Shown piece by piece: positions 1 through 63,484 of a DNA stretch of 63,484 nt; the first letter of the stretch is position 1; each line of letters begins with the position of its first letter. Position numbers and translations under genes: made by a program. The stretch spans positions 1 through 63,484 of the forward strand of contig JBGQJV010000001.1 in the NCBI GenBank assembly GCA_041499215.1. Reading direction: 5' to 3'. The DNA comes from Gemmatimonadota bacterium (GTDB taxonomy: Bacteria > Gemmatimonadota > Gemmatimonadetes > Gemmatimonadales > GWC2-71-9). The notes under the pieces were generated by a model. It saw nothing but the letters and a program-made list of their open reading frames with translations, was not told the DNA's origin and did no database searches.

Positions 1-50
1 ACTCCGGCACGTTCGGCCCCCTAATCCGCACCTGGCGTGAGCATCGCGCC

Positions 51-233
51 ATGGCGCTCAGGCACAAGCTGCTCGCCATCGGCATGATCGCCTTCTCGAT
101 CGGAACCACGGTCGTCTTCTTCATGCCGCACCTCGCCGGCAAGGTGACGCTGAGCACGCTGGGACTCGGCTGGATCGTCGTCCTGCTCCGGATTCCCACG
201 CTGAAGCGGTTATGCCCGCACAGCGAGAAGTGA
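51..233 (+). CDS. small hypothetical membrane protein (60 aa)
   Basis: ORF track. Two hydrophobic stretches (LLAIGMIAFSIGTTVVFF, LGLGWIVVLL). No family recognised. Confidence 0.35.
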   Translation: MALRHKLLAIGMIAFSIGTTVVFFMPHLAGKVTLSTLGLGWIVVLLRIPTLKRLCPHSEK

Positions 234-308
234 GGAATGAGGCGTGAGAAGTGAGGAGTGAGAAGTGAGAAGGGAGAAGCGTGTCAGGAGTGAGGAGTAA
301 GGGGTGAG
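231..308. repeat. degenerate tandem heptamer array, unit GTGAGRA (about 11 units)
   Basis: Read directly: gtgagga atgaggc gtgagaa gtgagga gtgagaa gtgagaa gggagaa ... It fills the spacer between convergent ORFs. The same unit recurs at 58003-58075. Confidence 0.85.
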
Positions 309-338
309 CTGATCGGCTCAGGGCTGACGGCAGCAGAC

Positions 339-950
339 TCACACACCGAGGAGTCGTCGCGTCGCGGCGGCGACGGCAGGCGGAAGCCGCGACCAGTCAC
401 TGCGGACCAGGCGCATCGCGGCTGGATCGGTGGTGTCAACCACGGTCGCGGCCCGGTCACAGGGGGAGTAGTCCGCCCGGTAGCGGCGCTGGGCCGGAAA
501 GTACCGGGCCTCGATCCGGTGAAGCACATCCTCGCGGGTGCGGCCCCGGCCGGTGTCGCGGATCAGGATGCGGCGGGCCGCCTCCTCGAACTCGACCTCG
601 AGGTAGATCAGGGGGCTCACGGAGAACACCGGGAGCCGCAAGGTGAAGACCCCCTCCAGCACGACGGTTGTTCCCGCCGCCGCGATGACATCCACCTCCG
701 CCTGCAGGGCCGCCAGGTCGAAATAGCCGCTCCAGTAGACCTCGGCCTCTCCGCTCGGATCGTCCCAGCTCACCGAAGAGCGGAAGTCGTCCACATGCAC
801 CAGGGCCACGGGGGCGCCTCCGGTGCGCATGGTGTCCACCAGCCGCTCAGCGAAGGTGGTCTTGCCGCTGCCGTCGATCCCGTCCACCAGCACCACCGAG
901 GATTCAGGCGGCCGGCCAGTAGCGCCTGGCAAGGGCACAGAGGGCCTCAT
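339..950 (-). CDS. P-loop NTPase, uridine/nucleoside-kinase-like
   Basis: Walker A VVLVDGIDGSGKTTFAERL. Start placed at the internal Met (MRPSVPL), because the ORF to 1028 would run far into the upstream gene. Start uncertain. Confidence 0.55.
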   Translation of the reverse strand: MRPSVPLPGATGRPPESSVVLVDGIDGSGKTTFAERLVDTMRTGGAPVALVHVDDFRSSVSWDDPSGEAEVYWSGYFDLAALQAEVDVIAAAGTTVVLEGVFTLRLPVFSVSPLIYLEVEFEEAARRILIRDTGRGRTREDVLHRIEARYFPAQRRYRADYSPCDRAATVVDTTDPAAMRLVRSDWSRLPPAVAAATRRLLGV

Positions 951-1743
951 GGCAGCGACCGTTGGAGGAGACGATTCCGCGATGATGCACCGGGTCGGAT
1001 CCGCCGTAGAAGAGCGGTCGCCCATCAACGTCCGTGATTCGCCCGCCGGCCTCGGTAATGATCAGGCCCGGGGCGCAGGAATCCCAGGCCTTCTCCCGGT
1101 CGTGCAGGCAGAGGGTCGCGTCGAGCTCCCCCGCGGCCACCGCCGTCAGCTTCAGGGAGGCGCCCTGCGGCACCGCGTGCCGGCCGAGCGGCGCCTCCGC
1201 CAGCAGCCGGGAGAGACGCGCTCCCGGGGCGCGACGACTCATTCCAACCCGGAATTCATCCAGAGTGGAACCGCCCGATACCGCGATCGATTGTCGACCC
1301 GCCCCATCCTGCCGGAACGCACCCGCGCCTGCGACCGCGTCGAACAGGATGCCGGTCGCGGGCTGGTGGACTACCGCCACCACCGGCCGGTCCGCAACCA
1401 GCAGCGCGATGTGAACGGCAAACTCGGGGGAACCGGCGGCGAAGTCCCGCGTCCCATCCAGCGGATCCACCAGCCAGAGGCGACTGCCGGTCTCCGGCAC
1501 GGGATCGGGCAATTCCTCACTCAGGACCCGGTCACCCGGAAAGGCACCGCGGAGATGGCTCTGGATGATACGGTCCGCTTCCAGATCCAGCCCCGTGACC
1601 GGCGAGCCATCTCCCTTGACCGACGTCCGATGGGTCCGGCCGGCCTCGGGGCCGAGCAGGGCGCCGGCCGCCAGGGCGGCGCCACGGGCGGCCGCGAGTG
1701 CGGCCGCGAGATCAGAGGATGTAACGCCGGAGATCGTCATCAT
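904..1743 (-). CDS. inositol monophosphatase / CysQ-family phosphatase
   Basis: Family motifs WLVDPLDGTRDF and WDSCAPGLIITEAGG. Start taken at MMTISG; the ORF extends to 1785 but that part overlaps the hslU 3' end. Confidence 0.75.
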   Translation of the reverse strand: MMTISGVTSSDLAAALAAARGAALAAGALLGPEAGRTHRTSVKGDGSPVTGLDLEADRIIQSHLRGAFPGDRVLSEELPDPVPETGSRLWLVDPLDGTRDFAAGSPEFAVHIALLVADRPVVAVVHQPATGILFDAVAGAGAFRQDGAGRQSIAVSGGSTLDEFRVGMSRRAPGARLSRLLAEAPLGRHAVPQGASLKLTAVAAGELDATLCLHDREKAWDSCAPGLIITEAGGRITDVDGRPLFYGGSDPVHHRGIVSSNGRCHEALCALARRYWPAA

Positions 1744-3211
1744 CAACGATCTTCTCCAGCCGGCTGCGCACCGCTTCCCGGTCAAAGACGATTTTCTTGT
1801 CGGGGTAGTTGGGCAGCTCGAACAGCACCTCGTCCATCAGCGTGCTCATGACGGTGTGCAGTCGCCGGGCCCCGATGTTCTCCATCCGGTCGTTGGCGAG
1901 CCACGCGACCCGCGCGACTTCCGCGATCCCATCCTCGGTGAATTCGAGATCCGCGCCTTCCGCCGCGACCAGCGCCTTGTATTGCCGGGTGAGGGCGTTC
2001 TCCGGCTCGGTCATGATCCGGACAAAGTCACCCTCGGTGAGCGGGGAGAGCTCCACCCGGATGGGGAATCGCCCCTGCAGCTCGGGAATCAGGTCCGAGG
2101 GCTTGGACACGTGGAACGCGCCCGCGGCGATGAACAGGATGTGATCGGTCCGGACGTAGCCGTACCGGGTCTGGACCGTGGACCCCTCCACGATCGGCAG
2201 CAGGTCCCGCTGCACCCCCTCGCGGGAGACGTCGGGACCCACGGCCGTCCCCCGCTCGCCCGCGATCTTGTCGATCTCGTCGATGAAGAGGATTCCGTGG
2301 TTCTCCACCCGGTCGAGGGCGTCGTTCACCACGTCGTCCATGTCGACCAGCTTCTTGAGCTCCTCGTCCACCAGGATCCGGCGGGCCTCGGGAATGCGCA
2401 CGGTGCGGCGCTTCTTCCGGCGCGGCATCATGTCCTGCAGCATCTCCATGAAGTTGATCTGCTCGCCTTCCATGCCCTGCGGCGGCTGGATCATCTCCAG
2501 CATCGGGTAGCCCTGCGGAGTCACCTCGATCTCCACCTCCCGCTCATCCAGCTTTCCGTCCCGTAGCATCTGGCGCAGTTTCTCCCGGGAGCGGGACCGC
2601 CGCTCCTCCTCCGCAGCGGGCATCGGCTCCTGCCGGGCCTGCCCACCCGGGGCAACGACGAAGATCCCCGGCCGGTCGCCCTTCTCTCCCGGCTCCGCCA
2701 CACGCTCCATCCGGAGCGGGGTCGGCGGAGGCAGCAGGATGTCGAGCAGCCGCTCCTCGGCTCGCTGCTCGGCGGTGGGATACACGTCGTCCTCTCGCTC
2801 GGCGCGTACCATGCTGATCGCGGAGTCCACCAGCTCGCGCACCATCGACTCGGCGTCCCGTCCCACGTAACCGACCTCGGTGAACTTCGAGGCCTCTACT
2901 TTCACGAACGGCGCGCCCGCCAGCCGCGCCAGCCGGCGGGCGACCTCGGTTTTGCCTACTCCCGTGGGGCCGATGAGAATGATGTTGTACGGAGTGATCT
3001 CGTCGCGGATCTCGTCGGGAGTCTGAGCCCGGCGCCACCGGTTCCGGATCGCGATAGCCACCGCGCGTTTGGCCTGTTCCTGACCGACGATATAGCGGTC
3101 CAGCTCCGCCACGATCTGGCGCGGCGGAAGCTCCTCCAGCCAGGGCGGCGGTGGGGGCGTCTGATCCGGTTGCAGCTCCGGGGCATTCAGCTCCGGTTCA
3201 GAACTGGTCAT
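1712..3211 (-). CDS. hslU: ATP-dependent protease ATPase subunit HslU
   Basis: IVAELDRYIVGQEQAKRAVAIAIRNRWRR, Walker A GPTGVGKTEVARRLA, C-terminal DDDLRRYIL. Start at MTSSEPEL (residue 25 of the ORF). Confidence 0.95.
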   Translation of the reverse strand: MTSSEPELNAPELQPDQTPPPPPWLEELPPRQIVAELDRYIVGQEQAKRAVAIAIRNRWRRAQTPDEIRDEITPYNIILIGPTGVGKTEVARRLARLAGAPFVKVEASKFTEVGYVGRDAESMVRELVDSAISMVRAEREDDVYPTAEQRAEERLLDILLPPPTPLRMERVAEPGEKGDRPGIFVVAPGGQARQEPMPAAEEERRSRSREKLRQMLRDGKLDEREVEIEVTPQGYPMLEMIQPPQGMEGEQINFMEMLQDMMPRRKKRRTVRIPEARRILVDEELKKLVDMDDVVNDALDRVENHGILFIDEIDKIAGERGTAVGPDVSREGVQRDLLPIVEGSTVQTRYGYVRTDHILFIAAGAFHVSKPSDLIPELQGRFPIRVELSPLTEGDFVRIMTEPENALTRQYKALVAAEGADLEFTEDGIAEVARVAWLANDRMENIGARRLHTVMSTLMDEVLFELPNYPDKKIVFDREAVRSRLEKIVDDDDLRRYIL

Positions 3212-3233
3212 GCAGTCCATTCCTGGGAAGCGT

Positions 3234-4304
3234 TCACAGCGTCTGGAGCGACGGCCGCCCGAGAGAGGCGGAGGGCCTCCCACGGTTCAGGTCATCGATA
3301 CCCGCCTGCTTCTGGAGGGGGAATCTAACCCGGCGAGCTCGGCGAGCGTCCGGATGGTGCGGGTCAGCGATAAATGGTGTCGATGCCCAGGATTGCGCCG
3401 GTGCTGTCCTCCCTGGCCCGCAGCACCAGCCCGGTCGCGAACCGCCCGGCCCTTGGACGGGCCTCGAGCCAGAGCTGGCGCCGGCGCTGGAGCAGCAGTT
3501 GGGGTCTCCCTCCCGGTAGACCGGGGTGAAGTACCAGAGACCGCCTCCGGGCGCCAGAGTGAGGACACCCGCTCGTTCTCCCATGCCCGGTTCGCCGGCG
3601 ACCGGGATCCACCCCTTGAACAACGTCTCGTTCTTCTGGAGCGCCCCCGGCGGAACAGTGAAATCCGGCCCGCTCCAGCAGCGCAGCTTGCCCCCGGTGA
3701 CCGCCAGCGCGCAGGACTCGAACGCGGCGCCGGTACCGTAGATCCGGTTGAGATAGAAGAGCTCGTCCGTGCCGTCGCCATCGAAATCGATGGCGAGAGC
3801 GGTGTCCAGCCCGGCGGCCCCGGGCTCGGCCGCGTTGGAGAGGGCAAAGATCGGGGGACTGGTCGGCGCGGTGTCGCGTCGGAGCAGCAGGAAATGAAGC
3901 GGCCAGACGATACTGTCGCCCACAAAGGCACCCCCCTGGGGCCCGCAGCGGCGCCACTCCGCGGCCCGGAGGACGCCGTCGGCCTGGCGGACCCGGAATG
4001 CGCGGGCGACGGGGCACGCCGTGGCGGTGGAATCAATCCGGTGGAGGCAGGCGCGAAGAGAGTCGAGCGAGGTGGTCTGGTAGAAGCCGCAGTCGCCCGG
4101 GAACAGGCTGTCCAATCCGGGGGGCGGATCCCGGAGCAGGACTCTCTGACAGGCGGCCAGCTCCGTTGAGTCGGTTCGCTCCCATGGGCCGCACAGGCCC
4201 GGGGTGAGGACGTCGTGGTCAGCCGACGCCGCGGGCACCTCTCCGCGGGGTCCGGAGCAGGCGAGAACAAGCAGCAGGGCGAGACCGGGAAGGCGAGTGG
4301 ACAT
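3234..4304 (-). CDS. lipoprotein with an Asp-rich FG-GAP/VCBS-like motif; 3' end probably frameshifted (likely true stop at 3364)
   Basis: Lipobox LLLVLACSG. DFDGDGTDELF motif. After about 3490 third-position GC drops in this frame. The overlapping frame (ORF 3364..4017) reads a coding-like tail LWLEARPRAGRFATGLVLRAREDSTGAILGIDTIYR. Confidence 0.5.
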   Translation of the reverse strand: MSTRLPGLALLLVLACSGPRGEVPAASADHDVLTPGLCGPWERTDSTELAACQRVLLRDPPPGLDSLFPGDCGFYQTTSLDSLRACLHRIDSTATACPVARAFRVRQADGVLRAAEWRRCGPQGGAFVGDSIVWPLHFLLLRRDTAPTSPPIFALSNAAEPGAAGLDTALAIDFDGDGTDELFYLNRIYGTGAAFESCALAVTGGKLRCWSGPDFTVPPGALQKNETLFKGWIPVAGEPGMGERAGVLTLAPGGGLWYFTPVYREGDPNCCSSAGASSGSRPVQGPGGSRPGWCCGPGRTAPAQSWASTPFIADPHHPDARRARRVRFPLQKQAGIDDLNRGRPSASLGRPSLQTL

Positions 4305-4393
4305 GGATGGCCGCTGGTCTATCCGACGCTTAGTGCAGACTCGGACGCACAGACCGCCCGGAGCCCCCGACCCCGACCCCCGACACCCAGCCC

Positions 4394-4927
4394 CTACAAC
4401 TCCAGAATCGTGAGATTCCGGTTGGTAAACACGCAGATTTCCGCCGCGATCTCCAGGGAACGCTGCACGATGTCTCGCGCCGACAGGTCGGGGAGCGAGG
4501 CCAGTGCCCTCGCCGCGGCGAGGGCGTAGTTGCCGCCGGAGCCGACCGCCAGGATTCCGTCATCGGGTTCGATCAGCTCTCCACCCCCGGAGAGCAGGTA
4601 GGTGTGCTCCACGTCGCTCACCACCAGCAGCGCCTCCAGCCGACGGAGCACCCGGTCGCTGCGCCAGTCCTTGGCAAGCTCCACCGCGGCCCGGCCCAGA
4701 TTGCCGGGATGGCGCTCCAGCTTCTCCTCGAACTTCTCGTATAGCGTGATGGCATCCGCCACGGACCCGGCGAACCCGGCCAGCACCTTCCCCCCCTTGA
4801 GGGTGCGCACCTTGGTGGCGTTGGCCTTCACGATGGTGTCACCGATGCTGACCTGACCGTCGCCGCCAAGAGCGACGCGACCATTCTTGCGGACGGCCAG
4901 GATGGTGGTGCCGTGGTATTGCTGCAA
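4394..4927 (-). CDS. hslV: ATP-dependent protease subunit HslV
   Basis: [23 protein letters not shown] and [14 protein letters not shown]. Start proposed at TTG (L19 of the ORF), preceded by GGGAGGCAGG. This gives MQQYHGTTI, which resembles the Bacillus ClpQ short propeptide. Confidence 0.9.
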
Positions 4928-5010
4928 ACCTGCCTCCCTGGAGGGCGGGCACGGCAAGGTGGGTCTTCGTGGTCGCCGCACAGCTGTGCGGCGACACGAG
5001 GCCCACCCCG

Positions 5011-5769
5011 TCAGGCTCGCGGATGCGCCTGCTGATACACCTTCTTCAGCCGCTCCACGCTGGTGTGGGTGTAGATCTGGGTCGTGCTGAGGCTGGCGTG
5101 GCCGAGCAGCTCCTGCACCGCGCGGAGGTCCGCCCCCGCGTCCAGCAGATGGGTGGCGAAGGTGTGCCTGAGCGAATGGGTGCGGAGCGCATTCCCTCCG
5201 ACAGTATCGAGCGCGCGATGCACGATCCGCTGCACGGTTCGCGGCGTGAGCCGTCGGCCCCGCCGCCCCAGGAACACCGCCCGGCGGTCTGCGCCAGGAC
5301 GGGCGGCGTCGGTTTCACGGAGCTCGAGGTAGTGTCTCAGGGCCCGACTGGCCCGGGATCCGAGCGGCACCAGCCGTTCCTTGCGGCCCTTCCCCCGCAC
5401 CTTCACCTGGTCGCTCAGCAGATCCAGGTCGAGCAGGTTGAGCCCGGTGAGCTCGGACAGGCGGAGCCCGCTTGAATAGAACAGCTCAAGGATCGCCAGA
5501 TCCCTCACCGCTCTGGAATCCCCGCCGGCGGCCCGGCCTTCGGCCCCGGCGAACAGCGCGTCGGTGCGGTCGCGGTCGAGGTACCCCGGCAGATGCCGTT
5601 CCGGCCGCGGGGCCTTGGCGGCGCGGACCGGGGAGTGTTCGAGACCATGGTGGGCCTGCAGGAAGCGATAGAGCGAGCGGACCGCGGAGAGCGCCCGGGC
5701 CATCGAGCGCTTGGAGAGTCCGCGCCGCTGCATCTCGCCGAGAAAGCCACGCACCCCCAGCCGGTCCAC
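5011..5769 (-). CDS. xerC: tyrosine recombinase XerC/XerD family (minimal ORF; conserved N-terminus continues upstream without a canonical start)
   Basis: [28 protein letters not shown]. Synteny trmFO-xerC-hslVU. See the finding on 5770-5943. Confidence 0.9.
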
Positions 5770-5940
5770 CCGACCGAAGTCCCAGTCCCCCCCGGTGTGA
5801 CGGTCCAGGAATTCGGTGAACGCTTCCAGGTCGCGGCGATAGGCCTTGACCGTATGACCCGAGACTTGGCGCTCCTTCTCGAGGTGCTCGAGGAAGGCGG
5901 CGACCTCAGGACGGACGGGCGGACGGGCGGACCGTTTCGG

Positions 5941-7407
5941 TCATAGACTCAGGCACCTGAGCCACTCCGCGAAGTCTGCCCGGGCCCGCTCTACCAGCAG
6001 CCGCTTCTTCATCTCCTTGCCCTTCTGACCGCCTGACCGCCTGGCCGCTTCCGGTCCCAGCACTTCGATGAGTCCCCAGTTTGCGTTCATGGGCTGGAAG
6101 TGCATAGGGTCGGCCTCTCGAAGATAGCGGTACAGCGCCCCGAGCATCGTGGTCGGCGGTGGGACGGTCACCGACTTCCCCGCCAGCCGCCGCGCGAGGT
6201 TGATCCCCGCCAGCAGCCCGGTGCCGAGCGACTCGGTGTAGCCCTCCACTCCAGTGAGCTGACCGGCGAAGAACAGAGTCTCGTCGTCCCGCGCAGTGAG
6301 GCCGGGGCCGAGACACGCGGGGCTGTTGATGTAACTGTTGCGATGAATGCTGCCATGACGCAGGAAATCCGCCCCTTCCAGTCCGGGAATCATCCCGAAG
6401 ACCCGTTTCTGCTCCGGGATGCGGAGGCGGGTCTGGAACCCCACCAGGTTCCACATCTGCCCCGCCCGGTCTTCCCGGCGAAGCTGCACCACTGCCCAGG
6501 GCTCCCGGCCGGACCTCGGATCCGGCAGGCCGACCGGTTTCATCGGCCCGAAGCGCAGGGTCTCGGGTCCCCGCCGGGCCATCTCTTCCACCGGCAGGCA
6601 GCCTTCGAAGTAGGGCACCTGGTCGAACTCATGCGCGGTGAACTGGTCGGCGGTCGTGAGCGCCGCGATGAACGCCTCGTACTCCTCGCGGGTCATGGGC
6701 GCGTTGAGGTAGTCGTCGCCCTCGCCCTTGCCATACCGCGAGAGGGCATAGAGCCGGGAGTGGTCCAGCGACTCATCGCTGACGATCGGCGCGATGGCGT
6801 CGTAGAAGGCCAGCGCGGTAACAGCGGCCGAGCCGGGCGGGGGCGAAAGTGCGGTCGCCGGTGTGGCCCCTGAGGGCACTGTGCCGGCCGGTGGGATTGG
6901 CGGGGCTTGGCCACCGGCCGGCCCAGTGCCCGAGCCCGAGTCGCCGATGCGGGCGAGGATTGCACTCGCCAGCGCCGGAGAGGTGAGCGGCCCCGTGGCC
7001 ACCACCCCCGGAGAAGGAAGGTCGACGACCTCACCGCGCTCGAGCGTAATGCGGGGATGGCTGGTCAGTTGGGCATGCACTCGCCCGGAAAAAACCGCCC
7101 GGTCCACCGCGAGGGCGGCCCCCGCCGGGACCCGGGCCTCGTCCGCCACGGGCAGCAGCAGACTCCCGAGCGCGCGCAACTCGGCTTTGAGCAGGCCGTG
7201 GGCGTTGGAAAGTTCGGTGGACTTGAAGGAGTTGCTGCAGACCAGCTCGGCCAGCTGATCGGTCTGGTGCGCGGCGGTTCGGACAGTGGGGCGCATCTCC
7301 CGGAGCCGCACCCGGACCCCCCGCTCTGCCAGGGCCCAGGCTGCTTCCGAGCCTGCGAGCCCCCCGCCCACCACCGTGACGACCGGGGTGCGGGAGGCCG
7401 GGCTCAC
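5941..7407 (-). CDS. trmFO: methylenetetrahydrofolate--tRNA-(uracil-5-)-methyltransferase TrmFO
   Basis: FAD motif VVGGGLAGSEAAWALA, CSNSFKS, FFAGQLTGVEGYTES. 4-nt overlap with the topA stop. Confidence 0.93.
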   Translation of the reverse strand: MSPASRTPVVTVVGGGLAGSEAAWALAERGVRVRLREMRPTVRTAAHQTDQLAELVCSNSFKSTELSNAHGLLKAELRALGSLLLPVADEARVPAGAALAVDRAVFSGRVHAQLTSHPRITLERGEVVDLPSPGVVATGPLTSPALASAILARIGDSGSGTGPAGGQAPPIPPAGTVPSGATPATALSPPPGSAAVTALAFYDAIAPIVSDESLDHSRLYALSRYGKGEGDDYLNAPMTREEYEAFIAALTTADQFTAHEFDQVPYFEGCLPVEEMARRGPETLRFGPMKPVGLPDPRSGREPWAVVQLRREDRAGQMWNLVGFQTRLRIPEQKRVFGMIPGLEGADFLRHGSIHRNSYINSPACLGPGLTARDDETLFFAGQLTGVEGYTESLGTGLLAGINLARRLAGKSVTVPPPTTMLGALYRYLREADPMHFQPMNANWGLIEVLGPEAARRSGGQKGKEMKKRLLVERARADFAEWLRCLSL

Positions 7408-9842
7408 GTCGCGGCCGCCTCCTCAGCGTCCATCACCACGATCCGGTGCTGGCACTTGAGGCAGGTCCGGGTCTCACCATCGGCCTTGCTGAATTTCTTT
7501 TCCATGCCCACCCAGCCGCAGTTGGGACAGGTGTCCGGCACGGGCCGGTTCCAGGTGGAGAAATCGCACGCCGGGTAACGCACACAACCCCAGAAGGACT
7601 TGCCGCGCTTGGTCCGGCGTTCGGCCAGGTCGCCGACATCACACTTGGGGCACTTCATTCCCAGCGGAATGGAGCGGGTGCCCTTGCATTCGGGGTAGCG
7701 GGTGCAGGCCAGGAATTCGCCGAACCGGCCGGTCTTGATCACCATCGGTGCGCCGCACAGCTGGCACTTCTCATCGGTCGGCCGGTCCGGGGCCTTCGCC
7801 TTCTTGAGCGACTTCACGTAGTCGCAGGTTTGCTTGTAGTTCACACAGGCGAAGTACGGACCGAACCGGCCGGTGCGGAGCTCCACCTTGGCGCCGCACT
7901 TGGGACAACGCTCCTTCTCCAGCTCCTCCGGCTTGAGGCCGTGCGCCTCGGCCACGATGGCGCCGAGATTCACCGCCGACAGCGCCTTGCTGAACGGGTC
8001 GTAGAAGTCCGACAGCACCTTCTGCCAGGCCAGCTCCCCCTCTTCGATCTTGTCCAGCTCGAGCTCCATCCCCGAGGTGAACTCCACGTTGAAGATCGAC
8101 GGGAAGCTGTCGACCATGATCCGCTCGACGGTTTCTCCCAGCTCGGTGGGGGTGAACCGGCGCTGTTCCAGCTTCACGTACTCCCGCGCCGTGAGCGTGC
8201 TGATGATCTGGGCGTAGGTGGACGGCCGCCCGATCCCGAGGCGCTCCAGCTCCTTCACCAGGCTCGCCTCGGAGAACCGGGGGGGCGGCTCGGTGAAGTG
8301 CTGGCTCGGGATGATGGCACGCACCTCCACCCGGTCGCCCACCTCGAGCGGCGGGATCGGAGCCAGGTCCTCGACCGACTTCCCTTCCTCGGCCTCGCGG
8401 CCCTCGGTATAGACCACGTGATAACCGTCGAACAGGAGCACCGAGCCGGAAACCCGGAACAGATACTTGCCCAGGTCGAAGTCCACGATCGTCATGTCGT
8501 AGACCGCCGGGTTCATCTGCGAGGCGACGAACCGCTGCCAGATGAGCTGGTACAGGCGGTACTGGTCCGGCTCGAGGTACTTCTGCATGTCCTCCGGCCG
8601 GCGCCGGACGTCGGTGGGCCGGATGGCCTCGTGGGCATCCTGCACCCGCGCCGCCTTGGAGGTGTACTGGTTCGGTGTGTCCGGGAGATAGGGCTTGGCG
8701 TAGTTCTTCGCGATGAACGACCGGACGCTCTCGATCGCCGCCTCCGACACCCGGACGGAGTCGGTCCGCATGTAGGTGATCAGGCCGGTCGGGGCATCCT
8801 CGCCGATCTCCATGCCCTCGTAGAGGTCCTGGGCGGCGCGCATGGTCCGGCGGGCGGAGAAGCCCAGCTTCTTCGCGGCCTCCTGCTGCAGCGTACTGGT
8901 AGTGAACGGCGCCCCCGGGCGCTTCTTGCGGTTCCGCCTCTCGACCTTGGTAACGACGAACTGCAGCTTCTGCACGTCGTTCACCACCGCCGTCGCGGCG
9001 GCTTCAGTGGACAGCTCGGGATTGTGCCCGTCGATCTTCTTGAGCTCGGCCGTGAACGGCTGGCCGCCCTTGGCACACTCCGCCGCAATGCTCCAATACT
9101 CCACCGGCTTGAAGGCGCGGATGTCCCGCTCGCGTTCTACGATCAGGCGGAGCGCCACTGTCTGGACCCGGCCGGCCGAGAGACCGGTCTTGATGCTCTG
9201 CCACAGGATGGGGCTGGCCTTGTAGCCCACCAGGCGGTCCAGGATGCGGCGGGCCTGCTGGGCGTTCACCAGCCGGTCGTCAATGACACCGGGCTTGGCC
9301 ATCGCCGCCTTCACCGCGTCCTTGGTGATCTCGTGAAACAGCACGCGGTGCAGCGGCGCCTTGGTCTCCAGCTGGTCCGCCACATGCCACGCGATCGCCT
9401 CGCCCTCGCGGTCCGGGTCGGTCGCCAGATATACCGCACTCGCGCGCCTGGCCGCCTTCTTCAGGTCGGCCAGGGTCTGGGTCTTGCCCTTGATGGTGAC
9501 GTATTCCGGCCGGAAGCCGTTGTCCACGTCCACGCCGAGTTTCCGGGTAGGGAGGTCGCGGACATGGCCGATGGTGGCCTTCACCTCGTAGCCCCGGCCC
9601 AGGTACTTCCCGATGCTCTTGGCCTTGGTCGGCGATTCCACCACGACGAGAGCCGTACCGCTTCCCACCTCACCTTCGTCTCCATCACCGCTGGTGACCC
9701 GCGGGGCGCGCTTCTTCCGGGCCGGTGCCGTGGCTACGGCCACCGGTTTGACCTCTGGCCTGGTGGCCGCCTTCACGGCCTTCGCTTCGCGAGGACCGGG
9801 AACACGCTTTGCTGGAACCTTGGGTTTCTTGGTCGTTGCCAT
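7404..9842 (-). CDS. topA: DNA topoisomerase I
   Basis: TOPRIM VVVESPTKAKSIGKYLG, active-site region LITYMRTDS, four C-terminal CxxC zinc-ribbon repeats, Lys/Ala-rich N-terminal tail. Confidence 0.95.
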   Translation of the reverse strand: MATTKKPKVPAKRVPGPREAKAVKAATRPEVKPVAVATAPARKKRAPRVTSGDGDEGEVGSGTALVVVESPTKAKSIGKYLGRGYEVKATIGHVRDLPTRKLGVDVDNGFRPEYVTIKGKTQTLADLKKAARRASAVYLATDPDREGEAIAWHVADQLETKAPLHRVLFHEITKDAVKAAMAKPGVIDDRLVNAQQARRILDRLVGYKASPILWQSIKTGLSAGRVQTVALRLIVERERDIRAFKPVEYWSIAAECAKGGQPFTAELKKIDGHNPELSTEAAATAVVNDVQKLQFVVTKVERRNRKKRPGAPFTTSTLQQEAAKKLGFSARRTMRAAQDLYEGMEIGEDAPTGLITYMRTDSVRVSEAAIESVRSFIAKNYAKPYLPDTPNQYTSKAARVQDAHEAIRPTDVRRRPEDMQKYLEPDQYRLYQLIWQRFVASQMNPAVYDMTIVDFDLGKYLFRVSGSVLLFDGYHVVYTEGREAEEGKSVEDLAPIPPLEVGDRVEVRAIIPSQHFTEPPPRFSEASLVKELERLGIGRPSTYAQIISTLTAREYVKLEQRRFTPTELGETVERIMVDSFPSIFNVEFTSGMELELDKIEEGELAWQKVLSDFYDPFSKALSAVNLGAIVAEAHGLKPEELEKERCPKCGAKVELRTGRFGPYFACVNYKQTCDYVKSLKKAKAPDRPTDEKCQLCGAPMVIKTGRFGEFLACTRYPECKGTRSIPLGMKCPKCDVGDLAERRTKRGKSFWGCVRYPACDFSTWNRPVPDTCPNCGWVGMEKKFSKADGETRTCLKCQHRIVVMDAEEAAAT

Positions 9843-9902
9843 GCGCTCGAGTTTACCTGCCGTGGGTCATCCCGGGAACAACCCCGGATGCCCACAAGAA
9901 AA

Positions 9903-9929
9903 CGCCTTGCGGGGTACATTGGCAAGGCG
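9903..9929 (-). terminator. intrinsic terminator-like hairpin downstream of aroK
   Basis: Minus strand CGCCTTGC-N10-GCAAGGCG followed by TTTTCTTG. Confidence 0.5.
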
Positions 9930-9968
9930 AACCAATCGAAGTTGCTGCACCCCAATCACTTGACCCGC

Positions 9969-10484
9969 TCACCATCCAGCGTTGGCACGGGCCAGCTGAA
10001 CCACTTCATCGGCCAGCGCGGAGGGCGATTTCACGTCCGCCTTCACCTCGCTGTCCGCCCGGGAATAGAATGCGTCGCGCTCCTTGAGCAGTTGCCGCAT
10101 CTTCTCCACCGGATCCTCCCCGATCAGGAGCGGGCGTCCACCATCCGCGGAACGCTTGGCGGCGGTCACCGCCATGGTTCGAAGATAGACCAGGTAGCAA
10201 GAGGGCCGCACTTCCTCGAGGGCGCCGGGCTGTGCCGCCCAGCCGCCGCCCGGCGTGATGATCGCGGGCTCCCCGGAGACCGCCTGTCGCATGGTCTCGA
10301 GCTCGAGGGCCCGGAATTTGGCTTCGCCATGCTCGGCGAAGATCCGGTTTACCGGCATCTGCATCTTCCGCACGATCAGCGAATCGATGTCCACCACATG
10401 GCTGCCGAGCCGTTCGGCCACCAGCTTGCCGACCGTGCTCTTCCCCGCCCCCGGCAGACCGATCAGCACGATGTGCCGTTTCAT
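9969..10484 (-). CDS. aroK: shikimate kinase
   Basis: MKRHIVLIGLPGAGKSTVGKLVAERLG. Start at Met43 of the ORF. ATGA overlap with the aroC stop. Confidence 0.9.
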   Translation of the reverse strand: MKRHIVLIGLPGAGKSTVGKLVAERLGSHVVDIDSLIVRKMQMPVNRIFAEHGEAKFRALELETMRQAVSGEPAIITPGGGWAAQPGALEEVRPSCYLVYLRTMAVTAAKRSADGGRPLLIGEDPVEKMRQLLKERDAFYSRADSEVKADVKSPSALADEVVQLARANAGW

Positions 10485-11737
10485 TGACCCTCCACCGCTA
10501 CTGCGCCCGGCGGAGCGAGCTCGGTCCACCGCTCCCGCAGACGGGCCAGATAGCCCTCGAAGTTCCGCCGCGTCTCCGTCAGGGAGTCGCCGCCAAATTT
10601 TTCCAGCCACGCCTCGGCCAGGACGAACGCGGTCAGAGCCTCCGCGATCACACCCATCGCCGGTACGGCGGTGACGTCGGAGCGCTCGGCCTGCGCCTTG
10701 GCCGGGAGCCCGGTCCGCAAGTCGATCGTCGGCAGCGGCGACATCAGCGTGGCGATCGGCTTCATCCCGACCCGGATGACCAGTGGCGCGCCGGTCGTGA
10801 TTCCGCCTTCCAGCCCCCCGGCGTTGTTGCTGCGCCGGACATAGCCGCCGTGCAGGCTGGGCGGGGGCGCGGGCTCGCCCGGGGTGGCAGCCGCGTCGAT
10901 GGGATCATGGACCTCCGAGCCAGGCCGCCGCGCGGCCTCGAAGCCCATGCCGATCTCCACCGCCTTGACTGCGGGAATCGACATGAGCGCGCCGGCCAGC
11001 CGCCCGTCCAGCTTCCGGTCCCAGTGGACGTGACTCCCGAGACCGGCGGGCAGCCCGCGCACGACGACCTCGCATTCCCCACCGAGCGTGTCCCCGTCCT
11101 TCCGGGCCTGGTCGATCCGCGCGATCATGGCGGCATCCACCGCCGGGTCCAGCACCCGGACTTCGGAACGGTCCGCCGCCGGATTGAGCGGCAGCGGGAG
11201 GTCGGCGGCGGGAGCATGGGCCTGCCGTGCCTCGATCCCGCCGAGGGACACCACGTGGCTGCCGATGTCTACTCCGAACTCATCCAGCAGCCGGCGGGCC
11301 AGCGCACCGGCCGCCACCCGAGCGGCCGTTTCCCGCGCGCTGGCGCGCTCGAGGATGTCGCGCGCGTCGCTGCGGTCGTACTTGAGCACACCAACCAGGT
11401 CGGCGTGTCCCGGCCGGGGACGGTTGAGCCGCCGGCGTCGCTCTTCGCCGGGGACCCCTTCGGCCGCCATGATGTCTTCCCAGTTGCTCCAATCCCGGTT
11501 GTGGATCAGCATCCCCACCGGCGAGCCCAACGTCTCCCCCGCGCGCACGCCGGACATCCACTCGATCCGGTCCCGTTCGATCTTCATCCGGGCGCCCCGG
11601 CCGTAGCCCATCATCCGCCGTCCCAGATCCCGGTCCACCCATTCCGCCGACACCGGCAGCCCGGCGGGGAGGCCCTCGACGATGACCACCAGGGCCTTGC
11701 CGTGAGATTCGCCGGCGGTGAGGAAACGAAGGGGCAT
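10481..11737 (-). CDS. aroC: chorismate synthase
   Basis: LRFLTAGESHGKALV, GRSSARETAARVAAG-like region. Start at MPLRF (Met13 of the ORF). Confidence 0.95.
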   Translation of the reverse strand: MPLRFLTAGESHGKALVVIVEGLPAGLPVSAEWVDRDLGRRMMGYGRGARMKIERDRIEWMSGVRAGETLGSPVGMLIHNRDWSNWEDIMAAEGVPGEERRRRLNRPRPGHADLVGVLKYDRSDARDILERASARETAARVAAGALARRLLDEFGVDIGSHVVSLGGIEARQAHAPAADLPLPLNPAADRSEVRVLDPAVDAAMIARIDQARKDGDTLGGECEVVVRGLPAGLGSHVHWDRKLDGRLAGALMSIPAVKAVEIGMGFEAARRPGSEVHDPIDAAATPGEPAPPPSLHGGYVRRSNNAGGLEGGITTGAPLVIRVGMKPIATLMSPLPTIDLRTGLPAKAQAERSDVTAVPAMGVIAEALTAFVLAEAWLEKFGGDSLTETRRNFEGYLARLRERWTELAPPGAVAVEGQ

Positions 11738-11795
11738 CGGGGATAGTGGTCTGTCAGCTCGGATTTGGGCCACGGGGCCCGGGTTCCTGGTTGAA

Positions 11796-11850
11796 AGCTA
11801 AGAGCTATGAGCTGAGGCTGATAGCTCATAGCCCCCGCAGCTCATAGCCC
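11796..11850. repeat. degenerate tandem heptamer array, unit AGCTCAT-like
   Basis: agctatg agctgag gctgat agctcat agccccc gcagctcat agccc, in the aroC/pilQ spacer. Confidence 0.6.
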
Positions 11851-11873
11851 TTGGCCCTGGCCCGAAACACGAA

Positions 11874-11892
11874 GCCCGACCGGCGGTCGGGC
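11874..11892 (-). terminator. short GC hairpin just downstream of pilQ
   Basis: GCCCGACC-ggc-GGTCGGGC, about 30 nt after the pilQ stop. No clear U-tract. Confidence 0.4.
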
Positions 11893-11921
11893 TCGCGGCT
11901 TACGCGAGGACGGGCCGCCGG

Positions 11922-13718
11922 TCAGTCGCCGGAGGCGTCGTCGATGATCCTGGGTGTCACCAGGATAATCAGGTCCTGGCGCTCCTCCTGATCATTGGTG
12001 AACCCGAACAGCTTGCCCACGATCGGGAGGTTGACCAGCATGGGAATGCCGGACTTGGTCTTGGTCACGGTGGTCACGGTTAGCCCACCGATGACCGCGG
12101 TCTCCCCGTCGTTGACCAGCAGCTGGTTCTTGGCGTTCTGCTTCTGGATCGTGAACCCCAGATCGGCGGCGGCCAGGGTCCGGAGATTGGAGCGCTCGGC
12201 CTCGATCTGCAGCATGATCTGCCGGTTGTTGGTGACGTGCGGCGTCACCCTGAGCGAGATACCGGTCTCCTTGAACTGCACGGTCGCCTTGGGCAGCGTG
12301 CTCCCTGTCCCCGACGCGCTGAAGTCGATGATACGGACCGGGATGTCCTCGCCCACCTTGATGATCGCCTCGCGGTTGTCCACCGTGGTTATCGAGGGCT
12401 CGGCCTGGACGTCGGCCAGGGTCAGTTGCTGCAGCGCCTGCAGGAAGCTGGTGAAGGAGTACCCGCCGATCGTGGTGGACCACAGCAGGCTGAGCGCCGG
12501 CTGGGCAATGATGGCGTCCGCATTGGCGATCGCCGCGACGCCGTCACCGGCGAAGACCACGGTGTTCTTGTCGAAGTTGTCCCCGCTGGCCGGATCGACT
12601 CGCGAGCGCAGCTTGTTGAAGAAGGGATTGTCGCTGAGACTCTTGCCGCCGAAGTCGTACTGCAGCCCCAGGGCCTCGAGGTTGGTCCGGTCCACGAAGA
12701 TGATCTTGGACTGGATGGAAACCTGCGGCGTGCGCACGTCCAAGTTCTTCACGAACTCCTGCACATCCCCGATCTTGCTGCGGGTCTCGGTCACGATCAG
12801 CGAGTTGGTGGTGGTGTCCGCAACCACCGCGCCCCGCTTGGAAACGATGGACTTGACGCTGTTGATCATCTGGCTGGCGCTGGCATAGTTCACCGGAATC
12901 ATCCGGGTGGTGAGCGGCTCGGTGGAATCGAGCGCCGCCAGGGTCGCCGGCGAGTCCACCCGGATGATGCCGCCGGGCAACTCGATCGCCTGCAGCCCCT
13001 GGGTGGCCAGCACCGCCGCAAACGCCTCGGTCCAGGGCTGGTTCTTGATCTCGGCGGTTACCTCACCCTTCACATCCTTGCCCAGCACGATCGTACGGCC
13101 GGAGAAGGCGGCGAAGCCGGCCACCACGTCGCCGATGTTGGCCCGGTCCCAGGTCACGGTGATCCGCGCGGCGGGCTGCTGTGCCGCGAGGATGGCAGGG
13201 GCGGGGCCCGGGGGCAGCTCCACCTCAGGGGCGCGGCGCGCCGCCACGGGCGGTTGCAGATCCGCGGGCGAGGCGCTGGACCAGGCGAGGAAGCTGTCGT
13301 CGGCGCCGAACCGCACCCGGATGGCGTCGCCGCTCTTCTCCAGGCGATAGTCCCGCGCGCCGTCGAGGTAGATGGCCACCCGGACCACGTCGGGCCGGAA
13401 CTGGGAGTAGCGGATGTCGCGGATGCCGCCGCGCGCGACCCCGTCGTAGGCTGCCCCGCTCTTCTGCAGGGTGGCGCCGACGACGTCGATCACCAGCCGG
13501 TCGGGCTCGCGCAGGACGAAGTCCCGCACGTCGACGGTCGAGCCCTGGAAGGCGATGACGATTTCGGCGTGACCGGGGGTCGGGACCACGCTCACCGCTG
13601 TCACCTCGGCGCCGGCGGGCGGATCATCAGCCCGGGCGGGCTGGGCCGCGAGAAGCGCTGCGGCACCGAGGCAAAGCCCCAGCGCCAGCGAGGAAACGAA
13701 CAGGAACTTGCGCGTCAT
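11922..13718 (-). CDS. pilQ: type IV pilus secretin PilQ
   Basis: Signal peptide. AMIN-like N-domain. Secretin C-domain (GETAVIGGL ... IPMLVNLPIVGKLFGF). Last gene of pilMNOPQ. Confidence 0.9.
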   Translation of the reverse strand: MTRKFLFVSSLALGLCLGAAALLAAQPARADDPPAGAEVTAVSVVPTPGHAEIVIAFQGSTVDVRDFVLREPDRLVIDVVGATLQKSGAAYDGVARGGIRDIRYSQFRPDVVRVAIYLDGARDYRLEKSGDAIRVRFGADDSFLAWSSASPADLQPPVAARRAPEVELPPGPAPAILAAQQPAARITVTWDRANIGDVVAGFAAFSGRTIVLGKDVKGEVTAEIKNQPWTEAFAAVLATQGLQAIELPGGIIRVDSPATLAALDSTEPLTTRMIPVNYASASQMINSVKSIVSKRGAVVADTTTNSLIVTETRSKIGDVQEFVKNLDVRTPQVSIQSKIIFVDRTNLEALGLQYDFGGKSLSDNPFFNKLRSRVDPASGDNFDKNTVVFAGDGVAAIANADAIIAQPALSLLWSTTIGGYSFTSFLQALQQLTLADVQAEPSITTVDNREAIIKVGEDIPVRIIDFSASGTGSTLPKATVQFKETGISLRVTPHVTNNRQIMLQIEAERSNLRTLAAADLGFTIQKQNAKNQLLVNDGETAVIGGLTVTTVTKTKSGIPMLVNLPIVGKLFGFTNDQEERQDLIILVTPRIIDDASGD

Positions 13719-14677
13719 TGGGTCTCCGCCTCCCTCTTGCGAAGCGACAGGGTCTCCTGCCGCTCGAATCCGATGTCCTCGACCGTGAAAACCACGTCTG
13801 TCTGCCGGATCTGTGCCACCTTCAGACGACCGAGCCGGTCACCCACCCGCATCTTGTATCGCTTCTGGCTGGTCTTGTCCCGCAGAATCGCAACACTGTT
13901 GTTGGCCCGCCGGAGATCCAGGTACACCCCGACCAGGAGCAGGTCGGAAAACTCCGGCCCCAGCTTGTCCTCGGTGATGAGCGAGGCGAACGGATCGCGG
14001 GCGCCGCCGGCGTAGGTGAAGGTCTCGCGCACCACTTCGGTCTCCCGCGCAACCTTGGTCGAATCGGTCCGGGTGCTGTCCGCCTTGGCTCGGCGGAGCG
14101 AGTCCTCCCGGGCGCGGGTGGCCAGCTGCGCGAGCGAGTCCTGTTTCGCGCGCTCCTTGGCCAGACGGATCGAGTCTGCCCGCATGACCTGCTGCTGTTG
14201 CGGGGTCAGGGCCGGCTTGCCCGGCGCCTGCGCCGGACCGGCAGGCGCCGCCGTCGGCTTCGAGGCTTCCACCGGTGCGCTGGCCACCGGCTTTGCGGCC
14301 GGCACCTTCGCCGTATCCTGGGTGGCTGTCGGGGCCGGAGTACCGGCCGGGGTGGTCGCGGCGACGGCCGGCTGTGCCGGCGGCTTGCCGCAGGTCTGCA
14401 GCACCTCGGGCTGGATCATGCCCGCGGGCGCGGACGCCACCTTCTTCTTGCCGGCGGGCGTCTTGGTCAGCACCGCGAGCACCGAGTCGGAGCAGCTGGT
14501 GAAATGAGCCCGGGCCAGCGAGTCCGCCGCAGCCGCCCTGCGGACGCTATCGCGCCGAGCGCGGACGGCGGCGAGGTCTACCGCTGGGGGCTCGTCTGCC
14601 GCCTTCTTGCCGCCACACGCGGCCAGACCGAGGATCAGCCCGAGCAGGGCCGTCCGGGCGAGCGCCTTAGGTGCCAC
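13715..14677 (-). CDS. pilP: PilP-like pilus assembly lipoprotein with a long Ala/Pro-rich linker
   Basis: Lipobox LGLAACGG. C-terminal beta-domain (VGVYLDLRRANNSVAILRDKTSQKRYKMRVGDRLG). Position between pilO and pilQ. Confidence 0.7.
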   Translation of the reverse strand: MAPKALARTALLGLILGLAACGGKKAADEPPAVDLAAVRARRDSVRRAAAADSLARAHFTSCSDSVLAVLTKTPAGKKKVASAPAGMIQPEVLQTCGKPPAQPAVAATTPAGTPAPTATQDTAKVPAAKPVASAPVEASKPTAAPAGPAQAPGKPALTPQQQQVMRADSIRLAKERAKQDSLAQLATRAREDSLRRAKADSTRTDSTKVARETEVVRETFTYAGGARDPFASLITEDKLGPEFSDLLLVGVYLDLRRANNSVAILRDKTSQKRYKMRVGDRLGRLKVAQIRQTDVVFTVEDIGFERQETLSLRKREAETQ

Positions 14678-15299
14678 TGGACTGTCCCTCCGGACTCGAG
14701 GTCTTCACGAAGGTACGGACCTGGAACCGGGCCTCCAGCAGCGCCCCGGAGCTGTCGCCCAGCGCCTTGGCGCGGGTCGGGTCGGCCACGCCCAGCGTCA
14801 GGTCCACCGGCACGATGATCCGCTGCAGACTGGCCACGTCCGAGAGGAACTCCCCCAGCTGGTCGAACCGGCCGATCACCGAGTACTGGTATTTGTAGGT
14901 CTGGAATGGCGCGGGACCCGGCTCGGGCGGCAGTGGCTGGAACTGGGCCACCTGCACACCCCGGATCTTGGCCCGGGTCGAGATCTCGTCCATGAGGTTC
15001 GCGACCTCGTTCCGGTCCGGCACCAGCCGCCGCATGAGCTCGAGGCTCGTGCGGTAGCCTTCCAGCCGGCGGCGCAGATCCTCCACGCTGCCCTGCGCCA
15101 GCAGCTTCTTGGCGCTGTCCGTCAGCAGCACCAGCGAGTCGAGCGTCTTCTGCCGTGCCGTGATGCTGTCGCGGGTCTGGGTGAGACCGCGGAGACCCAG
15201 GGTATCGAGACCGGTTCCGCTGTAGCCCAGGTACCCCACCACGATGGCGATGAGGCCGAGGAGCAGCGGGACCTGGCGTTCCTGCGAGATGCCGGCCAT
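14667..15299 (-). CDS. pilO: type IV pilus assembly protein PilO
   Basis: Single TM (VPLLLGLIAIVVGYLGY) followed by a coiled-coil. Operon position. Start at MAGISQE (Met50 of the ORF). Confidence 0.8.
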   Translation of the reverse strand: MAGISQERQVPLLLGLIAIVVGYLGYSGTGLDTLGLRGLTQTRDSITARQKTLDSLVLLTDSAKKLLAQGSVEDLRRRLEGYRTSLELMRRLVPDRNEVANLMDEISTRAKIRGVQVAQFQPLPPEPGPAPFQTYKYQYSVIGRFDQLGEFLSDVASLQRIIVPVDLTLGVADPTRAKALGDSSGALLEARFQVRTFVKTSSPEGQSSGT

Positions 15300-15301
15300 G
15301 G

Positions 15302-15988
15302 CTACCTCACCGACTGGCTGAGGGGCACCGTGCGGATATACGCCGAGTCCGCACGCTGGAACGACGCCTGAATGGTGAACTGGGTCACCGGCCGTTCCTT
15401 TTCCACGATGGTCTTGGCTTCGAGCGGAGTAACGTCCGAGACCCAAGGCGAGGCCTCGAGCTGCCGCAGGAACCTGGTGTATGCCTGGAGGTCCATGGTG
15501 CGACCCTCGAGGCGGAAAGTGATCGGTCGGGGGGCGGCGGTGTCCGCCGTGTCGGCTACCGCGGCCGGCGTCACCTGCGCCGCCAGGGTGGTGAGCCAGG
15601 TGTACGGCGGCAACGCCTTGGCCACTTCATCCAGCACATGCGGCCAGACGTACCGGTTGCCATCCACGCCGCGGATGGTGGAAATCTGGGCCAGCAGGGA
15701 ATCGCGGATCATTTCCGCCCGGCGCTTCTGCCGCAGCAGACCATCGAACCGCTTGTACTCGTCGCGGGCCGTCTCCAGCCGGGGTCCGAGGTCGTTGAGC
15801 TTGGCGTTGGCGGCGACGAAGGACACCCCGAGGAAGCCGGCGACCGCGAGACTCAGTGCGACCGAACCGACCAGGAACGGATCCTTGACCTTGGCGAAGA
15901 TGCCCTTGGCCCGTTCGCCGACGTCCTTGAACCCGCCCCCGGCGGCCTTGCGCTTCTGACCAGGGCGAAGATTGACGGTGATCATCAT
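15302..15988 (-). CDS. pilN: type IV pilus assembly protein PilN
   Basis: N-terminal MMITVNLRPGQKRK, then a TM segment (VGSVALSLAVAGFLGVSFV). Operon position. Confidence 0.8.
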   Translation of the reverse strand: MMITVNLRPGQKRKAAGGGFKDVGERAKGIFAKVKDPFLVGSVALSLAVAGFLGVSFVAANAKLNDLGPRLETARDEYKRFDGLLRQKRRAEMIRDSLLAQISTIRGVDGNRYVWPHVLDEVAKALPPYTWLTTLAAQVTPAAVADTADTAAPRPITFRLEGRTMDLQAYTRFLRQLEASPWVSDVTPLEAKTIVEKERPVTQFTIQASFQRADSAYIRTVPLSQSVR

Positions 15989-16013
15989 GGGTGGCGGACT
16001 CCGGGCTTCGGGC

Positions 16014-17057
16014 TCACGCGGCGGTACGCAGCGCCAGACCGATCGGCAGCATCAGGAGCGGAGAGATCTCGTCCATGTTCATGGTCGAGAAGACCCCCTC
16101 GGCGACCTGCAGGCGGGCGAGTGGATTGGCCAGCTCGACCGGCAGGCGCAGCCGGTCTCCCAGCACCTTGTTGAGACCCGGAATCCTACCCCCGCCACCG
16201 GTCAGCCACAGGCGGGAGATCCCACTCGCGGACCGGCTGGCCGACTGCAGGAAGGCCGCGGCGCGCTCGATACCCACCGCCAGCTCCTCACCGCGGGTCT
16301 CCAGGAAGGGGTCCAGGATCTCGTTGCGCTCGAAGCCCTGCAGCAGCTGATCGGCTTCCTCGGCCGAAAGCCCCCGCTCCCGCTGGATGTCCTCCCGGAA
16401 GCGCCGGGTCCCGACCGGCAGGTCCCGCGTCAGGACGGGGATGCCGTCCTCCAGGATGTTGATGTTGGTCATCTCGTGGCCGATGTTCACCAGCCCCACC
16501 ACCCCGCGCATCTCATCGGGGTAGTTGACCTCGAACGCGTTGTGCAGGGCAAAGGCATCAACGTCGATAACGGCAGGGGTGAGGCCGGCCTCGGCCAGGA
16601 GAGACACCTTGTTCTCCACCAGCTCCCGCTTGGCGGCCACCAGCAGCACGGTCATCTGCAGCCCTTCGCCGTCGGGGTCCAGGATCTGGAAATCGAGCTC
16701 CACGTTCTCCATGTCGAATGGCACGTGCTGCTCGGCCTCCCAGCGGATCACCTCGCGGGCGTCCGCTTCCTTCATCCGGTCCATCTGGATCTTCTTGATG
16801 ATCACGTCGCGCCCGCCGACCGCGATCACGACCTGCCGTGGCTTGAGTCCGGCGGAGGCGAGCAGGCCCTTGATGGCATCGGCCACGATGCCCGGGTCCA
16901 TGATTTCGCCTTCGACGATCGCGTCGTCAACTACGCTGGTGTAGGCCACCTTGGTCAGGACCGGATCCCCGGCGCCATGGGTAATGGCGACGAGTTTGAT
17001 CAGGCCTGACCCGATGTCCAGGGCCACAGTGGTCTTCTTCCGGCTGAAAAGGCCCAT
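16014..17057 (-). CDS. pilM: type IV pilus assembly ATPase-fold protein PilM
   Basis: Actin-like fold motifs ALDIGSGLIKLV, VNIGHEMTNI, LTGGGGRIPGL. Confidence 0.9.
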   Translation of the reverse strand: MGLFSRKKTTVALDIGSGLIKLVAITHGAGDPVLTKVAYTSVVDDAIVEGEIMDPGIVADAIKGLLASAGLKPRQVVIAVGGRDVIIKKIQMDRMKEADAREVIRWEAEQHVPFDMENVELDFQILDPDGEGLQMTVLLVAAKRELVENKVSLLAEAGLTPAVIDVDAFALHNAFEVNYPDEMRGVVGLVNIGHEMTNINILEDGIPVLTRDLPVGTRRFREDIQRERGLSAEEADQLLQGFERNEILDPFLETRGEELAVGIERAAAFLQSASRSASGISRLWLTGGGGRIPGLNKVLGDRLRLPVELANPLARLQVAEGVFSTMNMDEISPLLMLPIGLALRTAA

Positions 17058-17105
17058 AAAGGCATCCAGACCGTGTCGGTTCTTGGAACTGGGAGTGGGA
17101 TGGCT

Positions 17106-17134
17106 ACGCTACAAGCCGTCCCGGCTTTTGTCAA
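17106..17134 (-). promoter_or_regulatory. candidate sigma70 promoter of pilMNOPQ
   Basis: Minus strand TTGACA-17 nt-TAGCGT, about 50 nt upstream of the pilM start. Confidence 0.4.
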
Positions 17135-17405
17135 GCTGCCAAGTTGCTTTAGGTGGAACCAACAAGCTATTGCCGAGGCGGAACTTATCCCACTAGCCAT
17201 CAGACGATGCTTGAGGTACGACCCACCATTTCATGACTCGAAGCACACCTCGTACCACGACCAATCCGGGATTATCGGCCAACGGCCCTAACAGGCTGAG
17301 GGTACGTCCTGTAAGCTGCAGCCGAACAAGATGTTACAAGCGGCAAGCCACGACCTCGGTCGTGGCAGGGCTGGGAGCGACTGGGGACTACCCGGGAAAG
17401 ACAGT

Positions 17406-17436
17406 GCGGCGGACGATCCGGTGGATCGCCCGCCGC
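17406..17436 (-). terminator. GC-rich hairpin downstream of pilin copy 1
   Basis: GCGGCGGaCGATCC-ggt-GGATCGcCCGCCGC, about 20 nt after the pilin stop. Weak T-run. Confidence 0.4.
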
Positions 17437-17454
17437 CTTGTCATCCTGCGAGGC

Positions 17455-17859
17455 CTAGTAGCAGGACGGCGAGCCTTCCTGAACCACCGCCGCGTTCGGA
17501 GCAGGCGCGGTCCCGACGTAGATGCCGCAGGTCTGCGGCGCCTGGGTCACGGCCGGGTTGGTCATCGTGGCGTTCCACCCACCCGCCGTCACGTTGGCCA
17601 GAACCAGCACGTTGCCGGTGCTCGGGGTGAACGCGACCACGCCCGCGGCCTGCACCGCGCCAATCGCCGGCGCGTAGGCGTTGTTGTCCGAGAAGTAGGC
17701 TTCCTGCGCAGTCACCAAGTTCCGCAGGTCCGACTTCATCGAGGCCACGACCGCCTTCTGCTTGGTGTTGGCGAACTTCGGAATGGCGATGGCGGCCAAG
17801 ATGCCGATGATCACCACCACAATCAGAAGCTCGATCAGGGTAAAGCCCTTGCGATTCAT
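17455..17859 (-). CDS. pilA: type IV major pilin (copy 1, 134 aa)
   Basis: Prepilin leader and N-methylation motif MNRKG/FTLIELLIVVVIIGILAAIAIPKF. C-terminal Cys pair (C...SPSCY). GGAGG SD 4 nt upstream. Confidence 0.9.
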   Translation of the reverse strand: MNRKGFTLIELLIVVVIIGILAAIAIPKFANTKQKAVVASMKSDLRNLVTAQEAYFSDNNAYAPAIGAVQAAGVVAFTPSTGNVLVLANVTAGGWNATMTNPAVTQAPQTCGIYVGTAPAPNAAVVQEGSPSCY

Positions 17860-17931
17860 GCTGCCTCCAGATGAAGTACCCATTGAACGCGGACGTCGCG
17901 CAGCGAGACACCAGTACCGATTGCTCAGGGG

Positions 17932-17946
17932 GCAACGCGCATGCCA
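17932..17946 (-). promoter_or_regulatory. sigma54 (-24/-12) promoter candidate for pilin copy 1
   Basis: Minus strand TGGCATGCGCGTTGC, matching TGGCAC-N5-TTGC, about 75 nt upstream of the ATG. pilS/pilR lie nearby. Confidence 0.6.
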
Positions 17947-18082
17947 AAGAACATGACACCTCGCTAATGCAATAATCCAGAATGAGTTGGACCATGCGGC
18001 ACTATTCCTGGACCGGCCTCCCGCGGCCTTTCGGTTGCCGGATTCTGCATGAGGTCTTTCACCTCTGGACGAGTGGCCAGCC

Positions 18083-18724
18083 TCAGGGCCAGCGCCACCA
18101 TCCGCGCACCACTGGGAGCGTATGTGTCCGAAATCCGGACCGCCCCCATGATCCAGCGGTCGGCGATCGACCTGCCTCCCGCTCCAGCTCCACCCTGGGC
18201 ATCCCCGACCCCGAGCGACAGTCGCCCCATTCAGGGAGCGACTGCTCTGGCCCTACCACCCTGATAGTATAGTGACAGTAAGCCGACACTCGCATCGCCT
18301 CCGTGAGGGCCGCGCTCGAGGTCCGCTCGGGAGGGTCGGCCGTTTGGAGTTCAATGAGCTGGGCAACGCCATCCCTCGCCAGGACGGACCCGTCGGCTGT
18401 GATTGCTTCGCCAACCGACCGGAGCAGGAAAAGATGGGCGCCGAGGCGTATGACAGAGTCGTGGGTTCGGATCGACCCGGGAAGATCAGGTCCAGCGAGT
18501 GGTGCCACGATGCCGGGGACGAGGTCACTCGTGACCACCGAGTCCCACTCGGCTACGTGGCGGCCCACCGCGCCCGCAGCAGCCTCGTAGGCCTGGCGGG
18601 CAGCCAGCTGACGGTAACCGCTCAGCCAGCGTAGCCTGGCCGCCGCGAGAACCACGGTGGCGAGCGCCCCGGCGAGCAGCAGGGCCACCATCGCCATGAA
18701 CAGCGCCACCCCCTGTCGGTTCAT
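18083..18724 (-). CDS. PilX-like minor pilin / pilus assembly protein
   Basis: N-terminus MNRQGVALFMAMVALLLAGALATVVL is typical of PilX-type proteins. 4-nt overlap with the upstream gene. The C-terminal tail looks low quality. Confidence 0.55.
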   Translation of the reverse strand: MNRQGVALFMAMVALLLAGALATVVLAAARLRWLSGYRQLAARQAYEAAAGAVGRHVAEWDSVVTSDLVPGIVAPLAGPDLPGSIRTHDSVIRLGAHLFLLRSVGEAITADGSVLARDGVAQLIELQTADPPERTSSAALTEAMRVSAYCHYTIRVVGPEQSLPEWGDCRSGSGMPRVELEREAGRSPTAGSWGRSGFRTHTLPVVRGWWRWP

Positions 18725-19509
18725 TGCAGGTTCCTCGGCTGTAGCTTCACCCTGGCCGAGTCACCGGGGCGCGCAGGGGAGAGGCGCAATTCGAGCTGAC
18801 GCACCAGCGCGGGCTCGGCCACCTCCCGCCCCATGGCATCGCGGTAAGTCAACCGGAGACCCTGCGGCGAGAGCGGGCCGGTGACGGGCTGGATCGCCTC
18901 GCCTGCACTTTCCGATCTCGCTCCCAGCCACCATTCCCCCTGGGAGCGATACAGCCTGAGCTGCATGATCTCGAATGTCCGGACCGGCACGAGGGGAGGA
19001 AGGCCGGTCAGTCGGGAGGCATCAATGTCGGTGCCCAGTCTGAGCGCCGGCTGGCCGGCACAGCTCGAGCCGCTCACGCTGCTGATGGCCAGCGCTGCCC
19101 AGGTGCCGTGCCCTGGTGCGGAATCGGCGGACAGGAACAGCAGCAGACTGTCCCGACCAGGCTGGGGAGTGCGCCAGAGGCTCTGCTGGTCACGCCGAAT
19201 CCGCACCTGATCCGTCGCCACGAGACAAGCGAGCCCCGCCGAGCGGAAAGCGCGATAGCTCATGGAGTCCACCCCAAGCCGAAGGAGATCGGTAGCGCCA
19301 TCGGCACGCCCGACCTCGGCGAGCTCAGCCGCGAGCCAGGCGCTGGCTTGATCCAGGGTGCCATAGGCCTGGTCCCGCTCGAGCAGGATCCCGGTCGCGC
19401 GCCGCTGGCCGATCAGCGCTCGGGTCACTGCCGTGCCCAGCAGACCAAACAGCACCAGCGCAACCAGGAGATCCACCAGGGTGAGTCCTCGGCGTGTGGT
19501 CAGAGACAT
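18721..19509 (-). CDS. PilW-like minor pilin
   Basis: Prepilin-type N-terminus MSLTTRRG/LTLVDLLVALVLFGLLGT (Asp instead of Glu at +5). Start at Met6 of the ORF. Confidence 0.6.
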   Translation of the reverse strand: MSLTTRRGLTLVDLLVALVLFGLLGTAVTRALIGQRRATGILLERDQAYGTLDQASAWLAAELAEVGRADGATDLLRLGVDSMSYRAFRSAGLACLVATDQVRIRRDQQSLWRTPQPGRDSLLLFLSADSAPGHGTWAALAISSVSGSSCAGQPALRLGTDIDASRLTGLPPLVPVRTFEIMQLRLYRSQGEWWLGARSESAGEAIQPVTGPLSPQGLRLTYRDAMGREVAEPALVRQLELRLSPARPGDSARVKLQPRNLQ

Positions 19510-19871
19510 GGTAGGAAGGTCCATGCCGTCTCCGCGGAGGCTCTCCCCATGGATGGGAACGAGAGGACCAGGTTGACCTCGCGGCCGCCGGCCGCAGGAC
19601 TAATGTCCCACCGGGCCCCAGTGCCGGGTGTCCCGATGGCCGAGCCCGAGGCGACGGCGGAGCAGCGGCCACCCTGGGCGTCGAGCGCGCCCCTGAGCGA
19701 ATCCAGCACGGTGCCCGCCAGCCTCGCCGCGGTTGCTGCGCGCTCGCCTGCTGCCTCGGCCCGCAATGCCAGAGCGGTCGTGGCCGCGGCGCCGAGCACC
19801 CCGACAGCGAAAATCAGCAGGGCGACCAGACACTCGACTGTGGTCAACCCGGTGTTGTCCCGATTCATCAT
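19500..19871 (-). CDS. PilV-like minor pilin
   Basis: Prepilin-type N-terminus MMNRDNTG/LTTVECLVALLIFAVGVLG (Glu at +5). Start at Met23 of the ORF. Confidence 0.6.
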   Translation of the reverse strand: MMNRDNTGLTTVECLVALLIFAVGVLGAAATTALALRAEAAGERAATAARLAGTVLDSLRGALDAQGGRCSAVASGSAIGTPGTGARWDISPAAGGREVNLVLSFPSMGRASAETAWTFLPCL

Positions 19872-20026
19872 GCCCCGCCTGGTTGGATCGGGGCAAACGT
19901 TAGGGTCCGCAGGTTCCCGGGAAGGGCACAGATCCACGCGGAGCGGTGCGCATCAACGCGAGGGGGAAAAACCGCGGGGCGACGGATCGCTCCGTCGCCC
20001 CGCGTCCTTCTGAAGCACCCGGCCGC

Positions 20027-20431
20027 TTAGTAGCAGGACGGCGAGCCTTCCTGAACCACCGCCGCGTTCGGAGCAGGCGCGGTCCCGACGTAGATGCCGC
20101 AGGTCTGCGGCGCCTGAGTCACGGCCGGGTTGGTCATCGTGGCGTTCCACCCACCCGCCGTCACGTTGGCCAGAACCAGCACGTTGCCGGTGCTCGGGGT
20201 GAACGCGACCACGCCCGCGGCCTGCGCCGCGCCAATCGCCGGCGCGTAGGCGTTGTTGTCCGAGAAGTAAGCTTCCTGCGCGGTGACCAGGTTCCGCAGG
20301 TCCGACTTCATCGAGGCCACGACCGCCTTCTGCTTGGTGTTGGCGAACTTCGGAATGGCGATGGCGGCCAGAATGCCAATGATCACCACGACAATCAGAA
20401 GCTCGATCAGGGTAAAGCCCTTGCGATTCAT
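20027..20431 (-). CDS. pilA: type IV major pilin (copy 2, 134 aa)
   Basis: Protein identical to copy 1 except one residue (AIGAAQAAG vs AIGAVQAAG). GGAGG SD. TAA stop instead of TAG. Confidence 0.9.
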   Translation of the reverse strand: MNRKGFTLIELLIVVVIIGILAAIAIPKFANTKQKAVVASMKSDLRNLVTAQEAYFSDNNAYAPAIGAAQAAGVVAFTPSTGNVLVLANVTAGGWNATMTNPAVTQAPQTCGIYVGTAPAPNAAVVQEGSPSCY

Positions 20432-20509
20432 ACATCCTCCGCTGGTCGCGGCCCAGGGAGGCCGCATGGGGTTGTTAGTGAACTGCCGTGTTACCGGCAG
20501 ACCACTAAG

Positions 20510-20524
20510 GCAACCCGCATACCA
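20510..20524 (-). promoter_or_regulatory. sigma54 (-24/-12) promoter candidate for pilin copy 2
   Basis: Minus strand TGGTATGCGGGTTGC, about 80 nt upstream of the ATG. Flanking sequence is unrelated to that of copy 1. Confidence 0.5.
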
Positions 20525-20689
20525 ACCGCCCGCAATCCGCTAAGGTGCCTCGCGCCAATGTGTTAAAGAGTGTTGCACGGGTCCATCGGCTCGGATCGGG
20601 GTGGCAAGACGCAAGGTGGGGTCTGCGGACCGGAGCGCCAGGTAACCGCGCTCCGGCGTTTCTTCGCGCTAGTCAGGGCCTTTTTCACT

Positions 20690-22072
20690 TCATGAAGGGG
20701 CTGGAGTCTGCTGTTCCTCGTACCTGGAGAGCTTCCTATAGAGGGTGGAGGGGTCGATACCGAGGACCTCGGCGGCCCGCGTCTTGTTGCCGCCTTCGGA
20801 TTGAAGCACATACATAATGTAGGCGCGCTCGATGACGTCGAGGGTGGGGTTGGGATAAGTCCGCTCGGCTACCAGGGGATCCTTGCGCCGCTTGGTGATG
20901 CGCTCGGGCAGGGCCGCCGGCTCGATCACGTCACCCCGGGTCAGCACCCAGGCGTGTTCCAGCGCGTTCTCCAGCTCGCGCACGTTCCCGGGCCAGTCGT
21001 AAACCATGACGGCATCGAGCGCCTCCGAGGAGAGCGCCTTGGGCTCGGCGCTGTGCTCGGTGGCCAGCCGCTGGAGGAACGACTCCATCAGCAGGAGCAC
21101 GTCCTCCCGCCGGTCCCGGAGCGGGGGCAGGTGGATGGTGATCACGTTGAGCCGATAGAACAGATCCGAGCGGAAGCGGCCGCGGCGGGCTTCTTCCTCG
21201 AGATCACGGTTGGTGGCGGCGATGATACGAACATCGACCGGGATCGCCTCGGTGGCCCCGACCGGGATCGCCTCCCGCTCCTGCAGCACCCGGAGCAGCT
21301 TGACCTGGAGCGCCGGGGCCATGTCGCCTACTTCGTCGAGGAAGAAACTCCCTCCCCGGGCGGCGGCGAAGAGTCCCTGCTTGTCGCGTACCGCGCCGGT
21401 GAACGACCCCTTCACGTGCCCGAACAGCTCCGACTCCAGCAGGTTCTCCGGCAATGCTCCGCAGTTGATGGAGAGAAACGGACCGTCGGTGCGGTTGGAG
21501 GTATTGTGGATGTAACGCGCCACCACTTCCTTGCCGGTGCCGCTCTCCCCCTGGATCAGCACGGTCGACTCGGTGGGCGCGACCTGTTCCGCCAGCTTCA
21601 TGGTATCGAGGAATCGGCGGGACTTGCCGATCGGCCGGCTGACACTGGCGCGGTCCCGTCGCTTGATCTCCTGCCGCAGGTGCTTGTTCTCGACCCGCAC
21701 CGCGCGGTAATCGGAGGCGCGGCGCAGGATTGCTACCAGCTCGTCATTGGCGAATGGCTTCTGGATATAGTAAAAGGCGCCGGCGTTGACGGCCGCGATC
21801 GCGGTCTGCAGCGAGGCCTGAGCGGTCATCAGGATGACCGGGGTCATCGGGTCCTGCTCCCGGGCCGCGGCCAGGATGTCGAGCCCGGTGACCTGGGGCA
21901 TTCGCACGTCGGTGAGGACTACATCGTGGGTGCCGGCCTTGATCGCCTCGAGACCGGCCTTGCCGCCCTGCGCAGTGGTGACCTCGAAGCCCTCCTTCTT
22001 GAGCAGGATCCTGAGGGTATCGAGGATGCCGGACTCGTCGTCGATGATCAGGAGCGAGGGTTTCTGACTCAT
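20690..22072 (-). CDS. pilR: sigma54-dependent response regulator (PilR/NtrC family)
   Basis: Receiver domain (LLIIDDE...DVRMP). AAA+ GESGTGKE and GSFTGA loop. C-terminal HTH AAEVLGIDPSTLYRKL. Directly upstream of the pilin genes. Confidence 0.8.
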   Translation of the reverse strand: MSQKPSLLIIDDESGILDTLRILLKKEGFEVTTAQGGKAGLEAIKAGTHDVVLTDVRMPQVTGLDILAAAREQDPMTPVILMTAQASLQTAIAAVNAGAFYYIQKPFANDELVAILRRASDYRAVRVENKHLRQEIKRRDRASVSRPIGKSRRFLDTMKLAEQVAPTESTVLIQGESGTGKEVVARYIHNTSNRTDGPFLSINCGALPENLLESELFGHVKGSFTGAVRDKQGLFAAARGGSFFLDEVGDMAPALQVKLLRVLQEREAIPVGATEAIPVDVRIIAATNRDLEEEARRGRFRSDLFYRLNVITIHLPPLRDRREDVLLLMESFLQRLATEHSAEPKALSSEALDAVMVYDWPGNVRELENALEHAWVLTRGDVIEPAALPERITKRRKDPLVAERTYPNPTLDVIERAYIMYVLQSEGGNKTRAAEVLGIDPSTLYRKLSRYEEQQTPAPS

Positions 22073-23739
22073 GCCGCTTCCTCCGCCGCGCGCCGGGCGG
22101 GAAAGAAAATCGTGAAGGTCGTGCCTTTGCCCGGATGCGAATCCACCAGCACCATCCCGCGATGCGCCTCGACGGCGCGCTGCACGATGGCCAGGCCGAG
22201 ACCAGTACCGCCCGCCCGGCCGGTCACGAACGGCTGGAACAACCGCTCCCTAAGCTCCTCGGGAATGCCCGGCCCGGTGTCCTTCACCTCGAGGCACACC
22301 GGCTGCTCGAGGGTACAGCCTCCGGGCAGCTCGGCCACCTTCGCCGGCCGGGTGGTCACGGTTACCACCGCCGGTCCGCGGGCCGCCTGGACCGCATTGA
22401 GCAGCAGGTTGGCCACCACCCGGTGCAGCAGGTCCTCGTCCCCGTCGAGCACCGTCCGGGCCCCCTGCACCCGGATCTCGATCTCCGAGCGGCAGTCGGG
22501 GTGCTCGCGCACCAGCCGCGCGGCGGCGGTGACCACGGCCTGCAGATCCACCGGAACGAATTCGGTCGCCCGGACCCGGGCGAAATCCAGGAACTCCGAC
22601 AAGAGCCGGCTCAGGCGGTCACTCTCGCGAACGATCAGCTGGGCGAGATAGCGGTCGTCTTCGTCTCCATGCGCCGACCGGGCCAGCTGCTCCACCGAAC
22701 TCCGGATGGAGGCGAGCGGGTTGCGGATCTCATGGGCCAGAGATGCCGAGAGTGCCGCAACCGCCTCGAGCCGCTCCGCGCGCAGATTGAGCTCGTTGAG
22801 CCGCTTGAGATCGGAGATGTCGGTGAAGATCGCGGTCACCGAGGGGCGTCCATCGGAATCCCGTTCAAAGGTCGTCGTGGAAAGCCCGATGGGGAAGATC
22901 CGGCCGTCGGCGTGCTGCACGGTACCCTCGCCGCGGCTTACCTTGCGGCCGTGGCGGATGGCGGCCACCAGCGCCGCCCAGAGCTCGGGGGAGCGCAGCT
23001 TGAGCTGATCCAGCACCGGCAGCCCCGTCACCCGCTCGCCGTCCACCTGCAGCAGCCGCTCGGCCATGGGATTGATGAACGCGAGCCGGCCGGCGTCGTC
23101 CACCGTCATGACCCCCGAACGGATGTGCCGCAGAATCTCGTCGGCCTCGAGTCGCACCCGGCGGAGCTCGATCTCGAGCGTCTGGCGCTCCACCCCGGCG
23201 GCCCGGAGCCGCGAGGCCAGCACCCCCACCAGCACGTAGGCGGCAATGAACACCCCGACCTGGCCCCAGAACGCCAGACCCGGGATCGATCCCTGGAGCC
23301 ACATGCTGTCCGCGAAGTATGCTCCCGCGATGGTGAGGGCCACCAGCAGACCGCCACCGAAAGTCATCAGGAGGGCGTAGGCGGCGATGATCAGGATGTA
23401 CAGCGATGGGAACGGACTACGCGGCCCTTCGGTGAAGTGCACCAGCAGGGTGGTGAGTCCGATGTCCCCCAGGGCCTGCAGGTAGAAGAACAGCTGGCCC
23501 GGGCTCCGGTGCCGGAGCCAGACCACCCAGTAGCCGTACGCCGTAAGCACAAAGGCGAACAGCACCCCGAGGCTCACCAGAAAGGAGAGCCCCGGCTGGC
23601 TGGTCCACTCGAGCGACGCGAGTACCAGGGTCGTCACCGCGAGCACCAGCCGGGCTCCGAAGACCCAGGAAAGCAGTGTCTTCTGGTCCGGCAGGGCGCG
23701 GGCACCCTGGCGTGGCGGGGAGTTGGCCATCGAAGACAA
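22069..23739 (-). CDS. pilS: membrane sensor histidine kinase (PilS-like)
   Basis: About 6 N-terminal TM helices, a PAS-like region, H-box SLAHEIRNPLASI, and HATPase motifs DTGPGIP and GTGLGLAIV. 4-nt overlap with pilR. Confidence 0.75.
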   Translation of the reverse strand: MSSMANSPPRQGARALPDQKTLLSWVFGARLVLAVTTLVLASLEWTSQPGLSFLVSLGVLFAFVLTAYGYWVVWLRHRSPGQLFFYLQALGDIGLTTLLVHFTEGPRSPFPSLYILIIAAYALLMTFGGGLLVALTIAGAYFADSMWLQGSIPGLAFWGQVGVFIAAYVLVGVLASRLRAAGVERQTLEIELRRVRLEADEILRHIRSGVMTVDDAGRLAFINPMAERLLQVDGERVTGLPVLDQLKLRSPELWAALVAAIRHGRKVSRGEGTVQHADGRIFPIGLSTTTFERDSDGRPSVTAIFTDISDLKRLNELNLRAERLEAVAALSASLAHEIRNPLASIRSSVEQLARSAHGDEDDRYLAQLIVRESDRLSRLLSEFLDFARVRATEFVPVDLQAVVTAAARLVREHPDCRSEIEIRVQGARTVLDGDEDLLHRVVANLLLNAVQAARGPAVVTVTTRPAKVAELPGGCTLEQPVCLEVKDTGPGIPEELRERLFQPFVTGRAGGTGLGLAIVQRAVEAHRGMVLVDSHPGKGTTFTIFFPARRAAEEAA

Positions 23740-23745
23740 GTTTAA

Positions 23746-24921
23746 GTGAACGGGAAGGCTGGGAACATGGGCGGACAGGCGGACAGGCGGACGGGCGGGC
23801 CGTCACCTGCAGCATCACGTGGCGAGAGCACCCGGATTGCTCACTGTCCGCCGGTCCGCCGGTCCGCCGGTCCGCCCTGGTCGGTTTACATCCTCCGCTG
23901 TGCCGATGGGTCGCTCTATACCGGCATCGCCCGGGACCCGGAGCGGCGCCTGGCGGAGCACAATAGTGCCGGTGGGGCGGTGTACACCCGAGCGCGCCGC
24001 CCGGTGACATTGGTTCACCAGGAGCCGGCCCGGGACCGTTCCGCGGCGCTTCGACGCGAATGGGCCATCAAGCAACTGAGCCGGACGGAGAAGTTGGAGC
24101 TGATCATGGGGAAGAAGGCGACAAAGGCGACCACCGCCACGAGGCTACGAGGCCACAAGGCGACAAGGCGACAAGCCGACGCGGAACGCGGAACGCAGAA
24201 CACGGAACGGTTTTCCTCCATCCGCCCCACCGCGATCAGGTTCCTCGCCCAGCTCAAGCGCCACAATACCCGGCCGTGGTTCGAGGCCAATCGCCCGGTG
24301 TATGAGGCGGAGATCCGCAATCCGCTCAAATCCCTGGTGGAAGAGGTGGATGTCCACCTGGCGCGAATCGCGCCCGAGATCACGGGCGACCCCCGGCGCT
24401 CGATCTTTCGCATCCACCGGGATGTGCGGTTCTCCCGGGACAAGTCTCCATACAAGACCCATGCTGCCTGCTGGTTCTATCATCATGACGCGGGCCGGGG
24501 AGTGGGAGGAGAGGCTCAGGGAGGAGCGGGATTCTACTTCCACTTCTCCCCCACCGAGAGCCTGCTCGGCGCCGGCATCTGGATGCCGCCGCGCGACTCG
24601 CTCATGCGGCTGCGCCAGGCGTTGGTGGACGACCTGGAGAGCTTCGAGGGGATCGTCCTGAGCAGGCAATTCCAGCGGCGCTTCGGCAAGTTGGATGAGG
24701 AAGCACTGCTCAAGCGCACCCCCAGGGGCTTCGCGGAGGACCATCCCGCGGCGCCGTGGCTCTTGTATCGGTCGTTCACCGTGGGTCGGGATCTCCGTCG
24801 GAAGGAGTTGCATTCGCCGGCCCTGCCACGCACTCTGGCCCGGGAATTCGAGGCGCTCACGCCCTTCGTGCGGTGGCTCAATGCTGCCCTGGGCTTCCGG
24901 GCCCTCGACCGGCGGGTATAG
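23746..24921 (+). CDS. single ORF joining a GIY-YIG (UPF0213-like) nuclease domain and a DUF2461 (TIGR02453-like) domain
   Basis: N-part WSVYILRCADGSLYTGIARDPERRLAEHN...TEKLELI. C-part from Met121 (24106): FLAQLKRHNTRPWFEANRPVYEAEIRNPL. There is no stop between them. The linker is encoded by tandem repeats. The real start is uncertain. Confidence 0.6.
   Translation: MNGKAGNMGGQADRRTGGPSPAASRGESTRIAHCPPVRRSAGPPWSVYILRCADGSLYTGIARDPERRLAEHNSAGGAVYTRARRPVTLVHQEPARDRSAALRREWAIKQLSRTEKLELIMGKKATKATTATRLRGHKATRRQADAERGTQNTERFSSIRPTAIRFLAQLKRHNTRPWFEANRPVYEAEIRNPLKSLVEEVDVHLARIAPEITGDPRRSIFRIHRDVRFSRDKSPYKTHAACWFYHHDAGRGVGGEAQGGAGFYFHFSPTESLLGAGIWMPPRDSLMRLRQALVDDLESFEGIVLSRQFQRRFGKLDEEALLKRTPRGFAEDHPAAPWLLYRSFTVGRDLRRKELHSPALPRTLAREFEALTPFVRWLNAALGFRALDRRV
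23769..23877. repeat. inverted pair of tandem 7-8 nt arrays (GGCGGAC x4 ... GTCCGCC x4)
   Basis: ggcggacaggcggacaggcggacgggcgggc at about 23770-23800, and gtccgccggtccgccggtccgccggtccgcc at about 23846-23877. The units are reverse complements. Confidence 0.8.
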
Positions 24922-24947
24922 CCCGCGGCAAGCCGCCTAGGCCTCGC

Positions 24948-25337
24948 ATGAGCGCGCCGGGACCGTCGCCGAGTCCCCTCACCCTCCTCACCCGGGCCCT
25001 CCGGCGTCGCTGTCCCAACTGCGGCAGCGACGGGCTGTTCACTTCGTGGTTCCAGATGCGGGAACGGTGCCCGACCTGCCTCATCCAGACCGAGCGTGGC
25101 GAGCAGGGCTACGTGGTGGGTGCATACATGTTCAACATCGTCGCGTCGGAGCTCATCTGGTTCTTGCTGGTCGGCTCAGTCACCCTGGCCACGTGGCCCG
25201 ATCCCCCATGGAACCTGCTGCTCTTCGGCGGGGGAGCGCTGATGCTGATCCTGCCGTTCCTGTTCTATCCGTTCTCGAAAACCGTGTTTCTCGCCTTTGA
25301 CCTGTTGTTCAGGCCGGTGGGCGAAGATGAGCCATAG
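24948..25337 (+). CDS. DUF983-like small membrane zinc-ribbon protein
   Basis: CPNCG...CPTC, followed by two TM helices. Start at MSAPGPS (Met65 of the ORF). Confidence 0.65.
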   Translation: MSAPGPSPSPLTLLTRALRRRCPNCGSDGLFTSWFQMRERCPTCLIQTERGEQGYVVGAYMFNIVASELIWFLLVGSVTLATWPDPPWNLLLFGGGALMLILPFLFYPFSKTVFLAFDLLFRPVGEDEP

Positions 25338-25352
25338 GGATGGGACTCTGAA

Positions 25353-25457
25353 GGTTCCGCGTTCCGCGTTCCCCGTTCCGCGTTTGAACCACGCGACGCG
25401 CCGGGTTCAGGCGGCTCCCTCCGGGTCAACGAAGGCGGAACTCGGAACGCGGAACCG
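25353..25457. repeat. inverted pair of heptamer arrays (GTTCCGC ... GCGGAAC)
   Basis: ggttccgcgttccgcgttccccgttccgcg, then about 50 nt, then ggcggaactcggaacgcggaaccg, in a convergent spacer. Confidence 0.8.
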
Positions 25458-25464
25458 TTCAGCC

Positions 25465-26019
25465 CTATTGCCATTGCACCCGATACCGGCACACCTCTCC
25501 GCCCTTCGCACGGCACTCTTCCTCGACGATGACCACCGCCCGGGCGCCACACATCTCGAGTGCCTTTCGGTGCCAGCCGACCACGGTCAGGCAGTCCGGG
25601 GCGCTGAAGGTCTCGGCGTCGTGGGTGGTGAGCACCCCCTCCTTGTCGCCGGTCCGCTGGTATTCCCGCCGGCCGGTTTCGTAGTAGAGCCGGTAGATGG
25701 TCGGGGCCTTGGCGAGGAAGGCGTGAGGGTCACCCGGCGTAAGGAAGGCGTGATGCAGCTTGGCGAGGTTCTGCTCGGCGGAAGCCTCACCCAGTCGGAG
25801 GAAGAAGTGGCTGTGCCCGCCGCCCAGCACATTGACGATCGCCTCGTCGACCCGGCGACCCAGGTCGAAGGGATACCACTTGACCGGGAGCAGCCGGCCG
25901 AGTTCGTGCTGATCCTCGGGAGAGAGGCTGCCGAGGACCTTCTCGCGCCCCGCGACGCCGAAGTGCTGATCGATGAAGCCAAGCCTGGCCTTGAGAACGG
26001 TCCCTTTGACTTGTTGCAT
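25465..26019 (-). CDS. hypothetical protein, possibly DUF2378/TIGR02265-like (V4R-like C-terminus)
   Basis: 184 aa. The C-terminal CRAKGGEVCRYRVQW pattern is reminiscent of V4R/TIGR02265 proteins. Assignment is from memory only. Confidence 0.35.
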   Translation of the reverse strand: MQQVKGTVLKARLGFIDQHFGVAGREKVLGSLSPEDQHELGRLLPVKWYPFDLGRRVDEAIVNVLGGGHSHFFLRLGEASAEQNLAKLHHAFLTPGDPHAFLAKAPTIYRLYYETGRREYQRTGDKEGVLTTHDAETFSAPDCLTVVGWHRKALEMCGARAVVIVEEECRAKGGEVCRYRVQWQ

Positions 26020-26191
26020 AGTTGGGCTGGAGGCTCCCTGGTATCGTCGATTGGGCCAGAGCGGGATAGTGGGCTGGTGCGAAAGTCTAACTGGGAGTTA
26101 CTCTGGGTGCATGGGCCCGCCCCCGCGCACCGACCCACTGAGCCACTGAGCCACCCCACTGGCCGACGATCTCAGCCGCTCGACTCACACC

Positions 26192-26599
26192 ATGCCCGCT
26201 GAACCTCCCGCTCGCGTCAGACTCGATAAGTGGCTCTGGGCAGCCCGCTTCTTCAAGACCAGGGCCCTGGCGGTGGAGGCCGTCGACGGTGGCAAGGTCC
26301 GGGTAAATGACGATCGGGTGAAACGGGCCAAGCAGGTCCAGGTGGGAGACCGGGTGGAGATCCGGCTGGGGCCGTACCTGCACGCGGTCGTGGTGCAGGG
26401 GCTGTCCGAGCGCCGCGGGCCCGCCCCCGAGGCAGCCAAGCTGTATCAGGAGACACCGGAGAGCGTCACGGAGCGTGAGCGGGTAGCATTCCAGCTGAAG
26501 GCCGCCCACGTCCTGTTCGTGCCGGAAGCCAATGAGCGTCCGACCAAGCGTGATCGGAGGAGGCTGGAGGACTTTCGCAAGAAGTCCGGGTGGGAGTAG
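26192..26599 (+). CDS. hslR: ribosome-associated heat shock protein Hsp15 (S4 RNA-binding domain)
   Basis: VRLDKWLWAARFFKTRALAVEAVDGGKVRVN, basic C-terminal tail. Confidence 0.8.
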   Translation: MPAEPPARVRLDKWLWAARFFKTRALAVEAVDGGKVRVNDDRVKRAKQVQVGDRVEIRLGPYLHAVVVQGLSERRGPAPEAAKLYQETPESVTERERVAFQLKAAHVLFVPEANERPTKRDRRRLEDFRKKSGWE

Positions 26600-26602
26600 G
26601 CC

Positions 26603-29257
26603 CTACTCCGACCGCAACGCTTCGGTGGGATCAATCCGGGTTGCGCGCCGTGCCGGGAGGTAGCTGGCCACCAGGGTAACCAGGGCAAGCAGTCCGCCCG
26701 CGCCCAGCAGCGCGACCGGATCCCCCGGCCCGATACCGAACAGCAGGCCCCGCAGCGCCTGCCCCAGTCCCAGCGAGAGCAGGCCGCCGACCGCGATCCC
26801 CGCGCCGGCGAGGATGGCACCCTGCCGAATCACCATTCGCCGGATCTCTCCGGGACCGGCGCCGAGGGCCTGGCGGATGCCGAACTCGCGGCTCCGCTTG
26901 ACCACATTGAACGAGACCACCCCATACAATCCCACCACCGCTACCAGCAACGCAGCCGCGGCAAAGGCGCCCAGCAGTATTAGCGGCACCCGCCTTGCAG
27001 CCACCGCCGACGCGGACTCGACTTCAGAGCTGAGCGGAGCAACCTCGTAGAGCGGCACCCCCGGATCCTGTCCCCGGATGAGCGTCCTGACTTCCCGGGT
27101 CAGGGCCGCCGGCGCGAGGCTCGACCGGATCACCAGCGACATCCGGGTCGAGGGATACTGGAGGTGCGAGAAGTAGATCGTCGGCGGGGGCGGAGACTCG
27201 AGCGCACCGGTCCGGACGTCTCCCACCACCCCCGCGATGTCCCAGGTGGAGTCGGGGAATGCGTAGAACCGCAGTCGCCGGCCAAGCGGGCTTGCTCCAG
27301 GGAAGAGCTTTGCCGCCAGGGAGGCGTTGAGCAGGACCGACGGCCGGTGGGCAGAGTCATCACGCGTATCGAGCAGCCGGCCGGCGACCAGCGGCACAGC
27401 CAGGGTCGGGAAGTAGCCCTCGCTCACCGCCCGGGTGGCTGCTTCGAGCCGGGCGGAGGGCTCGGGCTCCGGCTCGCCTTCGATGTGGAATGTGTTGGTG
27501 TTGCCGCCGTTGAGCGGCAGATTGGTGATTGCCGCTGCGCTCGTCACACCAGGAATGCGCCTGATTCCGGCAAGCAGGTCCAGGAAGAACCGCTGCTGTG
27601 AGGCAGTGGCCTGGTACCGCGGGCCCGAAAGACTGATCCTGCCCGACAGAATCCGATCCGGGACAAAGCCAAGATCGAGGCGAAGCAGCTCGGCCAGGCT
27701 CCGACCGACCAGCGCGGTCCCGGTCAGCAGCACCAGGGTCAGCGCGATCTCGGCCACGATCAGGCCGTCCCGGAGTCTGAGCAGGGAGCCAGCAGCCGTG
27801 GTCCTCGGGCCTCGACCCATCAGACCGCCACCGTCGGCCTTGAGCGCGTGAACGATCGGCCCGAGCCCTAGGGCGAGGGTGGTTCCGGTTGCAAGAAGCG
27901 CGGTGTACCCCAGCACGGTCCGATCGAGTTCCGCCGACCGCAGGTACGGCAGGTGCGCCAGCAGACTTCCGGGGAGCGCTCCCACGACCAGCCGGACTCC
28001 CGCATGCGCGAAGGCAAGTCCGAGCAGACACCCGATGGCCACAAGGAGAACACTTTCCATCAGCAGCTGACGGGCAAGGCGCCACCGCGACGCACCCAGA
28101 GCAGCCCGTACCCCCATTTCCTGCTCGCGCCCCAGAGCACGCGCCAGCAGCAGGCTGGCGATGTTGGCGCACGCGATCGCCAGGACCAGCACCATGGCGG
28201 CGAAGAGCGCCATGAGAACCGGCCGCACGGTTCCCAGGAGCTGGTCCCGCAGCGGAATCACCGCCGACTGACGGCCCTGGTTGCTCGCGGGATACTCCGC
28301 CGCGAGTCGCGTCATGATCTGGTCGAGCTCTGCGCCGGCCTGTCGGAGAGTGACCCCGTCGCGGAGCCGACCGACCACATTCACCCAGTGGTTGGCCCGC
28401 TCGGAGCGCCGCTCAGCGGTCCGCCCCAGCGTGAGCCAGAAGTCCACCTCGCCGAGCGGCGCAAAGTGGAATCCGGCCGGGAGCACTCCGATGATGCGGA
28501 ACAGGCGGCCATCCAGGATGAGGGTGCTGTCCAGCGCGGCTGGATCAGCGCCGAAGCGAGCCTGCCAATACGCGCGGGTCAGCACCACCACCGCCGCGCC
28601 GTCCGGCACATCCTCCTCGGGGCGAAAGCCGCGGCCCAACACCGGTGCCGCCCCCAGCATCTCGAAGAAGCCGGGGGTGGCCCGACCCGCGGCCCGGACC
28701 TCGGCTCCCTCGGGTCGGGCGACGACCACATCGCTCTGGTTGTAGCCTGCCATCGCGGCGAAGGACTTGCCCTGCGACCGCCAGTCCAGAAAATCGGGGT
28801 AGGAGGCTTCGCTGCGGGCGTCGCCCTTGGTCTCCCACAGATGGACCAGGCGGTCGGGGTCGTCATAGGGCAGACCACGAAGGATCGCCGCCCGAAGCAC
28901 CGTGAAGGAGGCGGTGTTTGCGCCGACCGCGAGCGCGAGTGTGAGTATCAGCAGCGCCGAGAAGCCGGGCGCACGGACCAGCAGCCGGATGCCAAAGCGC
29001 AGGTCACTCCATAGATCGGCCCACAACTCGGCGCGCTGGAGGCGATGGGCGTTCCCTTGGTCGATCCGTGCCAGTTCCTTCCGCGCGGCCTCGAGATCCC
29101 CGAACTCCCGCTCGGCGGCACGGCGGGCATCCTCTGGCGGGAGGCCCCTGGACATGAGCTCCTCCGCTCGTGCCTCCAGGTGGAAGGCCAGCTCGTCCTC
29201 GATCTCCCGTGCCGTGCCGTGCCAGCGTGGCAGCACGCGCCGCAGCCAGCGGATCAT
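26603..29257 (-). CDS. duplicated FtsX/MacB-type ABC permease (ADOP family)
   Basis: 884 aa. Characteristic N-terminus (REIEDELAFHLEARAEELMSRGLPPEDARRAAEREFGD). Two permease halves, each with 4 TM helices. 4-nt overlap with padR. Confidence 0.8.
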   Translation of the reverse strand: MIRWLRRVLPRWHGTAREIEDELAFHLEARAEELMSRGLPPEDARRAAEREFGDLEAARKELARIDQGNAHRLQRAELWADLWSDLRFGIRLLVRAPGFSALLILTLALAVGANTASFTVLRAAILRGLPYDDPDRLVHLWETKGDARSEASYPDFLDWRSQGKSFAAMAGYNQSDVVVARPEGAEVRAAGRATPGFFEMLGAAPVLGRGFRPEEDVPDGAAVVVLTRAYWQARFGADPAALDSTLILDGRLFRIIGVLPAGFHFAPLGEVDFWLTLGRTAERRSERANHWVNVVGRLRDGVTLRQAGAELDQIMTRLAAEYPASNQGRQSAVIPLRDQLLGTVRPVLMALFAAMVLVLAIACANIASLLLARALGREQEMGVRAALGASRWRLARQLLMESVLLVAIGCLLGLAFAHAGVRLVVGALPGSLLAHLPYLRSAELDRTVLGYTALLATGTTLALGLGPIVHALKADGGGLMGRGPRTTAAGSLLRLRDGLIVAEIALTLVLLTGTALVGRSLAELLRLDLGFVPDRILSGRISLSGPRYQATASQQRFFLDLLAGIRRIPGVTSAAAITNLPLNGGNTNTFHIEGEPEPEPSARLEAATRAVSEGYFPTLAVPLVAGRLLDTRDDSAHRPSVLLNASLAAKLFPGASPLGRRLRFYAFPDSTWDIAGVVGDVRTGALESPPPPTIYFSHLQYPSTRMSLVIRSSLAPAALTREVRTLIRGQDPGVPLYEVAPLSSEVESASAVAARRVPLILLGAFAAAALLVAVVGLYGVVSFNVVKRSREFGIRQALGAGPGEIRRMVIRQGAILAGAGIAVGGLLSLGLGQALRGLLFGIGPGDPVALLGAGGLLALVTLVASYLPARRATRIDPTEALRSE

Positions 29258-29595
29258 GACTGGGCCTCCCCCAGGCGGAGCACCCGGAACACCGCCTCCG
29301 CATACGCGGTCCAGGCGGCGGATTTCTCGCGCAGCGCCCGCCGGCCCTGCGGGGTGAGCCGGTAGTACTTGGCCCGGCGGTTGTTATCGGAGAGACCCCA
29401 CTCCGAGACGATCCACTCGCGCGCTTCCATCCGGTGAAGCGCCACGTACAGCGCCCGATCCTCTACCACCAGCGAGGAGTCGCTTGCCGTCCGGATGGTC
29501 CGGGCAACGGCATACCCATGGGCCGGCCCGGCCGCGAGTGCCTTGAGGATGAGAAGATCGAGAGTGCCCTGAAGCAGGTCGAGCGAAGACGGCAT
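29254..29595 (-). CDS. PadR family transcriptional regulator
   Basis: LLQGTLDLLILKALAAGPAHGYAVARTI ... KYYRLTPQGRRAL. Confidence 0.85.
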   Translation of the reverse strand: MPSSLDLLQGTLDLLILKALAAGPAHGYAVARTIRTASDSSLVVEDRALYVALHRMEAREWIVSEWGLSDNNRRAKYYRLTPQGRRALREKSAAWTAYAEAVFRVLRLGEAQS

Positions 29596-29600
29596 GGCGT

Positions 29601-29621
29601 TCCCCGGAACCGTTCCGGGGA
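29601..29621. promoter_or_regulatory. perfect 9-3-9 palindrome overlapping the padR ribosome-binding region
   Basis: TCCCCGGAA-ccg-TTCCGGGGA, starting about 6 nt upstream of the padR ATG. Confidence 0.45.
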
Positions 29622-29760
29622 GCCCTACGGATGGTCCCCAGGATCCGTTTCACGACGCACCCCTCAACTTCCCACCACCCCCGCCGATAGTAGTGACTAG
29701 CGGCACCGGGCCTAGGGACGGCCCCCAGTTTCGCCGTGTGCAGGGGACCCGGAGCGACCC

Positions 29761-30057
29761 ATGCCCGTCTCAGGCACCGCAATTGCCAGCGCGCTCAACG
29801 CGCTCAGACTGTACACCCGGCGGGTCGATCAGGCGGCCGAGCGGATTGCCTCCGCGGGGTTGTTCGACGTCACGACCGAGCCCGCGCCGAGCAGTGACCC
29901 TGCCACACCCCCCGCTGCGGCACCGGAGCCGGTGGATCTTGGCGGCGCGATGGTCGACATGATGATTGCCCAGCGGGCATTCGCCGCGCAGCTCAGGGTG
30001 CTGCGGACCGCGGACGAAATGCTCAAGGAGACCGTGGAGCAGACCAGGGCGAAGTAA
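29761..30057 (+). CDS. small protein with FlgC/rod-protein-like N- and C-terminal motifs (98 aa)
   Basis: N-terminal AIASALNALRLYTRRVDQAAERIAS. C-terminal VDLGGAMVDMMIAQRAFAAQLRVLRTADEMLKETV resembles the flagellar rod C-terminal signature. GGAG lies 6 nt upstream of the ATG. Confidence 0.5.
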   Translation: MPVSGTAIASALNALRLYTRRVDQAAERIASAGLFDVTTEPAPSSDPATPPAAAPEPVDLGGAMVDMMIAQRAFAAQLRVLRTADEMLKETVEQTRAK

Positions 30058-30168
30058 GGCGGAAAAGGCGAGAAGGGCGGAAGGACGGGAGTCTCCTCCC
30101 GCCGTTCCGCCCTTTCCGCCCTCCCGCCCTCCCGCCTTGCCGCCTTGCCGCCTTGCCGCCTTGCCGCC
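30058..30168. repeat. repeat-built imperfect hairpin filling a convergent spacer (GGCGGAA-type arm, TTCCGCC-type arm, then GCCGCCTT x4)
   Basis: About 25-nt arms with 21/25 complementarity by hand alignment, around the loop tctc. Followed by ccttgccgccttgccgccttgccgccttgccgcc. Confidence 0.75.
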
Positions 30169-30555
30169 TTACTCCACTATCACCTCCCCAGTCATGAACG
30201 GATGCGGCTCACAGTGGTAGACGAAGGTCCCCGGCACATCGAAGGTGACCGTATAGGTTACCCCCGGCTCGAGCGGGTCCGAGCTCCATTTCCCGCCGTC
30301 AGCGGTGGAGGTATGGGCCGGAGTCCCGGCGGGCTCACAGTTGACCCAGGTCACCTTCCCTCCCGCCCGCACCCGCACAGGAGTGGGCGCGAAGGCGAAC
30401 CCGCCGATCGCAACCACCGTCGAGCCGAACTGGCTCGGGCTGAGAATCACGCTACAGGAGCCGGAGGAAGGCCCGGTCGCGTTGCTGCGCTCCGACACGC
30501 AGCCCGCGGCTGCGAGGACGAGGCCGAGGAGTCCGACGACCAGAGTGGCCCTCAT
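30169..30555 (-). CDS. small cupredoxin lipoprotein (amicyanin/pseudoazurin-like)
   Basis: Lipobox LVLAAAGC. Type-1 Cu ligand pattern H (AHTST) ... C-E-P-H-P-F-M. Start at MRATLVV (Met57 of the ORF). ATGA overlap with the upstream gene. Confidence 0.8.
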   Translation of the reverse strand: MRATLVVGLLGLVLAAAGCVSERSNATGPSSGSCSVILSPSQFGSTVVAIGGFAFAPTPVRVRAGGKVTWVNCEPAGTPAHTSTADGGKWSSDPLEPGVTYTVTFDVPGTFVYHCEPHPFMTGEVIVE

Positions 30556-31646
30556 TTGACCACCACCGTGGCTGTCATGAAGGGATGCGGAGTGCAGTGC
30601 AGCGGGTAGCTGCCCGGCCTGGTGAAAGTGTATCGCCACACCTGGCCGCTCTCGATCATCCCCGAATCGAAGCTGGTGTCGTCCGCGGTGACGGTGTGCG
30701 GCATGGGGTCCTCGTTCTTCCACTCGATGGTGGTCCCCGCCGCGATCTCAAGCTGCTCCCCGGTGAACTTCAGACCCTGCATCGTGGTCTTCACCACGGC
30801 CCCGACCACCGGCCCCGACGGGACGCTGCCCGGTGCTGCGGACGCAGCCGCCCCCGAGGCAGCGGGTGCCGCGGCGGCGGGCCTGGGCTTGTGGCCGAAG
30901 TACCGCGCCAGAGTGACCGGGATCGTGAACTCGAACCCGTACCGCGTCAGGGTCGCCCCGCGCGAGGCGCCCTGCAGCGTCGCGGTGTTGGTGTTGCTGG
31001 CGTGCAGTGAAATCGTGTGCGGGGTATTGGGAATCGCGATGGCCAGGCCGGCGCTCCACGCCGCCTTCTCCCCCCTGGCTCGATCCGGCGACGTGAGGCT
31101 CACCAGGTCGCCGTGCAATCCCAGGTGCCGGGTCAGCTTGAACGCCGCGCCGCCTCCCACGGCCAGCTGCGCGCTGCCGTTGTGGACGTATGGGTTCGAC
31201 AGTGCCCGCCCGACCGCGACCAGCCGGAGAGGACCTGCCCGCCGTGCGAGCGACAGTTCGCCATCAAGGCCTTTCGCCGCGATGTTCCACCCGACCTGCC
31301 CGCCCACGTCCAGCGGGAATCCGCCGGCCTGCGTAAGTGGCTGGACCCGACCGAAGAACTCCCACTCGTTAGGATACGCCGGCGCGAGTGTGGAATTGGT
31401 CGCGTAGTTGAACCCGATGGTCGTACCCTGGAGCAGGGAGAACGCCACGAGGAAGGTCGGGAAGTTGGTCAATTTCCTGACCGGCGCCGGGCTCTTCACG
31501 AAGCGGTGCAGGAAGTTGAACTGCACCGTGCCCGGATGGATGACCCAGTCGCCGGAGACATTGGGCGACCGGTCGAGGTTGCCCTGGGCCGCGAGCGATC
31601 CGGTTGCCGGCGCCAGCAACAGAACGACCAAGACTCCACGCTTCAT
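30552..31646 (-). CDS. beta-barrel-like N-domain (DUF5777-like?) fused to a C-terminal cupredoxin
   Basis: Signal peptide. About 250 aa with alternating beta-strand patterns (YGFEFTIPV). An Ala/Pro linker. Then HTVTADD ... C-T-P-H-P-F-M. Confidence 0.65.
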   Translation of the reverse strand: MKRGVLVVLLLAPATGSLAAQGNLDRSPNVSGDWVIHPGTVQFNFLHRFVKSPAPVRKLTNFPTFLVAFSLLQGTTIGFNYATNSTLAPAYPNEWEFFGRVQPLTQAGGFPLDVGGQVGWNIAAKGLDGELSLARRAGPLRLVAVGRALSNPYVHNGSAQLAVGGGAAFKLTRHLGLHGDLVSLTSPDRARGEKAAWSAGLAIAIPNTPHTISLHASNTNTATLQGASRGATLTRYGFEFTIPVTLARYFGHKPRPAAAAPAASGAAASAAPGSVPSGPVVGAVVKTTMQGLKFTGEQLEIAAGTTIEWKNEDPMPHTVTADDTSFDSGMIESGQVWRYTFTRPGSYPLHCTPHPFMTATVVVK

Positions 31647-31677
31647 TCTGGCTCCGATGGCCGTGCTGCCGATGGCA

Positions 31678-33948
31678 CTATTGCACCCGGATCCGGCCGT
31701 TCATGCCCTGGTCCTTGTGGATCGTGCAGAAGTACTTGTACTCGCCCACCTGGGGAAACACCCGGGACGGGCTCGAGCCGGGTGGAGAATCCGGGATGTT
31801 CCCGCCGGGCGGAGCGAGGGTCTCGAAGGTGATGTTGTGGGTGGTCCCCGAGACCTGCCACACCACCGTTTCGCCCGGCCGGATGGCGATATCGTCAGGA
31901 TTGAACTTCACGCCCGGAGTGGCGATCACCGCTCCGACCTGGCTACCGACAGTGATCGTCGACGTGGCACTGTGCGTGGTGCCGCCGGCCGTGAGCGTGG
32001 CGGTGACCGTTGTCGAGCCGACACCTCTGCCCGTCACCAGTCCGGTGGGTGTCACGGTGGCCACGGCGGTGCTGGAGCTGCCGAACACCGGGCCCGGGAG
32101 CCCCACCATCGCCGCCCCGGTCTGATCGAGCGGCGTGGCGGTGAGCTGCACCAGACCGTTGAGCTGCACGAACGGCGCCTGCGGGGTCAGCTCCAGTGCG
32201 GTGTAAGTCGGCGTACCGGTACTGCCGGTCACCACCACTGTCCCGGACATACTGGAGTGCCTGGTGCAGACGTAACCGTAGCTGCCGGCCGAGGTGAAGG
32301 TGCGGGACTGGCTGCTCCCCGCGGGCTGGTCGGGGATGTTCCCACCGGGCGGCTGCGCCGCGGTGAAGGTGACGTTGTGAGTGTTCCCTGAGAACTGCCA
32401 GGTGACCGTCCCGCCCGCAGCGATGGTCACGCTCGGCGGCGCGAAGGTCAGATTCGGCGTGGTCACCGTCGCTCCACCGGGCACCGGCGCACTGACCAGC
32501 ATCGTGGCCGTGGCCGAGTGAGTCACCGCACCACTGCTGATCGTCACCGTGATGTTGGCGGTGCCGGCCCCCATCGCCGTCACCATCCCGGCGCCATTCA
32601 CCGTGGCGATCGCGGGGTCACCGCTGCTGAACCCCGGGGCCGGCAGCCCCGTCATCGGCACCCCGGTCTGGTCCAGCGGCACGGCAGTCAATTGGACCGT
32701 CCCGCCCAACAGCAGCGTGGCGGTTGCCGGCGTCACCGCAACCGACGAATAGACTTGCGCCTGGCCGGACTGGACGATCACCTGCCCCGTCATGTTGTTG
32801 TGCCGGGTGCACTCGTACGTGTAGACCCCCGCGGTGGGGAAGGAACGCTGCACCGTGCTGCCGATCGCCTGGTCGAGCACGTCCCCCAATGGTGGCACAG
32901 GGCCTGGCAGCCAGGTCACGTTGTGTACCGCGCCGGAGAACTGCCAGGTGACTGTCTGTCCGGCCAGGATCGTGACCGTGCCCGGAGCGAAGGTGAGGTT
33001 CGGCGTGGTCACGGTGGCACCCGCAGCAGGCGCGCTCACCCGGATGAGGCTGGTGGCTGCAATGGTCGTCCCACCGCTCGTGATCGTGGCCGTGATCGTA
33101 TCCACGCCAGCGCTCACAGCGGTGACCAACCCGTCTGAGGCCACGACCGCCACAGTCGCGTTGGAAGTGATGAAACTCGCGCTGGGGAGGCCCGCAATCG
33201 GGACGCCGACCTGGTCGAGCGGGGCCGCCGTTAGCCTGAGCGTGTCTCCGGAAAGGAGCGAGACGTCGGCGGGCGCGAGCTGCACCGAGGTGAACACTTG
33301 CTGCTGACCCGACTGCACGATCACGGTGCCGCGCATATTCGCGTGCCGGGTACAGTCGTAGACGTACGTGCCCGCGCTCGGGAAGGCCCGGGAGACGGTG
33401 GTCGGCGGCACCTGGTCAGGAATGCCGCCGCCGGGAGGCGCTGCAGCGGCGGTGAAGGTCACATTGTGCACCGCGCCCAGGAAGATCCAGGTCACGCTGT
33501 CGCCCTGCGCGATGGTGATCGTCGCCGGCGCGAAGGTGGTTCCGACGGTGGTCACCGGGTGAGCCGGCGCGCCCGGCGCAGAGGCGGTCACCACCACGAT
33601 TATGGTATCCGCGTGGGTCGTACCGTTGGCCGTGAGACTGGCGAGCACCCGGGTGCGGCCCACCGCTCCGCCGGTCACTACCCCATCGACGACGCCGGCG
33701 ATCGTGCTGTCCTCGCTCGCCCAGCTGGCCGCCGGAAGACCGCCCATTGCAATGCCATCCTGGTCCTTCGGTGTCACCGTCAGCTGCACGGCCTCACCGA
33801 CCGCCACCGAGATGCTGTCGGACGATATCGATAGACCGCTGAACTCAACCTGCGGCTGGATCGGCCCGGCGGCCCCACCACCCCCGCAGCTGCCGAGCAG
33901 CATCACCACGAGCGCCTGACAGAGCAGGAAGAGATGCGGACGGCGCAT
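31678..33948 (-). CDS. lipoprotein with four tandem [Big_2-like Ig domain + cupredoxin] modules
   Basis: Lipobox MLLGSCGG. Four repeats end in CTRHANM, CTRHNNM, CTRHSSM and CTIHKDQGM, each with an upstream HNVT(F/W)/HNITF His. Start at MRRPHLF (Met22 of the ORF). Confidence 0.75.
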   Translation of the reverse strand: MRRPHLFLLCQALVVMLLGSCGGGGAAGPIQPQVEFSGLSISSDSISVAVGEAVQLTVTPKDQDGIAMGGLPAASWASEDSTIAGVVDGVVTGGAVGRTRVLASLTANGTTHADTIIVVVTASAPGAPAHPVTTVGTTFAPATITIAQGDSVTWIFLGAVHNVTFTAAAAPPGGGIPDQVPPTTVSRAFPSAGTYVYDCTRHANMRGTVIVQSGQQQVFTSVQLAPADVSLLSGDTLRLTAAPLDQVGVPIAGLPSASFITSNATVAVVASDGLVTAVSAGVDTITATITSGGTTIAATSLIRVSAPAAGATVTTPNLTFAPGTVTILAGQTVTWQFSGAVHNVTWLPGPVPPLGDVLDQAIGSTVQRSFPTAGVYTYECTRHNNMTGQVIVQSGQAQVYSSVAVTPATATLLLGGTVQLTAVPLDQTGVPMTGLPAPGFSSGDPAIATVNGAGMVTAMGAGTANITVTISSGAVTHSATATMLVSAPVPGGATVTTPNLTFAPPSVTIAAGGTVTWQFSGNTHNVTFTAAQPPGGNIPDQPAGSSQSRTFTSAGSYGYVCTRHSSMSGTVVVTGSTGTPTYTALELTPQAPFVQLNGLVQLTATPLDQTGAAMVGLPGPVFGSSSTAVATVTPTGLVTGRGVGSTTVTATLTAGGTTHSATSTITVGSQVGAVIATPGVKFNPDDIAIRPGETVVWQVSGTTHNITFETLAPPGGNIPDSPPGSSPSRVFPQVGEYKYFCTIHKDQGMNGRIRVQ

Positions 33949-34301
33949 CGGCCCCTCGAGATACAGGATGGTCCGGGGAGTTGCGAATAGACATTCATGA
34001 GGCAGGCGCAAGGGATCTCTCTCCCGCCCGCATCACGGCGGAGGAGTTCGACGCAACCAGCGTTCCGAGGAGAGCCCAGCACGGGATTTGGGTCCGGAAA
34101 CCGAGGGCAACTGCCTGCCACACCATGCACTTAGTGAGAGGGCGGCGGCGCAGTAAGCCGGTGAAGAACCGCCTCGCAACTGCTGCGCAGCGGTACGCCT
34201 GTACCGAATCGAGATGGAAAGGGATGACACTCCCAATAGGAAAGCGGGGAACGGGCATGGTACCCCATTCCCCGCCGCAGGGACGCCTGCTCTCCTCGGA
34301 G

Positions 34302-34904
34302 TCACTCCAGCCAGTCGGCGATCGCCTCGATTTCGCCCTCAGCTAGCTCGTGGCCAGCCTCTCGCCAATCGAGCCGGACCTTGGCCCCACGCGCGCCGAG
34401 GAGCTCCGCCAGCCTGGCGGTGTTCCCGGGCGGCACAATGGGGTCATGCCGGCCCGCGCCGAGCCAGACTGGTGTGCCGGGCAGGTCTTTCGGCTCCGGC
34501 TCCAGCGGAACCATGGCGCGAAGCAGGACTGCGCGGGCCAGCACCTCGGGCCGGAGCAGGAGCAGGCTGGCCGCGATGTTTGCCCCATTGGAGAAGCCGA
34601 CTGCCGTCACCCGCCCGGGGTCGAACCGGTGGAGCTCGGCCGCGTTTAGGATGAAAGCCGCGAGCCCCTGGGTGCGGGCGACCAGGTCCTCCTGATCGAA
34701 CACACCCTCGGCGAGCCGCCGGAAGAACCGGGGCATGCTGCCGCCTTCCAACACCTGGCCTCGCGGACTCAGCACGTTGGCACCGGGCCGGAGAATCCGG
34801 CCCAGTTGCAGCAGACTATTCTCGTTGCCGCCCGTCCCATGGAGCAGCAGCAGGGTCTCCCCGGAGGTCCCCGGGACGTAACGATGAACGAACTCCGTAT
34901 CCAC
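34302..34904 (-). CDS. phospholipase/carboxylesterase-family alpha/beta hydrolase (MhqD-like)
   Basis: LLLLHGTGGNE, nucleophile elbow GFSNGA. Immediately downstream of the dioxygenase. Confidence 0.75.
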   Translation of the reverse strand: MDTEFVHRYVPGTSGETLLLLHGTGGNENSLLQLGRILRPGANVLSPRGQVLEGGSMPRFFRRLAEGVFDQEDLVARTQGLAAFILNAAELHRFDPGRVTAVGFSNGANIAASLLLLRPEVLARAVLLRAMVPLEPEPKDLPGTPVWLGAGRHDPIVPPGNTARLAELLGARGAKVRLDWREAGHELAEGEIEAIADWLE

Positions 34905-34906
34905 CG

Positions 34907-35875
34907 CTATGCCTCCACCGGCGACTGCTTCGCACCGGGCAGGGTGATTGGGGCCAATAGCTGCTCGATGGCCGCACGCTCGGCCTCGAACTGCGGCGGC
35001 AACTTGAGCGACTCGCCCAGGGTGGCTTCCGGTTCGTCGATCAGGAAGCCGGGGCCGTCAGTGGCAACCTCGAACAGGACGCCGCCCGGTTCCCGGAAGT
35101 AGATGGACTGGAAGTACTGTCGGTCCACCACCGGGGTCACCGAGATGCTGTGTCCAAGCACGTCTCCACGCAGTCGCAACTGCTGAGCCGGATCCGCTGC
35201 CCGCCAGGCCACATGGTGCACGCTGCCCGCACCAAGACTCCCCGATGCCGCGTTCGGATCCCGCAGCAGATCGACCACCCCGCCGTCAACTCCCGCGGGT
35301 GGAGCGAAGCGTCGGAACGCACCGTCCTCCCCCAGCGGCACCAGACCGAGCACGTCGGTGAGAACCTGCGCCGTGGCATCGACCCCTCTCAGGGTGAGCG
35401 TGGTACCCTGGAAACGTCGGATGGCCGCGGCACTGGGTACGGTTGAGGCCGGGTGTACGCTCAACTGCTCGGCCACCTTGCTCTCCACCAACTCGAGGGC
35501 CATGCCGTCCGGGTCACTGAATCGAAGGGTTGGCGCACCGAATCGCTCGCGGAGGGTCACGCCGCCGACCTGACTCGTGCCCAGCCGCTCTTCCCAATAG
35601 CCCAGCGATCCCGCCGGCACGGCGAACGCAGTCACCGTGGCCTGGCCGGCACCACTGCGGCCCCGAAACGCCCCGGCCCAGGGGAAGAAGGTCAGCAGGG
35701 TCCCGGGCCGGCCGGTACGGTCGCCATAGTAGAAGTGGTAGGTCCCGGGGTCGTCGAAATTCACGGTCCGCTTCACCAGGCGCAGTCCCAGGGTACCTGC
35801 GTAGAAGTCGAGGTTACGCTGCGGATCGCCCGCGATGGCGGTGATGTGATGGATTCCTGAAGTCGGGTTCTGCAT
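34907..35875 (-). CDS. ring-cleaving (extradiol) dioxygenase, VOC/glyoxalase family (MhqO/MhqA-like)
   Basis: GIHHITAIAGDPQRNLDFYAGTLGLRLVKRTVNFDDPGTYHFYYGD. Two VOC modules. Confidence 0.8.
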   Translation of the reverse strand: MQNPTSGIHHITAIAGDPQRNLDFYAGTLGLRLVKRTVNFDDPGTYHFYYGDRTGRPGTLLTFFPWAGAFRGRSGAGQATVTAFAVPAGSLGYWEERLGTSQVGGVTLRERFGAPTLRFSDPDGMALELVESKVAEQLSVHPASTVPSAAAIRRFQGTTLTLRGVDATAQVLTDVLGLVPLGEDGAFRRFAPPAGVDGGVVDLLRDPNAASGSLGAGSVHHVAWRAADPAQQLRLRGDVLGHSISVTPVVDRQYFQSIYFREPGGVLFEVATDGPGFLIDEPEATLGESLKLPPQFEAERAAIEQLLAPITLPGAKQSPVEA

Positions 35876-35916
35876 GATTCGCTGCTCCTGCGCTGCTTTG
35901 TTGTGTTGCCCTGTTT

Positions 35917-36100
35917 GGCCGTTCGCCGTTGGCCGTTCGCCGTTCGCCGTTGGCCGTTGGCCGTTGGCCGTTGGCGCTTGCTCTCTCGGGTTCGAGCCTG
36001 TCCACCTCCGACTGCTTCCCTCTCACTACTTGCTTGTGCCACTGCTTACTGCCTACTGCTTACTGGCTCTCTGCTCACTGCTTACTTCTCACTGTCACTG
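35917..36100. repeat. two adjacent heptamer arrays (GCCGTTS x8, then CTGCTTA-like x about 10)
   Basis: gccgttc gccgttg gccgttc gccgttc gccgttg x4, then ctgctta ctgccta ctgctta ctggctc tctgctc actgctta cttctca ctgtcactg. Located between marR and the dioxygenase. Confidence 0.85.
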
Positions 36101-36556
36101 CCCGCCCCGGGCCGCCAGGCCGAGTTTCCGGCACAGCCGGCTCAGTTCACGCTGTTCCGCCTGGGTGAGCGCACCCAGCAGCCCTCGCACCCGCGCCGCA
36201 TGCTCGGGGAACGCCCGGGCTATCAGTTCCTGCCCCTTGTCGCTCAACCGGACGAGGTAGGCCCGGCGATCATCGGGATTGGTGTCTCGCCGGACCAGCC
36301 CGCTCCGCTCGAGGTTGTCGATGACCGTGGTGAGATTGCTGCCGCTCACCAACAGCTTCTCGCACAGCCGCGCCTGGGGCATCGGCCCCAGGTGAAGCAA
36401 CGCCTCCAGCACTCCGAACTGGCTCTCCGTGAGGCCATGGGCCTTCGCAAGCGGAGGGTTGAGCCGGGCGGACAGGCTGTTCACCGCCCGGCGGAGCTTC
36501 ACGAAGCTTCCCAGAGCCAGGAGGGCGGCGGGGTCGCGGCGGAGATTGGCAGTCAT
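36095..36556 (-). CDS. MarR family transcriptional regulator (MhqR-like by context)
   Basis: Winged-helix region LTESQFGVLEALLHLGPMPQARLCEKLLVSGSNLTTVIDNLERSGLVRR...DRRA. Start at MTANLRRD (Met20 of the ORF). Confidence 0.8.
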   Translation of the reverse strand: MTANLRRDPAALLALGSFVKLRRAVNSLSARLNPPLAKAHGLTESQFGVLEALLHLGPMPQARLCEKLLVSGSNLTTVIDNLERSGLVRRDTNPDDRRAYLVRLSDKGQELIARAFPEHAARVRGLLGALTQAEQRELSRLCRKLGLAARGGQ

Positions 36557-36575
36557 ATCGTCCGATGTCGCATTG

Positions 36576-36587
36576 TTCGACGTCGAA
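36576..36587. promoter_or_regulatory. perfect 12-bp palindrome, candidate MarR operator
   Basis: TTCGACGTCGAA, about 20 nt upstream of the marR start, in an AT-richer patch (cattgttcgacgtcgaatataatg). Confidence 0.45.
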
Positions 36588-36609
36588 TATAATGAGCCAG
36601 CAGACCAGG

Positions 36610-37311
36610 TCAAGGGCCCGGACCGGCGCCCGCCAGCCGCCGCAGTGCCCCAGGCTCCAGCGCATGCCCGCCCCCAAACCGCTCGGCTCGGGCACGGACC
36701 CCTTTCTGGGCCAGGGCCCGGGCCTGCGCCTCGATGCCGCCCGCTGGAGCGAGCGGATCCTGGTCACCCGCGATCAGAGTGACCTCACGCCCCTGCATAC
36801 GCTCGGCGACCCCGGGCATGGCGTCGGCCGGCGGATCGACCCCCCACAGCACCAGCTGGTCCGGGAGGGTGGCGCCGGCCGCGACCCAGCGAGCCGCCAT
36901 GGCCGCTCCCTGGGAGAACCCGAGAATGCCTACTGTCGCCCCAGACCGGAGGGAGCCAGCCAGGTCGGCATGAAGCCGATCCAGGTACTGCAGGGTATCA
37001 GCCAGGTCCGCCTCACGGTCCTCCCGCGTCAGCCAGGTGGCGCCGATGGCCTGGGCGTGCCGGCCGTCGCGGGCCGTCTCCAGATAGAACCGGGACAGGG
37101 CCTCCGGCGCGACAATGAGGCTGGCCCTCCGCTCACCCAGCGGCTCGAGCTGCCGGAGAAACCGCTCCGCCAGCATCGCATAGCCGTGCAACGCGATCCA
37201 CAGATGGTCCGCCTCCCCGGGGTCGGGCCCGAGCATGAAAAAGCGGGCGGTGCGTGCCACCTGGAGGTGGTGCGCCGAGACAGTCCTCTTTGGGGTGTTC
37301 TCGTTGGTCAT
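36610..37311 (-). CDS. alpha/beta hydrolase (esterase; phospholipase/carboxylesterase-like)
   Basis: LWIALHGY, nucleophile elbow GFSQGA. Confidence 0.65.
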   Translation of the reverse strand: MTNENTPKRTVSAHHLQVARTARFFMLGPDPGEADHLWIALHGYAMLAERFLRQLEPLGERRASLIVAPEALSRFYLETARDGRHAQAIGATWLTREDREADLADTLQYLDRLHADLAGSLRSGATVGILGFSQGAAMAARWVAAGATLPDQLVLWGVDPPADAMPGVAERMQGREVTLIAGDQDPLAPAGGIEAQARALAQKGVRARAERFGGGHALEPGALRRLAGAGPGP

Positions 37312-37502
37312 GAGTCACACATCAAGGCGCGGGGCTCGAGACTGGCCGAGGGAGAGACACTGGAAGGTGACTGAGGAGTTGCTCGATTCGAAGGGGGAGC
37401 CAGCCGGAAGGCCTGCCCGGGGTCACGCGGTGCATGGGGGCAGCGGCGGTCCGGCGCTACCGAGGCGGCGCGCCGTCGGCAGGCCTGGTTGCGAGCGCCC
37501 GC

Positions 37503-40334
37503 TCAGGCGGCGTCGGACAGGGAGCCGCTGGCGGGTGCCGGGAGCTCCCGGCGGGGCTGCGCAAGGAGCCGCGCGATGTCGGGTGCCGGCAGCGGCGGCG
37601 CGAAGAAATACCCCTGGCCCATGCTGCACCCGAGGAAGCGCAGCGCAGCACACTGCTCGGGCGTCTCCACGCCCTCGGCCACGGTACGGAGCCGCAGGGT
37701 GTCCCCCAGGCCGATGATGGCCCGGGCAAGCGCGGACTTGTCGACCCCGGCGTTCACGTCCTCGACGAACGGACGCGCGATCTTGATGAGGTCAATCGGG
37801 AAACGCTGCAGGTAGCTGAGCGACGAGTAGCCGGTGCCGAAGTCGTCGATCGCGAGCTGGACCCCCAGCTCCTTCAGGGCCTTGAGCTGCTCGAGCACCG
37901 AGCCGGTGGTCTGCATCAGGACGCTCTCGGTGATCTCCAGCACTACCGCCTCGGGAGCCACCCCGGTTTCGGTGAGCGCCATCCGGGTCTCGTTCACCAG
38001 GTCGAGCTCGGTGAGCTGGCGGCCGGAGATGTTGACCGACACCGTCAGCGGGGTCTCGGGGAAGGCGGTGCGCCAGACCTGGGCCTGGCGGCAGGCCTCG
38101 CGGAGGACCCAGCGCCCCATCCGCACGATGAGTCCGGTCTCCTCGGCCAGCGGCACGAAGTGCTGCGGCAGCAGGTGGCCGAACTGGGGGTGCTCCCAGC
38201 GCACCAACGCTTCGATCCCCTCGATCCGGCCGGTCTTGAGGGAGAAGATCGGCTGGTACGCCAGGTAGAGTTCCTCCCCTTCGATCGCCCCGCGAAGCGC
38301 CACCTCCATCTCGCCCCGATGCTTCACGTCGGTGTACATGTGGGCCTGGTAGGTCTCGCTCCGGCCCTTGCCACGCCGCTTGGCGGTATACATCGCCATG
38401 TCGGCGTTCCGCAGCAGGTCGTCGGCGGAGTCCTCCGGACCGGCAGTGGCGACGCCGACGCTCATCTTCACATGCACCTCGTTGCCGCCCAGGACGAACG
38501 GGCGGGACATCGCCTCACTCAAGCGATCGACTACGGCGGTGACACCCTCGGCGTCTGCGCCGTCTTCGATCAGCACGGCGAACTCGTCGCCACCCAGCCG
38601 GGACACGGTGTCTCCGGCCCGGGCACAGATCCGGAACCGCTCGGCCGCGACCACCAGCAGCCGGTCGCCCTCACTGTGGCCCAGGCTGTCGTTGACCTTC
38701 TTGAAGTCATCCAGGTCGAGATACAGCACACTGATCGGCTCGCCCTGTCGCCGGGCGCGGGCCAGGGCGTGGCTCACACGATCCCGGAACAGGGCGCGGT
38801 TGGCCAGGCCGGTGAGCGGATCGTGGAACGCCTGGTGGGTCAGCTGCTGCTCCAACCGCTTCCGCTCGCTCACGTCGCGGGTGTTGAGCACGATACCGCG
38901 CACCGTCGGATCGTGCAGCAGGTTGGTGGCAATGATCTCGGCATGAAGCGAGGATCCGTCGGGCTGGCGGAAGCGCCACTCCACCGGCGGAGAAACCCCG
39001 ACATTCTCGGAGGCATCCCGGAGGTAGCTGCGGGCGCGCTCCCGGTCTTCGGGATCCAGCAGGTCGACGAAGCCGCGACCCACCAGCGGCACCGGGTCGT
39101 AGCGCAGCACCCGAGCCACCGAGGGACTGACGAAGCGGATGGTCCCGTTCGGCTTGATCACCACGATCACATCCGACGAATTCTGCACCAGCGAGCGGAA
39201 CCGGGCCTCGTTCGCCCGGGCGGCGGTCTCGGCGAGCAGACGGACGTTCTGCCGAACCGCGATCACCTGGCGGGCAACGACCAGCACGGTCATCGCCACC
39301 GCCCCTACCACCAGGCCGCTGATCGGATCGGCCCAGGGCTTGACGGCGGCCGCCAGCAGCAGCCCGTAGGTGGATGCGATGGCCAGATAAGGCAGCGGAC
39401 TCAGTTGCTGCGAGCGGGTGGGCGATTCGTGCTGCCCGGCGTTGCGCGGCACCGGACGCCGGTAGTAGAGCTCGGCGCTGGCGGTCGCAAGGAGATAGAA
39501 CAGGAGGTAGACCGCATCGACCCAGGCAGCGGTGCGTTCCCCGGTCTCGATCAGCACCAGGTTGAAGGTCAGGTCGGCGACGATGCTGACCAGCACCGAC
39601 GCCACCAGCAGGCGGAAGGCGACCCGATTCTCGTCCAGCGGCCCGCGCAGGAGCACCGTCGTGATGCCGAGCAGAACGAGCACGTTGGCCAGCGGATAGG
39701 CGAAGGCGAGCAGCGTGACGGACACACTGCCACCCGGGGCGGCCGTGGAGGGCCGCACGTTGAAGTACCAGATGGCTACCGCCGCGCCGACCAGTACCAG
39801 CGCCGCATCGAGGACGAATTTCCACTTCTCCAGCCGGATACGCCTCGCAAGCGGAAACGACAACAGCGAGGCAAGCATCAGGAAGCTGTCGGTCAGGTAG
39901 AACGCGTCCGCCCAGGACACCGGGGGGCTCTCGCCCAGCGCCACGATGTGGTAGATGGAGATCGCGTTGCCAGCGAGGACCGCGAAGGAGCCAAGGCCAA
40001 GAAGGGCCAGAGCCTGCCGAACCCCCGGATCGAGCGCCGGCCTCCGCGAGGCGAGCAGAAACAGAACCCCGGTGAGGAGATTCAGGGGCATGAACCCCGC
40101 GGTCCCGACGATCTCGCGGGTCGCCGGCGATCCCCAACCGGCGCGCTCCCAGACGAGGTACGTGAGCCCGTACAGGGCCATCAGACCAGTGATCGTGCCG
40201 ACCGGGAGGGACCCTTTGGGGTCTCCCGGACCGGAGTTCAGGCCTTGATCCACTGTCTGGTTACCCACGCTGCTCCCGAGCCATTGCGGTTCGCTGGTGT
40301 TAGCGCGTTCAGGCCCGACTGGGCCTGTTTTCAC
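37503..40334 (-). CDS. membrane-anchored PAS-GGDEF-EAL c-di-GMP signalling protein
   Basis: About 10 N-terminal TM helices, a PAS region, RLGGDEFAVLI, EALVRWEHP, DDFGTGYSSL. The GTG start is uncertain. Confidence 0.85.
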   Translation of the reverse strand: MKTGPVGPERANTSEPQWLGSSVGNQTVDQGLNSGPGDPKGSLPVGTITGLMALYGLTYLVWERAGWGSPATREIVGTAGFMPLNLLTGVLFLLASRRPALDPGVRQALALLGLGSFAVLAGNAISIYHIVALGESPPVSWADAFYLTDSFLMLASLLSFPLARRIRLEKWKFVLDAALVLVGAAVAIWYFNVRPSTAAPGGSVSVTLLAFAYPLANVLVLLGITTVLLRGPLDENRVAFRLLVASVLVSIVADLTFNLVLIETGERTAAWVDAVYLLFYLLATASAELYYRRPVPRNAGQHESPTRSQQLSPLPYLAIASTYGLLLAAAVKPWADPISGLVVGAVAMTVLVVARQVIAVRQNVRLLAETAARANEARFRSLVQNSSDVIVVIKPNGTIRFVSPSVARVLRYDPVPLVGRGFVDLLDPEDRERARSYLRDASENVGVSPPVEWRFRQPDGSSLHAEIIATNLLHDPTVRGIVLNTRDVSERKRLEQQLTHQAFHDPLTGLANRALFRDRVSHALARARRQGEPISVLYLDLDDFKKVNDSLGHSEGDRLLVVAAERFRICARAGDTVSRLGGDEFAVLIEDGADAEGVTAVVDRLSEAMSRPFVLGGNEVHVKMSVGVATAGPEDSADDLLRNADMAMYTAKRRGKGRSETYQAHMYTDVKHRGEMEVALRGAIEGEELYLAYQPIFSLKTGRIEGIEALVRWEHPQFGHLLPQHFVPLAEETGLIVRMGRWVLREACRQAQVWRTAFPETPLTVSVNISGRQLTELDLVNETRMALTETGVAPEAVVLEITESVLMQTTGSVLEQLKALKELGVQLAIDDFGTGYSSLSYLQRFPIDLIKIARPFVEDVNAGVDKSALARAIIGLGDTLRLRTVAEGVETPEQCAALRFLGCSMGQGYFFAPPLPAPDIARLLAQPRRELPAPASGSLSDAA

Positions 40335-40536
40335 AAATCATTACACAACAACAACTTGACACTTATGACCCGGGCGATTCGGGGCAGGAGTGCAGATCGA
40401 AACAGGGAGGTTGCAAGGCCGGTGCCGTTCAGCTCACGAAGGGAGATCGGGTTTGAAATGCGGTTTGCGACAAGTGCACCTGGGAATGGCAACTGGCCGG
40501 GCAGCAGCAGGGGTCCAGCAGGCTGACACCGCCCGG

Positions 40537-40852
40537 CTAGTCGTCGTCCCAATCACGTTCGACACGGGCCTCACGTCTGTGAGACCGCCAGAACCTCCGC
40601 TCCTGTGCACGATTCTCCGCGTAGCACTGGGCGACATACAGAACCATCCTCGCCCGCACCCGCACCCGCGCGCCGGTGAGATCCACGAATACGATCCGGC
40701 CGTCGGCGCCGGCGGCAAGCAACTCCCGCTCGGCGGAGCGCGCCATCGCGGCGCTGAGGTACCAGTTGGCCTCCTGGGTGCAGAGAACGAAGTAGTCCCC
40801 GCGCCTGCGCTTCAGGCCGGGCGCCGTCTTCTCTTTCGCGTACCTGTGTCAT
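40537..40852 (-). pseudogene. small ORF with an apparent frame problem just after its start (unknown family)
   Basis: ATG at 40852 with GAGGG 4 nt upstream opens an Arg-rich, junk-like frame. The adjacent frame (stop at 40537) reads the protein-like HRYAKEKTAPGLKRRRGDYFVLCTQEANWYLSAAMARSAERELLAAGADGRIVFVDLTG..., but has no canonical start before Met at 40746. Confidence 0.3.
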
Positions 40853-40888
40853 CCTGCCCTCGTAAGGTTGGCCGCATGATGGCGCGGC

Positions 40889-41053
40889 TCAATTCGATAC
40901 CACCTCCTGCTCCACCCGCGGCCGGACCGGCGGCCTCCCCGCGGCAGACCGGAGCAGCAGCGGGTACACCGCGCGCTCCGCCCGTCGCAGAGCGGGGCTC
41001 GCCTGATAGCGGTCCTCCGGCCGGGCGAGCCAGAGAGTCCGAGGATCCAGCAT
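40889..41053 (-). CDS. small hypothetical protein (54 aa)
   Basis: Consensus SD AAGGAGG 5 nt upstream of the ATG. High third-position GC. MLDPRTLWLARPEDRYQASPALRRAERAVYPLLL... No family recognised. Confidence 0.45.
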   Translation of the reverse strand: MLDPRTLWLARPEDRYQASPALRRAERAVYPLLLRSAAGRPPVRPRVEQEVVSN

Positions 41054-41098
41054 CCGGGCCTCCTTCGAGCCATCCCGCGTGAGAGACCCAGCGCGACG

Positions 41099-41119
41099 GG
41101 ACGTGTGTGCCACACGTCC
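41099..41119. promoter_or_regulatory. perfect 9-3-9 palindrome upstream of the 54-aa ORF
   Basis: GGACGTGTG-tgc-CACACGTCC, about 45-65 nt upstream of the ATG at 41053. Confidence 0.4.
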
Positions 41120-41196
41120 TTGGAGTCGCGTTCCACCGTGCGCGGGCTCCACGCCCGCCGGCCGGTGTCATCTCACTCTGGACAGCCCCGAAAAAC

Positions 41197-41238
41197 GGAA
41201 TCGCCCCACCTGTCGGCCTGCACAGGTGGGGCGATTCC
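41197..41238 (-). terminator. strong intrinsic terminator
   Basis: Perfect 17-bp stem GGAATCGCCCCACCTGT / ACAGGTGGGGCGATTCC with an 8-nt loop, followed on the minus strand by GTTTTTCGGGG. Confidence 0.8.
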
Positions 41239-41262
41239 GCCGCCGGTCGGTTCCCAGAGGTG

Positions 41263-41451
41263 TTATCCCCCGAGTCGCGCCGGACTCCCGTGCAGGCTAC
41301 TCACTTCCAAACCATCACTCACGCGCAGCTTCAATCCATCCTCGCCGTAGGTGCCACCGGAGAATCCTGAACGCCCCCCGGCAGACCAAAGGGGTGCGAC
41401 CGGAGCAATCCGGCGCTGGGCGTGCAGGTAGTCGTCAGGACGCAGTTGCAT
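41263..41451 (-). CDS. 62-codon ORF of unknown function (could instead be part of a non-coding RNA)
   Basis: GGAG 3 nt upstream of the ATG. MQLRPDDYLHAQRRIAPVAPLWSAGGRSGFSGGTYGEDGLKLRVSDGLEVSSLHGSPARLGG. Third-position GC is lower than in neighbouring genes. Confidence 0.3.
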   Translation of the reverse strand: MQLRPDDYLHAQRRIAPVAPLWSAGGRSGFSGGTYGEDGLKLRVSDGLEVSSLHGSPARLGG

Positions 41452-41571
41452 CGGCTCCTCAGGTCCAGAAAAAGGAAAGTCGCGCCACCGTGGAGGTGAT
41501 CGGTGCTCCCACACCGACACCGGCAGACCCGGAAGGGCCGGCTCATTCCAACGGGACGCGACTCCCAGAGG
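41452..41571 (-). promoter_or_regulatory. structured 5' leader with attenuator-like features
   Basis: Mutually exclusive helices TCGGTG/CACCGA and CACCG/CGGTG. Loop CACCTCC. Long-range stem GGGAGTCGCG/CGCGACTTTCC followed by TTTTT. Confidence 0.4.
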
Positions 41572-41577
41572 GGAGAC

Positions 41578-41606
41578 ATTTTACGAATCGGGCGTTGATC
41601 TGTCAA
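41578..41606 (-). promoter_or_regulatory. near-consensus sigma70 promoter
   Basis: Minus strand TTGACA-17 nt-TAAAAT. Confidence 0.65.
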
Positions 41607-41638
41607 TACTGAAGTTCCGAGTTCCAAGTTCCGAGTAA

Positions 41639-41660
41639 GGGCCGCACAGCCGTGCGGCCC
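41639..41660 (-). terminator. hairpin downstream of the 41677-42414 gene
   Basis: GGGCCGCAC-agcc-GTGCGGCCC, about 17 nt after the stop. Followed by a GTTCCGA heptamer array (41614-41635). Confidence 0.5.
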
Positions 41661-41676
41661 CTACACTGGAACTGGC

Positions 41677-42414
41677 TCAATGCCCGGCGGTGTCGACCGA
41701 GAGCGAGAATCGGCCGTCACCCGCGTCCAGACGGACAACCTCGCGACCGTTTTTGTCGCGCACCCTGATGCTGGCTCCGGTGCTGTCGGCGAACAGCCGG
41801 AGCACCGCCCTGCCCAGCCCGTCATTCACCTTGATGTTGGCCCCGTGGTGATCGGCCAGGAGCCGCACCAGCTCCCCGCCGTCGCCCCTGGCGTTGATCC
41901 GCACCGCACCGCCAAGATCGGCCGTGGCCTCGAAGGCGTCGCCGTGCCGCATGTCCGCGGCGACCGAGGGAACAACCATGATCGGCCGGTCGATATCGCC
42001 CGGGGTGAAGCGGGCGCGACCCAGCTCCACCAGATTGCCGGTCAGACCCTCGGCGCAGGTGAAGCCGCTGTCGAAATCGAAGTCACGCTGCCGCTCGGGC
42101 AGCAGCACGCAGCCCTGCAGCTGGCGTCCGGCACTGGCATCGGCAAGCTCGACGGTCAGGTTCACCTCCGGCAGTGCACCCGACTCGTCGCGGCGAATCG
42201 TGGCCCGCCGGACGGTACCCAGCCGCTCGCCGTCCAGCCTGAACGGGATATCCGACGCGGCGCTCGCGACACGGGAGAAGGCGCTCGAGTGGAGCGCGGT
42301 GGTGATGGCGTCAGACGCGGCGGCCTTGGCTTGCCGGCCGACCGTAACCAACATCATGCCGACAACGAACACGCCGAGGGCACCAAGCCCGATCCTGGTC
42401 CAGAGGCTTCGCAT
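41677..42414 (-). CDS. membrane-anchored hypothetical protein with three C-terminal ~22-aa repeats
   Basis: GGAGG SD. N-terminal TM segment (IGLGALGVFVVGMMLV). Repeats GAVRINARGDGGELVRLLADHH / GANIKVNDGLGRAVLRLFADST / GASIRVRDKNGREVVRLDAGDG. Start at MRSLWTR (Met34 of the ORF). Confidence 0.55.
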   Translation of the reverse strand: MRSLWTRIGLGALGVFVVGMMLVTVGRQAKAAASDAITTALHSSAFSRVASAASDIPFRLDGERLGTVRRATIRRDESGALPEVNLTVELADASAGRQLQGCVLLPERQRDFDFDSGFTCAEGLTGNLVELGRARFTPGDIDRPIMVVPSVAADMRHGDAFEATADLGGAVRINARGDGGELVRLLADHHGANIKVNDGLGRAVLRLFADSTGASIRVRDKNGREVVRLDAGDGRFSLSVDTAGH

Positions 42415-42729
42415 GGGGGGTACCTCCGCGCGGGGGGGAAAGCCGGGAGACGGACCCCCTACGGGAGGTTTCAATGAAGGTTTCAGGATGGGACGGGCAT
42501 TCCTGGAATCCAACCCGGCTGCATTCCCGACCTGTCACCCGAGGACATCATGAGGCCTCGCTACGCTCGTGCGCTGCTCCCCCTCCTGGCGGCCACGAGT
42601 CTCGAGGCCGCGCACGACGAGCGTGCCCTGTGGCAGCAGTTCGAGGGGACCATGGTCACCGTTCGTCACCGCCGAGCTGGTCGAGGGGGTGGTGATCCGG
42701 TTCCGCCAGTCCGGACTGAGGCGGCCTTA

Positions 42730-45153
42730 TCAGACCGGGTTGCGGGCCGGAGCGGGAGGCACCACCGCAGGGAGTCCCATCCGCCGCACAAGACCCGGAA
42801 AGCGCGGGTCCTGTCGAACCAGCAGGAACCAGGGAGCGAACAGCGAGGAGCCGTACAGGAAGGCGTCCCGGCGGTCCACGGCGCGGGTGAGCCACTGCAT
42901 GGTCCGCTCGATATCCCCCAGGCCGGCATAGGCGACGGCGACAGTCGCGGGGGAACCACGGCCCGCGCCCGCATCGCCCGCGAGCCGCGCGGCTAGGGCC
43001 TGCCCCTTCGCGCGATCTCCCCCCAGGGTATAGGCGTAGGCCAGGGCACCGCCGAACGGATTGGCCGGCGCCATTGTCATGGCACGCTCGAGCTGAACCC
43101 GCGCCTCGGCGGCGTCGCCATGCCAGACGTGAACCGACCCGAGGAACGCGTACCCGGTCCACAGGTCCGGAGCGAGCTCGATGGCGCGGCGCCCGGCGGC
43201 GAAGGCCGAGTCCCACTGACCATCGAGCGCCAGGATGTAGCCCAGCTCGCCGTTGATGATCGGCGACATCGGGTCGAGAGCGCGCGCCCGGCGCATCGAG
43301 CTCACTGCCTCATCGTTCCGCCCCAGCACCGCGAACAGCTCGGCCCGCCACTGGTGGGCCGTGGCATAGGTCGAATCGGCGGCGATGGCGCGCGCCAGCG
43401 CGCGCTCACCCTCCTGCCAGCGCCCGACGCTCTTGTACAGCTGACCGATCGCGGCGTGGGCCTCGGCGAGGCTGCTGTCGAGCGCCACCGCCCGGGCCGC
43501 GGCGTGTTCGGCGATCGGGAGGACTGAGTCGATCGGTGTTGGGCCGTAAATGGGCAGGAGCCCGAGAGCGTCGGCCAGCCCGGCCCAGGCCCGCGCGAAC
43601 CCGGAGTCGCGGGCAATGGCCTGGCCGAAATAGGCCGCGGCTTCCCGGAGTGAGGCCTCTCCCCGCTGGCGCCAGTGGAACCGGCCCCGGAGATAAAGAT
43701 CCCACGCCTCGAGATCCCGGGTAGCCGGTGAGCTCGGGCGGGTGCCGGGGTCCAGCGCCATCTGCAGTTGGCCGGCAATGGCGCGGGCGATCTCGTCCTG
43801 CACCTCTGGCATCCCGGTGACCTCCCGCTCGTAACTCTGCGCCCACCGTACCAGACCATCGGCGGAATTGGCGAGCTGGACCGTGACACGCACCCGGTCC
43901 CGGTCACGCCGGGCCGTCCCGGTCAGGACGTTGCCCACTCCCAGCTGACGGCCCACGTCGCGCACATCCAGATCCGTCCGCCCCTTGAGACTGAACGTCG
44001 ACGCGGAAGAGGCCACCTTCAGCGAGGGCACCCGGGAAAGGGCGGTGGTAAGCTCGTCGGTGATCCCGTCGATGAAGTAGTCGTCCTCGTTCGAGCCACC
44101 GACCCGGAGCAGCGGCAGCACCGCAATCGAGTTGGGAGCAACGGCGGGCCGACTCCGGCCGCGCCCGACATACCAGAAGCCCGCCACCGCCAGCGCAACG
44201 ACCGCCACCACCAGCCCGATCCACGACGCCCGGGTACCGAGAGCCGCAGGCGCGGCAGCGGCTACGCCGCCCGAGGCGGTGAGCGATCCCTCGAGCAGCG
44301 CCACAATCTCCTCGGCCGACTGCGGCCGATCCTCCGGCGCCTTGGCCAGACAGCGGCGGATCAGCCCCAGGAGCGGTGGCGGCAGATCGCTGCGCCGAGT
44401 CTCCAGCGAGGCCGGGTCGCGAGCCACGATCGCCGTGAGCAGCTCCCGCGGACCCAGACCGGCGAAGGGCGCCTCGCCACACAGGATCTCATAGCCCATC
44501 GCGCCGAAGGAGTAGAGATCGGCCCGGTGGTCCACAGCCGGATCAGCCGCGGCCTGCTCGGGCGACATGTACGCCAGCGTGCCCAGCGAGGTACCGATGG
44601 AGGTGAGCGCGGTTCCAGAGGGGATGCCTCTGGCCTGCGGTCGATCGGGACGCCGGCCTTCGGCAAGCGCCTTGGCGACTCCGAAGTCGGTGACCATCGC
44701 TGCCCCGCCGGAGAGCAGCACGTTGTCGGGCTTGATATCGCGGTGCACGATGCCGCGCCCGTGGGCGTAGGCCAGAGCACGCGCCACATCCCGCAACACC
44801 GCCACGGCCTCCCGCAGGGGGAATGCGCCCCGGGCGGAGAGCGCCGCGCGCAGCGACTCTCCCTCGACAAACGGCATTACGTAATAGGGCAGCTCGCCGG
44901 TGGTCCCCGCGGCCAGCACCGGCACGATGTGCGGATGCTGCAGCTGGGCGGCAAGCAAGATTTCGCGGCCAAAGCGGTCGCGGTTGACCCCGGCAGCGAG
45001 GTCGGGCGCGAGGACCTTCACCACGACCCGCCGGCCCAGCGACCGGTCGGTCGCGAGGAAGACGCGCGACATCCCCCCGCCGCCGAGCTCGCGCTCGACG
45101 GCATAGCCGTCGCCTAACGTACTCTGCAGCTCGTTTCGGAGATCCATCGGCAA
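42730..45153 (-). CDS. Ser/Thr protein kinase with TM segment and C-terminal TPR repeats
   Basis: GGGGMSRVFLA...VVVKVL, HRDIKPDNVLL, DFG, SPEQ, a TM helix, then multiple TPR-like repeats. Confidence 0.9.
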   Translation of the reverse strand: MPMDLRNELQSTLGDGYAVERELGGGGMSRVFLATDRSLGRRVVVKVLAPDLAAGVNRDRFGREILLAAQLQHPHIVPVLAAGTTGELPYYVMPFVEGESLRAALSARGAFPLREAVAVLRDVARALAYAHGRGIVHRDIKPDNVLLSGGAAMVTDFGVAKALAEGRRPDRPQARGIPSGTALTSIGTSLGTLAYMSPEQAAADPAVDHRADLYSFGAMGYEILCGEAPFAGLGPRELLTAIVARDPASLETRRSDLPPPLLGLIRRCLAKAPEDRPQSAEEIVALLEGSLTASGGVAAAAPAALGTRASWIGLVVAVVALAVAGFWYVGRGRSRPAVAPNSIAVLPLLRVGGSNEDDYFIDGITDELTTALSRVPSLKVASSASTFSLKGRTDLDVRDVGRQLGVGNVLTGTARRDRDRVRVTVQLANSADGLVRWAQSYEREVTGMPEVQDEIARAIAGQLQMALDPGTRPSSPATRDLEAWDLYLRGRFHWRQRGEASLREAAAYFGQAIARDSGFARAWAGLADALGLLPIYGPTPIDSVLPIAEHAAARAVALDSSLAEAHAAIGQLYKSVGRWQEGERALARAIAADSTYATAHQWRAELFAVLGRNDEAVSSMRRARALDPMSPIINGELGYILALDGQWDSAFAAGRRAIELAPDLWTGYAFLGSVHVWHGDAAEARVQLERAMTMAPANPFGGALAYAYTLGGDRAKGQALAARLAGDAGAGRGSPATVAVAYAGLGDIERTMQWLTRAVDRRDAFLYGSSLFAPWFLLVRQDPRFPGLVRRMGLPAVVPPAPARNPV

Positions 45154-45339
45154 CCGTGGGTGAGCAGGTCTGGAAGATACTCCGGGCAGGCGGGAGCAGA
45201 GGGGACCGGGGCGAATCGCGGTCCGTCAGGCAGGAGTTCCGAGTTCAAAGTTCCGGGCGCGACGCAACCCCTCCCAATCTGAAACTCGGGACTCTGCCCT
45301 CGGAATTCGGCACCTGACACCGATCCCATCCGCGCCTGG

Positions 45340-46566
45340 CTAGATGACGTGCTTGGCGGAGAGCTCCGTGAGCGCGGCGTGGTCCAGGCCGAGCTCAGCG
45401 TACACGGCGGCGTTGTGTTCCCCCAGCTCGGGGGCGGGAGTGCGGATCCGGCCCGGAGTGGCCGAGAAGCGCGGGGTGACGTTGTGCATCTTTACGGAGC
45501 CGAGGGCGGGATCGGGAGCATCGACAAAGACTTCGCGGGCGATCACGTGCTCGTCGGCGACGAGCTGGCCCACATCGTACACCGGGGCGGCGGTGATCCC
45601 GGCCGCCTCGAAGAAGCGGACGTTGTCGTCCAGGGTCCGGGCGCAGATGAACCCGTCGATGATGCGGTCCAGCTCGTCGACGTTGTGCACCCGGTCGGAG
45701 TTGGTGCGGAAGCGCGGGTCGTTGACCAGCTCGGGGTGACCGATGGCCGCCATCAGCCGCTCGAACATCGGCTGCATCGAGGCCGAGACCGCCAGGAAGC
45801 GGCCATCGAGGGTATGGTAGACGTTGCGTGGGGCGCTCACGCTGAGCCGGTTCCCGATGCGCACCGGGACCTGGCCGGTGGCGTGGTAGACGGCGGCATC
45901 GGGACCGATGATCGAGACCAGAGGCTCCAGCAGCGACAGGTCGATCACCTGGCCGGGTGCACCATGCCTGGCGCGGGCCTGAATGGCGGTGACCACCGCG
46001 AAGGCTCCGTAGGTACCGGCTACCATATCCGCCAGGGCCACGTTGGGGAGCACCGGCGGATGGCGGGGGAACCCGGTCTTGGCCGCAAAGCCCGACATGG
46101 CCTCGATCAGGGTGCCGAAGCCGGGCCGGGTCCGGTACGGGCCGGTCTGACCGAACCCCGAGATCCGGAGGATCACCAACCCCGGGTTCCGCTTCAGCAG
46201 TACCTCCGGCCCGCAGCCCATCTTCTCCATGGTGGCGAACTTGAAGCTCTCCACCAGGACATCGGCCCGGTCGGCCAGCCGGAGCAGCAGCGCGCGGCCC
46301 TCGGGCATCCGGAGGTCGAGTGTCACGCTGCGCTTGTTGCGGGCGTAAACCTTCCAGAACAGCGACTCACCGCCCGCCTTCCATTCCCGGAGGGCGTCTC
46401 CGGTGCCGGGATCCTCGACTTTGACGACGTCCGCCCCGAAGTCCGCCAGCAACAGAGTCAGCATGTTGCCGGCGACGAGACGGGAGAGATCCAGCACCCG
46501 GATGCCCTCGAGGGGAAGCGTCGGTTCGTCTGAGTGAGACGGTCTCGGCGGCCGATCAGCGGGCAT
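45340..46566 (-). CDS. CoA-transferase family III (CaiB/BaiF-like)
   Basis: LEGIRVLDLSRLVAGNMLTLLLADFGADVVKVE. Start at MPADRPP (Met98 of the ORF). Confidence 0.85.
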   Translation of the reverse strand: MPADRPPRPSHSDEPTLPLEGIRVLDLSRLVAGNMLTLLLADFGADVVKVEDPGTGDALREWKAGGESLFWKVYARNKRSVTLDLRMPEGRALLLRLADRADVLVESFKFATMEKMGCGPEVLLKRNPGLVILRISGFGQTGPYRTRPGFGTLIEAMSGFAAKTGFPRHPPVLPNVALADMVAGTYGAFAVVTAIQARARHGAPGQVIDLSLLEPLVSIIGPDAAVYHATGQVPVRIGNRLSVSAPRNVYHTLDGRFLAVSASMQPMFERLMAAIGHPELVNDPRFRTNSDRVHNVDELDRIIDGFICARTLDDNVRFFEAAGITAAPVYDVGQLVADEHVIAREVFVDAPDPALGSVKMHNVTPRFSATPGRIRTPAPELGEHNAAVYAELGLDHAALTELSAKHVI

Positions 46567-46798
46567 GAGCGTTACTCCACGGGTTCGGTCGGAATGCTCG
46601 CGTCCCCCGTTGAGGCAGGGGTGAAGCGGCGGTGAGGCTCCACTCAGCGTGTGGCTGCGGGTGCGATCCGGGCTCACGCCCGCCTGCGGCGCAGTTCCGG
46701 TCAGGGCGAAAGGAGATTCCCGAGGACAATCCAAGATACCGGGAGACCGATTCGCTCGCCGCTCCCGCCACCGCCGCGGAAAGCATGGCTCACCTGCC

Positions 46799-47536
46799 TC
46801 AGAGATACTGCTGGAACAGCAGCATGGCGACAGTGGTGAACCCCACCAGAGTCGCAATCGACCGCCCCTCGGCGGCGTGGTACGCCTCGGGAAGCAGCTC
46901 GATAAGGACCATGTAGACCATCGCGCCCGCGGCGAATCCCAGACCGTACGGCAGAGCTGTCCGCACCCGCTCCACCAGCAGAAAGGCCGGCACCGCAGTC
47001 AGCGGCTGGGGCAAGGAGGAGAAGACGCTCCACAACGCGCAGGCTACCAGCGACACTCCACGCGGGCGCATCACCGCCGTGATGGCCAGCCCCTCGGGGA
47101 TGTTGTGAATCGCCAGGGCGACCGTGATCGCGATCGCGAGGGCTTCGCCGCCGCCAAAGGAGACGCCCACCGCCACCCCCTCGGCGAACGAGTGCACCGT
47201 CATCACGATCACCAGCAGCAGAATCCTCCTGGCGCCCTGGCCGCTCAGATTGGCAAACTGGACCTCCCGCTCGCCCAGCAGCCATTGCGTGAGGAGGATG
47301 AACGCCACGCCACCGGCCGCCCCGATGAAGGTCCGCGCGGGATCGTGACGCACACCCTCCGCCAGCAGACCGAGACTCGCGCCCAGCATGAGGCCAGCCG
47401 CGATGGCATTGGCGAACGCCACCGGGCGGGGGGAGAGGCCGCGGATGAAGGCGAAGGGAATCGCGCCGAGCCCGGTGGCAAGCGCCGTGATCAGGGCGGC
47501 GAGGAAGACTGCGGCCGGCATCGATAGTCCAAGCAT
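46799..47536 (-). CDS. ZIP family metal transporter
   Basis: HSFAEGVAVGVSF and HNIPEGLAITAVM motifs. Start at MLGLSMP (Met52 of the ORF). Confidence 0.8.
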   Translation of the reverse strand: MLGLSMPAAVFLAALITALATGLGAIPFAFIRGLSPRPVAFANAIAAGLMLGASLGLLAEGVRHDPARTFIGAAGGVAFILLTQWLLGEREVQFANLSGQGARRILLLVIVMTVHSFAEGVAVGVSFGGGEALAIAITVALAIHNIPEGLAITAVMRPRGVSLVACALWSVFSSLPQPLTAVPAFLLVERVRTALPYGLGFAAGAMVYMVLIELLPEAYHAAEGRSIATLVGFTTVAMLLFQQYL

Positions 47537-47541
47537 CTGAT

Positions 47542-48279
47542 TCACGGCGTGCCACCCATGAGGGCCACCATGCCCGCCGCCAGACTCACCACCAGGGCAA
47601 TTCCGGTCCGCCCTGCATGCCGGTAACTCTGCGGCAGCAGCTCGGCCACGATCAGATAGAACAGGGCGCCGAACGCGCCCCCGAGGCACCAGGGCAGCAG
47701 CCCCGGAGCTGCTCGGAGCACCAGCAGTGTCATTACCGCCATGAGCGGCTGAGTGGACCGCGCGAAAATCGCCACCAGCGCAGCGGGACCATCCCGCCAG
47801 CTCCGGGCCTTCAGCAGAGCGCCGAGCACCGCTCCTTCGGAGACATTGTGGATCGCGAAGGTGAGCAGCAGAAAACCCGCCAGGGAAGCGGCGGCCGCGG
47901 CCGCCGCTCCGATGGCGAGGCCCTCCGCCGCCGAATGCAGAGCGTTACCCCGGATGGCGCCCGGGTCGGTTGGCGGGGGAGCGGAGACTCTCGCGACATC
48001 GCTGCTCGTTCGAGGCGCTCCGGGGACGCCATCGGCGACGCGCATAAGGCCCAGACCCACGGCCGCACCGAGCAGGGTCGCGGCCGGTGCCATGGCCTGC
48101 CCGGCCGAGAGCAGGACGTATCCTATGCCGAGCATGAAGCCCGCCGCGGTGGCGGTGGCCCAACCGACCCCCTGGGAAGCCATCCATGGACGGGATCCGA
48201 GCAGACTGCCGGGACCCGCCGCCAAGGCGGCGGCCAAGCTCAAGATGAGCAGAGTGCCGGGATGCATTGCTCCAGTCAT
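47542..48279 (-). CDS. ZIP family metal transporter (divergent paralogue)
   Basis: HSAAEGLAIGAA and HNVSEGAVLGALL motifs. 5 nt upstream of the other ZIP gene. Confidence 0.7.
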   Translation of the reverse strand: MTGAMHPGTLLILSLAAALAAGPGSLLGSRPWMASQGVGWATATAAGFMLGIGYVLLSAGQAMAPAATLLGAAVGLGLMRVADGVPGAPRTSSDVARVSAPPPTDPGAIRGNALHSAAEGLAIGAAAAAAASLAGFLLLTFAIHNVSEGAVLGALLKARSWRDGPAALVAIFARSTQPLMAVMTLLVLRAAPGLLPWCLGGAFGALFYLIVAELLPQSYRHAGRTGIALVVSLAAGMVALMGGTP

Positions 48280-48424
48280 GATTCTTCCCCAGAGGCCCGT
48301 AGTGTTCGGCCCCGGTCAAGGTAGCCCGGAGTGAATGAACCCAGCGTGAACGTGGTTGGCAGGCCTCGGGCGAAGTGGCCGTGGGCACCTCGAGGCCGAC
48401 TAGCGATGGTCACTGCGAATGCGG

Positions 48425-48462
48425 GGAGGGTCCCTGGAGGTGCGAGCCTCTAGGGACCCTCC
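48425..48462 (-). terminator. hairpin downstream of the M28 peptidase gene
   Basis: GGAGGGTCCCT-N16-AGGGACCCTCC, about 25 nt after the stop. No clear U-tract. Confidence 0.35.
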
Positions 48463-48486
48463 GGGGGCCGCAACGCAAGGAGGACG

Positions 48487-50109
48487 CTACTTGAGTCGGC
48501 CTCGTGTTACCCGAGGGGCCGTGGAGCACTCGGGCCACGCGGTGGGAATCCTCCGGCGGGCTTCGGCGCTCATCGTAGTGTCGGCCTGGGCCTTCGCGGC
48601 CGCTGCGACCAGATCCACCCGATCACGACTGATGGTTGTGGAATCATCCGCCGCCAGGTAGACCAGCATCGCAGTGAGCGTGGCGTTCGCCTTGAGGTCG
48701 TCGAACACCACCTTGTCGTAGGTGTCGCGGTTGGTGTGCCAGGTATAACTGCCGTAGTCCCAGGGCAACGCCCCAAGGCCAAAAGCCGGGAGCCCGTGGC
48801 AGGCGAACGATGCATCGTCACTGCCGCCGCCCGAGGGAAAGCCTGGACCGGAGGAGGTGATCTGCTGGCGGAAGACCTCGGGCACCCGGGCCATCCAGGC
48901 CGCGAGATGCTCGGCGGCGTTGGTGAGTCCCGCCGCCCCTACCCGCACCACCCGGCCAGTGCCGTTGTCCTGGTTGAACAGAGCCTGCAACCCGGTGAGG
49001 ACCTCCGGATGCTCCTCGGTGAAGGCCCGTGAACCGACCAGGCCGTTCTCTTCCGAGGCCCAGTGCCCGATCAGGATGGTCCGCCGGGGCCTGGGATACA
49101 CCTGCTTGAGGATCCGTGCGGCCTCCATCATGGTCAGCGTGCCGGTGCCGTTGTCGGTAGCGCCGGAGGACCCGTCCCAGGAATCGAAGTGGGCGGAGAG
49201 GACCACGTACTCGTTCGGCTCTTCCGTCCCCGGGATGGTCGCGACGGTATTGAAGATGGGCTGCTCGGGGAGCAGCTCGGCATCGAGATTGAGCCGGAGC
49301 CGCGGGTGCTGGTTGTTCTCGGTCAGTCGGTATACCAGGCCGTAGTCCTCACAGCTCAGCGCAATGGCCGGGGCCCTGGTGTTGTAGCTGTCGAAAATCT
49401 CGATCGTGCCCCAGGCATCCTTGGGCCGGGAGGTGAGCACTCCGGCTACTCCCCCCTGCTCCAGCCGTAACCCCAGCTCGCCGGTCCCCAGCGCAAGGCT
49501 GTAGCCGGTGCCCCGCACGTCGGGGCCGGCCCACTCCCGCCGGACCGCGGCCCGAAGGCTGTCCATCCGCGCCTTCGCAGCGGGGGTCGCGAACTTCTCC
49601 CAGTTGTCGGTGGGACGACAGGTCGGCTGCGGCGCCGCCAGCAGCACCAGCCTGCCCTTTGCCTGTGGCAGCCAGCGGACGAAGGCAGTGCTGTCGGGGA
49701 ACCGGGGGAGAATGATCGTCTGCGCGGTGAGGTCCTTCTTCCGCGTGCCGGGGCTGAACCCCAGCATGGTGCCTTCGAGGGTGCGGACCCGGGGCTCGAT
49801 CAGGTCGATGTGCGAGTAGCCCCGGCGCCATCCGCGCCAGGTGCCGTAGCGCTCGTTGCGCGCGGTAATGCCCCAGGACTGATAGGTCCGGATCAGCCAG
49901 TCGTTGCCGCTCTTGAGCCCGGCCGTACCGGTCATGCGCGGACCTATTGAGTCGAACAGTACCTGCGCAAGGTGCTCGGTCTGGGAGCTGTCCATGCCGA
50001 GGGTCCAGATTCGGGCGAGGACCGAATCGCCAACCTCCTGGGCGGCAGTGACGGATGGGAGGCCGAGGAGAACCAGGCCCACGAAAAGCGGCAGAGGGGA
50101 TCTGGGCAT
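48487..50109 (-). CDS. secreted M28-family aminopeptidase with PA-like insert
   Basis: Signal peptide. VVLSAHFDSWDGSSGATDNGTGTLTMMEAARIL. HWASEENGLVGS. Confidence 0.85.
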   Translation of the reverse strand: MPRSPLPLFVGLVLLGLPSVTAAQEVGDSVLARIWTLGMDSSQTEHLAQVLFDSIGPRMTGTAGLKSGNDWLIRTYQSWGITARNERYGTWRGWRRGYSHIDLIEPRVRTLEGTMLGFSPGTRKKDLTAQTIILPRFPDSTAFVRWLPQAKGRLVLLAAPQPTCRPTDNWEKFATPAAKARMDSLRAAVRREWAGPDVRGTGYSLALGTGELGLRLEQGGVAGVLTSRPKDAWGTIEIFDSYNTRAPAIALSCEDYGLVYRLTENNQHPRLRLNLDAELLPEQPIFNTVATIPGTEEPNEYVVLSAHFDSWDGSSGATDNGTGTLTMMEAARILKQVYPRPRRTILIGHWASEENGLVGSRAFTEEHPEVLTGLQALFNQDNGTGRVVRVGAAGLTNAAEHLAAWMARVPEVFRQQITSSGPGFPSGGGSDDASFACHGLPAFGLGALPWDYGSYTWHTNRDTYDKVVFDDLKANATLTAMLVYLAADDSTTISRDRVDLVAAAAKAQADTTMSAEARRRIPTAWPECSTAPRVTRGRLK

Positions 50110-50193
50110 GCGTCGATGAGGTTTGGGGAGGAGCGCGTGCGCCGCGACCCGGCGGCAGCGACTCCCTGAATTACGCAGCGCGATGCCGATTCG

Positions 50194-50826
50194 TTAATCG
50201 GACCCCCGTTTGAGGGTGTCAGCGCGCTGGCCCTGGACCGATGGCAGGCTGGGGGCAAGGACCCGGTCGAGGTCCCTGGCCAGCCAGTCACGCGCCGTCC
50301 CCTCCCGGTGGATGGCCCATTGCAGGAGCGAGCCGACAGCGAGCCCGTTGAGCACCCGGGCCGTGGCCTCGTGATCGCCCGGCAGGACCTCGCCGGCGGC
50401 CTCGGCCTCGCGGAGCAGGGTGACCAGGGCGAGCTGGTTCTTCCGGGCCATGTCGCGGGTCAGGGGATAGACCGCCGGATCGGCGAGATCCAGAAGGAGG
50501 AGTGCGGCAAGGTGGTTGCCGAACTCCCGGGCGGTGGGAGCCATCCCGGCCAGGCAGAGGAGCAGCTCCCGCACAATTGGGAGCGGCGACATTCCGGCCG
50601 CCTTCAGCTCAGCGATGTACCCACCCCAGTCTCCTGCCCCGCCACGCATGGCGGTGACCAGCAGCTTTCGCTTGCTGCCGAACCGCTGGACCAGCGTGGC
50701 GGGTGACATGCCGACCTCACGGGCCACCAACGCCAGCGTGAACCTGGCCGGCCCGTGCCGGCCGATCACCCGACCGACGGCGGCGAGGATGTCGGCGTCT
50801 TCAAAACTGCGGGGCCGGGGGCTCAC
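50194..50826 (-). CDS. TetR/AcrR family transcriptional regulator
   Basis: HTH FTLALVAREVGMSPATLVQRFGSKRKLL. Start proposed at GTG (V19 of the ORF). The alternative TTG at 50880 lies inside the operator palindrome. Confidence 0.8.
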   Translation of the reverse strand: MSPRPRSFEDADILAAVGRVIGRHGPARFTLALVAREVGMSPATLVQRFGSKRKLLVTAMRGGAGDWGGYIAELKAAGMSPLPIVRELLLCLAGMAPTAREFGNHLAALLLLDLADPAVYPLTRDMARKNQLALVTLLREAEAAGEVLPGDHEATARVLNGLAVGSLLQWAIHREGTARDWLARDLDRVLAPSLPSVQGQRADTLKRGSD

Positions 50827-50866
50827 TTGCGCGGGAGGGTCATGGTCAACAATAATAAACGAACGC

Positions 50867-50880
50867 TTGTTTATAAACAA
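50867..50880. promoter_or_regulatory. perfect 14-bp palindrome, candidate TetR operator
   Basis: TTGTTTATAAACAA, in the AT-rich divergent spacer between tetR and the SDR gene. Confidence 0.55.
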
Positions 50881-50903
50881 TTCTGGGGTGGGGGGAGGGA
50901 GTC

Positions 50904-51872
50904 ATGGCCAGACTGCGCGGCAGGATCGCGGTGGTGGCGGGAGCGACCCGGGGCGCGGGCCGGGGCATTGCCCGGGCCCTGGGGGAGGCGGGGGCCACGG
51001 TCTACTGCACCGGTCGGAGCGCACGGGGCAATCCCTCTCCCTACGGCCGGCCGGAGACGATCGAAGAGACTGCGACGCTGGTCTCGGCCCTGGGAGGGAC
51101 CGGGATCGCAGTGCGGGTGGATCATTCGGTGGAGCCGGAGGTGGAGGCCCTCATGGCGAGGGTGGGCCGGGAGCAGGGGCGGCTCGACATCCTGGTCAAC
51201 AGCCTTGCGGGTGAGGCTCCGGGATTCGAGTGGAACAAGCCGTTCTTCGGGGTCACCCTCACCGCCATCGAGGCGCTGTTCCGGCAAGCAGTGCTGTCCC
51301 ACGTCGTCACCGCACGGTTCGCGGTGCCGCTCCTCCGCAAGAGCCGCCGCGGATTGATCGTGGAGGTGACCGACCGAGACACACCGGGGTACGGCGGCAT
51401 GGGATTCCTACATGACCTGGTGAAGTCCAACGTGATGCGGCTGGCGCTGGTGATGGCGGAGGAGCTCCGGAAGGACCGAATCACCGCGGTCTCGGTCACA
51501 CCTGGGTTCCTGCGCTCGGAGGTGATGCTCGAGCATTTCGGGGTCACGGAGGAGAACTGGCGAGACGGGGCGGCGAAGGATCCGCATTTCATCGCGTCGG
51601 AGACGCCCCTGTTCCTGGGCCGGGGAGTGGCGGCGCTGGCGGCGGATCCCAGGGTACTCACGTGGAGTGGCGAGGCGACCAGCTCGTGGGAGCTGGGACG
51701 GCGATACGGAGTGAGCGACGCCGACGGCGCGCGGCCGGACTGGGTGCGGCACTTCGCCACCCGGGTGGCGACCTCGCCTCAGTTCCGGTTCATCACCACC
51801 GGGTTCGAGCGCGGGATTGCCCGACAGCGAAGGGAAATTCGACGCGCCAAGCGGTACATCGGGAAGCGGTGA
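50904..51872 (+). CDS. short-chain dehydrogenase/reductase (SDR) family oxidoreductase
   Basis: VVAGATRGAGRGIARALGEAGATVYCTGR. GGGAGGGAG SD. Confidence 0.8.
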   Translation: MARLRGRIAVVAGATRGAGRGIARALGEAGATVYCTGRSARGNPSPYGRPETIEETATLVSALGGTGIAVRVDHSVEPEVEALMARVGREQGRLDILVNSLAGEAPGFEWNKPFFGVTLTAIEALFRQAVLSHVVTARFAVPLLRKSRRGLIVEVTDRDTPGYGGMGFLHDLVKSNVMRLALVMAEELRKDRITAVSVTPGFLRSEVMLEHFGVTEENWRDGAAKDPHFIASETPLFLGRGVAALAADPRVLTWSGEATSSWELGRRYGVSDADGARPDWVRHFATRVATSPQFRFITTGFERGIARQRREIRRAKRYIGKR

Positions 51873-51976
51873 GGGCCGCCGGATCCGCTGTCGGCCTCCC
51901 ACCGACCGCGGATGGTCCCGACGGCCTTCGCTTCGCTGCCTGGCCCGCCGATAGAACCAGGTATACCCCGAAAACC

Positions 51977-52006
51977 GGCGGGGGCCGGGAGTACCCCGGC
52001 CCCCGC
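51977..52006 (-). terminator. intrinsic terminator downstream of pilC
   Basis: Perfect 13-bp stem GGCGGGGGCCGGG/CCCGGCCCCCGCC with a 4-nt loop, followed on the minus strand by GGTTTTCGGGG. Confidence 0.7.
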
Positions 52007-52030
52007 CTGTCTCGTGCTCGCGCTCTCCGC

Positions 52031-53239
52031 CTACTGTACCGCGTTCATCATGTCGAAGATCGGCAGGTACATGGCGACTACCATGCCGCCGACGATGACA
52101 CCGAGCACCACGATCATCATCGGCTCCATCAGGGAGAGCAGCGCGCTCACCGCGACGTCAACTTCTTCATCGTAGAAGTCCGCGATCTTGGAGAGCATCT
52201 CGTCCAGACCGCCGGTCTGCTCGCCCACCGCGATCATCGAGATGACCATCGGCGGGAAGACCTTCGACTTCTCCAGCGGACCCGCGATGGTCTCACCGCC
52301 CGCGATCGAATTGCGGGATTCCATCACTGCGTCGTGGATCACCCGGTTGCCGGCGGTCTTGGCGGTGATCTCCAGACCGTCCAGGATCGACACGCCGGAG
52401 CTGATCAGGGTGCCGAGCGTCCGGGTGAAGCGAGACACGGCGGACTTGCGGAGCAGGTCGCCGAGCACCGGGGAGTTGAGCAGCATCTGATCGATCCGGA
52501 GCCGCCCGTCGGAGGTACTGTAGTAGCGGCGGAGGCCGATGACGATGCCGGCGATGATGAGGATGAGCATCCACCAGTAGTTGATCAGGAAGTCCGACAT
52601 CCCGATCACGATACGGGTGGGGAGCGGCAGCTCCATGCCCACGCTGGCGAACATCTTCTGGAAGGTCGGGATCACGAAGATCAGCAGCACCGCTACCGCG
52701 ATGGCCGCGACCGACATGATCACGCCCGGGTACACCATGGCACCCTTCACCTTCCGGATCAGGGCGTCGCTCTTTTCGAGGAAGGTGGCGAGCCGGAGCA
52801 GAATGGTGTCGAGAATACCGCCGGCCTCACCGGCGGCCACCATGTTGACGTACAGCTCGGTGAAAGCCCGGGGGTGCTTGCTGAACGCATCGGCCAGGGT
52901 GTGGCCGCTCTCCACGTCGAACACCACCTGTCTGGTGACCTCGGCGAGCGCCGGATTCTCCGTCTGCCGGGCCAGGATGTCGAGCGACTGGACCAGGGGC
53001 AGGCCCGAGTTGATCATCGTGGCGAACTGCCGGGTGAAAATCACGATGTCCCGGGTCCGGATGCCCTTGCGCTTGAGAAAACCGAACGAGAGCTGCTTGG
53101 GCTGCTCCCGCACGTTTACCACGATCATCTTCTGCTGCTTGATGTGCTTGAGCACCTCGTCCCGGGTGGGCACGTCGAGGGTGCCCTTGAGGATCTGGCC
53201 GGTGCTGGCATTCCGCGCGGTGTACTCGAAGACTGGCAT
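52031..53239 (-). CDS. pilC: type IV pilus inner-membrane platform protein PilC (GspF family)
   Basis: Duplicated GspF domains (LATMINSGLPLVQSL..., LGTLISSGVSILDGL...). C-terminal PIFDMMNAV. Confidence 0.9.
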   Translation of the reverse strand: MPVFEYTARNASTGQILKGTLDVPTRDEVLKHIKQQKMIVVNVREQPKQLSFGFLKRKGIRTRDIVIFTRQFATMINSGLPLVQSLDILARQTENPALAEVTRQVVFDVESGHTLADAFSKHPRAFTELYVNMVAAGEAGGILDTILLRLATFLEKSDALIRKVKGAMVYPGVIMSVAAIAVAVLLIFVIPTFQKMFASVGMELPLPTRIVIGMSDFLINYWWMLILIIAGIVIGLRRYYSTSDGRLRIDQMLLNSPVLGDLLRKSAVSRFTRTLGTLISSGVSILDGLEITAKTAGNRVIHDAVMESRNSIAGGETIAGPLEKSKVFPPMVISMIAVGEQTGGLDEMLSKIADFYDEEVDVAVSALLSLMEPMMIVVLGVIVGGMVVAMYLPIFDMMNAVQ

Positions 53240-53257
53240 CGTCGGGCTCCTGGTCCC

Positions 53258-54388
53258 TTAGCGGCGGGCGGCGGGGCGGCCGGCGGGCTTGTCCGCGGCA
53301 CCCATTTCCTGCTCCTCGAGCGGCGTCTCGCCGCACATGCGGAGCAGCTCGTTGGGATCACCCGAGGCGCGCATGCACTCCTCGAGCGTGACTTCCCGGG
53401 TCATGTACAGCTGGAACAGCGAATCGTTCATGGTCTGCATGCCGTGTTTCTTGCCGGACTGCAGCGCCGAGTAGATCTGGTGCACCTTGTCGTCGCGGAT
53501 CAGGGCCCGGATGGCGGGGGTGCAGACCATGATCTCGCAGGCCATCGCCCGTCCCCGTCCCTTGGCCTTCTGCAGCAGCGTCTGGGTCACGACCCCCTCG
53601 AGCACGAAGGCGAGCTGGGCGCGGACCTGCTGCTGCTGGTTGGACGGGAAGACGTCGATGATGCGGTTGATCGACTCCGCCGCCGAGTTGGTATGCAGCG
53701 TGGCCAGCGCCAGGTGGCCGGTCTCGGCGATGGTGAGGCAGGCCGCGATGGTCTCCAGATCGCGCAACTCGCCCACCAGGATCACGTCGGGGTCCTCCCG
53801 CAGGGCGTACTTGAGCGCGCTGGCGAAGCTCCTGGTGTCGGTCCCGACCTCGCGCTGGTTGACGATGCAGGCCTGGTGCCGGTGGATGAACTCGATCGGG
53901 TCTTCCACCGTGATGATGTGACCCTTGCGCTCCTTGTTGATCTTGTCGAGCACCGCCGCCAGCGTGGTCGACTTGCCCGACCCGGTGGGGCCGGTGACCA
54001 GGATCAGGCCGCGGGGCCGTTCCGCCAGCTTGCTGAGGACCGGCGGCAGCCCCAGGTCCTGGAAGGTTCGCACATTGAACGGAATCATCCGGATGACGAT
54101 GGCCACGCAGCCGCGCTGCTTGAAGACGTTGCCGCGGAACCGGGCCAGGTTCTGGATGCCGAAGGAGAAGTCCAGCTCGTCCTCGGTCTCGAACCGTTTC
54201 TTCTGGTTCTCGGTGAGCACTGAATAGGCCAGCGACAAGGTGTCCTTGGGCGTCAGCACCTCCGACGCCGAGGCGCTGGTGATTTCGCCGTCAACACGGA
54301 GCTTGGGCCGCTCCCCCGCGGTGATGTGCAGGTCCGAGGCGTCCTTCTCGATCATTTCCTCGAGCAGCGCGCGCAGGTTCACCGTCAT
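53258..54388 (-). CDS. pilT: twitching motility (retraction) ATPase PilT
   Basis: DLHITAGERP, GPTGSGKSTTLAA, GHLALATLHTNSA, AIRALIRDDKVHQI. Start at MTVNLRA (Met75 of the ORF). ATGA overlap with the pilB stop. Confidence 0.9.
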   Translation of the reverse strand: MTVNLRALLEEMIEKDASDLHITAGERPKLRVDGEITSASASEVLTPKDTLSLAYSVLTENQKKRFETEDELDFSFGIQNLARFRGNVFKQRGCVAIVIRMIPFNVRTFQDLGLPPVLSKLAERPRGLILVTGPTGSGKSTTLAAVLDKINKERKGHIITVEDPIEFIHRHQACIVNQREVGTDTRSFASALKYALREDPDVILVGELRDLETIAACLTIAETGHLALATLHTNSAAESINRIIDVFPSNQQQQVRAQLAFVLEGVVTQTLLQKAKGRGRAMACEIMVCTPAIRALIRDDKVHQIYSALQSGKKHGMQTMNDSLFQLYMTREVTLEECMRASGDPNELLRMCGETPLEEQEMGAADKPAGRPAARR

Positions 54389-56100
54389 GCGGCGGTCTCC
54401 TTGATGACCTCTTCCAGCGTGGTCACGCCCCGTTCCACCTTCTTCATGCCGTCCATGCGCAGGGTCAGCATCCCGTCGACGACCGCCTGGTCCCGGATCT
54501 CGGCCACCGACCCCCCACGCAGGATCAGGCGGCGGAGCTCCGGGGTCATGGCCATCACTTCGTACAGGCCCGCCCGCCCTTTGTAGCCGGTCCCGCTGCA
54601 GGTTTCGCACCCGCTCCCCTTCATAAACGGGATCTTGCGGATCTCGGCGAAGTCATTCCCCAGGGCGCTGAGCTCCACGTCGGTGTAGACCTTGGGCTCC
54701 TTGCACTCTCGGCAGATCCGCCGGACCAGCCGCTGGGCCACGACCAGATTCACCGCACTGGCCACGTTGAACGCCTCGATCCCCATGTCGATCATGCGGG
54801 TGATGGTCGACGGGGCGTCGTTGGTATGCAGGGTGGAGAGCACCAGGTGCCCGGTCAGCGCCGCCTTGATGGCGATACCGCCGGTTTCCAGGTCACGAAT
54901 CTCCCCGATCATGATGATGTTCGGGTCCTGCCGCAGGAACGCCCTTAGCGCAGCAGCAAAGGTCAGGCCGATCTCGTTGCGGACCAGGACCTGGTTGATC
55001 CCCATCAGGTTGTACTCGACCGGGTCCTCCGCCGTCATGATGTTGGTCTCGATGGTGTTGACCCGAGACAGAGCGGAGTAGAGCGTCGTAGTCTTGCCCG
55101 AACCGGTCGGTCCGGTCACCAGCACCATGCCGTAGGGGTTCAGGATGTTCCGCATCAGGTCCTGCTCGGCCTTGGGCTCGAAGCCGAACTTGGACAGGTC
55201 GAGGGTCAGGTTGCCCTTATCCAGGATCCGCAGGACGATCTTCTCACCGTAGATCACCGGCAGGGTGGACACCCGAAAATCGATGACCTTCGCGCCGATC
55301 TTGAGCTTGAGACGCCCGTCCTGGGGCACCCGCCGCTCGGCGATGTTGAGCTGCGAGAGGATCTTGATGCGGCTGGTGAGGGCGGCCTTCATCTTGACCG
55401 GGGGCTTCATCACCTCGAGCAGCGAGCCGTCGATCCGGTAGCGCACCCGGATCTCGTGCTCGAAAGGCTCGATGTGGATATCCGAGGCCCCGCGCTTCAC
55501 CGCGTCGGTCAGGATCCCGTTGATGAGCTTGACCACGGGCGCGTCGTTGATCTGCGCCTGGGTCGCGGCTTCGTCCTCCTGCTCCTCCAGGACCTCGACG
55601 TCGCCCTCGCCCAGCTGCTCCATGTCCTTGAGCAGGGTCTGCAGCTGTTCGTCGGAAGATTCGTAGTGCTTCTCGATGAGGTTGCGGAGAGTGTATTCGC
55701 CGGCAATGACCGGGAAGAGATCGTACCGGGTGATGAATTTGAGGTCGTCCAGGACCCCGGTGTTGGTCGGGTCCGCCATCGCCACCGTGAGGGTTCGGCC
55801 CTCACGCTTGAGCGGCAGGACCACGTGCTTCAGTGTGAAGTCGGCGGGGACGAGCTTGAGGATCTTGGGATCGACCTCGAACCGGGCCAGGTCCACCGCC
55901 GGCATCCGGTACTGGCGGGCGAGGATCTTGGTGACCTCGAGCTCCTGGACCAGTCCCAGTTTGACCAGGACATAGCCCAGGCGGTGGCCGGAAGACTTCT
56001 GTTCCGCCAAGGCCGCCGTGAGCTGGTCACGGGTAATGAGACCCTCGCGAATCAGGATGTCGCCCAGCCGATCATTGCTGCCGGCAGCTGCGGTCGCCAT
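54385..56100 (-). CDS. pilB: type IV pilus assembly (extension) ATPase PilB (GspE family)
   Basis: T2SSE_N domain (LGDILIREGLITRDQL). GPTGSGKTTTLYS. Tetracysteine CRECKEP...CETCSGTGYKGR. Confidence 0.92.
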   Translation of the reverse strand: MATAAAGSNDRLGDILIREGLITRDQLTAALAEQKSSGHRLGYVLVKLGLVQELEVTKILARQYRMPAVDLARFEVDPKILKLVPADFTLKHVVLPLKREGRTLTVAMADPTNTGVLDDLKFITRYDLFPVIAGEYTLRNLIEKHYESSDEQLQTLLKDMEQLGEGDVEVLEEQEDEAATQAQINDAPVVKLINGILTDAVKRGASDIHIEPFEHEIRVRYRIDGSLLEVMKPPVKMKAALTSRIKILSQLNIAERRVPQDGRLKLKIGAKVIDFRVSTLPVIYGEKIVLRILDKGNLTLDLSKFGFEPKAEQDLMRNILNPYGMVLVTGPTGSGKTTTLYSALSRVNTIETNIMTAEDPVEYNLMGINQVLVRNEIGLTFAAALRAFLRQDPNIIMIGEIRDLETGGIAIKAALTGHLVLSTLHTNDAPSTITRMIDMGIEAFNVASAVNLVVAQRLVRRICRECKEPKVYTDVELSALGNDFAEIRKIPFMKGSGCETCSGTGYKGRAGLYEVMAMTPELRRLILRGGSVAEIRDQAVVDGMLTLRMDGMKKVERGVTTLEEVIKETAA

Positions 56101-56154
56101 CGCCCTCTAATTCTGGATTGTGAAGTGTGACAAGGGGTTAGGGCCCTTCACTCT

Positions 56155-56182
56155 AAGCTAGGATACCGGGGTAGAGTGTCAA
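56155..56182 (-). promoter_or_regulatory. candidate sigma70 promoter of pilB-pilT-pilC
   Basis: Minus strand TTGACA-16 nt-TAGCTT, about 55 nt upstream of the pilB ATG. Confidence 0.45.
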
Positions 56183-56284
56183 GGCCGCGACATCAGTTCC
56201 GAGTTGCAGCGGAAACCTTGATTCCCGGGGCAAGCGTGGTGCCGGAGGGCCCCCAACTCGGAACGCGGCACCCGGAACGCGGAA

Positions 56285-56953
56285 CTACTGCACCGAGACC
56301 CTGTCTCGAAGCCGGGCCAGGGTAGCCGGCCCGATCCCGGGCACCCGGACCAAGCTGTCTACCACCGGAAAAGGCCCGTACTTCTGGCGAAAGGCCACGA
56401 TTCGGCCTGCCAGGGCGGGGCCGATCTGGGGAAGCCGCTCCAGCTCCGCCGCCGTGGCCAGATTCAGGTTGAGTATCGGCAGGTCGTTTCGAGTCCTCAG
56501 TTCCGAGTTCCGAGTTGAAGCGGGCTCGGCCGGAGCGGGGAGCGGGATGGGGGGCTGGGAAGTGGGCACGGCAGAGAACCGGACATTGTCGCGGATCGCG
56601 GCGAGGAGCCCTGTCCCGACGCCGGGAACCCGATCCAGACCCTCGAGGCTGCCGAATGGCCCCCGGGACTCGCGGTCGGCCACGATGACCTTGGCGAACC
56701 GAAGTCCGACCCGCGGCAGCCGGGAGATTTCAAGCGCGGAGGCGCGGTCCAGATCGATCCGCTCGCCGGGAGCCAGCGGGCGGGCCAGGGCCATGCTCGA
56801 ATCACGGTGGGCGAGGGAGGAGCTGCCCGGCGGCGCGGGGAGGAGGGCAACCTGGCCCGGCGGAGCTCCGGGGCGGGCCAGCAGGACCCGGATCGCCTGT
56901 CCGCCGACGGCGAGCCCGAGAAGCAGAAGGATGGCACGGCGCTCGGGGGCCAT
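56285..56953 (-). CDS. comEA: ComEA-like protein with two helix-hairpin-helix DNA-binding modules
   Basis: N-terminal TM segment. IDLDRASALEISRLPRVGLRFAKVIV, and a second copy LNLATAAELERLPQIGPALAGRIV...VPGIGPATLARL. Start at MAPERRA (Met13 of the ORF). Confidence 0.65.
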   Translation of the reverse strand: MAPERRAILLLLGLAVGGQAIRVLLARPGAPPGQVALLPAPPGSSSLAHRDSSMALARPLAPGERIDLDRASALEISRLPRVGLRFAKVIVADRESRGPFGSLEGLDRVPGVGTGLLAAIRDNVRFSAVPTSQPPIPLPAPAEPASTRNSELRTRNDLPILNLNLATAAELERLPQIGPALAGRIVAFRQKYGPFPVVDSLVRVPGIGPATLARLRDRVSVQ

Positions 56954-57100
56954 GGACGAGCATAGTGCTCGGCTCGCGAGGTGGCCCAATCATTCCGACG
57001 CGAACAGAACCGTGAGGACGCGCGGTGTCTTGAGTTCCAAGTTCCGGGTTTACGGCAGTTGAGGCGAAACTCAGCACCGGGAACCGAGAACTGGGTGGGT

Positions 57101-58000
57101 CTAGTGTCTCCGCACCAGCGCCGTGGCAACGTCTCCCACGCTCTGCAGGCTCTGGGCGCTCACCTTGTCGATGGTGTCGTCCGGAGTGTGCCAGTAGGGG
57201 TAGTCGAAATCCACCACGTCGATGGCGCGGATGCCGACCTTCTGCAGCTCCACATGGTCGTCGGTAAGGGTGTGCTTGGGGCTGGCCAGGAAGCTGCCTG
57301 CGTGGCCCGCTTCCCGGGCGACGGTCCACACCAGCTCCACCACCTCAGGCGCGCCGAGCAGCGAGTTGCCTTCCTGGTAGATCTGCTGGTCCTTGTCGGC
57401 CACCATGTCGAACAGCACCGCGTACAGCGGCACCGGGCCAGGCGGCCGATGCTGGGCGTAGTAGCGCGACCCGATCAGCACATCCGCCGGCGGAGTCGCG
57501 CTGAAATCGCCGTAGTCCTCGCCATCCACGAACAGCAGATCGACCCCCACCTTGGCGGGGCTCCGCTTCAGCACGTCTGCCACCCCGAGCAGCACCGCGA
57601 CGCCCGAGGCGCCGTCGTTGGCACCGGGGACGGGTCTGATCCGGTCTCCCTTGTTGTTAGGGCCATCGGAGATCGGGCGGGTGTCCCAGTGGGCCATGAA
57701 GAGCACCCGCTCCGAGGCCCGCGGATTGAACCGGGCAATGACGTTCACCAGCGGCAGGGTATCTCCCCGCGCGGTGACGTGCTTCCACGACTGTATGATG
57801 ACCGTGTCCGCGCGGGCCCGCGCCATTGAATCGAGCCAGGCCGCCATCCGGGCATGTGCGTCCGTGCCCGGTATGCGGAACCCGAAGGCCACCTGCTGTT
57901 CGAGGTAGTGGAACGCGGACTGCCCGTCGAACTCACGGGGAGGCGGTGAGGAGTCGCAGGCGGCGAGGATGGTCGTGGTGAGGAGGATTGTCAGGCGCAT
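57101..58000 (-). CDS. M28-family lipoprotein, glutaminyl-cyclase-like
   Basis: Lipobox TILAACDS. FMAHWDTRP...GANDGASGVAVLLGVADVL...LFVDGEDYG...YWHTPDDT. Start at MRLTILL (Met53 of the ORF). Confidence 0.65.
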   Translation of the reverse strand: MRLTILLTTTILAACDSSPPPREFDGQSAFHYLEQQVAFGFRIPGTDAHARMAAWLDSMARARADTVIIQSWKHVTARGDTLPLVNVIARFNPRASERVLFMAHWDTRPISDGPNNKGDRIRPVPGANDGASGVAVLLGVADVLKRSPAKVGVDLLFVDGEDYGDFSATPPADVLIGSRYYAQHRPPGPVPLYAVLFDMVADKDQQIYQEGNSLLGAPEVVELVWTVAREAGHAGSFLASPKHTLTDDHVELQKVGIRAIDVVDFDYPYWHTPDDTIDKVSAQSLQSVGDVATALVRRH

Positions 58001-58002
58001 GG

Positions 58003-58075
58003 GGCGGTGAGCAGTGAGGAATGAGGAATGAGGAGTGAGGCGTGAGGCGTGAGAAGTGAGGAGTGAGCGAGGGAT
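58003..58075. repeat. degenerate tandem heptamer array, unit GTGAGGA (about 9 units)
   Basis: gtgagca gtgagga atgagga atgagga gtgaggc gtgaggc gtgagaa gtgagga gtgagcg. Same family as 231-308. Confidence 0.85.
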
Positions 58076-58173
58076 CTCCGACCGAACGCTCCTGCACTCC
58101 CAGGACTTCTCCGACGCATCACGGAACCAAGGTAGCCGGACGCACTCGATGCTCATAGCTCGCAGCCCAGAGT

Positions 58174-61100
58174 CTACCGGTAGTCCCCCGAGAACAGCGA
58201 GAGCTGCAGCGAGGCGGTGATCACGATCTGGGAAAACTTCCGGTCCAGATGCCGCGCCTCGCTGAGCGAGTAGCTGAACGAGAGGCCCCCGGTAAGGATC
58301 TTGGCCAGGTCGCTGTCGAAGCTGGCACGCGCCTCGGTACGCCGGGTATCCGACACGGTGATGCAGTCGGTGGCACCGACCCGTTCCAGGCAGCTGCTGC
58401 TCCGGGAGAGGACGCCGCTCAGCTGCGACCGGACCGCGCGACGGATCCGGCTGATCGAGGTGGGGAGATTGAACGCGTGGCTGAGCCCGGCGGTGAAATC
58501 ATTCTGGCTGATGCGGGTGAGATTGCCGCTGGTCAGGTTCTCCTGCTTCAGCCGGTTGTAGGAGAAGGTGAACACCATCCCGTTGCGCAGGCTAAGCTGT
58601 GCGTCGGGCGTGATGTTGGAGGAGAACGTGCGGGCGAGGATGGGTTGGCCGTCCACGCTCGGAGTCGTGGTGGTGCCCTCGGAGGTCAGAAAGGTCGTGC
58701 CGACGGCAAACAGCGCGACCGGGCCACCCCGCAGACTCTGGGTGAGGCGCACGGTGCCCTTGGGCCACTCATTTTGCTTGGTCTCGGACGTGAGGAATGA
58801 ACCGGAGACCAGCTGAAACCGGCTGGTGCGGGTTCGACCGTAGCCCAGAGTGAACGAGAGGCCCAGCGGGAGGTCGGCCCCGGCGTTGAGGCTCGTGGCT
58901 CGAACCTCGGCGGCGCCGATGGCGGAATCGGCACCCTGGTGCAGGAAGGACTCCAACCCTCCCAGCGCCAGCTGATAGCCCACACCGGGGTCGAACGCCG
59001 CCAGGTCGAAGGTCGAGTTCCGGGTGAGCCGGTCGCTGACATCGAGCGGTCGGAGCCGACGGGTGGCGCGGCTCACCCCGCCCGAATCCCCGAACGCGCG
59101 GCTCAGGAGCCGGCCCACATCCAGCCCGGCGCCCAGCTCATAGGAGCGGGTGTTGTTGAGCGTCTGGGGCAGAATGAACGCCCCGGCCGTATCGCCGTCC
59201 GCCCGGATCGGCTCCCGACTGGAAAGGCTCCGCGAGAGCACGAAGCTGCTCTGCGAGGTGAAGCGGGGCCGGAACCACGAGGTGATCCGGGGAGTGACTG
59301 CCATCGAGGTGCTCAGCTGGCGGTCGCGCTCCACCCCAACGTCCATGCCGAGGAAGCTCCGGCGCGCATCCCCGGCAAGACGACCGAGGGCAGTCGAATC
59401 GGGATAGCGCCTGAGATCGCGGGTGCTGGCCAGATCGCCGGCGAGATTCAGCATCCCCACCGGTTGCCAGGAGAGGCCCGCCGTGTTGCGCCAGAAGTGC
59501 TGCAGGGAGGTCACCGGCAGGAGGAGAGAGTCGAGCGCCCGCCGCACCGGGACCTGGTAGGAGATCAGGTCGGACTGATCCCGGGTAAGCCCGCTGGAGA
59601 GTCGGACGCTGGTGGGAGCGAGGTTCACATAGTTTCGCCGGAGTCCCTGACCCGCATCGCTCTTGCCCAGAAAACCAGGCAACTTGTCGATCACTCCGCC
59701 CAAGTTGATCCCGAAGCCGCCCCGCCCCGGCTGCAGCTGGTAGCTGGCGGTCAACGCGCTGGAGGAGCTGGTGGCGCGGGAGAGCTCGGAGGTGTTGCGG
59801 CCGTCGGTGAAACTGGCACTCAGACCGAGGGGGTCGAGCAGGCCGCGTACCAGCCAGCTCTTGCCGCGGGCGCTGCGATGGACGCTGACGTTGTAGCTCA
59901 AGGTCCAGTTTACCGGCTTGCGCAGCCCGGCCAGCTCTCCCCCCTGCACGTCGGTGCCGGTGATGAGCTGGGGGTCCACGTCGGTACGGGCGTAGCTCAC
60001 CTGCACCGGAACGAAGAGCCCGAGCCAGGTCGGGAGGAACCGATCCAGCCGCACGCCGCTGCCGAACTGGAAGGTGGCGCTGGTTCGATAGCTCGGCTGC
60101 CCGCCGATCTGCTGGAAGTACCCGTCCTGGCGCACGTACCCGGCGGAGAACTCGGCCACGTCCGACGCCACCAGCCGCGCGTCCAGCGCCATGGCGGATC
60201 CGACGTGGGAGATCGGGTCCACCAGCCGGATGTCATCCACCCACGCTTCGGCGCTGTCGGAAGGGTCGGTGCTACCGCGTCGCAGGATCCCGGCGGCGAT
60301 TTCCTGGACGCTGGCGAGATTCGGCGGATTGACTGCCACGTCCTCGATGTGGACCAGGTAGGGTCCGTCGCACAGCACGTAGGCATCCGACAGGGCCGGG
60401 TCACCGCCGCAGGCGACCCGCGCGGCACTGTCGGGCGCGAGGCCCTGTAACCGGCGGGACTCGATGGCGCCGCGCATGTCGCGCCACTTGGCGAGGTCGA
60501 CGTTCACCTCGGGGAGCCAGGTGGTGGTTCGCGCCTCGGTGGTGTACTGGTAGAAGTTGCGGCTGTCGCTTCCCACCCGCAGGTACGCCTGGAAGTCCTG
60601 GCCCGGGCCCCAGCCGGGTCCCCGGCCGCGGAACCAGGCGCGCAGCTGGCGGTAGCCGAGCAGGTTCTGCGGCCCGCTGGGAAACCGGAAATAGGCCTCC
60701 ACCCGCTGGCTGTCCGTCACACCGCGGCCGATGATCCGGAGCGATCGCTCGTTCACTTGGGTGCCGAACTCCTTCTGGCTGCCGCCCTTGCTGTCCAGAC
60801 CACCCTGCACCCCCGGCGGAGATTCGTAGCCCAGCTCCTGGTTTTCGGTAGACACGGTGGAAGCCACCACCTCACCGGTCGAGGACCCGGTAGCACCGGC
60901 GAGTCCGGTGATCGGGCGATCCGACCGCCGCACCCAGGGAGCGCCGAGGAACCGCATCCGGGCGAGCGCCAGGAAGGCGCGCACGTCGGGGCCGTTGTTG
61001 TCCGGGTTGGCCACGAGGGTGATCCGGAAATCCTTGATCAGGCGGATGTTGGGCGAGCCAAGCGGAAAATCCGGGGTGCGCAGCCGGATCCGATACAACT

Positions 61101-63484
61101 TCCAGCCGCTGCCGTCGGCGGCCTGCACGCCGTTGCGCACGAAATACTTCGGGTCCCTGAGGTTCACCACCCAGCGGAACACGTTTTCCGAGCTGCCGCT
61201 GGCGTTCAGGCCATTGTCGTTGTCGAGATCCTCCGTATCCAGCAGCCCGTTCCCGTTGGTGCAGCGGGCGCCCAGATCCCCCCACTGGAACAGCGCCACG
61301 ACGTTGCTGAGCTGCTGGCGGCAGAGCGCCACCCGCTGGCGGAGCTCGTCCCCGACCCACAGGGTGTCGGGCCGGTCGCCCAGGATGCCGATGTCGTCGG
61401 ACTCGGCGTTGAACACGCCGGTGGGCTGGCGCTCGGTGTCCAGCCGTCCGAGGCCCACGAACTGCCGGCCGGTAAAGACTGAGTCGGTGGTGGCCGTGAG
61501 ACTCTCCGGCGCGATGGCGATAGCGTCCTCGTTCACGCTGCCCAGATCGAGGACCAGCTGCACACCGGCGGAATCGGCGGTCTTGTTCTTGTCGTTGAAC
61601 ACCCAGAACTCGAAGAACTCGTTCTTGGACAGGTCCAGGCCGGTGGTGCTGAGCGGGGTCACGATCGAACGCCAGCGGGGAGCGTTGAGCCGCCGGGGCA
61701 TGCGCCAGTGCAACCCGTCGGCGTGTACCTGCCCGCCGGCGGTGTCGGGATGCAGCGCCAGATAGAGGACCGTCTCCAGCTGGTCCTGCTGGCCCGCCAC
61801 CTGGATGCTGTTGTCGATGTCCCGCGCCCGGAGCTGGACGGCGCCGCCCTGGTTGTCGGGAATGAGGTTCTGCCAGGTGAGCTGCACCGCATCGGCGGTG
61901 TCGAAGGCCGCGCCGACCACCGCGTCGACGCCGTCGGCGAACTGGGGCCGGCTGCCGAATTCCCAGATCGACTCCCGGAGGGAGAGGGAGATGCCCCGGT
62001 CACCTTCGAACTCTTCCAGGTAGGCCTGCCCCGATCGATTCGGGTCGGGCTTGGTGAGGGCGAGCTCGGCGTTGAGGTCGAGCCGCGAGGGCGCGATGGC
62101 CGGAGTCGAGGTAAGCGAGTTCATCAGCCGGGTGACCACCGCCGGTTTGAAACGCAGGTCGGTGCTGATGCCGCCGACCATGTGGGCGGCCGCCTCGAAG
62201 CCGAGCTGGGGCCGGTTGAAGGCGCTCTGCTCCACCTGATAGATGCCCATCAGGTTGATCCCACCGGTTTCTCCCAGGTTGTAGCGGGAGGAGAACCCGA
62301 AGATCTGGGTCGGCGCCACCGCAAAGACCCCGCGCTCCTCGAACCGCGCCTGGATGGTCCCCGCGGCGTTGCCGAACAGGCCCTGCGGATTCAGGAAGGT
62401 GACCTGGCCGAGATCGTAGTTGATGTTGTAGTCGATGCCCTTCTCGAGCCGGCGGCCGTTGAGAAAGAGGGCCTCGCTGCCCTCGCGGATCTGGAACGCG
62501 CCCAGGTCCAGGGAAGAGCGGTCCCCGCTGGAGCTGGCGTTGTAGCGGAGCCGGAAGGCGAACTTGGCCGTCGGGCCTTCGCTGAACAGCAGGTAGTCCG
62601 GGGTGCGGTACAGCGAGTCGTTCCGTTCCGTCTGCAGCAGCCTGGCGGGATCTGCAAACGGCGCGAGCGACGGGAAGATGATGTACGACTCCTTGATGGT
62701 GAGCTGGGCGTTGGGCTCCCGGGTGCGCGGGAAGAGCCGGTCCCGCCGGTTGAACACCGCGGGGTCATCGGGGGTCGCCAGACCCAGCTCCGCGAGGTAG
62801 GTGGCCGCGGCGCCGGGTCGGAGCGGCCGCTCGGAGCGGCCTAGCGTCAGATTCACCACCAGCGAGTTGAGATCCAGATCGGCGCCCGCCACCCGGTAGG
62901 CGTTACGGATCTCGGAGCGGAAGGTCACCCGGCTGGCATCCACCCGGGGCTCCACGATGAGCCGGAGGGTGTCCCGGATGGGCAGGCCGCGGTCCACCCC
63001 CGGGAAGGTTCCCACCTGTCCCGCCGCGCTGCGGTAGCTGACGGCGAGGAAGTCGTTCTGGTCCAGCTTGGCGGCGAGCACCAACCAGAGGCCGCTCGGG
63101 TCCACGTAGTAATCGATGTCCCGATTGAGCAGCTCCCAGATCCCGGAGGTCTGCTGCACCGAATCGGAGCTGAGTGCCACCGCGTTGATGCCGCCCAGAT
63201 TGGGATTGACCGTTGTCCGGCTCAGGGGGCGATAGCGGTAGACCCGGACATCACCCTGGTCGATCTGGGCTCCCGGCGGGAGGGCTCCCCGCTGGGGCAG
63301 CTGCAGGATGTCGATCGCCGGGTATCCGGGGAGGGTGACGGGATCCACCACCCAGAAGAACCGGCCCGACTCGAAGTCGAGGTCGCGGGCCTCGCGGTCC
63401 TGCGGCTGCACGGTGGTGCTGCCGACGGCGTAACTCCGCTCGGCTACGACGCTGCCCTTCTGGGTGGCAGCGACGCTCTGGATC
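58174..63484 (-). CDS. sprA: giant SprA-like cell-surface / T9SS translocon-like protein (5' end outside the window)
   Basis: More than 1760 aa. The frame stays open to the window edge upstream of the GTG at 63411. SprA-like pattern AKFAFRLRYNASS...GAFQIREGSEALFLNGRRLEKGIDYNINYDLGQVTFLN. Beta-rich C-terminal end SLQLSLFSGDYR. Confidence 0.6.
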   Translation of the reverse strand, partial: IQSVAATQKGSVVAERSYAVGSTTVQPQDREARDLDFESGRFFWVVDPVTLPGYPAIDILQLPQRGALPPGAQIDQGDVRVYRYRPLSRTTVNPNLGGINAVALSSDSVQQTSGIWELLNRDIDYYVDPSGLWLVLAAKLDQNDFLAVSYRSAAGQVGTFPGVDRGLPIRDTLRLIVEPRVDASRVTFRSEIRNAYRVAGADLDLNSLVVNLTLGRSERPLRPGAAATYLAELGLATPDDPAVFNRRDRLFPRTREPNAQLTIKESYIIFPSLAPFADPARLLQTERNDSLYRTPDYLLFSEGPTAKFAFRLRYNASSSGDRSSLDLGAFQIREGSEALFLNGRRLEKGIDYNINYDLGQVTFLNPQGLFGNAAGTIQARFEERGVFAVAPTQIFGFSSRYNLGETGGINLMGIYQVEQSAFNRPQLGFEAAAHMVGGISTDLRFKPAVVTRLMNSLTSTPAIAPSRLDLNAELALTKPDPNRSGQAYLEEFEGDRGISLSLRESIWEFGSRPQFADGVDAVVGAAFDTADAVQLTWQNLIPDNQGGAVQLRARDIDNSIQVAGQQDQLETVLYLALHPDTAGGQVHADGLHWRMPRRLNAPRWRSIVTPLSTTGLDLSKNEFFEFWVFNDKNKTADSAGVQLVLDLGSVNEDAIAIAPESLTATTDSVFTGRQFVGLGRLDTERQPTGVFNAESDDIGILGDRPDTLWVGDELRQRVALCRQQLSNVVALFQWGDLGARCTNGNGLLDTEDLDNDNGLNASGSSENVFRWVVNLRDPKYFVRNGVQAADGSGWKLYRIRLRTPDFPLGSPNIRLIKDFRITLVANPDNNGPDVRAFLALARMRFLGAPWVRRSDRPITGLAGATGSSTGEVVASTVSTENQELGYESPPGVQGGLDSKGGSQKEFGTQVNERSLRIIGRGVTDSQRVEAYFRFPSGPQNLLGYRQLRAWFRGRGPGWGPGQDFQAYLRVGSDSRNFYQYTTEARTTTWLPEVNVDLAKWRDMRGAIESRRLQGLAPDSAARVACGGDPALSDAYVLCDGPYLVHIEDVAVNPPNLASVQEIAAGILRRGSTDPSDSAEAWVDDIRLVDPISHVGSAMALDARLVASDVAEFSAGYVRQDGYFQQIGGQPSYRTSATFQFGSGVRLDRFLPTWLGLFVPVQVSYARTDVDPQLITGTDVQGGELAGLRKPVNWTLSYNVSVHRSARGKSWLVRGLLDPLGLSASFTDGRNTSELSRATSSSSALTASYQLQPGRGGFGINLGGVIDKLPGFLGKSDAGQGLRRNYVNLAPTSVRLSSGLTRDQSDLISYQVPVRRALDSLLLPVTSLQHFWRNTAGLSWQPVGMLNLAGDLASTRDLRRYPDSTALGRLAGDARRSFLGMDVGVERDRQLSTSMAVTPRITSWFRPRFTSQSSFVLSRSLSSREPIRADGDTAGAFILPQTLNNTRSYELGAGLDVGRLLSRAFGDSGGVSRATRRLRPLDVSDRLTRNSTFDLAAFDPGVGYQLALGGLESFLHQGADSAIGAAEVRATSLNAGADLPLGLSFTLGYGRTRTSRFQLVSGSFLTSETKQNEWPKGTVRLTQSLRGGPVALFAVGTTFLTSEGTTTTPSVDGQPILARTFSSNITPDAQLSLRNGMVFTFSYNRLKQENLTSGNLTRISQNDFTAGLSHAFNLPTSISRIRRAVRSQLSGVLSRSSSCLERVGATDCITVSDTRRTEARASFDSDLAKILTGGLSFSYSLSEARHLDRKFSQIVITASLQLSLFSGDYR

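Follow-up and report, generated by a model that had tools for sequence, protein, structure and literature searches.

Introduction

The attenuators of amino-acid operons (trp, his, leu, thr, pheA) are leader-peptide, ribosome-mediated transcription attenuators, in which a short translated leader ORF with runs of regulatory codons precedes the structural genes. The 5' arm of the terminator (region 3) can pair with an upstream segment (2:3) instead of forming the terminator (3:4), and a 1:2 pause or anti-antiterminator hairpin is also part of the design. A different arrangement is found in the mgtA and mgtCBR leaders of Salmonella, which combine a structured 5' sensor, a Mg2+-sensing fold, with a short leader ORF containing proline codons and with Rho-dependent termination. 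In Bacillus subtilis the bmrB-bmrCD locus represents a ribosome-mediated attenuator (PMC4191407), and mef/mel has a similar antibiotic-responsive leader ORF (PMC4335068). The rnTrpL/trpL attenuator of Sinorhizobium meliloti releases a terminated leader RNA with a possible function of its own (PMC6614838, PMC7298713).

Gene regulation in Gemmatimonadota is poorly known, and our literature search retrieved no work dealing with attenuators or cis-regulatory RNAs of this phylum. Here we analysed the window, a stretch of 63,484 nucleotides of Gemmatimonadota DNA (contig JBGQJV010000001.1). On comparative sequence grounds, we consider it probable, with room for doubt, that one region of its minus strand forms the 5' leader of a small operon, made up of ORF53 and in most cases a subsequent ORF3, and functions as a ribosome-dependent transcription attenuator. 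Being compact and testable, the locus would lend itself to the study of ribosome-sensing transcription control beyond the model phyla.

Like the trp/his-type attenuators, the locus has a short, apparently translated leader ORF upstream of structural genes, a terminator whose 5' arm can pair with an upstream segment instead, and a leader stop codon placed so that a terminating ribosome would block region 2. In both cases the terminator is thermodynamically favoured, with a choice that is, or here would be, kinetic. Unlike them, it shows no regulatory codon runs, no conserved peptide and no conserved 1:2 hairpin that we could find. The leader ORF is long (19-62 codons) and itself contains region 2, the genes encode unknown small proteins and not biosynthetic enzymes, and there are two additions, namely a conserved 5' domain and a complementary loop further downstream. 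As in the mgtA/mgtCBR leaders, a structured RNA domain at the 5' end is combined with a leader ORF, the translation of which is predicted to select between alternative downstream structures, but a conserved aptamer core is missing and the terminator is an intrinsic-type hairpin. The bmrB type is similar in its leader ORF of tens of codons with alternative stem-loops and an intrinsic terminator. As predicted here, translation and not its product decides on read-through in that system, and the input is translation status and no particular amino acid. However, the bmrB terminator is located within the coding region, while the terminator described here (T1) follows the stop codon, the downstream genes code for neither transporters nor resistance proteins, and there is no sequence or family relationship between the two. 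The consensus promoter and the invariant 5' strand of our locus are in line with the rnTrpL precedent, but rnTrpL comprises ~110 nt with Trp codons as opposed to ~380 nt without regulatory codons, and an action in trans is hypothetical in our case. The candidate attenuator is an undescribed variant of leader-ORF transcription attenuation, a principle that is familiar in bacteria.

Results and discussion

A conserved transcription unit upstream of ORF53

A preliminary description of the window had listed an orphan transcription unit at 41606-41191, with a near-consensus sigma70 promoter directly after the hairpin of the preceding gene, an attenuator-like leader, a short ORF and a strong terminator. 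All of these elements are present on the minus strand (Table 1), and the promoter indeed follows immediately on the hairpin that ends the upstream gene (41663-41633, minus strand). Our promoter scan found two promoter-like sites of such quality in 11 kb, compared to 0.5 expected. Transcription would start at ~41571, and the predicted ~390-nt transcript exceeds shuffled sequences in fold stability (z = -3.9).

Table 1 Features of the locus and of the downstream genes in the window
Feature	Position	Strand	Remark
Sigma-70-type promoter, TTGACA-17-TAAAAT	41578..41606	-	11/12 consensus positions
Strand A, GGGAGUCGCGUCCCG, 5' strand of helix P1	41552..41566	-	Invariant in 16/16 sequences with the domain
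Variable interior with hairpins P2 (41542-41523) and P3 (41521-41495), three-way junction	41495..41542	-	Per-sequence folds
Strand B, CGGUGGCGCGACUUUCC, 3' strand of P1 (41490-41475), and U-run (41473-41469)	41469..41490	-	Pairing in 96% of cells
SD GAGGAG (41460-41455) and leader ORF, ATG 41451 to TAA 41265-41263, 62 codons	41263..41460	-	SD and ATG conserved
Region 2, (G)CCUGCACGGG, proposed 5' strand of the antiterminator, inside the ORF	41287..41297	-	Complementary to 41226-41216
Small hairpin with the leader stop UAA in its loop, enclosed by the 2:3 helix	41253..41274	-	Predicted folds
Terminator T1: left arm 41241-41222, loop 41221-41214, right arm 41213-41194, U-run 41195-41191	41191..41241	-	
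Region 3, in the left arm of T1 and running into the loop	41217..41226	-	
Hairpin M3, apical loop ACGCGACUCC (41131-41122)	41075..41166	-	Loop is the exact complement of strand A
ORF53 (MLDPRTLWLARPEDRY...), 53-codon gene, first in the proposed operon	40889..41053	-	Follows the unit
ORF3, ~103-aa family with invariant FVDLTGAR motif	40537..40852	-	

For comparison we used 19 sequences, one per representative Gemmatimonadales locus and covering ~9 lineages. The combination of strong promoter, structured leader, short ORF and strong hairpin terminator recurs in all 19 loci and represents a real conserved unit, with an invariant TTGACA and a spacing to TAnnnT of exactly 17 nt throughout. A strict DNA-pattern scan of metagenome contigs retrieved three loci only. 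The unit is no orphan, since ORF53 lies directly downstream in every locus carrying it and is absent from all loci lacking it. In compact versions the ATG of ORF53 is located 53-59 nt past the terminator core, which leaves no room for a promoter; therefore read-through into ORF53 would have to occur in these loci. In the window, the promoter scan detected no promoter-like site between T1 and ORF53.

The preliminary description had recognised neither the leader nor the peptide, and database searches agree with this. Rfam gave no match at gathering score for the whole window and 12 related loci, and a scan of 40900-41800 at E<=10 returned only hairpin-driven chance matches to archaeal sRNA and miRNA models, so the covariance models assign the region to no known RNA family. 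In Pfam and NCBIfam there was nothing for the 62-aa ORF, an 85-aa ORF or the 245-aa neighbour.

The leader ORF and its peptide

In the window the leader ORF opens with GAGGAG-N3-ATG and closes with LGG-TAA. The SD sequence and the ATG are conserved in 19/19 loci, and the frame is open in all of them at lengths between 19 and 62 codons, for which the joint chance is ~2e-4 (over ~9 lineages). The stop codons fall in one column block (alignment A4), at a fixed distance of 24-33 nt to the terminator core. The encoded peptide behaves differently: dN/dS is mostly 0.6-1.0 versus 0.08-0.23 for the upstream neighbour gene, and in most pairs the substitutions are spread evenly over the codon positions. 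Synonymous-site divergence in the ORF is below that of the neighbouring gene. Since SD, ATG, frame and stop are kept while the peptide is near-neutral, translation seems to be selected and its product not, and the ORF most likely serves as a translated regulatory leader. The earlier suggestion that the transcript may be non-coding thus holds for the peptide, which is not under selection, but not for the signals of translation, which are maintained. It had been based on a third-position GC lower than in neighbouring genes, and GC3 is in fact 0.65 for the leader ORF in the window versus ~0.85-0.9 in its neighbours.

Alternatively, the ORF could encode a functional, fast-evolving small protein (62 aa in the window), flanked by an ordinary 5' UTR and a terminator. 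An ORF that is open in all lineages with SD and ATG, a GC3 of 0.83-1.0 in several lineages, like that of translated genes, and dN/dS values of 0.23-0.42 for pairs inside one subgroup would agree with this. Nevertheless, we judge it clearly improbable: amino acids are not conserved between lineages, the length varies more than threefold, and most pairs show the near-neutral pattern given above. An exhaustive phmmer search against 1.8 billion representatives yielded two clusters, namely the peptide itself and one 48%-identical 62-aa relative, in addition to the lack of Pfam and NCBIfam matches. Only LH[GR] is conserved within the peptide, and this stretch reflects a nucleotide motif whose reading frame differs in other lineages. 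The C-terminal Gly-Gly pointed out in the preliminary description is present in the window (LGG) but is not conserved in the relatives, in which the termini vary (GG, GA, GT, RT, RI, VD, AS). A ThiS/MoaD-like or double-glycine peptide was therefore rejected, also in view of the dN/dS values and the absence of family matches. Tandem codons for a cognate amino acid or conserved residues common to the 19 leader peptides were not found. We suggest that the 62-aa 'hypothetical protein' annotated here and in relatives is a leader ORF and not a protein family.

Predicted alternative pairing between the leader ORF and the terminator

T1 consists of 18 Watson-Crick and two G-U pairs (-41.3 kcal/mol) followed by U5, which bears out the strong terminator described before. 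A corresponding hairpin of 15-20 bp and -30 to -43 kcal/mol is present in all loci, with 89.5% of cells paired (19 sequences). Behind it the window has a good U-tract, but that of some lineages (L021, L040: GCCAUUCAUGG) is poor, and therefore intrinsic termination is not assured everywhere. T1 is absent from the list of a simple terminator scan, probably because the G-T stem extension consumed part of the T-run.

A 10-nt segment near the 3' end of the leader ORF (41296-41287) complements the apical left arm and the loop of this terminator. The resulting 2:3 pairing is predicted in the pre-terminator folds of 19/19 sequences, and its cells are paired in 86% of cases versus 21-53% in slid controls. 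Double changes occur at seven of the ten pairs of the 2:3 helix, in a set of 19 sequences from ~9 lineages in which the divergent L031 supplies several of them. None of 500 shuffles attains the observed value in four of five measures, and 11 do so in the fifth. In every sequence the duplex is energetically better than its dinucleotide shuffles (p 0.000-0.066). One stem position covaries jointly in regions 2, 3 and 4 (U-A, C-G, G-C), while a loop position that is unpaired in the terminator changes from A-U to C-G, a covariation specific for 2:3. Taken from the alignment, there is moderate covariation support for an antiterminator that shares the 5' arm of the terminator. Depending on the lineage, the GCAC core of region 2 falls into frame 0, 1 or 2, and the constraint is therefore on the RNA and not on the peptide.

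The attenuator grammar attributed to the unit by the preliminary description is thus supported, but the location of the switch is not: the conserved alternative pairing connects the 3' end of the ORF with the terminator and does not reside in the 5' leader. Region 2 ends 13-22 nt before the leader stop codon and the base of the terminator stem begins 19-28 nt after it, so that the stop codon is located between regions 2 and 3. As a purely geometric argument, the position of a ribosome on the leader ORF could occlude region 2. The stop codon is predicted in the loop of a small hairpin equivalent to that in Table 1 in 9 of the 19 representatives and partly in one more; in the others it lies in or beside the stem.

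The terminator state is favoured over the antiterminator state by 11-27 kcal/mol, as is expected for a kinetically controlled attenuator. Since the 2:3 helix does not reach beyond the apical half of the terminator arm, pairing of the basal 10 bp would still be possible, and antitermination might therefore be inefficient. Region 2 has different partners in the full-length MFE folds of different lineages, and a conserved region 1, which could form a 1:2 pause or anti-antiterminator hairpin, was not found. The lack of both a region 1 and a regulatory codon run counts against the model, as it points to no particular signal.

The 5' domain

The transcript is predicted to begin with a separate domain closed by the 15-bp helix P1 (GGGAGUCGCG.../...CGCGACUUUCC followed by UUUUU), which is part of the MFE fold. 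The long-range stem followed by TTTTT in the preliminary description is therefore present. P1 pairs in 96% of cells compared to 39-60% in slid registers, and all of its variation is one-sided and wobble-compatible (G-U/G-C, U-A/U-G). Strand A is invariant (alignment A5), while the neighbouring protein drops to ~45% identity. In the interior some structure is kept, but neither sequence nor length nor topology: per-sequence folds give a three-way junction in the group of the window and in L034/L035, and a single hairpin of unrelated sequence in L021, L029, L031, L041, L044 and L046.

The preliminary description had considered a riboswitch. Such an element, or an aptamer that senses a protein or ligand, would have a terminator of its own, formed by P1 and the U-run. 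The conserved P1 with a U-rich tract directly upstream of the SD and the well-folded 5' domain would suit such an element. Across the representative loci, however, only the closing helix is conserved and no riboswitch-like aptamer core is found. The U-tract is degenerate in several lineages (CGUCGUUUC), by which P1 plus U-run was also rejected as a conserved first terminator. A clade of three loci (L022, L024, L027) carries a small hairpin in place of the whole domain and retains the rest of the unit. Together with the absence of Rfam matches at gathering score or at E<=10, this makes a riboswitch very improbable, and the riboswitch grammar proposed for the 5' leader is not borne out.

The smaller elements within the leader shared this fate. 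The TCGGTG/CACCGA and CACCG/CGGTG repeats do occur in the window, but they are lineage-specific and absent or altered in the relatives, and the switch between competing helices sharing one CACCG is not conserved, several lineages having the single hairpin at this place. Likewise, the CACCTCC loop that had been thought to mask the SD is present in the window, but the CACCUCC anti-SD is not conserved. Sequestration of the SD by the 5' end or the U-run was discarded, as the predicted partners differ between lineages. The 3' CGCGACTC and the second CCTCTGGGA are both found in the window but are absent or altered in relatives. Like the competing CACCG helices and the CACCUCC anti-SD, the 3' CGCGACUC and the duplicated CCUCUGGGA are confined to the window and its closest relatives and were rejected.

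The invariance of strand A exceeds the needs of base pairing, and it forms a quasi-palindrome (GGGAnnCGnnTCCC) at ~+6 to +20 from the putative TSS, with a second, near-identical copy ~430 bp downstream. The invariant GGGAGTCGCGTCCC motifs (strand A, its relatives in strand B and the inverted copy C) might thus be DNA operators, at which a factor represses the promoter or acts as a roadblock, while the RNA structure is incidental. We give this idea very little credence, since strand B changes only opposite G or U, by which RNA pairing is always preserved, the interior hairpins keep structure despite changed sequence, and neither the 2:3:4 covariation nor the leader ORF is addressed. A MITE with A and C as terminal inverted repeats was rejected as well, because the unit is single-copy in the window and syntenic, the repeats do not enclose the promoter, and A is also found where C is missing.

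Proposed mechanism

We propose that the promoter yields an RNA which begins with the stable stem-loop domain of P1, followed by SD, AUG and the leader ORF, the amino-acid sequence of which would be irrelevant. A ribosome that reaches the stop codon would melt and sterically block region 2, so that the 3:4 terminator can form. Most transcripts would then end at ~41191, releasing an RNA of ~380 nt. Region 2 may capture the emerging region 3 if no ribosome is present or if ribosomes arrive late or stall upstream. The 2:3 three-way junction would delay the folding of the terminator, and RNA polymerase could read into ORF53 and ORF3. The input would accordingly be leader-ORF translation, reflecting either the general translation status or stress, or an initiation controlled via the 5' domain. 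The direction of regulation given here, the signal and the putative roles played by the 5' domain and by the downstream loop complementary to strand A are inferred from the arrangement of these parts.

The downstream hairpin and the complement of strand A

The sequence-invariant 5' helix and its exact complement in a downstream hairpin loop are unusual extras of the locus. The 10-mer of strand A occurs in exactly two copies in the 63-kb window, at A itself and inverted in hairpin M3. In predicted folds, the base of M3 pairs the U-tract region of T1 with the SD of ORF53. M3 is found in 13 of the 16 sequences with strand A and never without A, while L031, L044 and L046 have strand A but no downstream loop. 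The attenuator model leaves the invariance of strand A and its downstream complement unexplained.

These features raise the question of whether the unit is mainly a stand-alone or dual-function small RNA that acts in trans or cis via its invariant 5' strand, e.g. on the ACGCGACUCC loop before ORF53, while 2:3 serves folding, processing or stability. A near-consensus promoter and a strong terminator would be expected for such an RNA, and the 5' strand, invariant over 15 nt, has its exact 10-nt complement in the downstream apical loop of 13 representatives. The lower synonymous divergence in the ORF than in the neighbour argues for constraint at the nucleotide level, and liberated attenuator RNAs acting in trans have a precedent in rnTrpL (PMC6614838). 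On the other hand, the conserved SD and ATG, the open frame and the fixed stop position would be left unexplained, strand A is kept without the downstream loop in the three loci named above, and read-through must occur in the compact loci, in which ORF53 has no promoter of its own. A small RNA as the main function is hence unlikely in our view, though it deserves serious consideration, and it fits the attenuator model as an added layer rather than as a replacement.

More speculatively, the locus might be a multi-input RNA device in which strand A toggles between P1, adjacent to the ribosome-binding site of the leader ORF, and the loop of M3, which would sequester that of ORF53, and thereby couples leader translation, termination and ORF53 translation over ~440 nt. 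The product of ORF3, possibly Sm-like, or ORF53 might bind ACGCGACU as a feedback. Such a device, which we regard as rather unlikely, would signal translation stress to small proteins of a new class in Gemmatimonadota.

The downstream genes

The attenuator reading directs attention to two uncharacterised small proteins, ORF53 and the ~103-aa FVDLTGAR family, which would be expressed, as it appears, only upon faltering leader translation. Pfam and NCBIfam have no match for either of them. For ORF53, dN/dS is ~0.3-0.5, and a homologue search returned two proteins only. ORF3 usually follows ORF53. A profile search of ORF3 against PDB sequences found nothing, and in a structure search it matched small beta-barrels only weakly (E 0.015), which does not suffice for a functional assignment. 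The AF2 model of ORF3 (pLDDT 76) predicts a small beta-barrel and a long helix. In the window, ORF3 appears to be frameshifted close to its N-terminus.

Results

This element is conserved in Gemmatimonadales, and we consider it rather probable that it attenuates transcription through a leader ORF, in a variant not described before. The preliminary description of its parts (promoter, leader, 62-codon ORF, U5 hairpin and reduced GC3) proved accurate: promoter-grade sites with 11 of 12 matches number only 2 in 11 kb compared to 0.5 expected, the terminal hairpin has 20 pairs, of which 18 are Watson-Crick (-41.3 kcal/mol, RNAfold), folding of the ∼390-nt transcript is more stable than that of its dinucleotide shuffles by 3.9 sd, and GC3 of the ORF is 0.65 versus ∼0.85-0.9 in the flanking genes. 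The proposed comparison with Rfam matched no known RNA family at the gathering score across the whole window or 12 related loci, and at E ≤ 10 returned hairpin-driven chance matches only. Pfam and NCBIfam gave nothing for the leader ORF or its neighbours, the downstream GGDEF-EAL protein excepted, and an exhaustive phmmer search with the ORF against 1.8 billion representatives found itself and one 62-aa protein (48% identical).

Features of the element and its surroundings (positions in the window unless a related locus, L018, L020 or L038, is named)
Feature	Position	Strand	Basis or remark
Hairpin closing the upstream gene	41663-41633	-	sequence
Promoter TTGACA-17-TAAAAT	41606-41578	-	11/12 positions match
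Leader, ∼120 nt	between promoter and leader ORF	-	sequence
Leader ORF, GAGGAG-N3-ATG, 62 codons, end LGG-TAA	41451-41263	-	sequence
Long hairpin followed by U5 (terminator)	41241-41191	-	RNAfold
M3, long hairpin between terminator and ORF53	41166-41075	-	in 13/16 sequences with strand A
ORF53, MLDPRTLWLARPEDRYQASPALRRAERAVYPLL...	41053-40889	-	conserved small protein, only with the leader; no Pfam/NCBIfam match
ORF3	40852-40537	-	∼103-aa family, invariant FVDLTGAR motif
Hairpin of loci lacking the unit	L018 3755-3800; L020 3775-3810; L038 3255-3300		follows the 245-aa gene

Related loci were fetched via homologues of the upstream 245-aa hypothetical protein, which occur in Gemmatimonadales MAGs and soil metagenomes. 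The unit directly follows this gene in 19 non-redundant loci from ∼9 lineages, in which identity of the 245-aa protein ranges from 91% down to ∼45%; the -35 TTGACA is invariant in all 19, with a spacing of exactly 17 nt to TAnnnT. The unit is wholly absent from L011, L014, L018, L020, L023, L025, L026, L028, L030, L032, L033, L036-L039 and L042. Its distribution exactly matches that of ORF53, a 53-codon frame starting MLD(P/I)R(T/L)LWL that is seldom called by gene callers and is usually followed by ORF3 (∼103 codons). In the compact versions (L022, L024, L027, L031, L044, L046) the ORF53 ATG lies 53-59 nt past the terminator core, and only ∼15-20 nt, Shine-Dalgarno (SD) sequence included, separate it from the hairpin. 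Since a separate promoter would not fit here, ORF53 must, as judged from this arrangement, be expressed by read-through from the leader promoter. In the window, no promoter-like site besides that of the leader was found between terminator and ORF53. Therefore the unit is a leader and not the orphan transcription unit it had been taken for.

In loci without the unit, the 245-aa gene is immediately followed by a hairpin of nearly the terminator's sequence, GCCCC(A/G)CC...GG(U/C)GGGGCG. It thus looks as if the cassette was inserted, or deleted, between this gene and its ancestral terminator. The spacer from the stop of the 245-aa gene to the -35 (∼41680-41607, minus strand) carries short, lineage-specific direct and inverted repeats of 5-7 nt, among them three copies of GGAACT flanking the hairpin there; spacers of the same kind occur in L016 (3140-3215), L033 (3830-3900) and L047 (3235-3315).

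All 19 loci have, at the equivalent place, an ATG and 3-6 nt before it an SD (GAGG, GGAG or AGGA). From there an open frame of 19-62 codons runs to a stop that in every case is 24-33 nt upstream of the CGCCCC terminator core. In mononucleotide shuffles each frame stays open with a probability of 0.15-0.63, the product over ∼9 lineages being ∼2e-4. The leader peptides of different lineages share no conserved residues, the Gly-Gly end noted earlier included. Most pairs have a dN/dS of 0.55-1.03, those of one subgroup 0.23-0.42, and substitutions are evenly distributed among codon positions; for the 245-aa gene, the same genome pairs have values of 0.08-0.23 and a strong third-position excess. 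Selection therefore appears to keep the frame translated and not to act on its product. That the ORF encodes a functional small protein is contradicted by this pattern and very unlikely, despite the maintained frame. The suspicion that the transcript may be non-coding held for the peptide, which lacks conservation, but not for SD, ATG, open frame and stop position, all of which are maintained. A pure sRNA would leave the maintained ORF unexplained and is unlikely; a trans-acting role of the terminated RNA is nevertheless compatible with attenuation, as rnTrpL exemplifies (PMC6614838).

The sole conserved stretch in the 3' part of the ORF, CCUGCAC(A/G)GG (region 2; 41296-41287), is the reverse complement of CCUGUGCAGG (region 3; 41226-41217), the apical half of the terminator left arm plus loop. 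When each sequence was folded up to, but without, the terminator right arm, the 2:3 helix formed in 19 of 19 cases. It closes a three-way junction, whose enclosed small hairpin carries or adjoins the stop codon (in its loop in 9 of 19). On alignment A4, scored for this helix, 86% of cells are paired versus 21-53% in slid registers, 7 of 10 pairs have changed on both sides, and the observed value was reached by 0 of 500 shuffles for four of five measures and by 11 of 500 for the fifth. In L021 and L040, a loop A, unpaired in the terminator, became C alongside U to G in region 2, and a stem U became C (L046) or G (L041) with both partners, region 2 and right arm, changing too. For every sequence, RNAduplex pairs region 3 with the upstream 71 nt at a consistent position and with a better energy than in dinucleotide shuffles (p 0.000-0.066). 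The lineages differ in the codon phase (2, 1 or 0) of the GCAC core in region 2; hence it is the RNA that is constrained and not an 'LH(G/R)' peptide motif. The terminator state is favoured over the alternative by 11-27 kcal/mol, and any choice between both must therefore be kinetic.

Helix P1 of the 5' domain is common to 16 sequences. Its 5' strand (strand A), GGGAGUCGCGUCCCG, is invariant, and its 3' strand, G(G/A)CGCGACUU(U/C)..., changes only opposite G or U, with pairing always kept (96% of cells versus 39-60% in slid registers) and no double compensations among the 16. The P1 interior varies between lineages in sequence, length and topology: a three-way junction in the window group and L034/L035, a single unrelated hairpin in L021, L029, L031, L041, L044 and L046. 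In the clade L022, L024 and L027 only a small hairpin replaces the domain. Several features highlighted in the preliminary description, namely the competing TCGGTG/CACCGA and CACCG/CGGTG helices, the CACCUCC loop that was suggested as a possible mask of an SD, the 3' CGCGACUC and the second CCUCUGGGA, are confined to the closest relatives of the window. Predicted SD partners differ between lineages, and a consistent one was not found. In some lineages the U-run after P1 has decayed to CGUCGUUUC, which makes it unlikely that P1 and this run form a conserved first terminator. A riboswitch in this domain is highly improbable, as folds compared across lineages revealed no aptamer-like conserved core. 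The invariance of one P1 strand suggests sequence-specific recognition; to read the conserved motifs as DNA operators is most improbable, since this explains neither wobble-only variation nor a structured yet variable interior. In L021 (4035-4060) and L040 (4040-4065), a second strand-A-like copy, CCGGUCGCGUCC(A/C)C, lies between leader stop and terminator and might base-pair with the partners of the 5' strand too.

Discussion

A ribosome at a stop codon has a footprint of ∼30 nt. In the unit, 13-22 nt separate the end of region 2 from the stop codon and 19-28 nt the stop codon from the terminator stem, hence a ribosome at the leader stop would sit on or directly beside region 2, with the terminator left free. 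Efficient leader translation would then result in termination at about 41191, while absent, delayed or stalled translation would allow 2:3 to form first, with read-through into ORF53 and ORF3. This geometry matches the logic of a trp-type attenuator. Since neither a region 1 (partner for region 2) conserved across lineages nor regulatory codons in the leader peptides were found, the sensed signal could be either the general state of translation or initiation on the leader ORF; in this respect the unit is closer to bmrB-like antibiotic- or stress-responsive leader ORFs (PMC4191407) than to attenuators of amino-acid operons. We infer everything stated here at the transcript level from sequence. 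Of the earlier interpretation, a unit of attenuator type stands, while orphan status, a switch in the 5' leader and a riboswitch core do not.

The apical loop of M3 presents ACGCGACUCC (41131-41122), a perfect reverse complement of strand A at 41565-41556; the 63-kb window has just two occurrences of this 10-mer, one in strand A and one in the M3 loop. At the base of the predicted fold, the U-tract region of the terminator pairs with the ORF53 SD. M3 never occurs without strand A, whereas strand A sometimes occurs without M3. Together, they suggest a further layer that would act over long range or in trans.

In the window copy of ORF3, the N-terminal portion (ATG ∼40852) is out of frame with the remainder, annotated as 69 aa. 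Since a relative of at least 90% identity has 104 aa, the break is apparently due to a frameshift or to faulty assembly. An AF2 model of ORF3 combines a small beta-barrel with a long helix (pLDDT 76); its fold resembles Rv3208A, DUF903 and Hfq/Sm only weakly (E ≥ 0.015), which provides a lead and no more. Further downstream, a conserved non-coding region (∼40530-40335, minus strand; ...CGGCACCGGCCTTGCTACCTC...GTTTCGATCTGCA...GTCAAG...ACCAGCGAACCGCAAG) precedes the PAS-GGDEF-EAL gene. It is also kept in L018, L020, L023 and L025, which lack the cassette, and therefore probably serves the PAS-GGDEF-EAL gene as a regulatory leader or promoter region in its own right.
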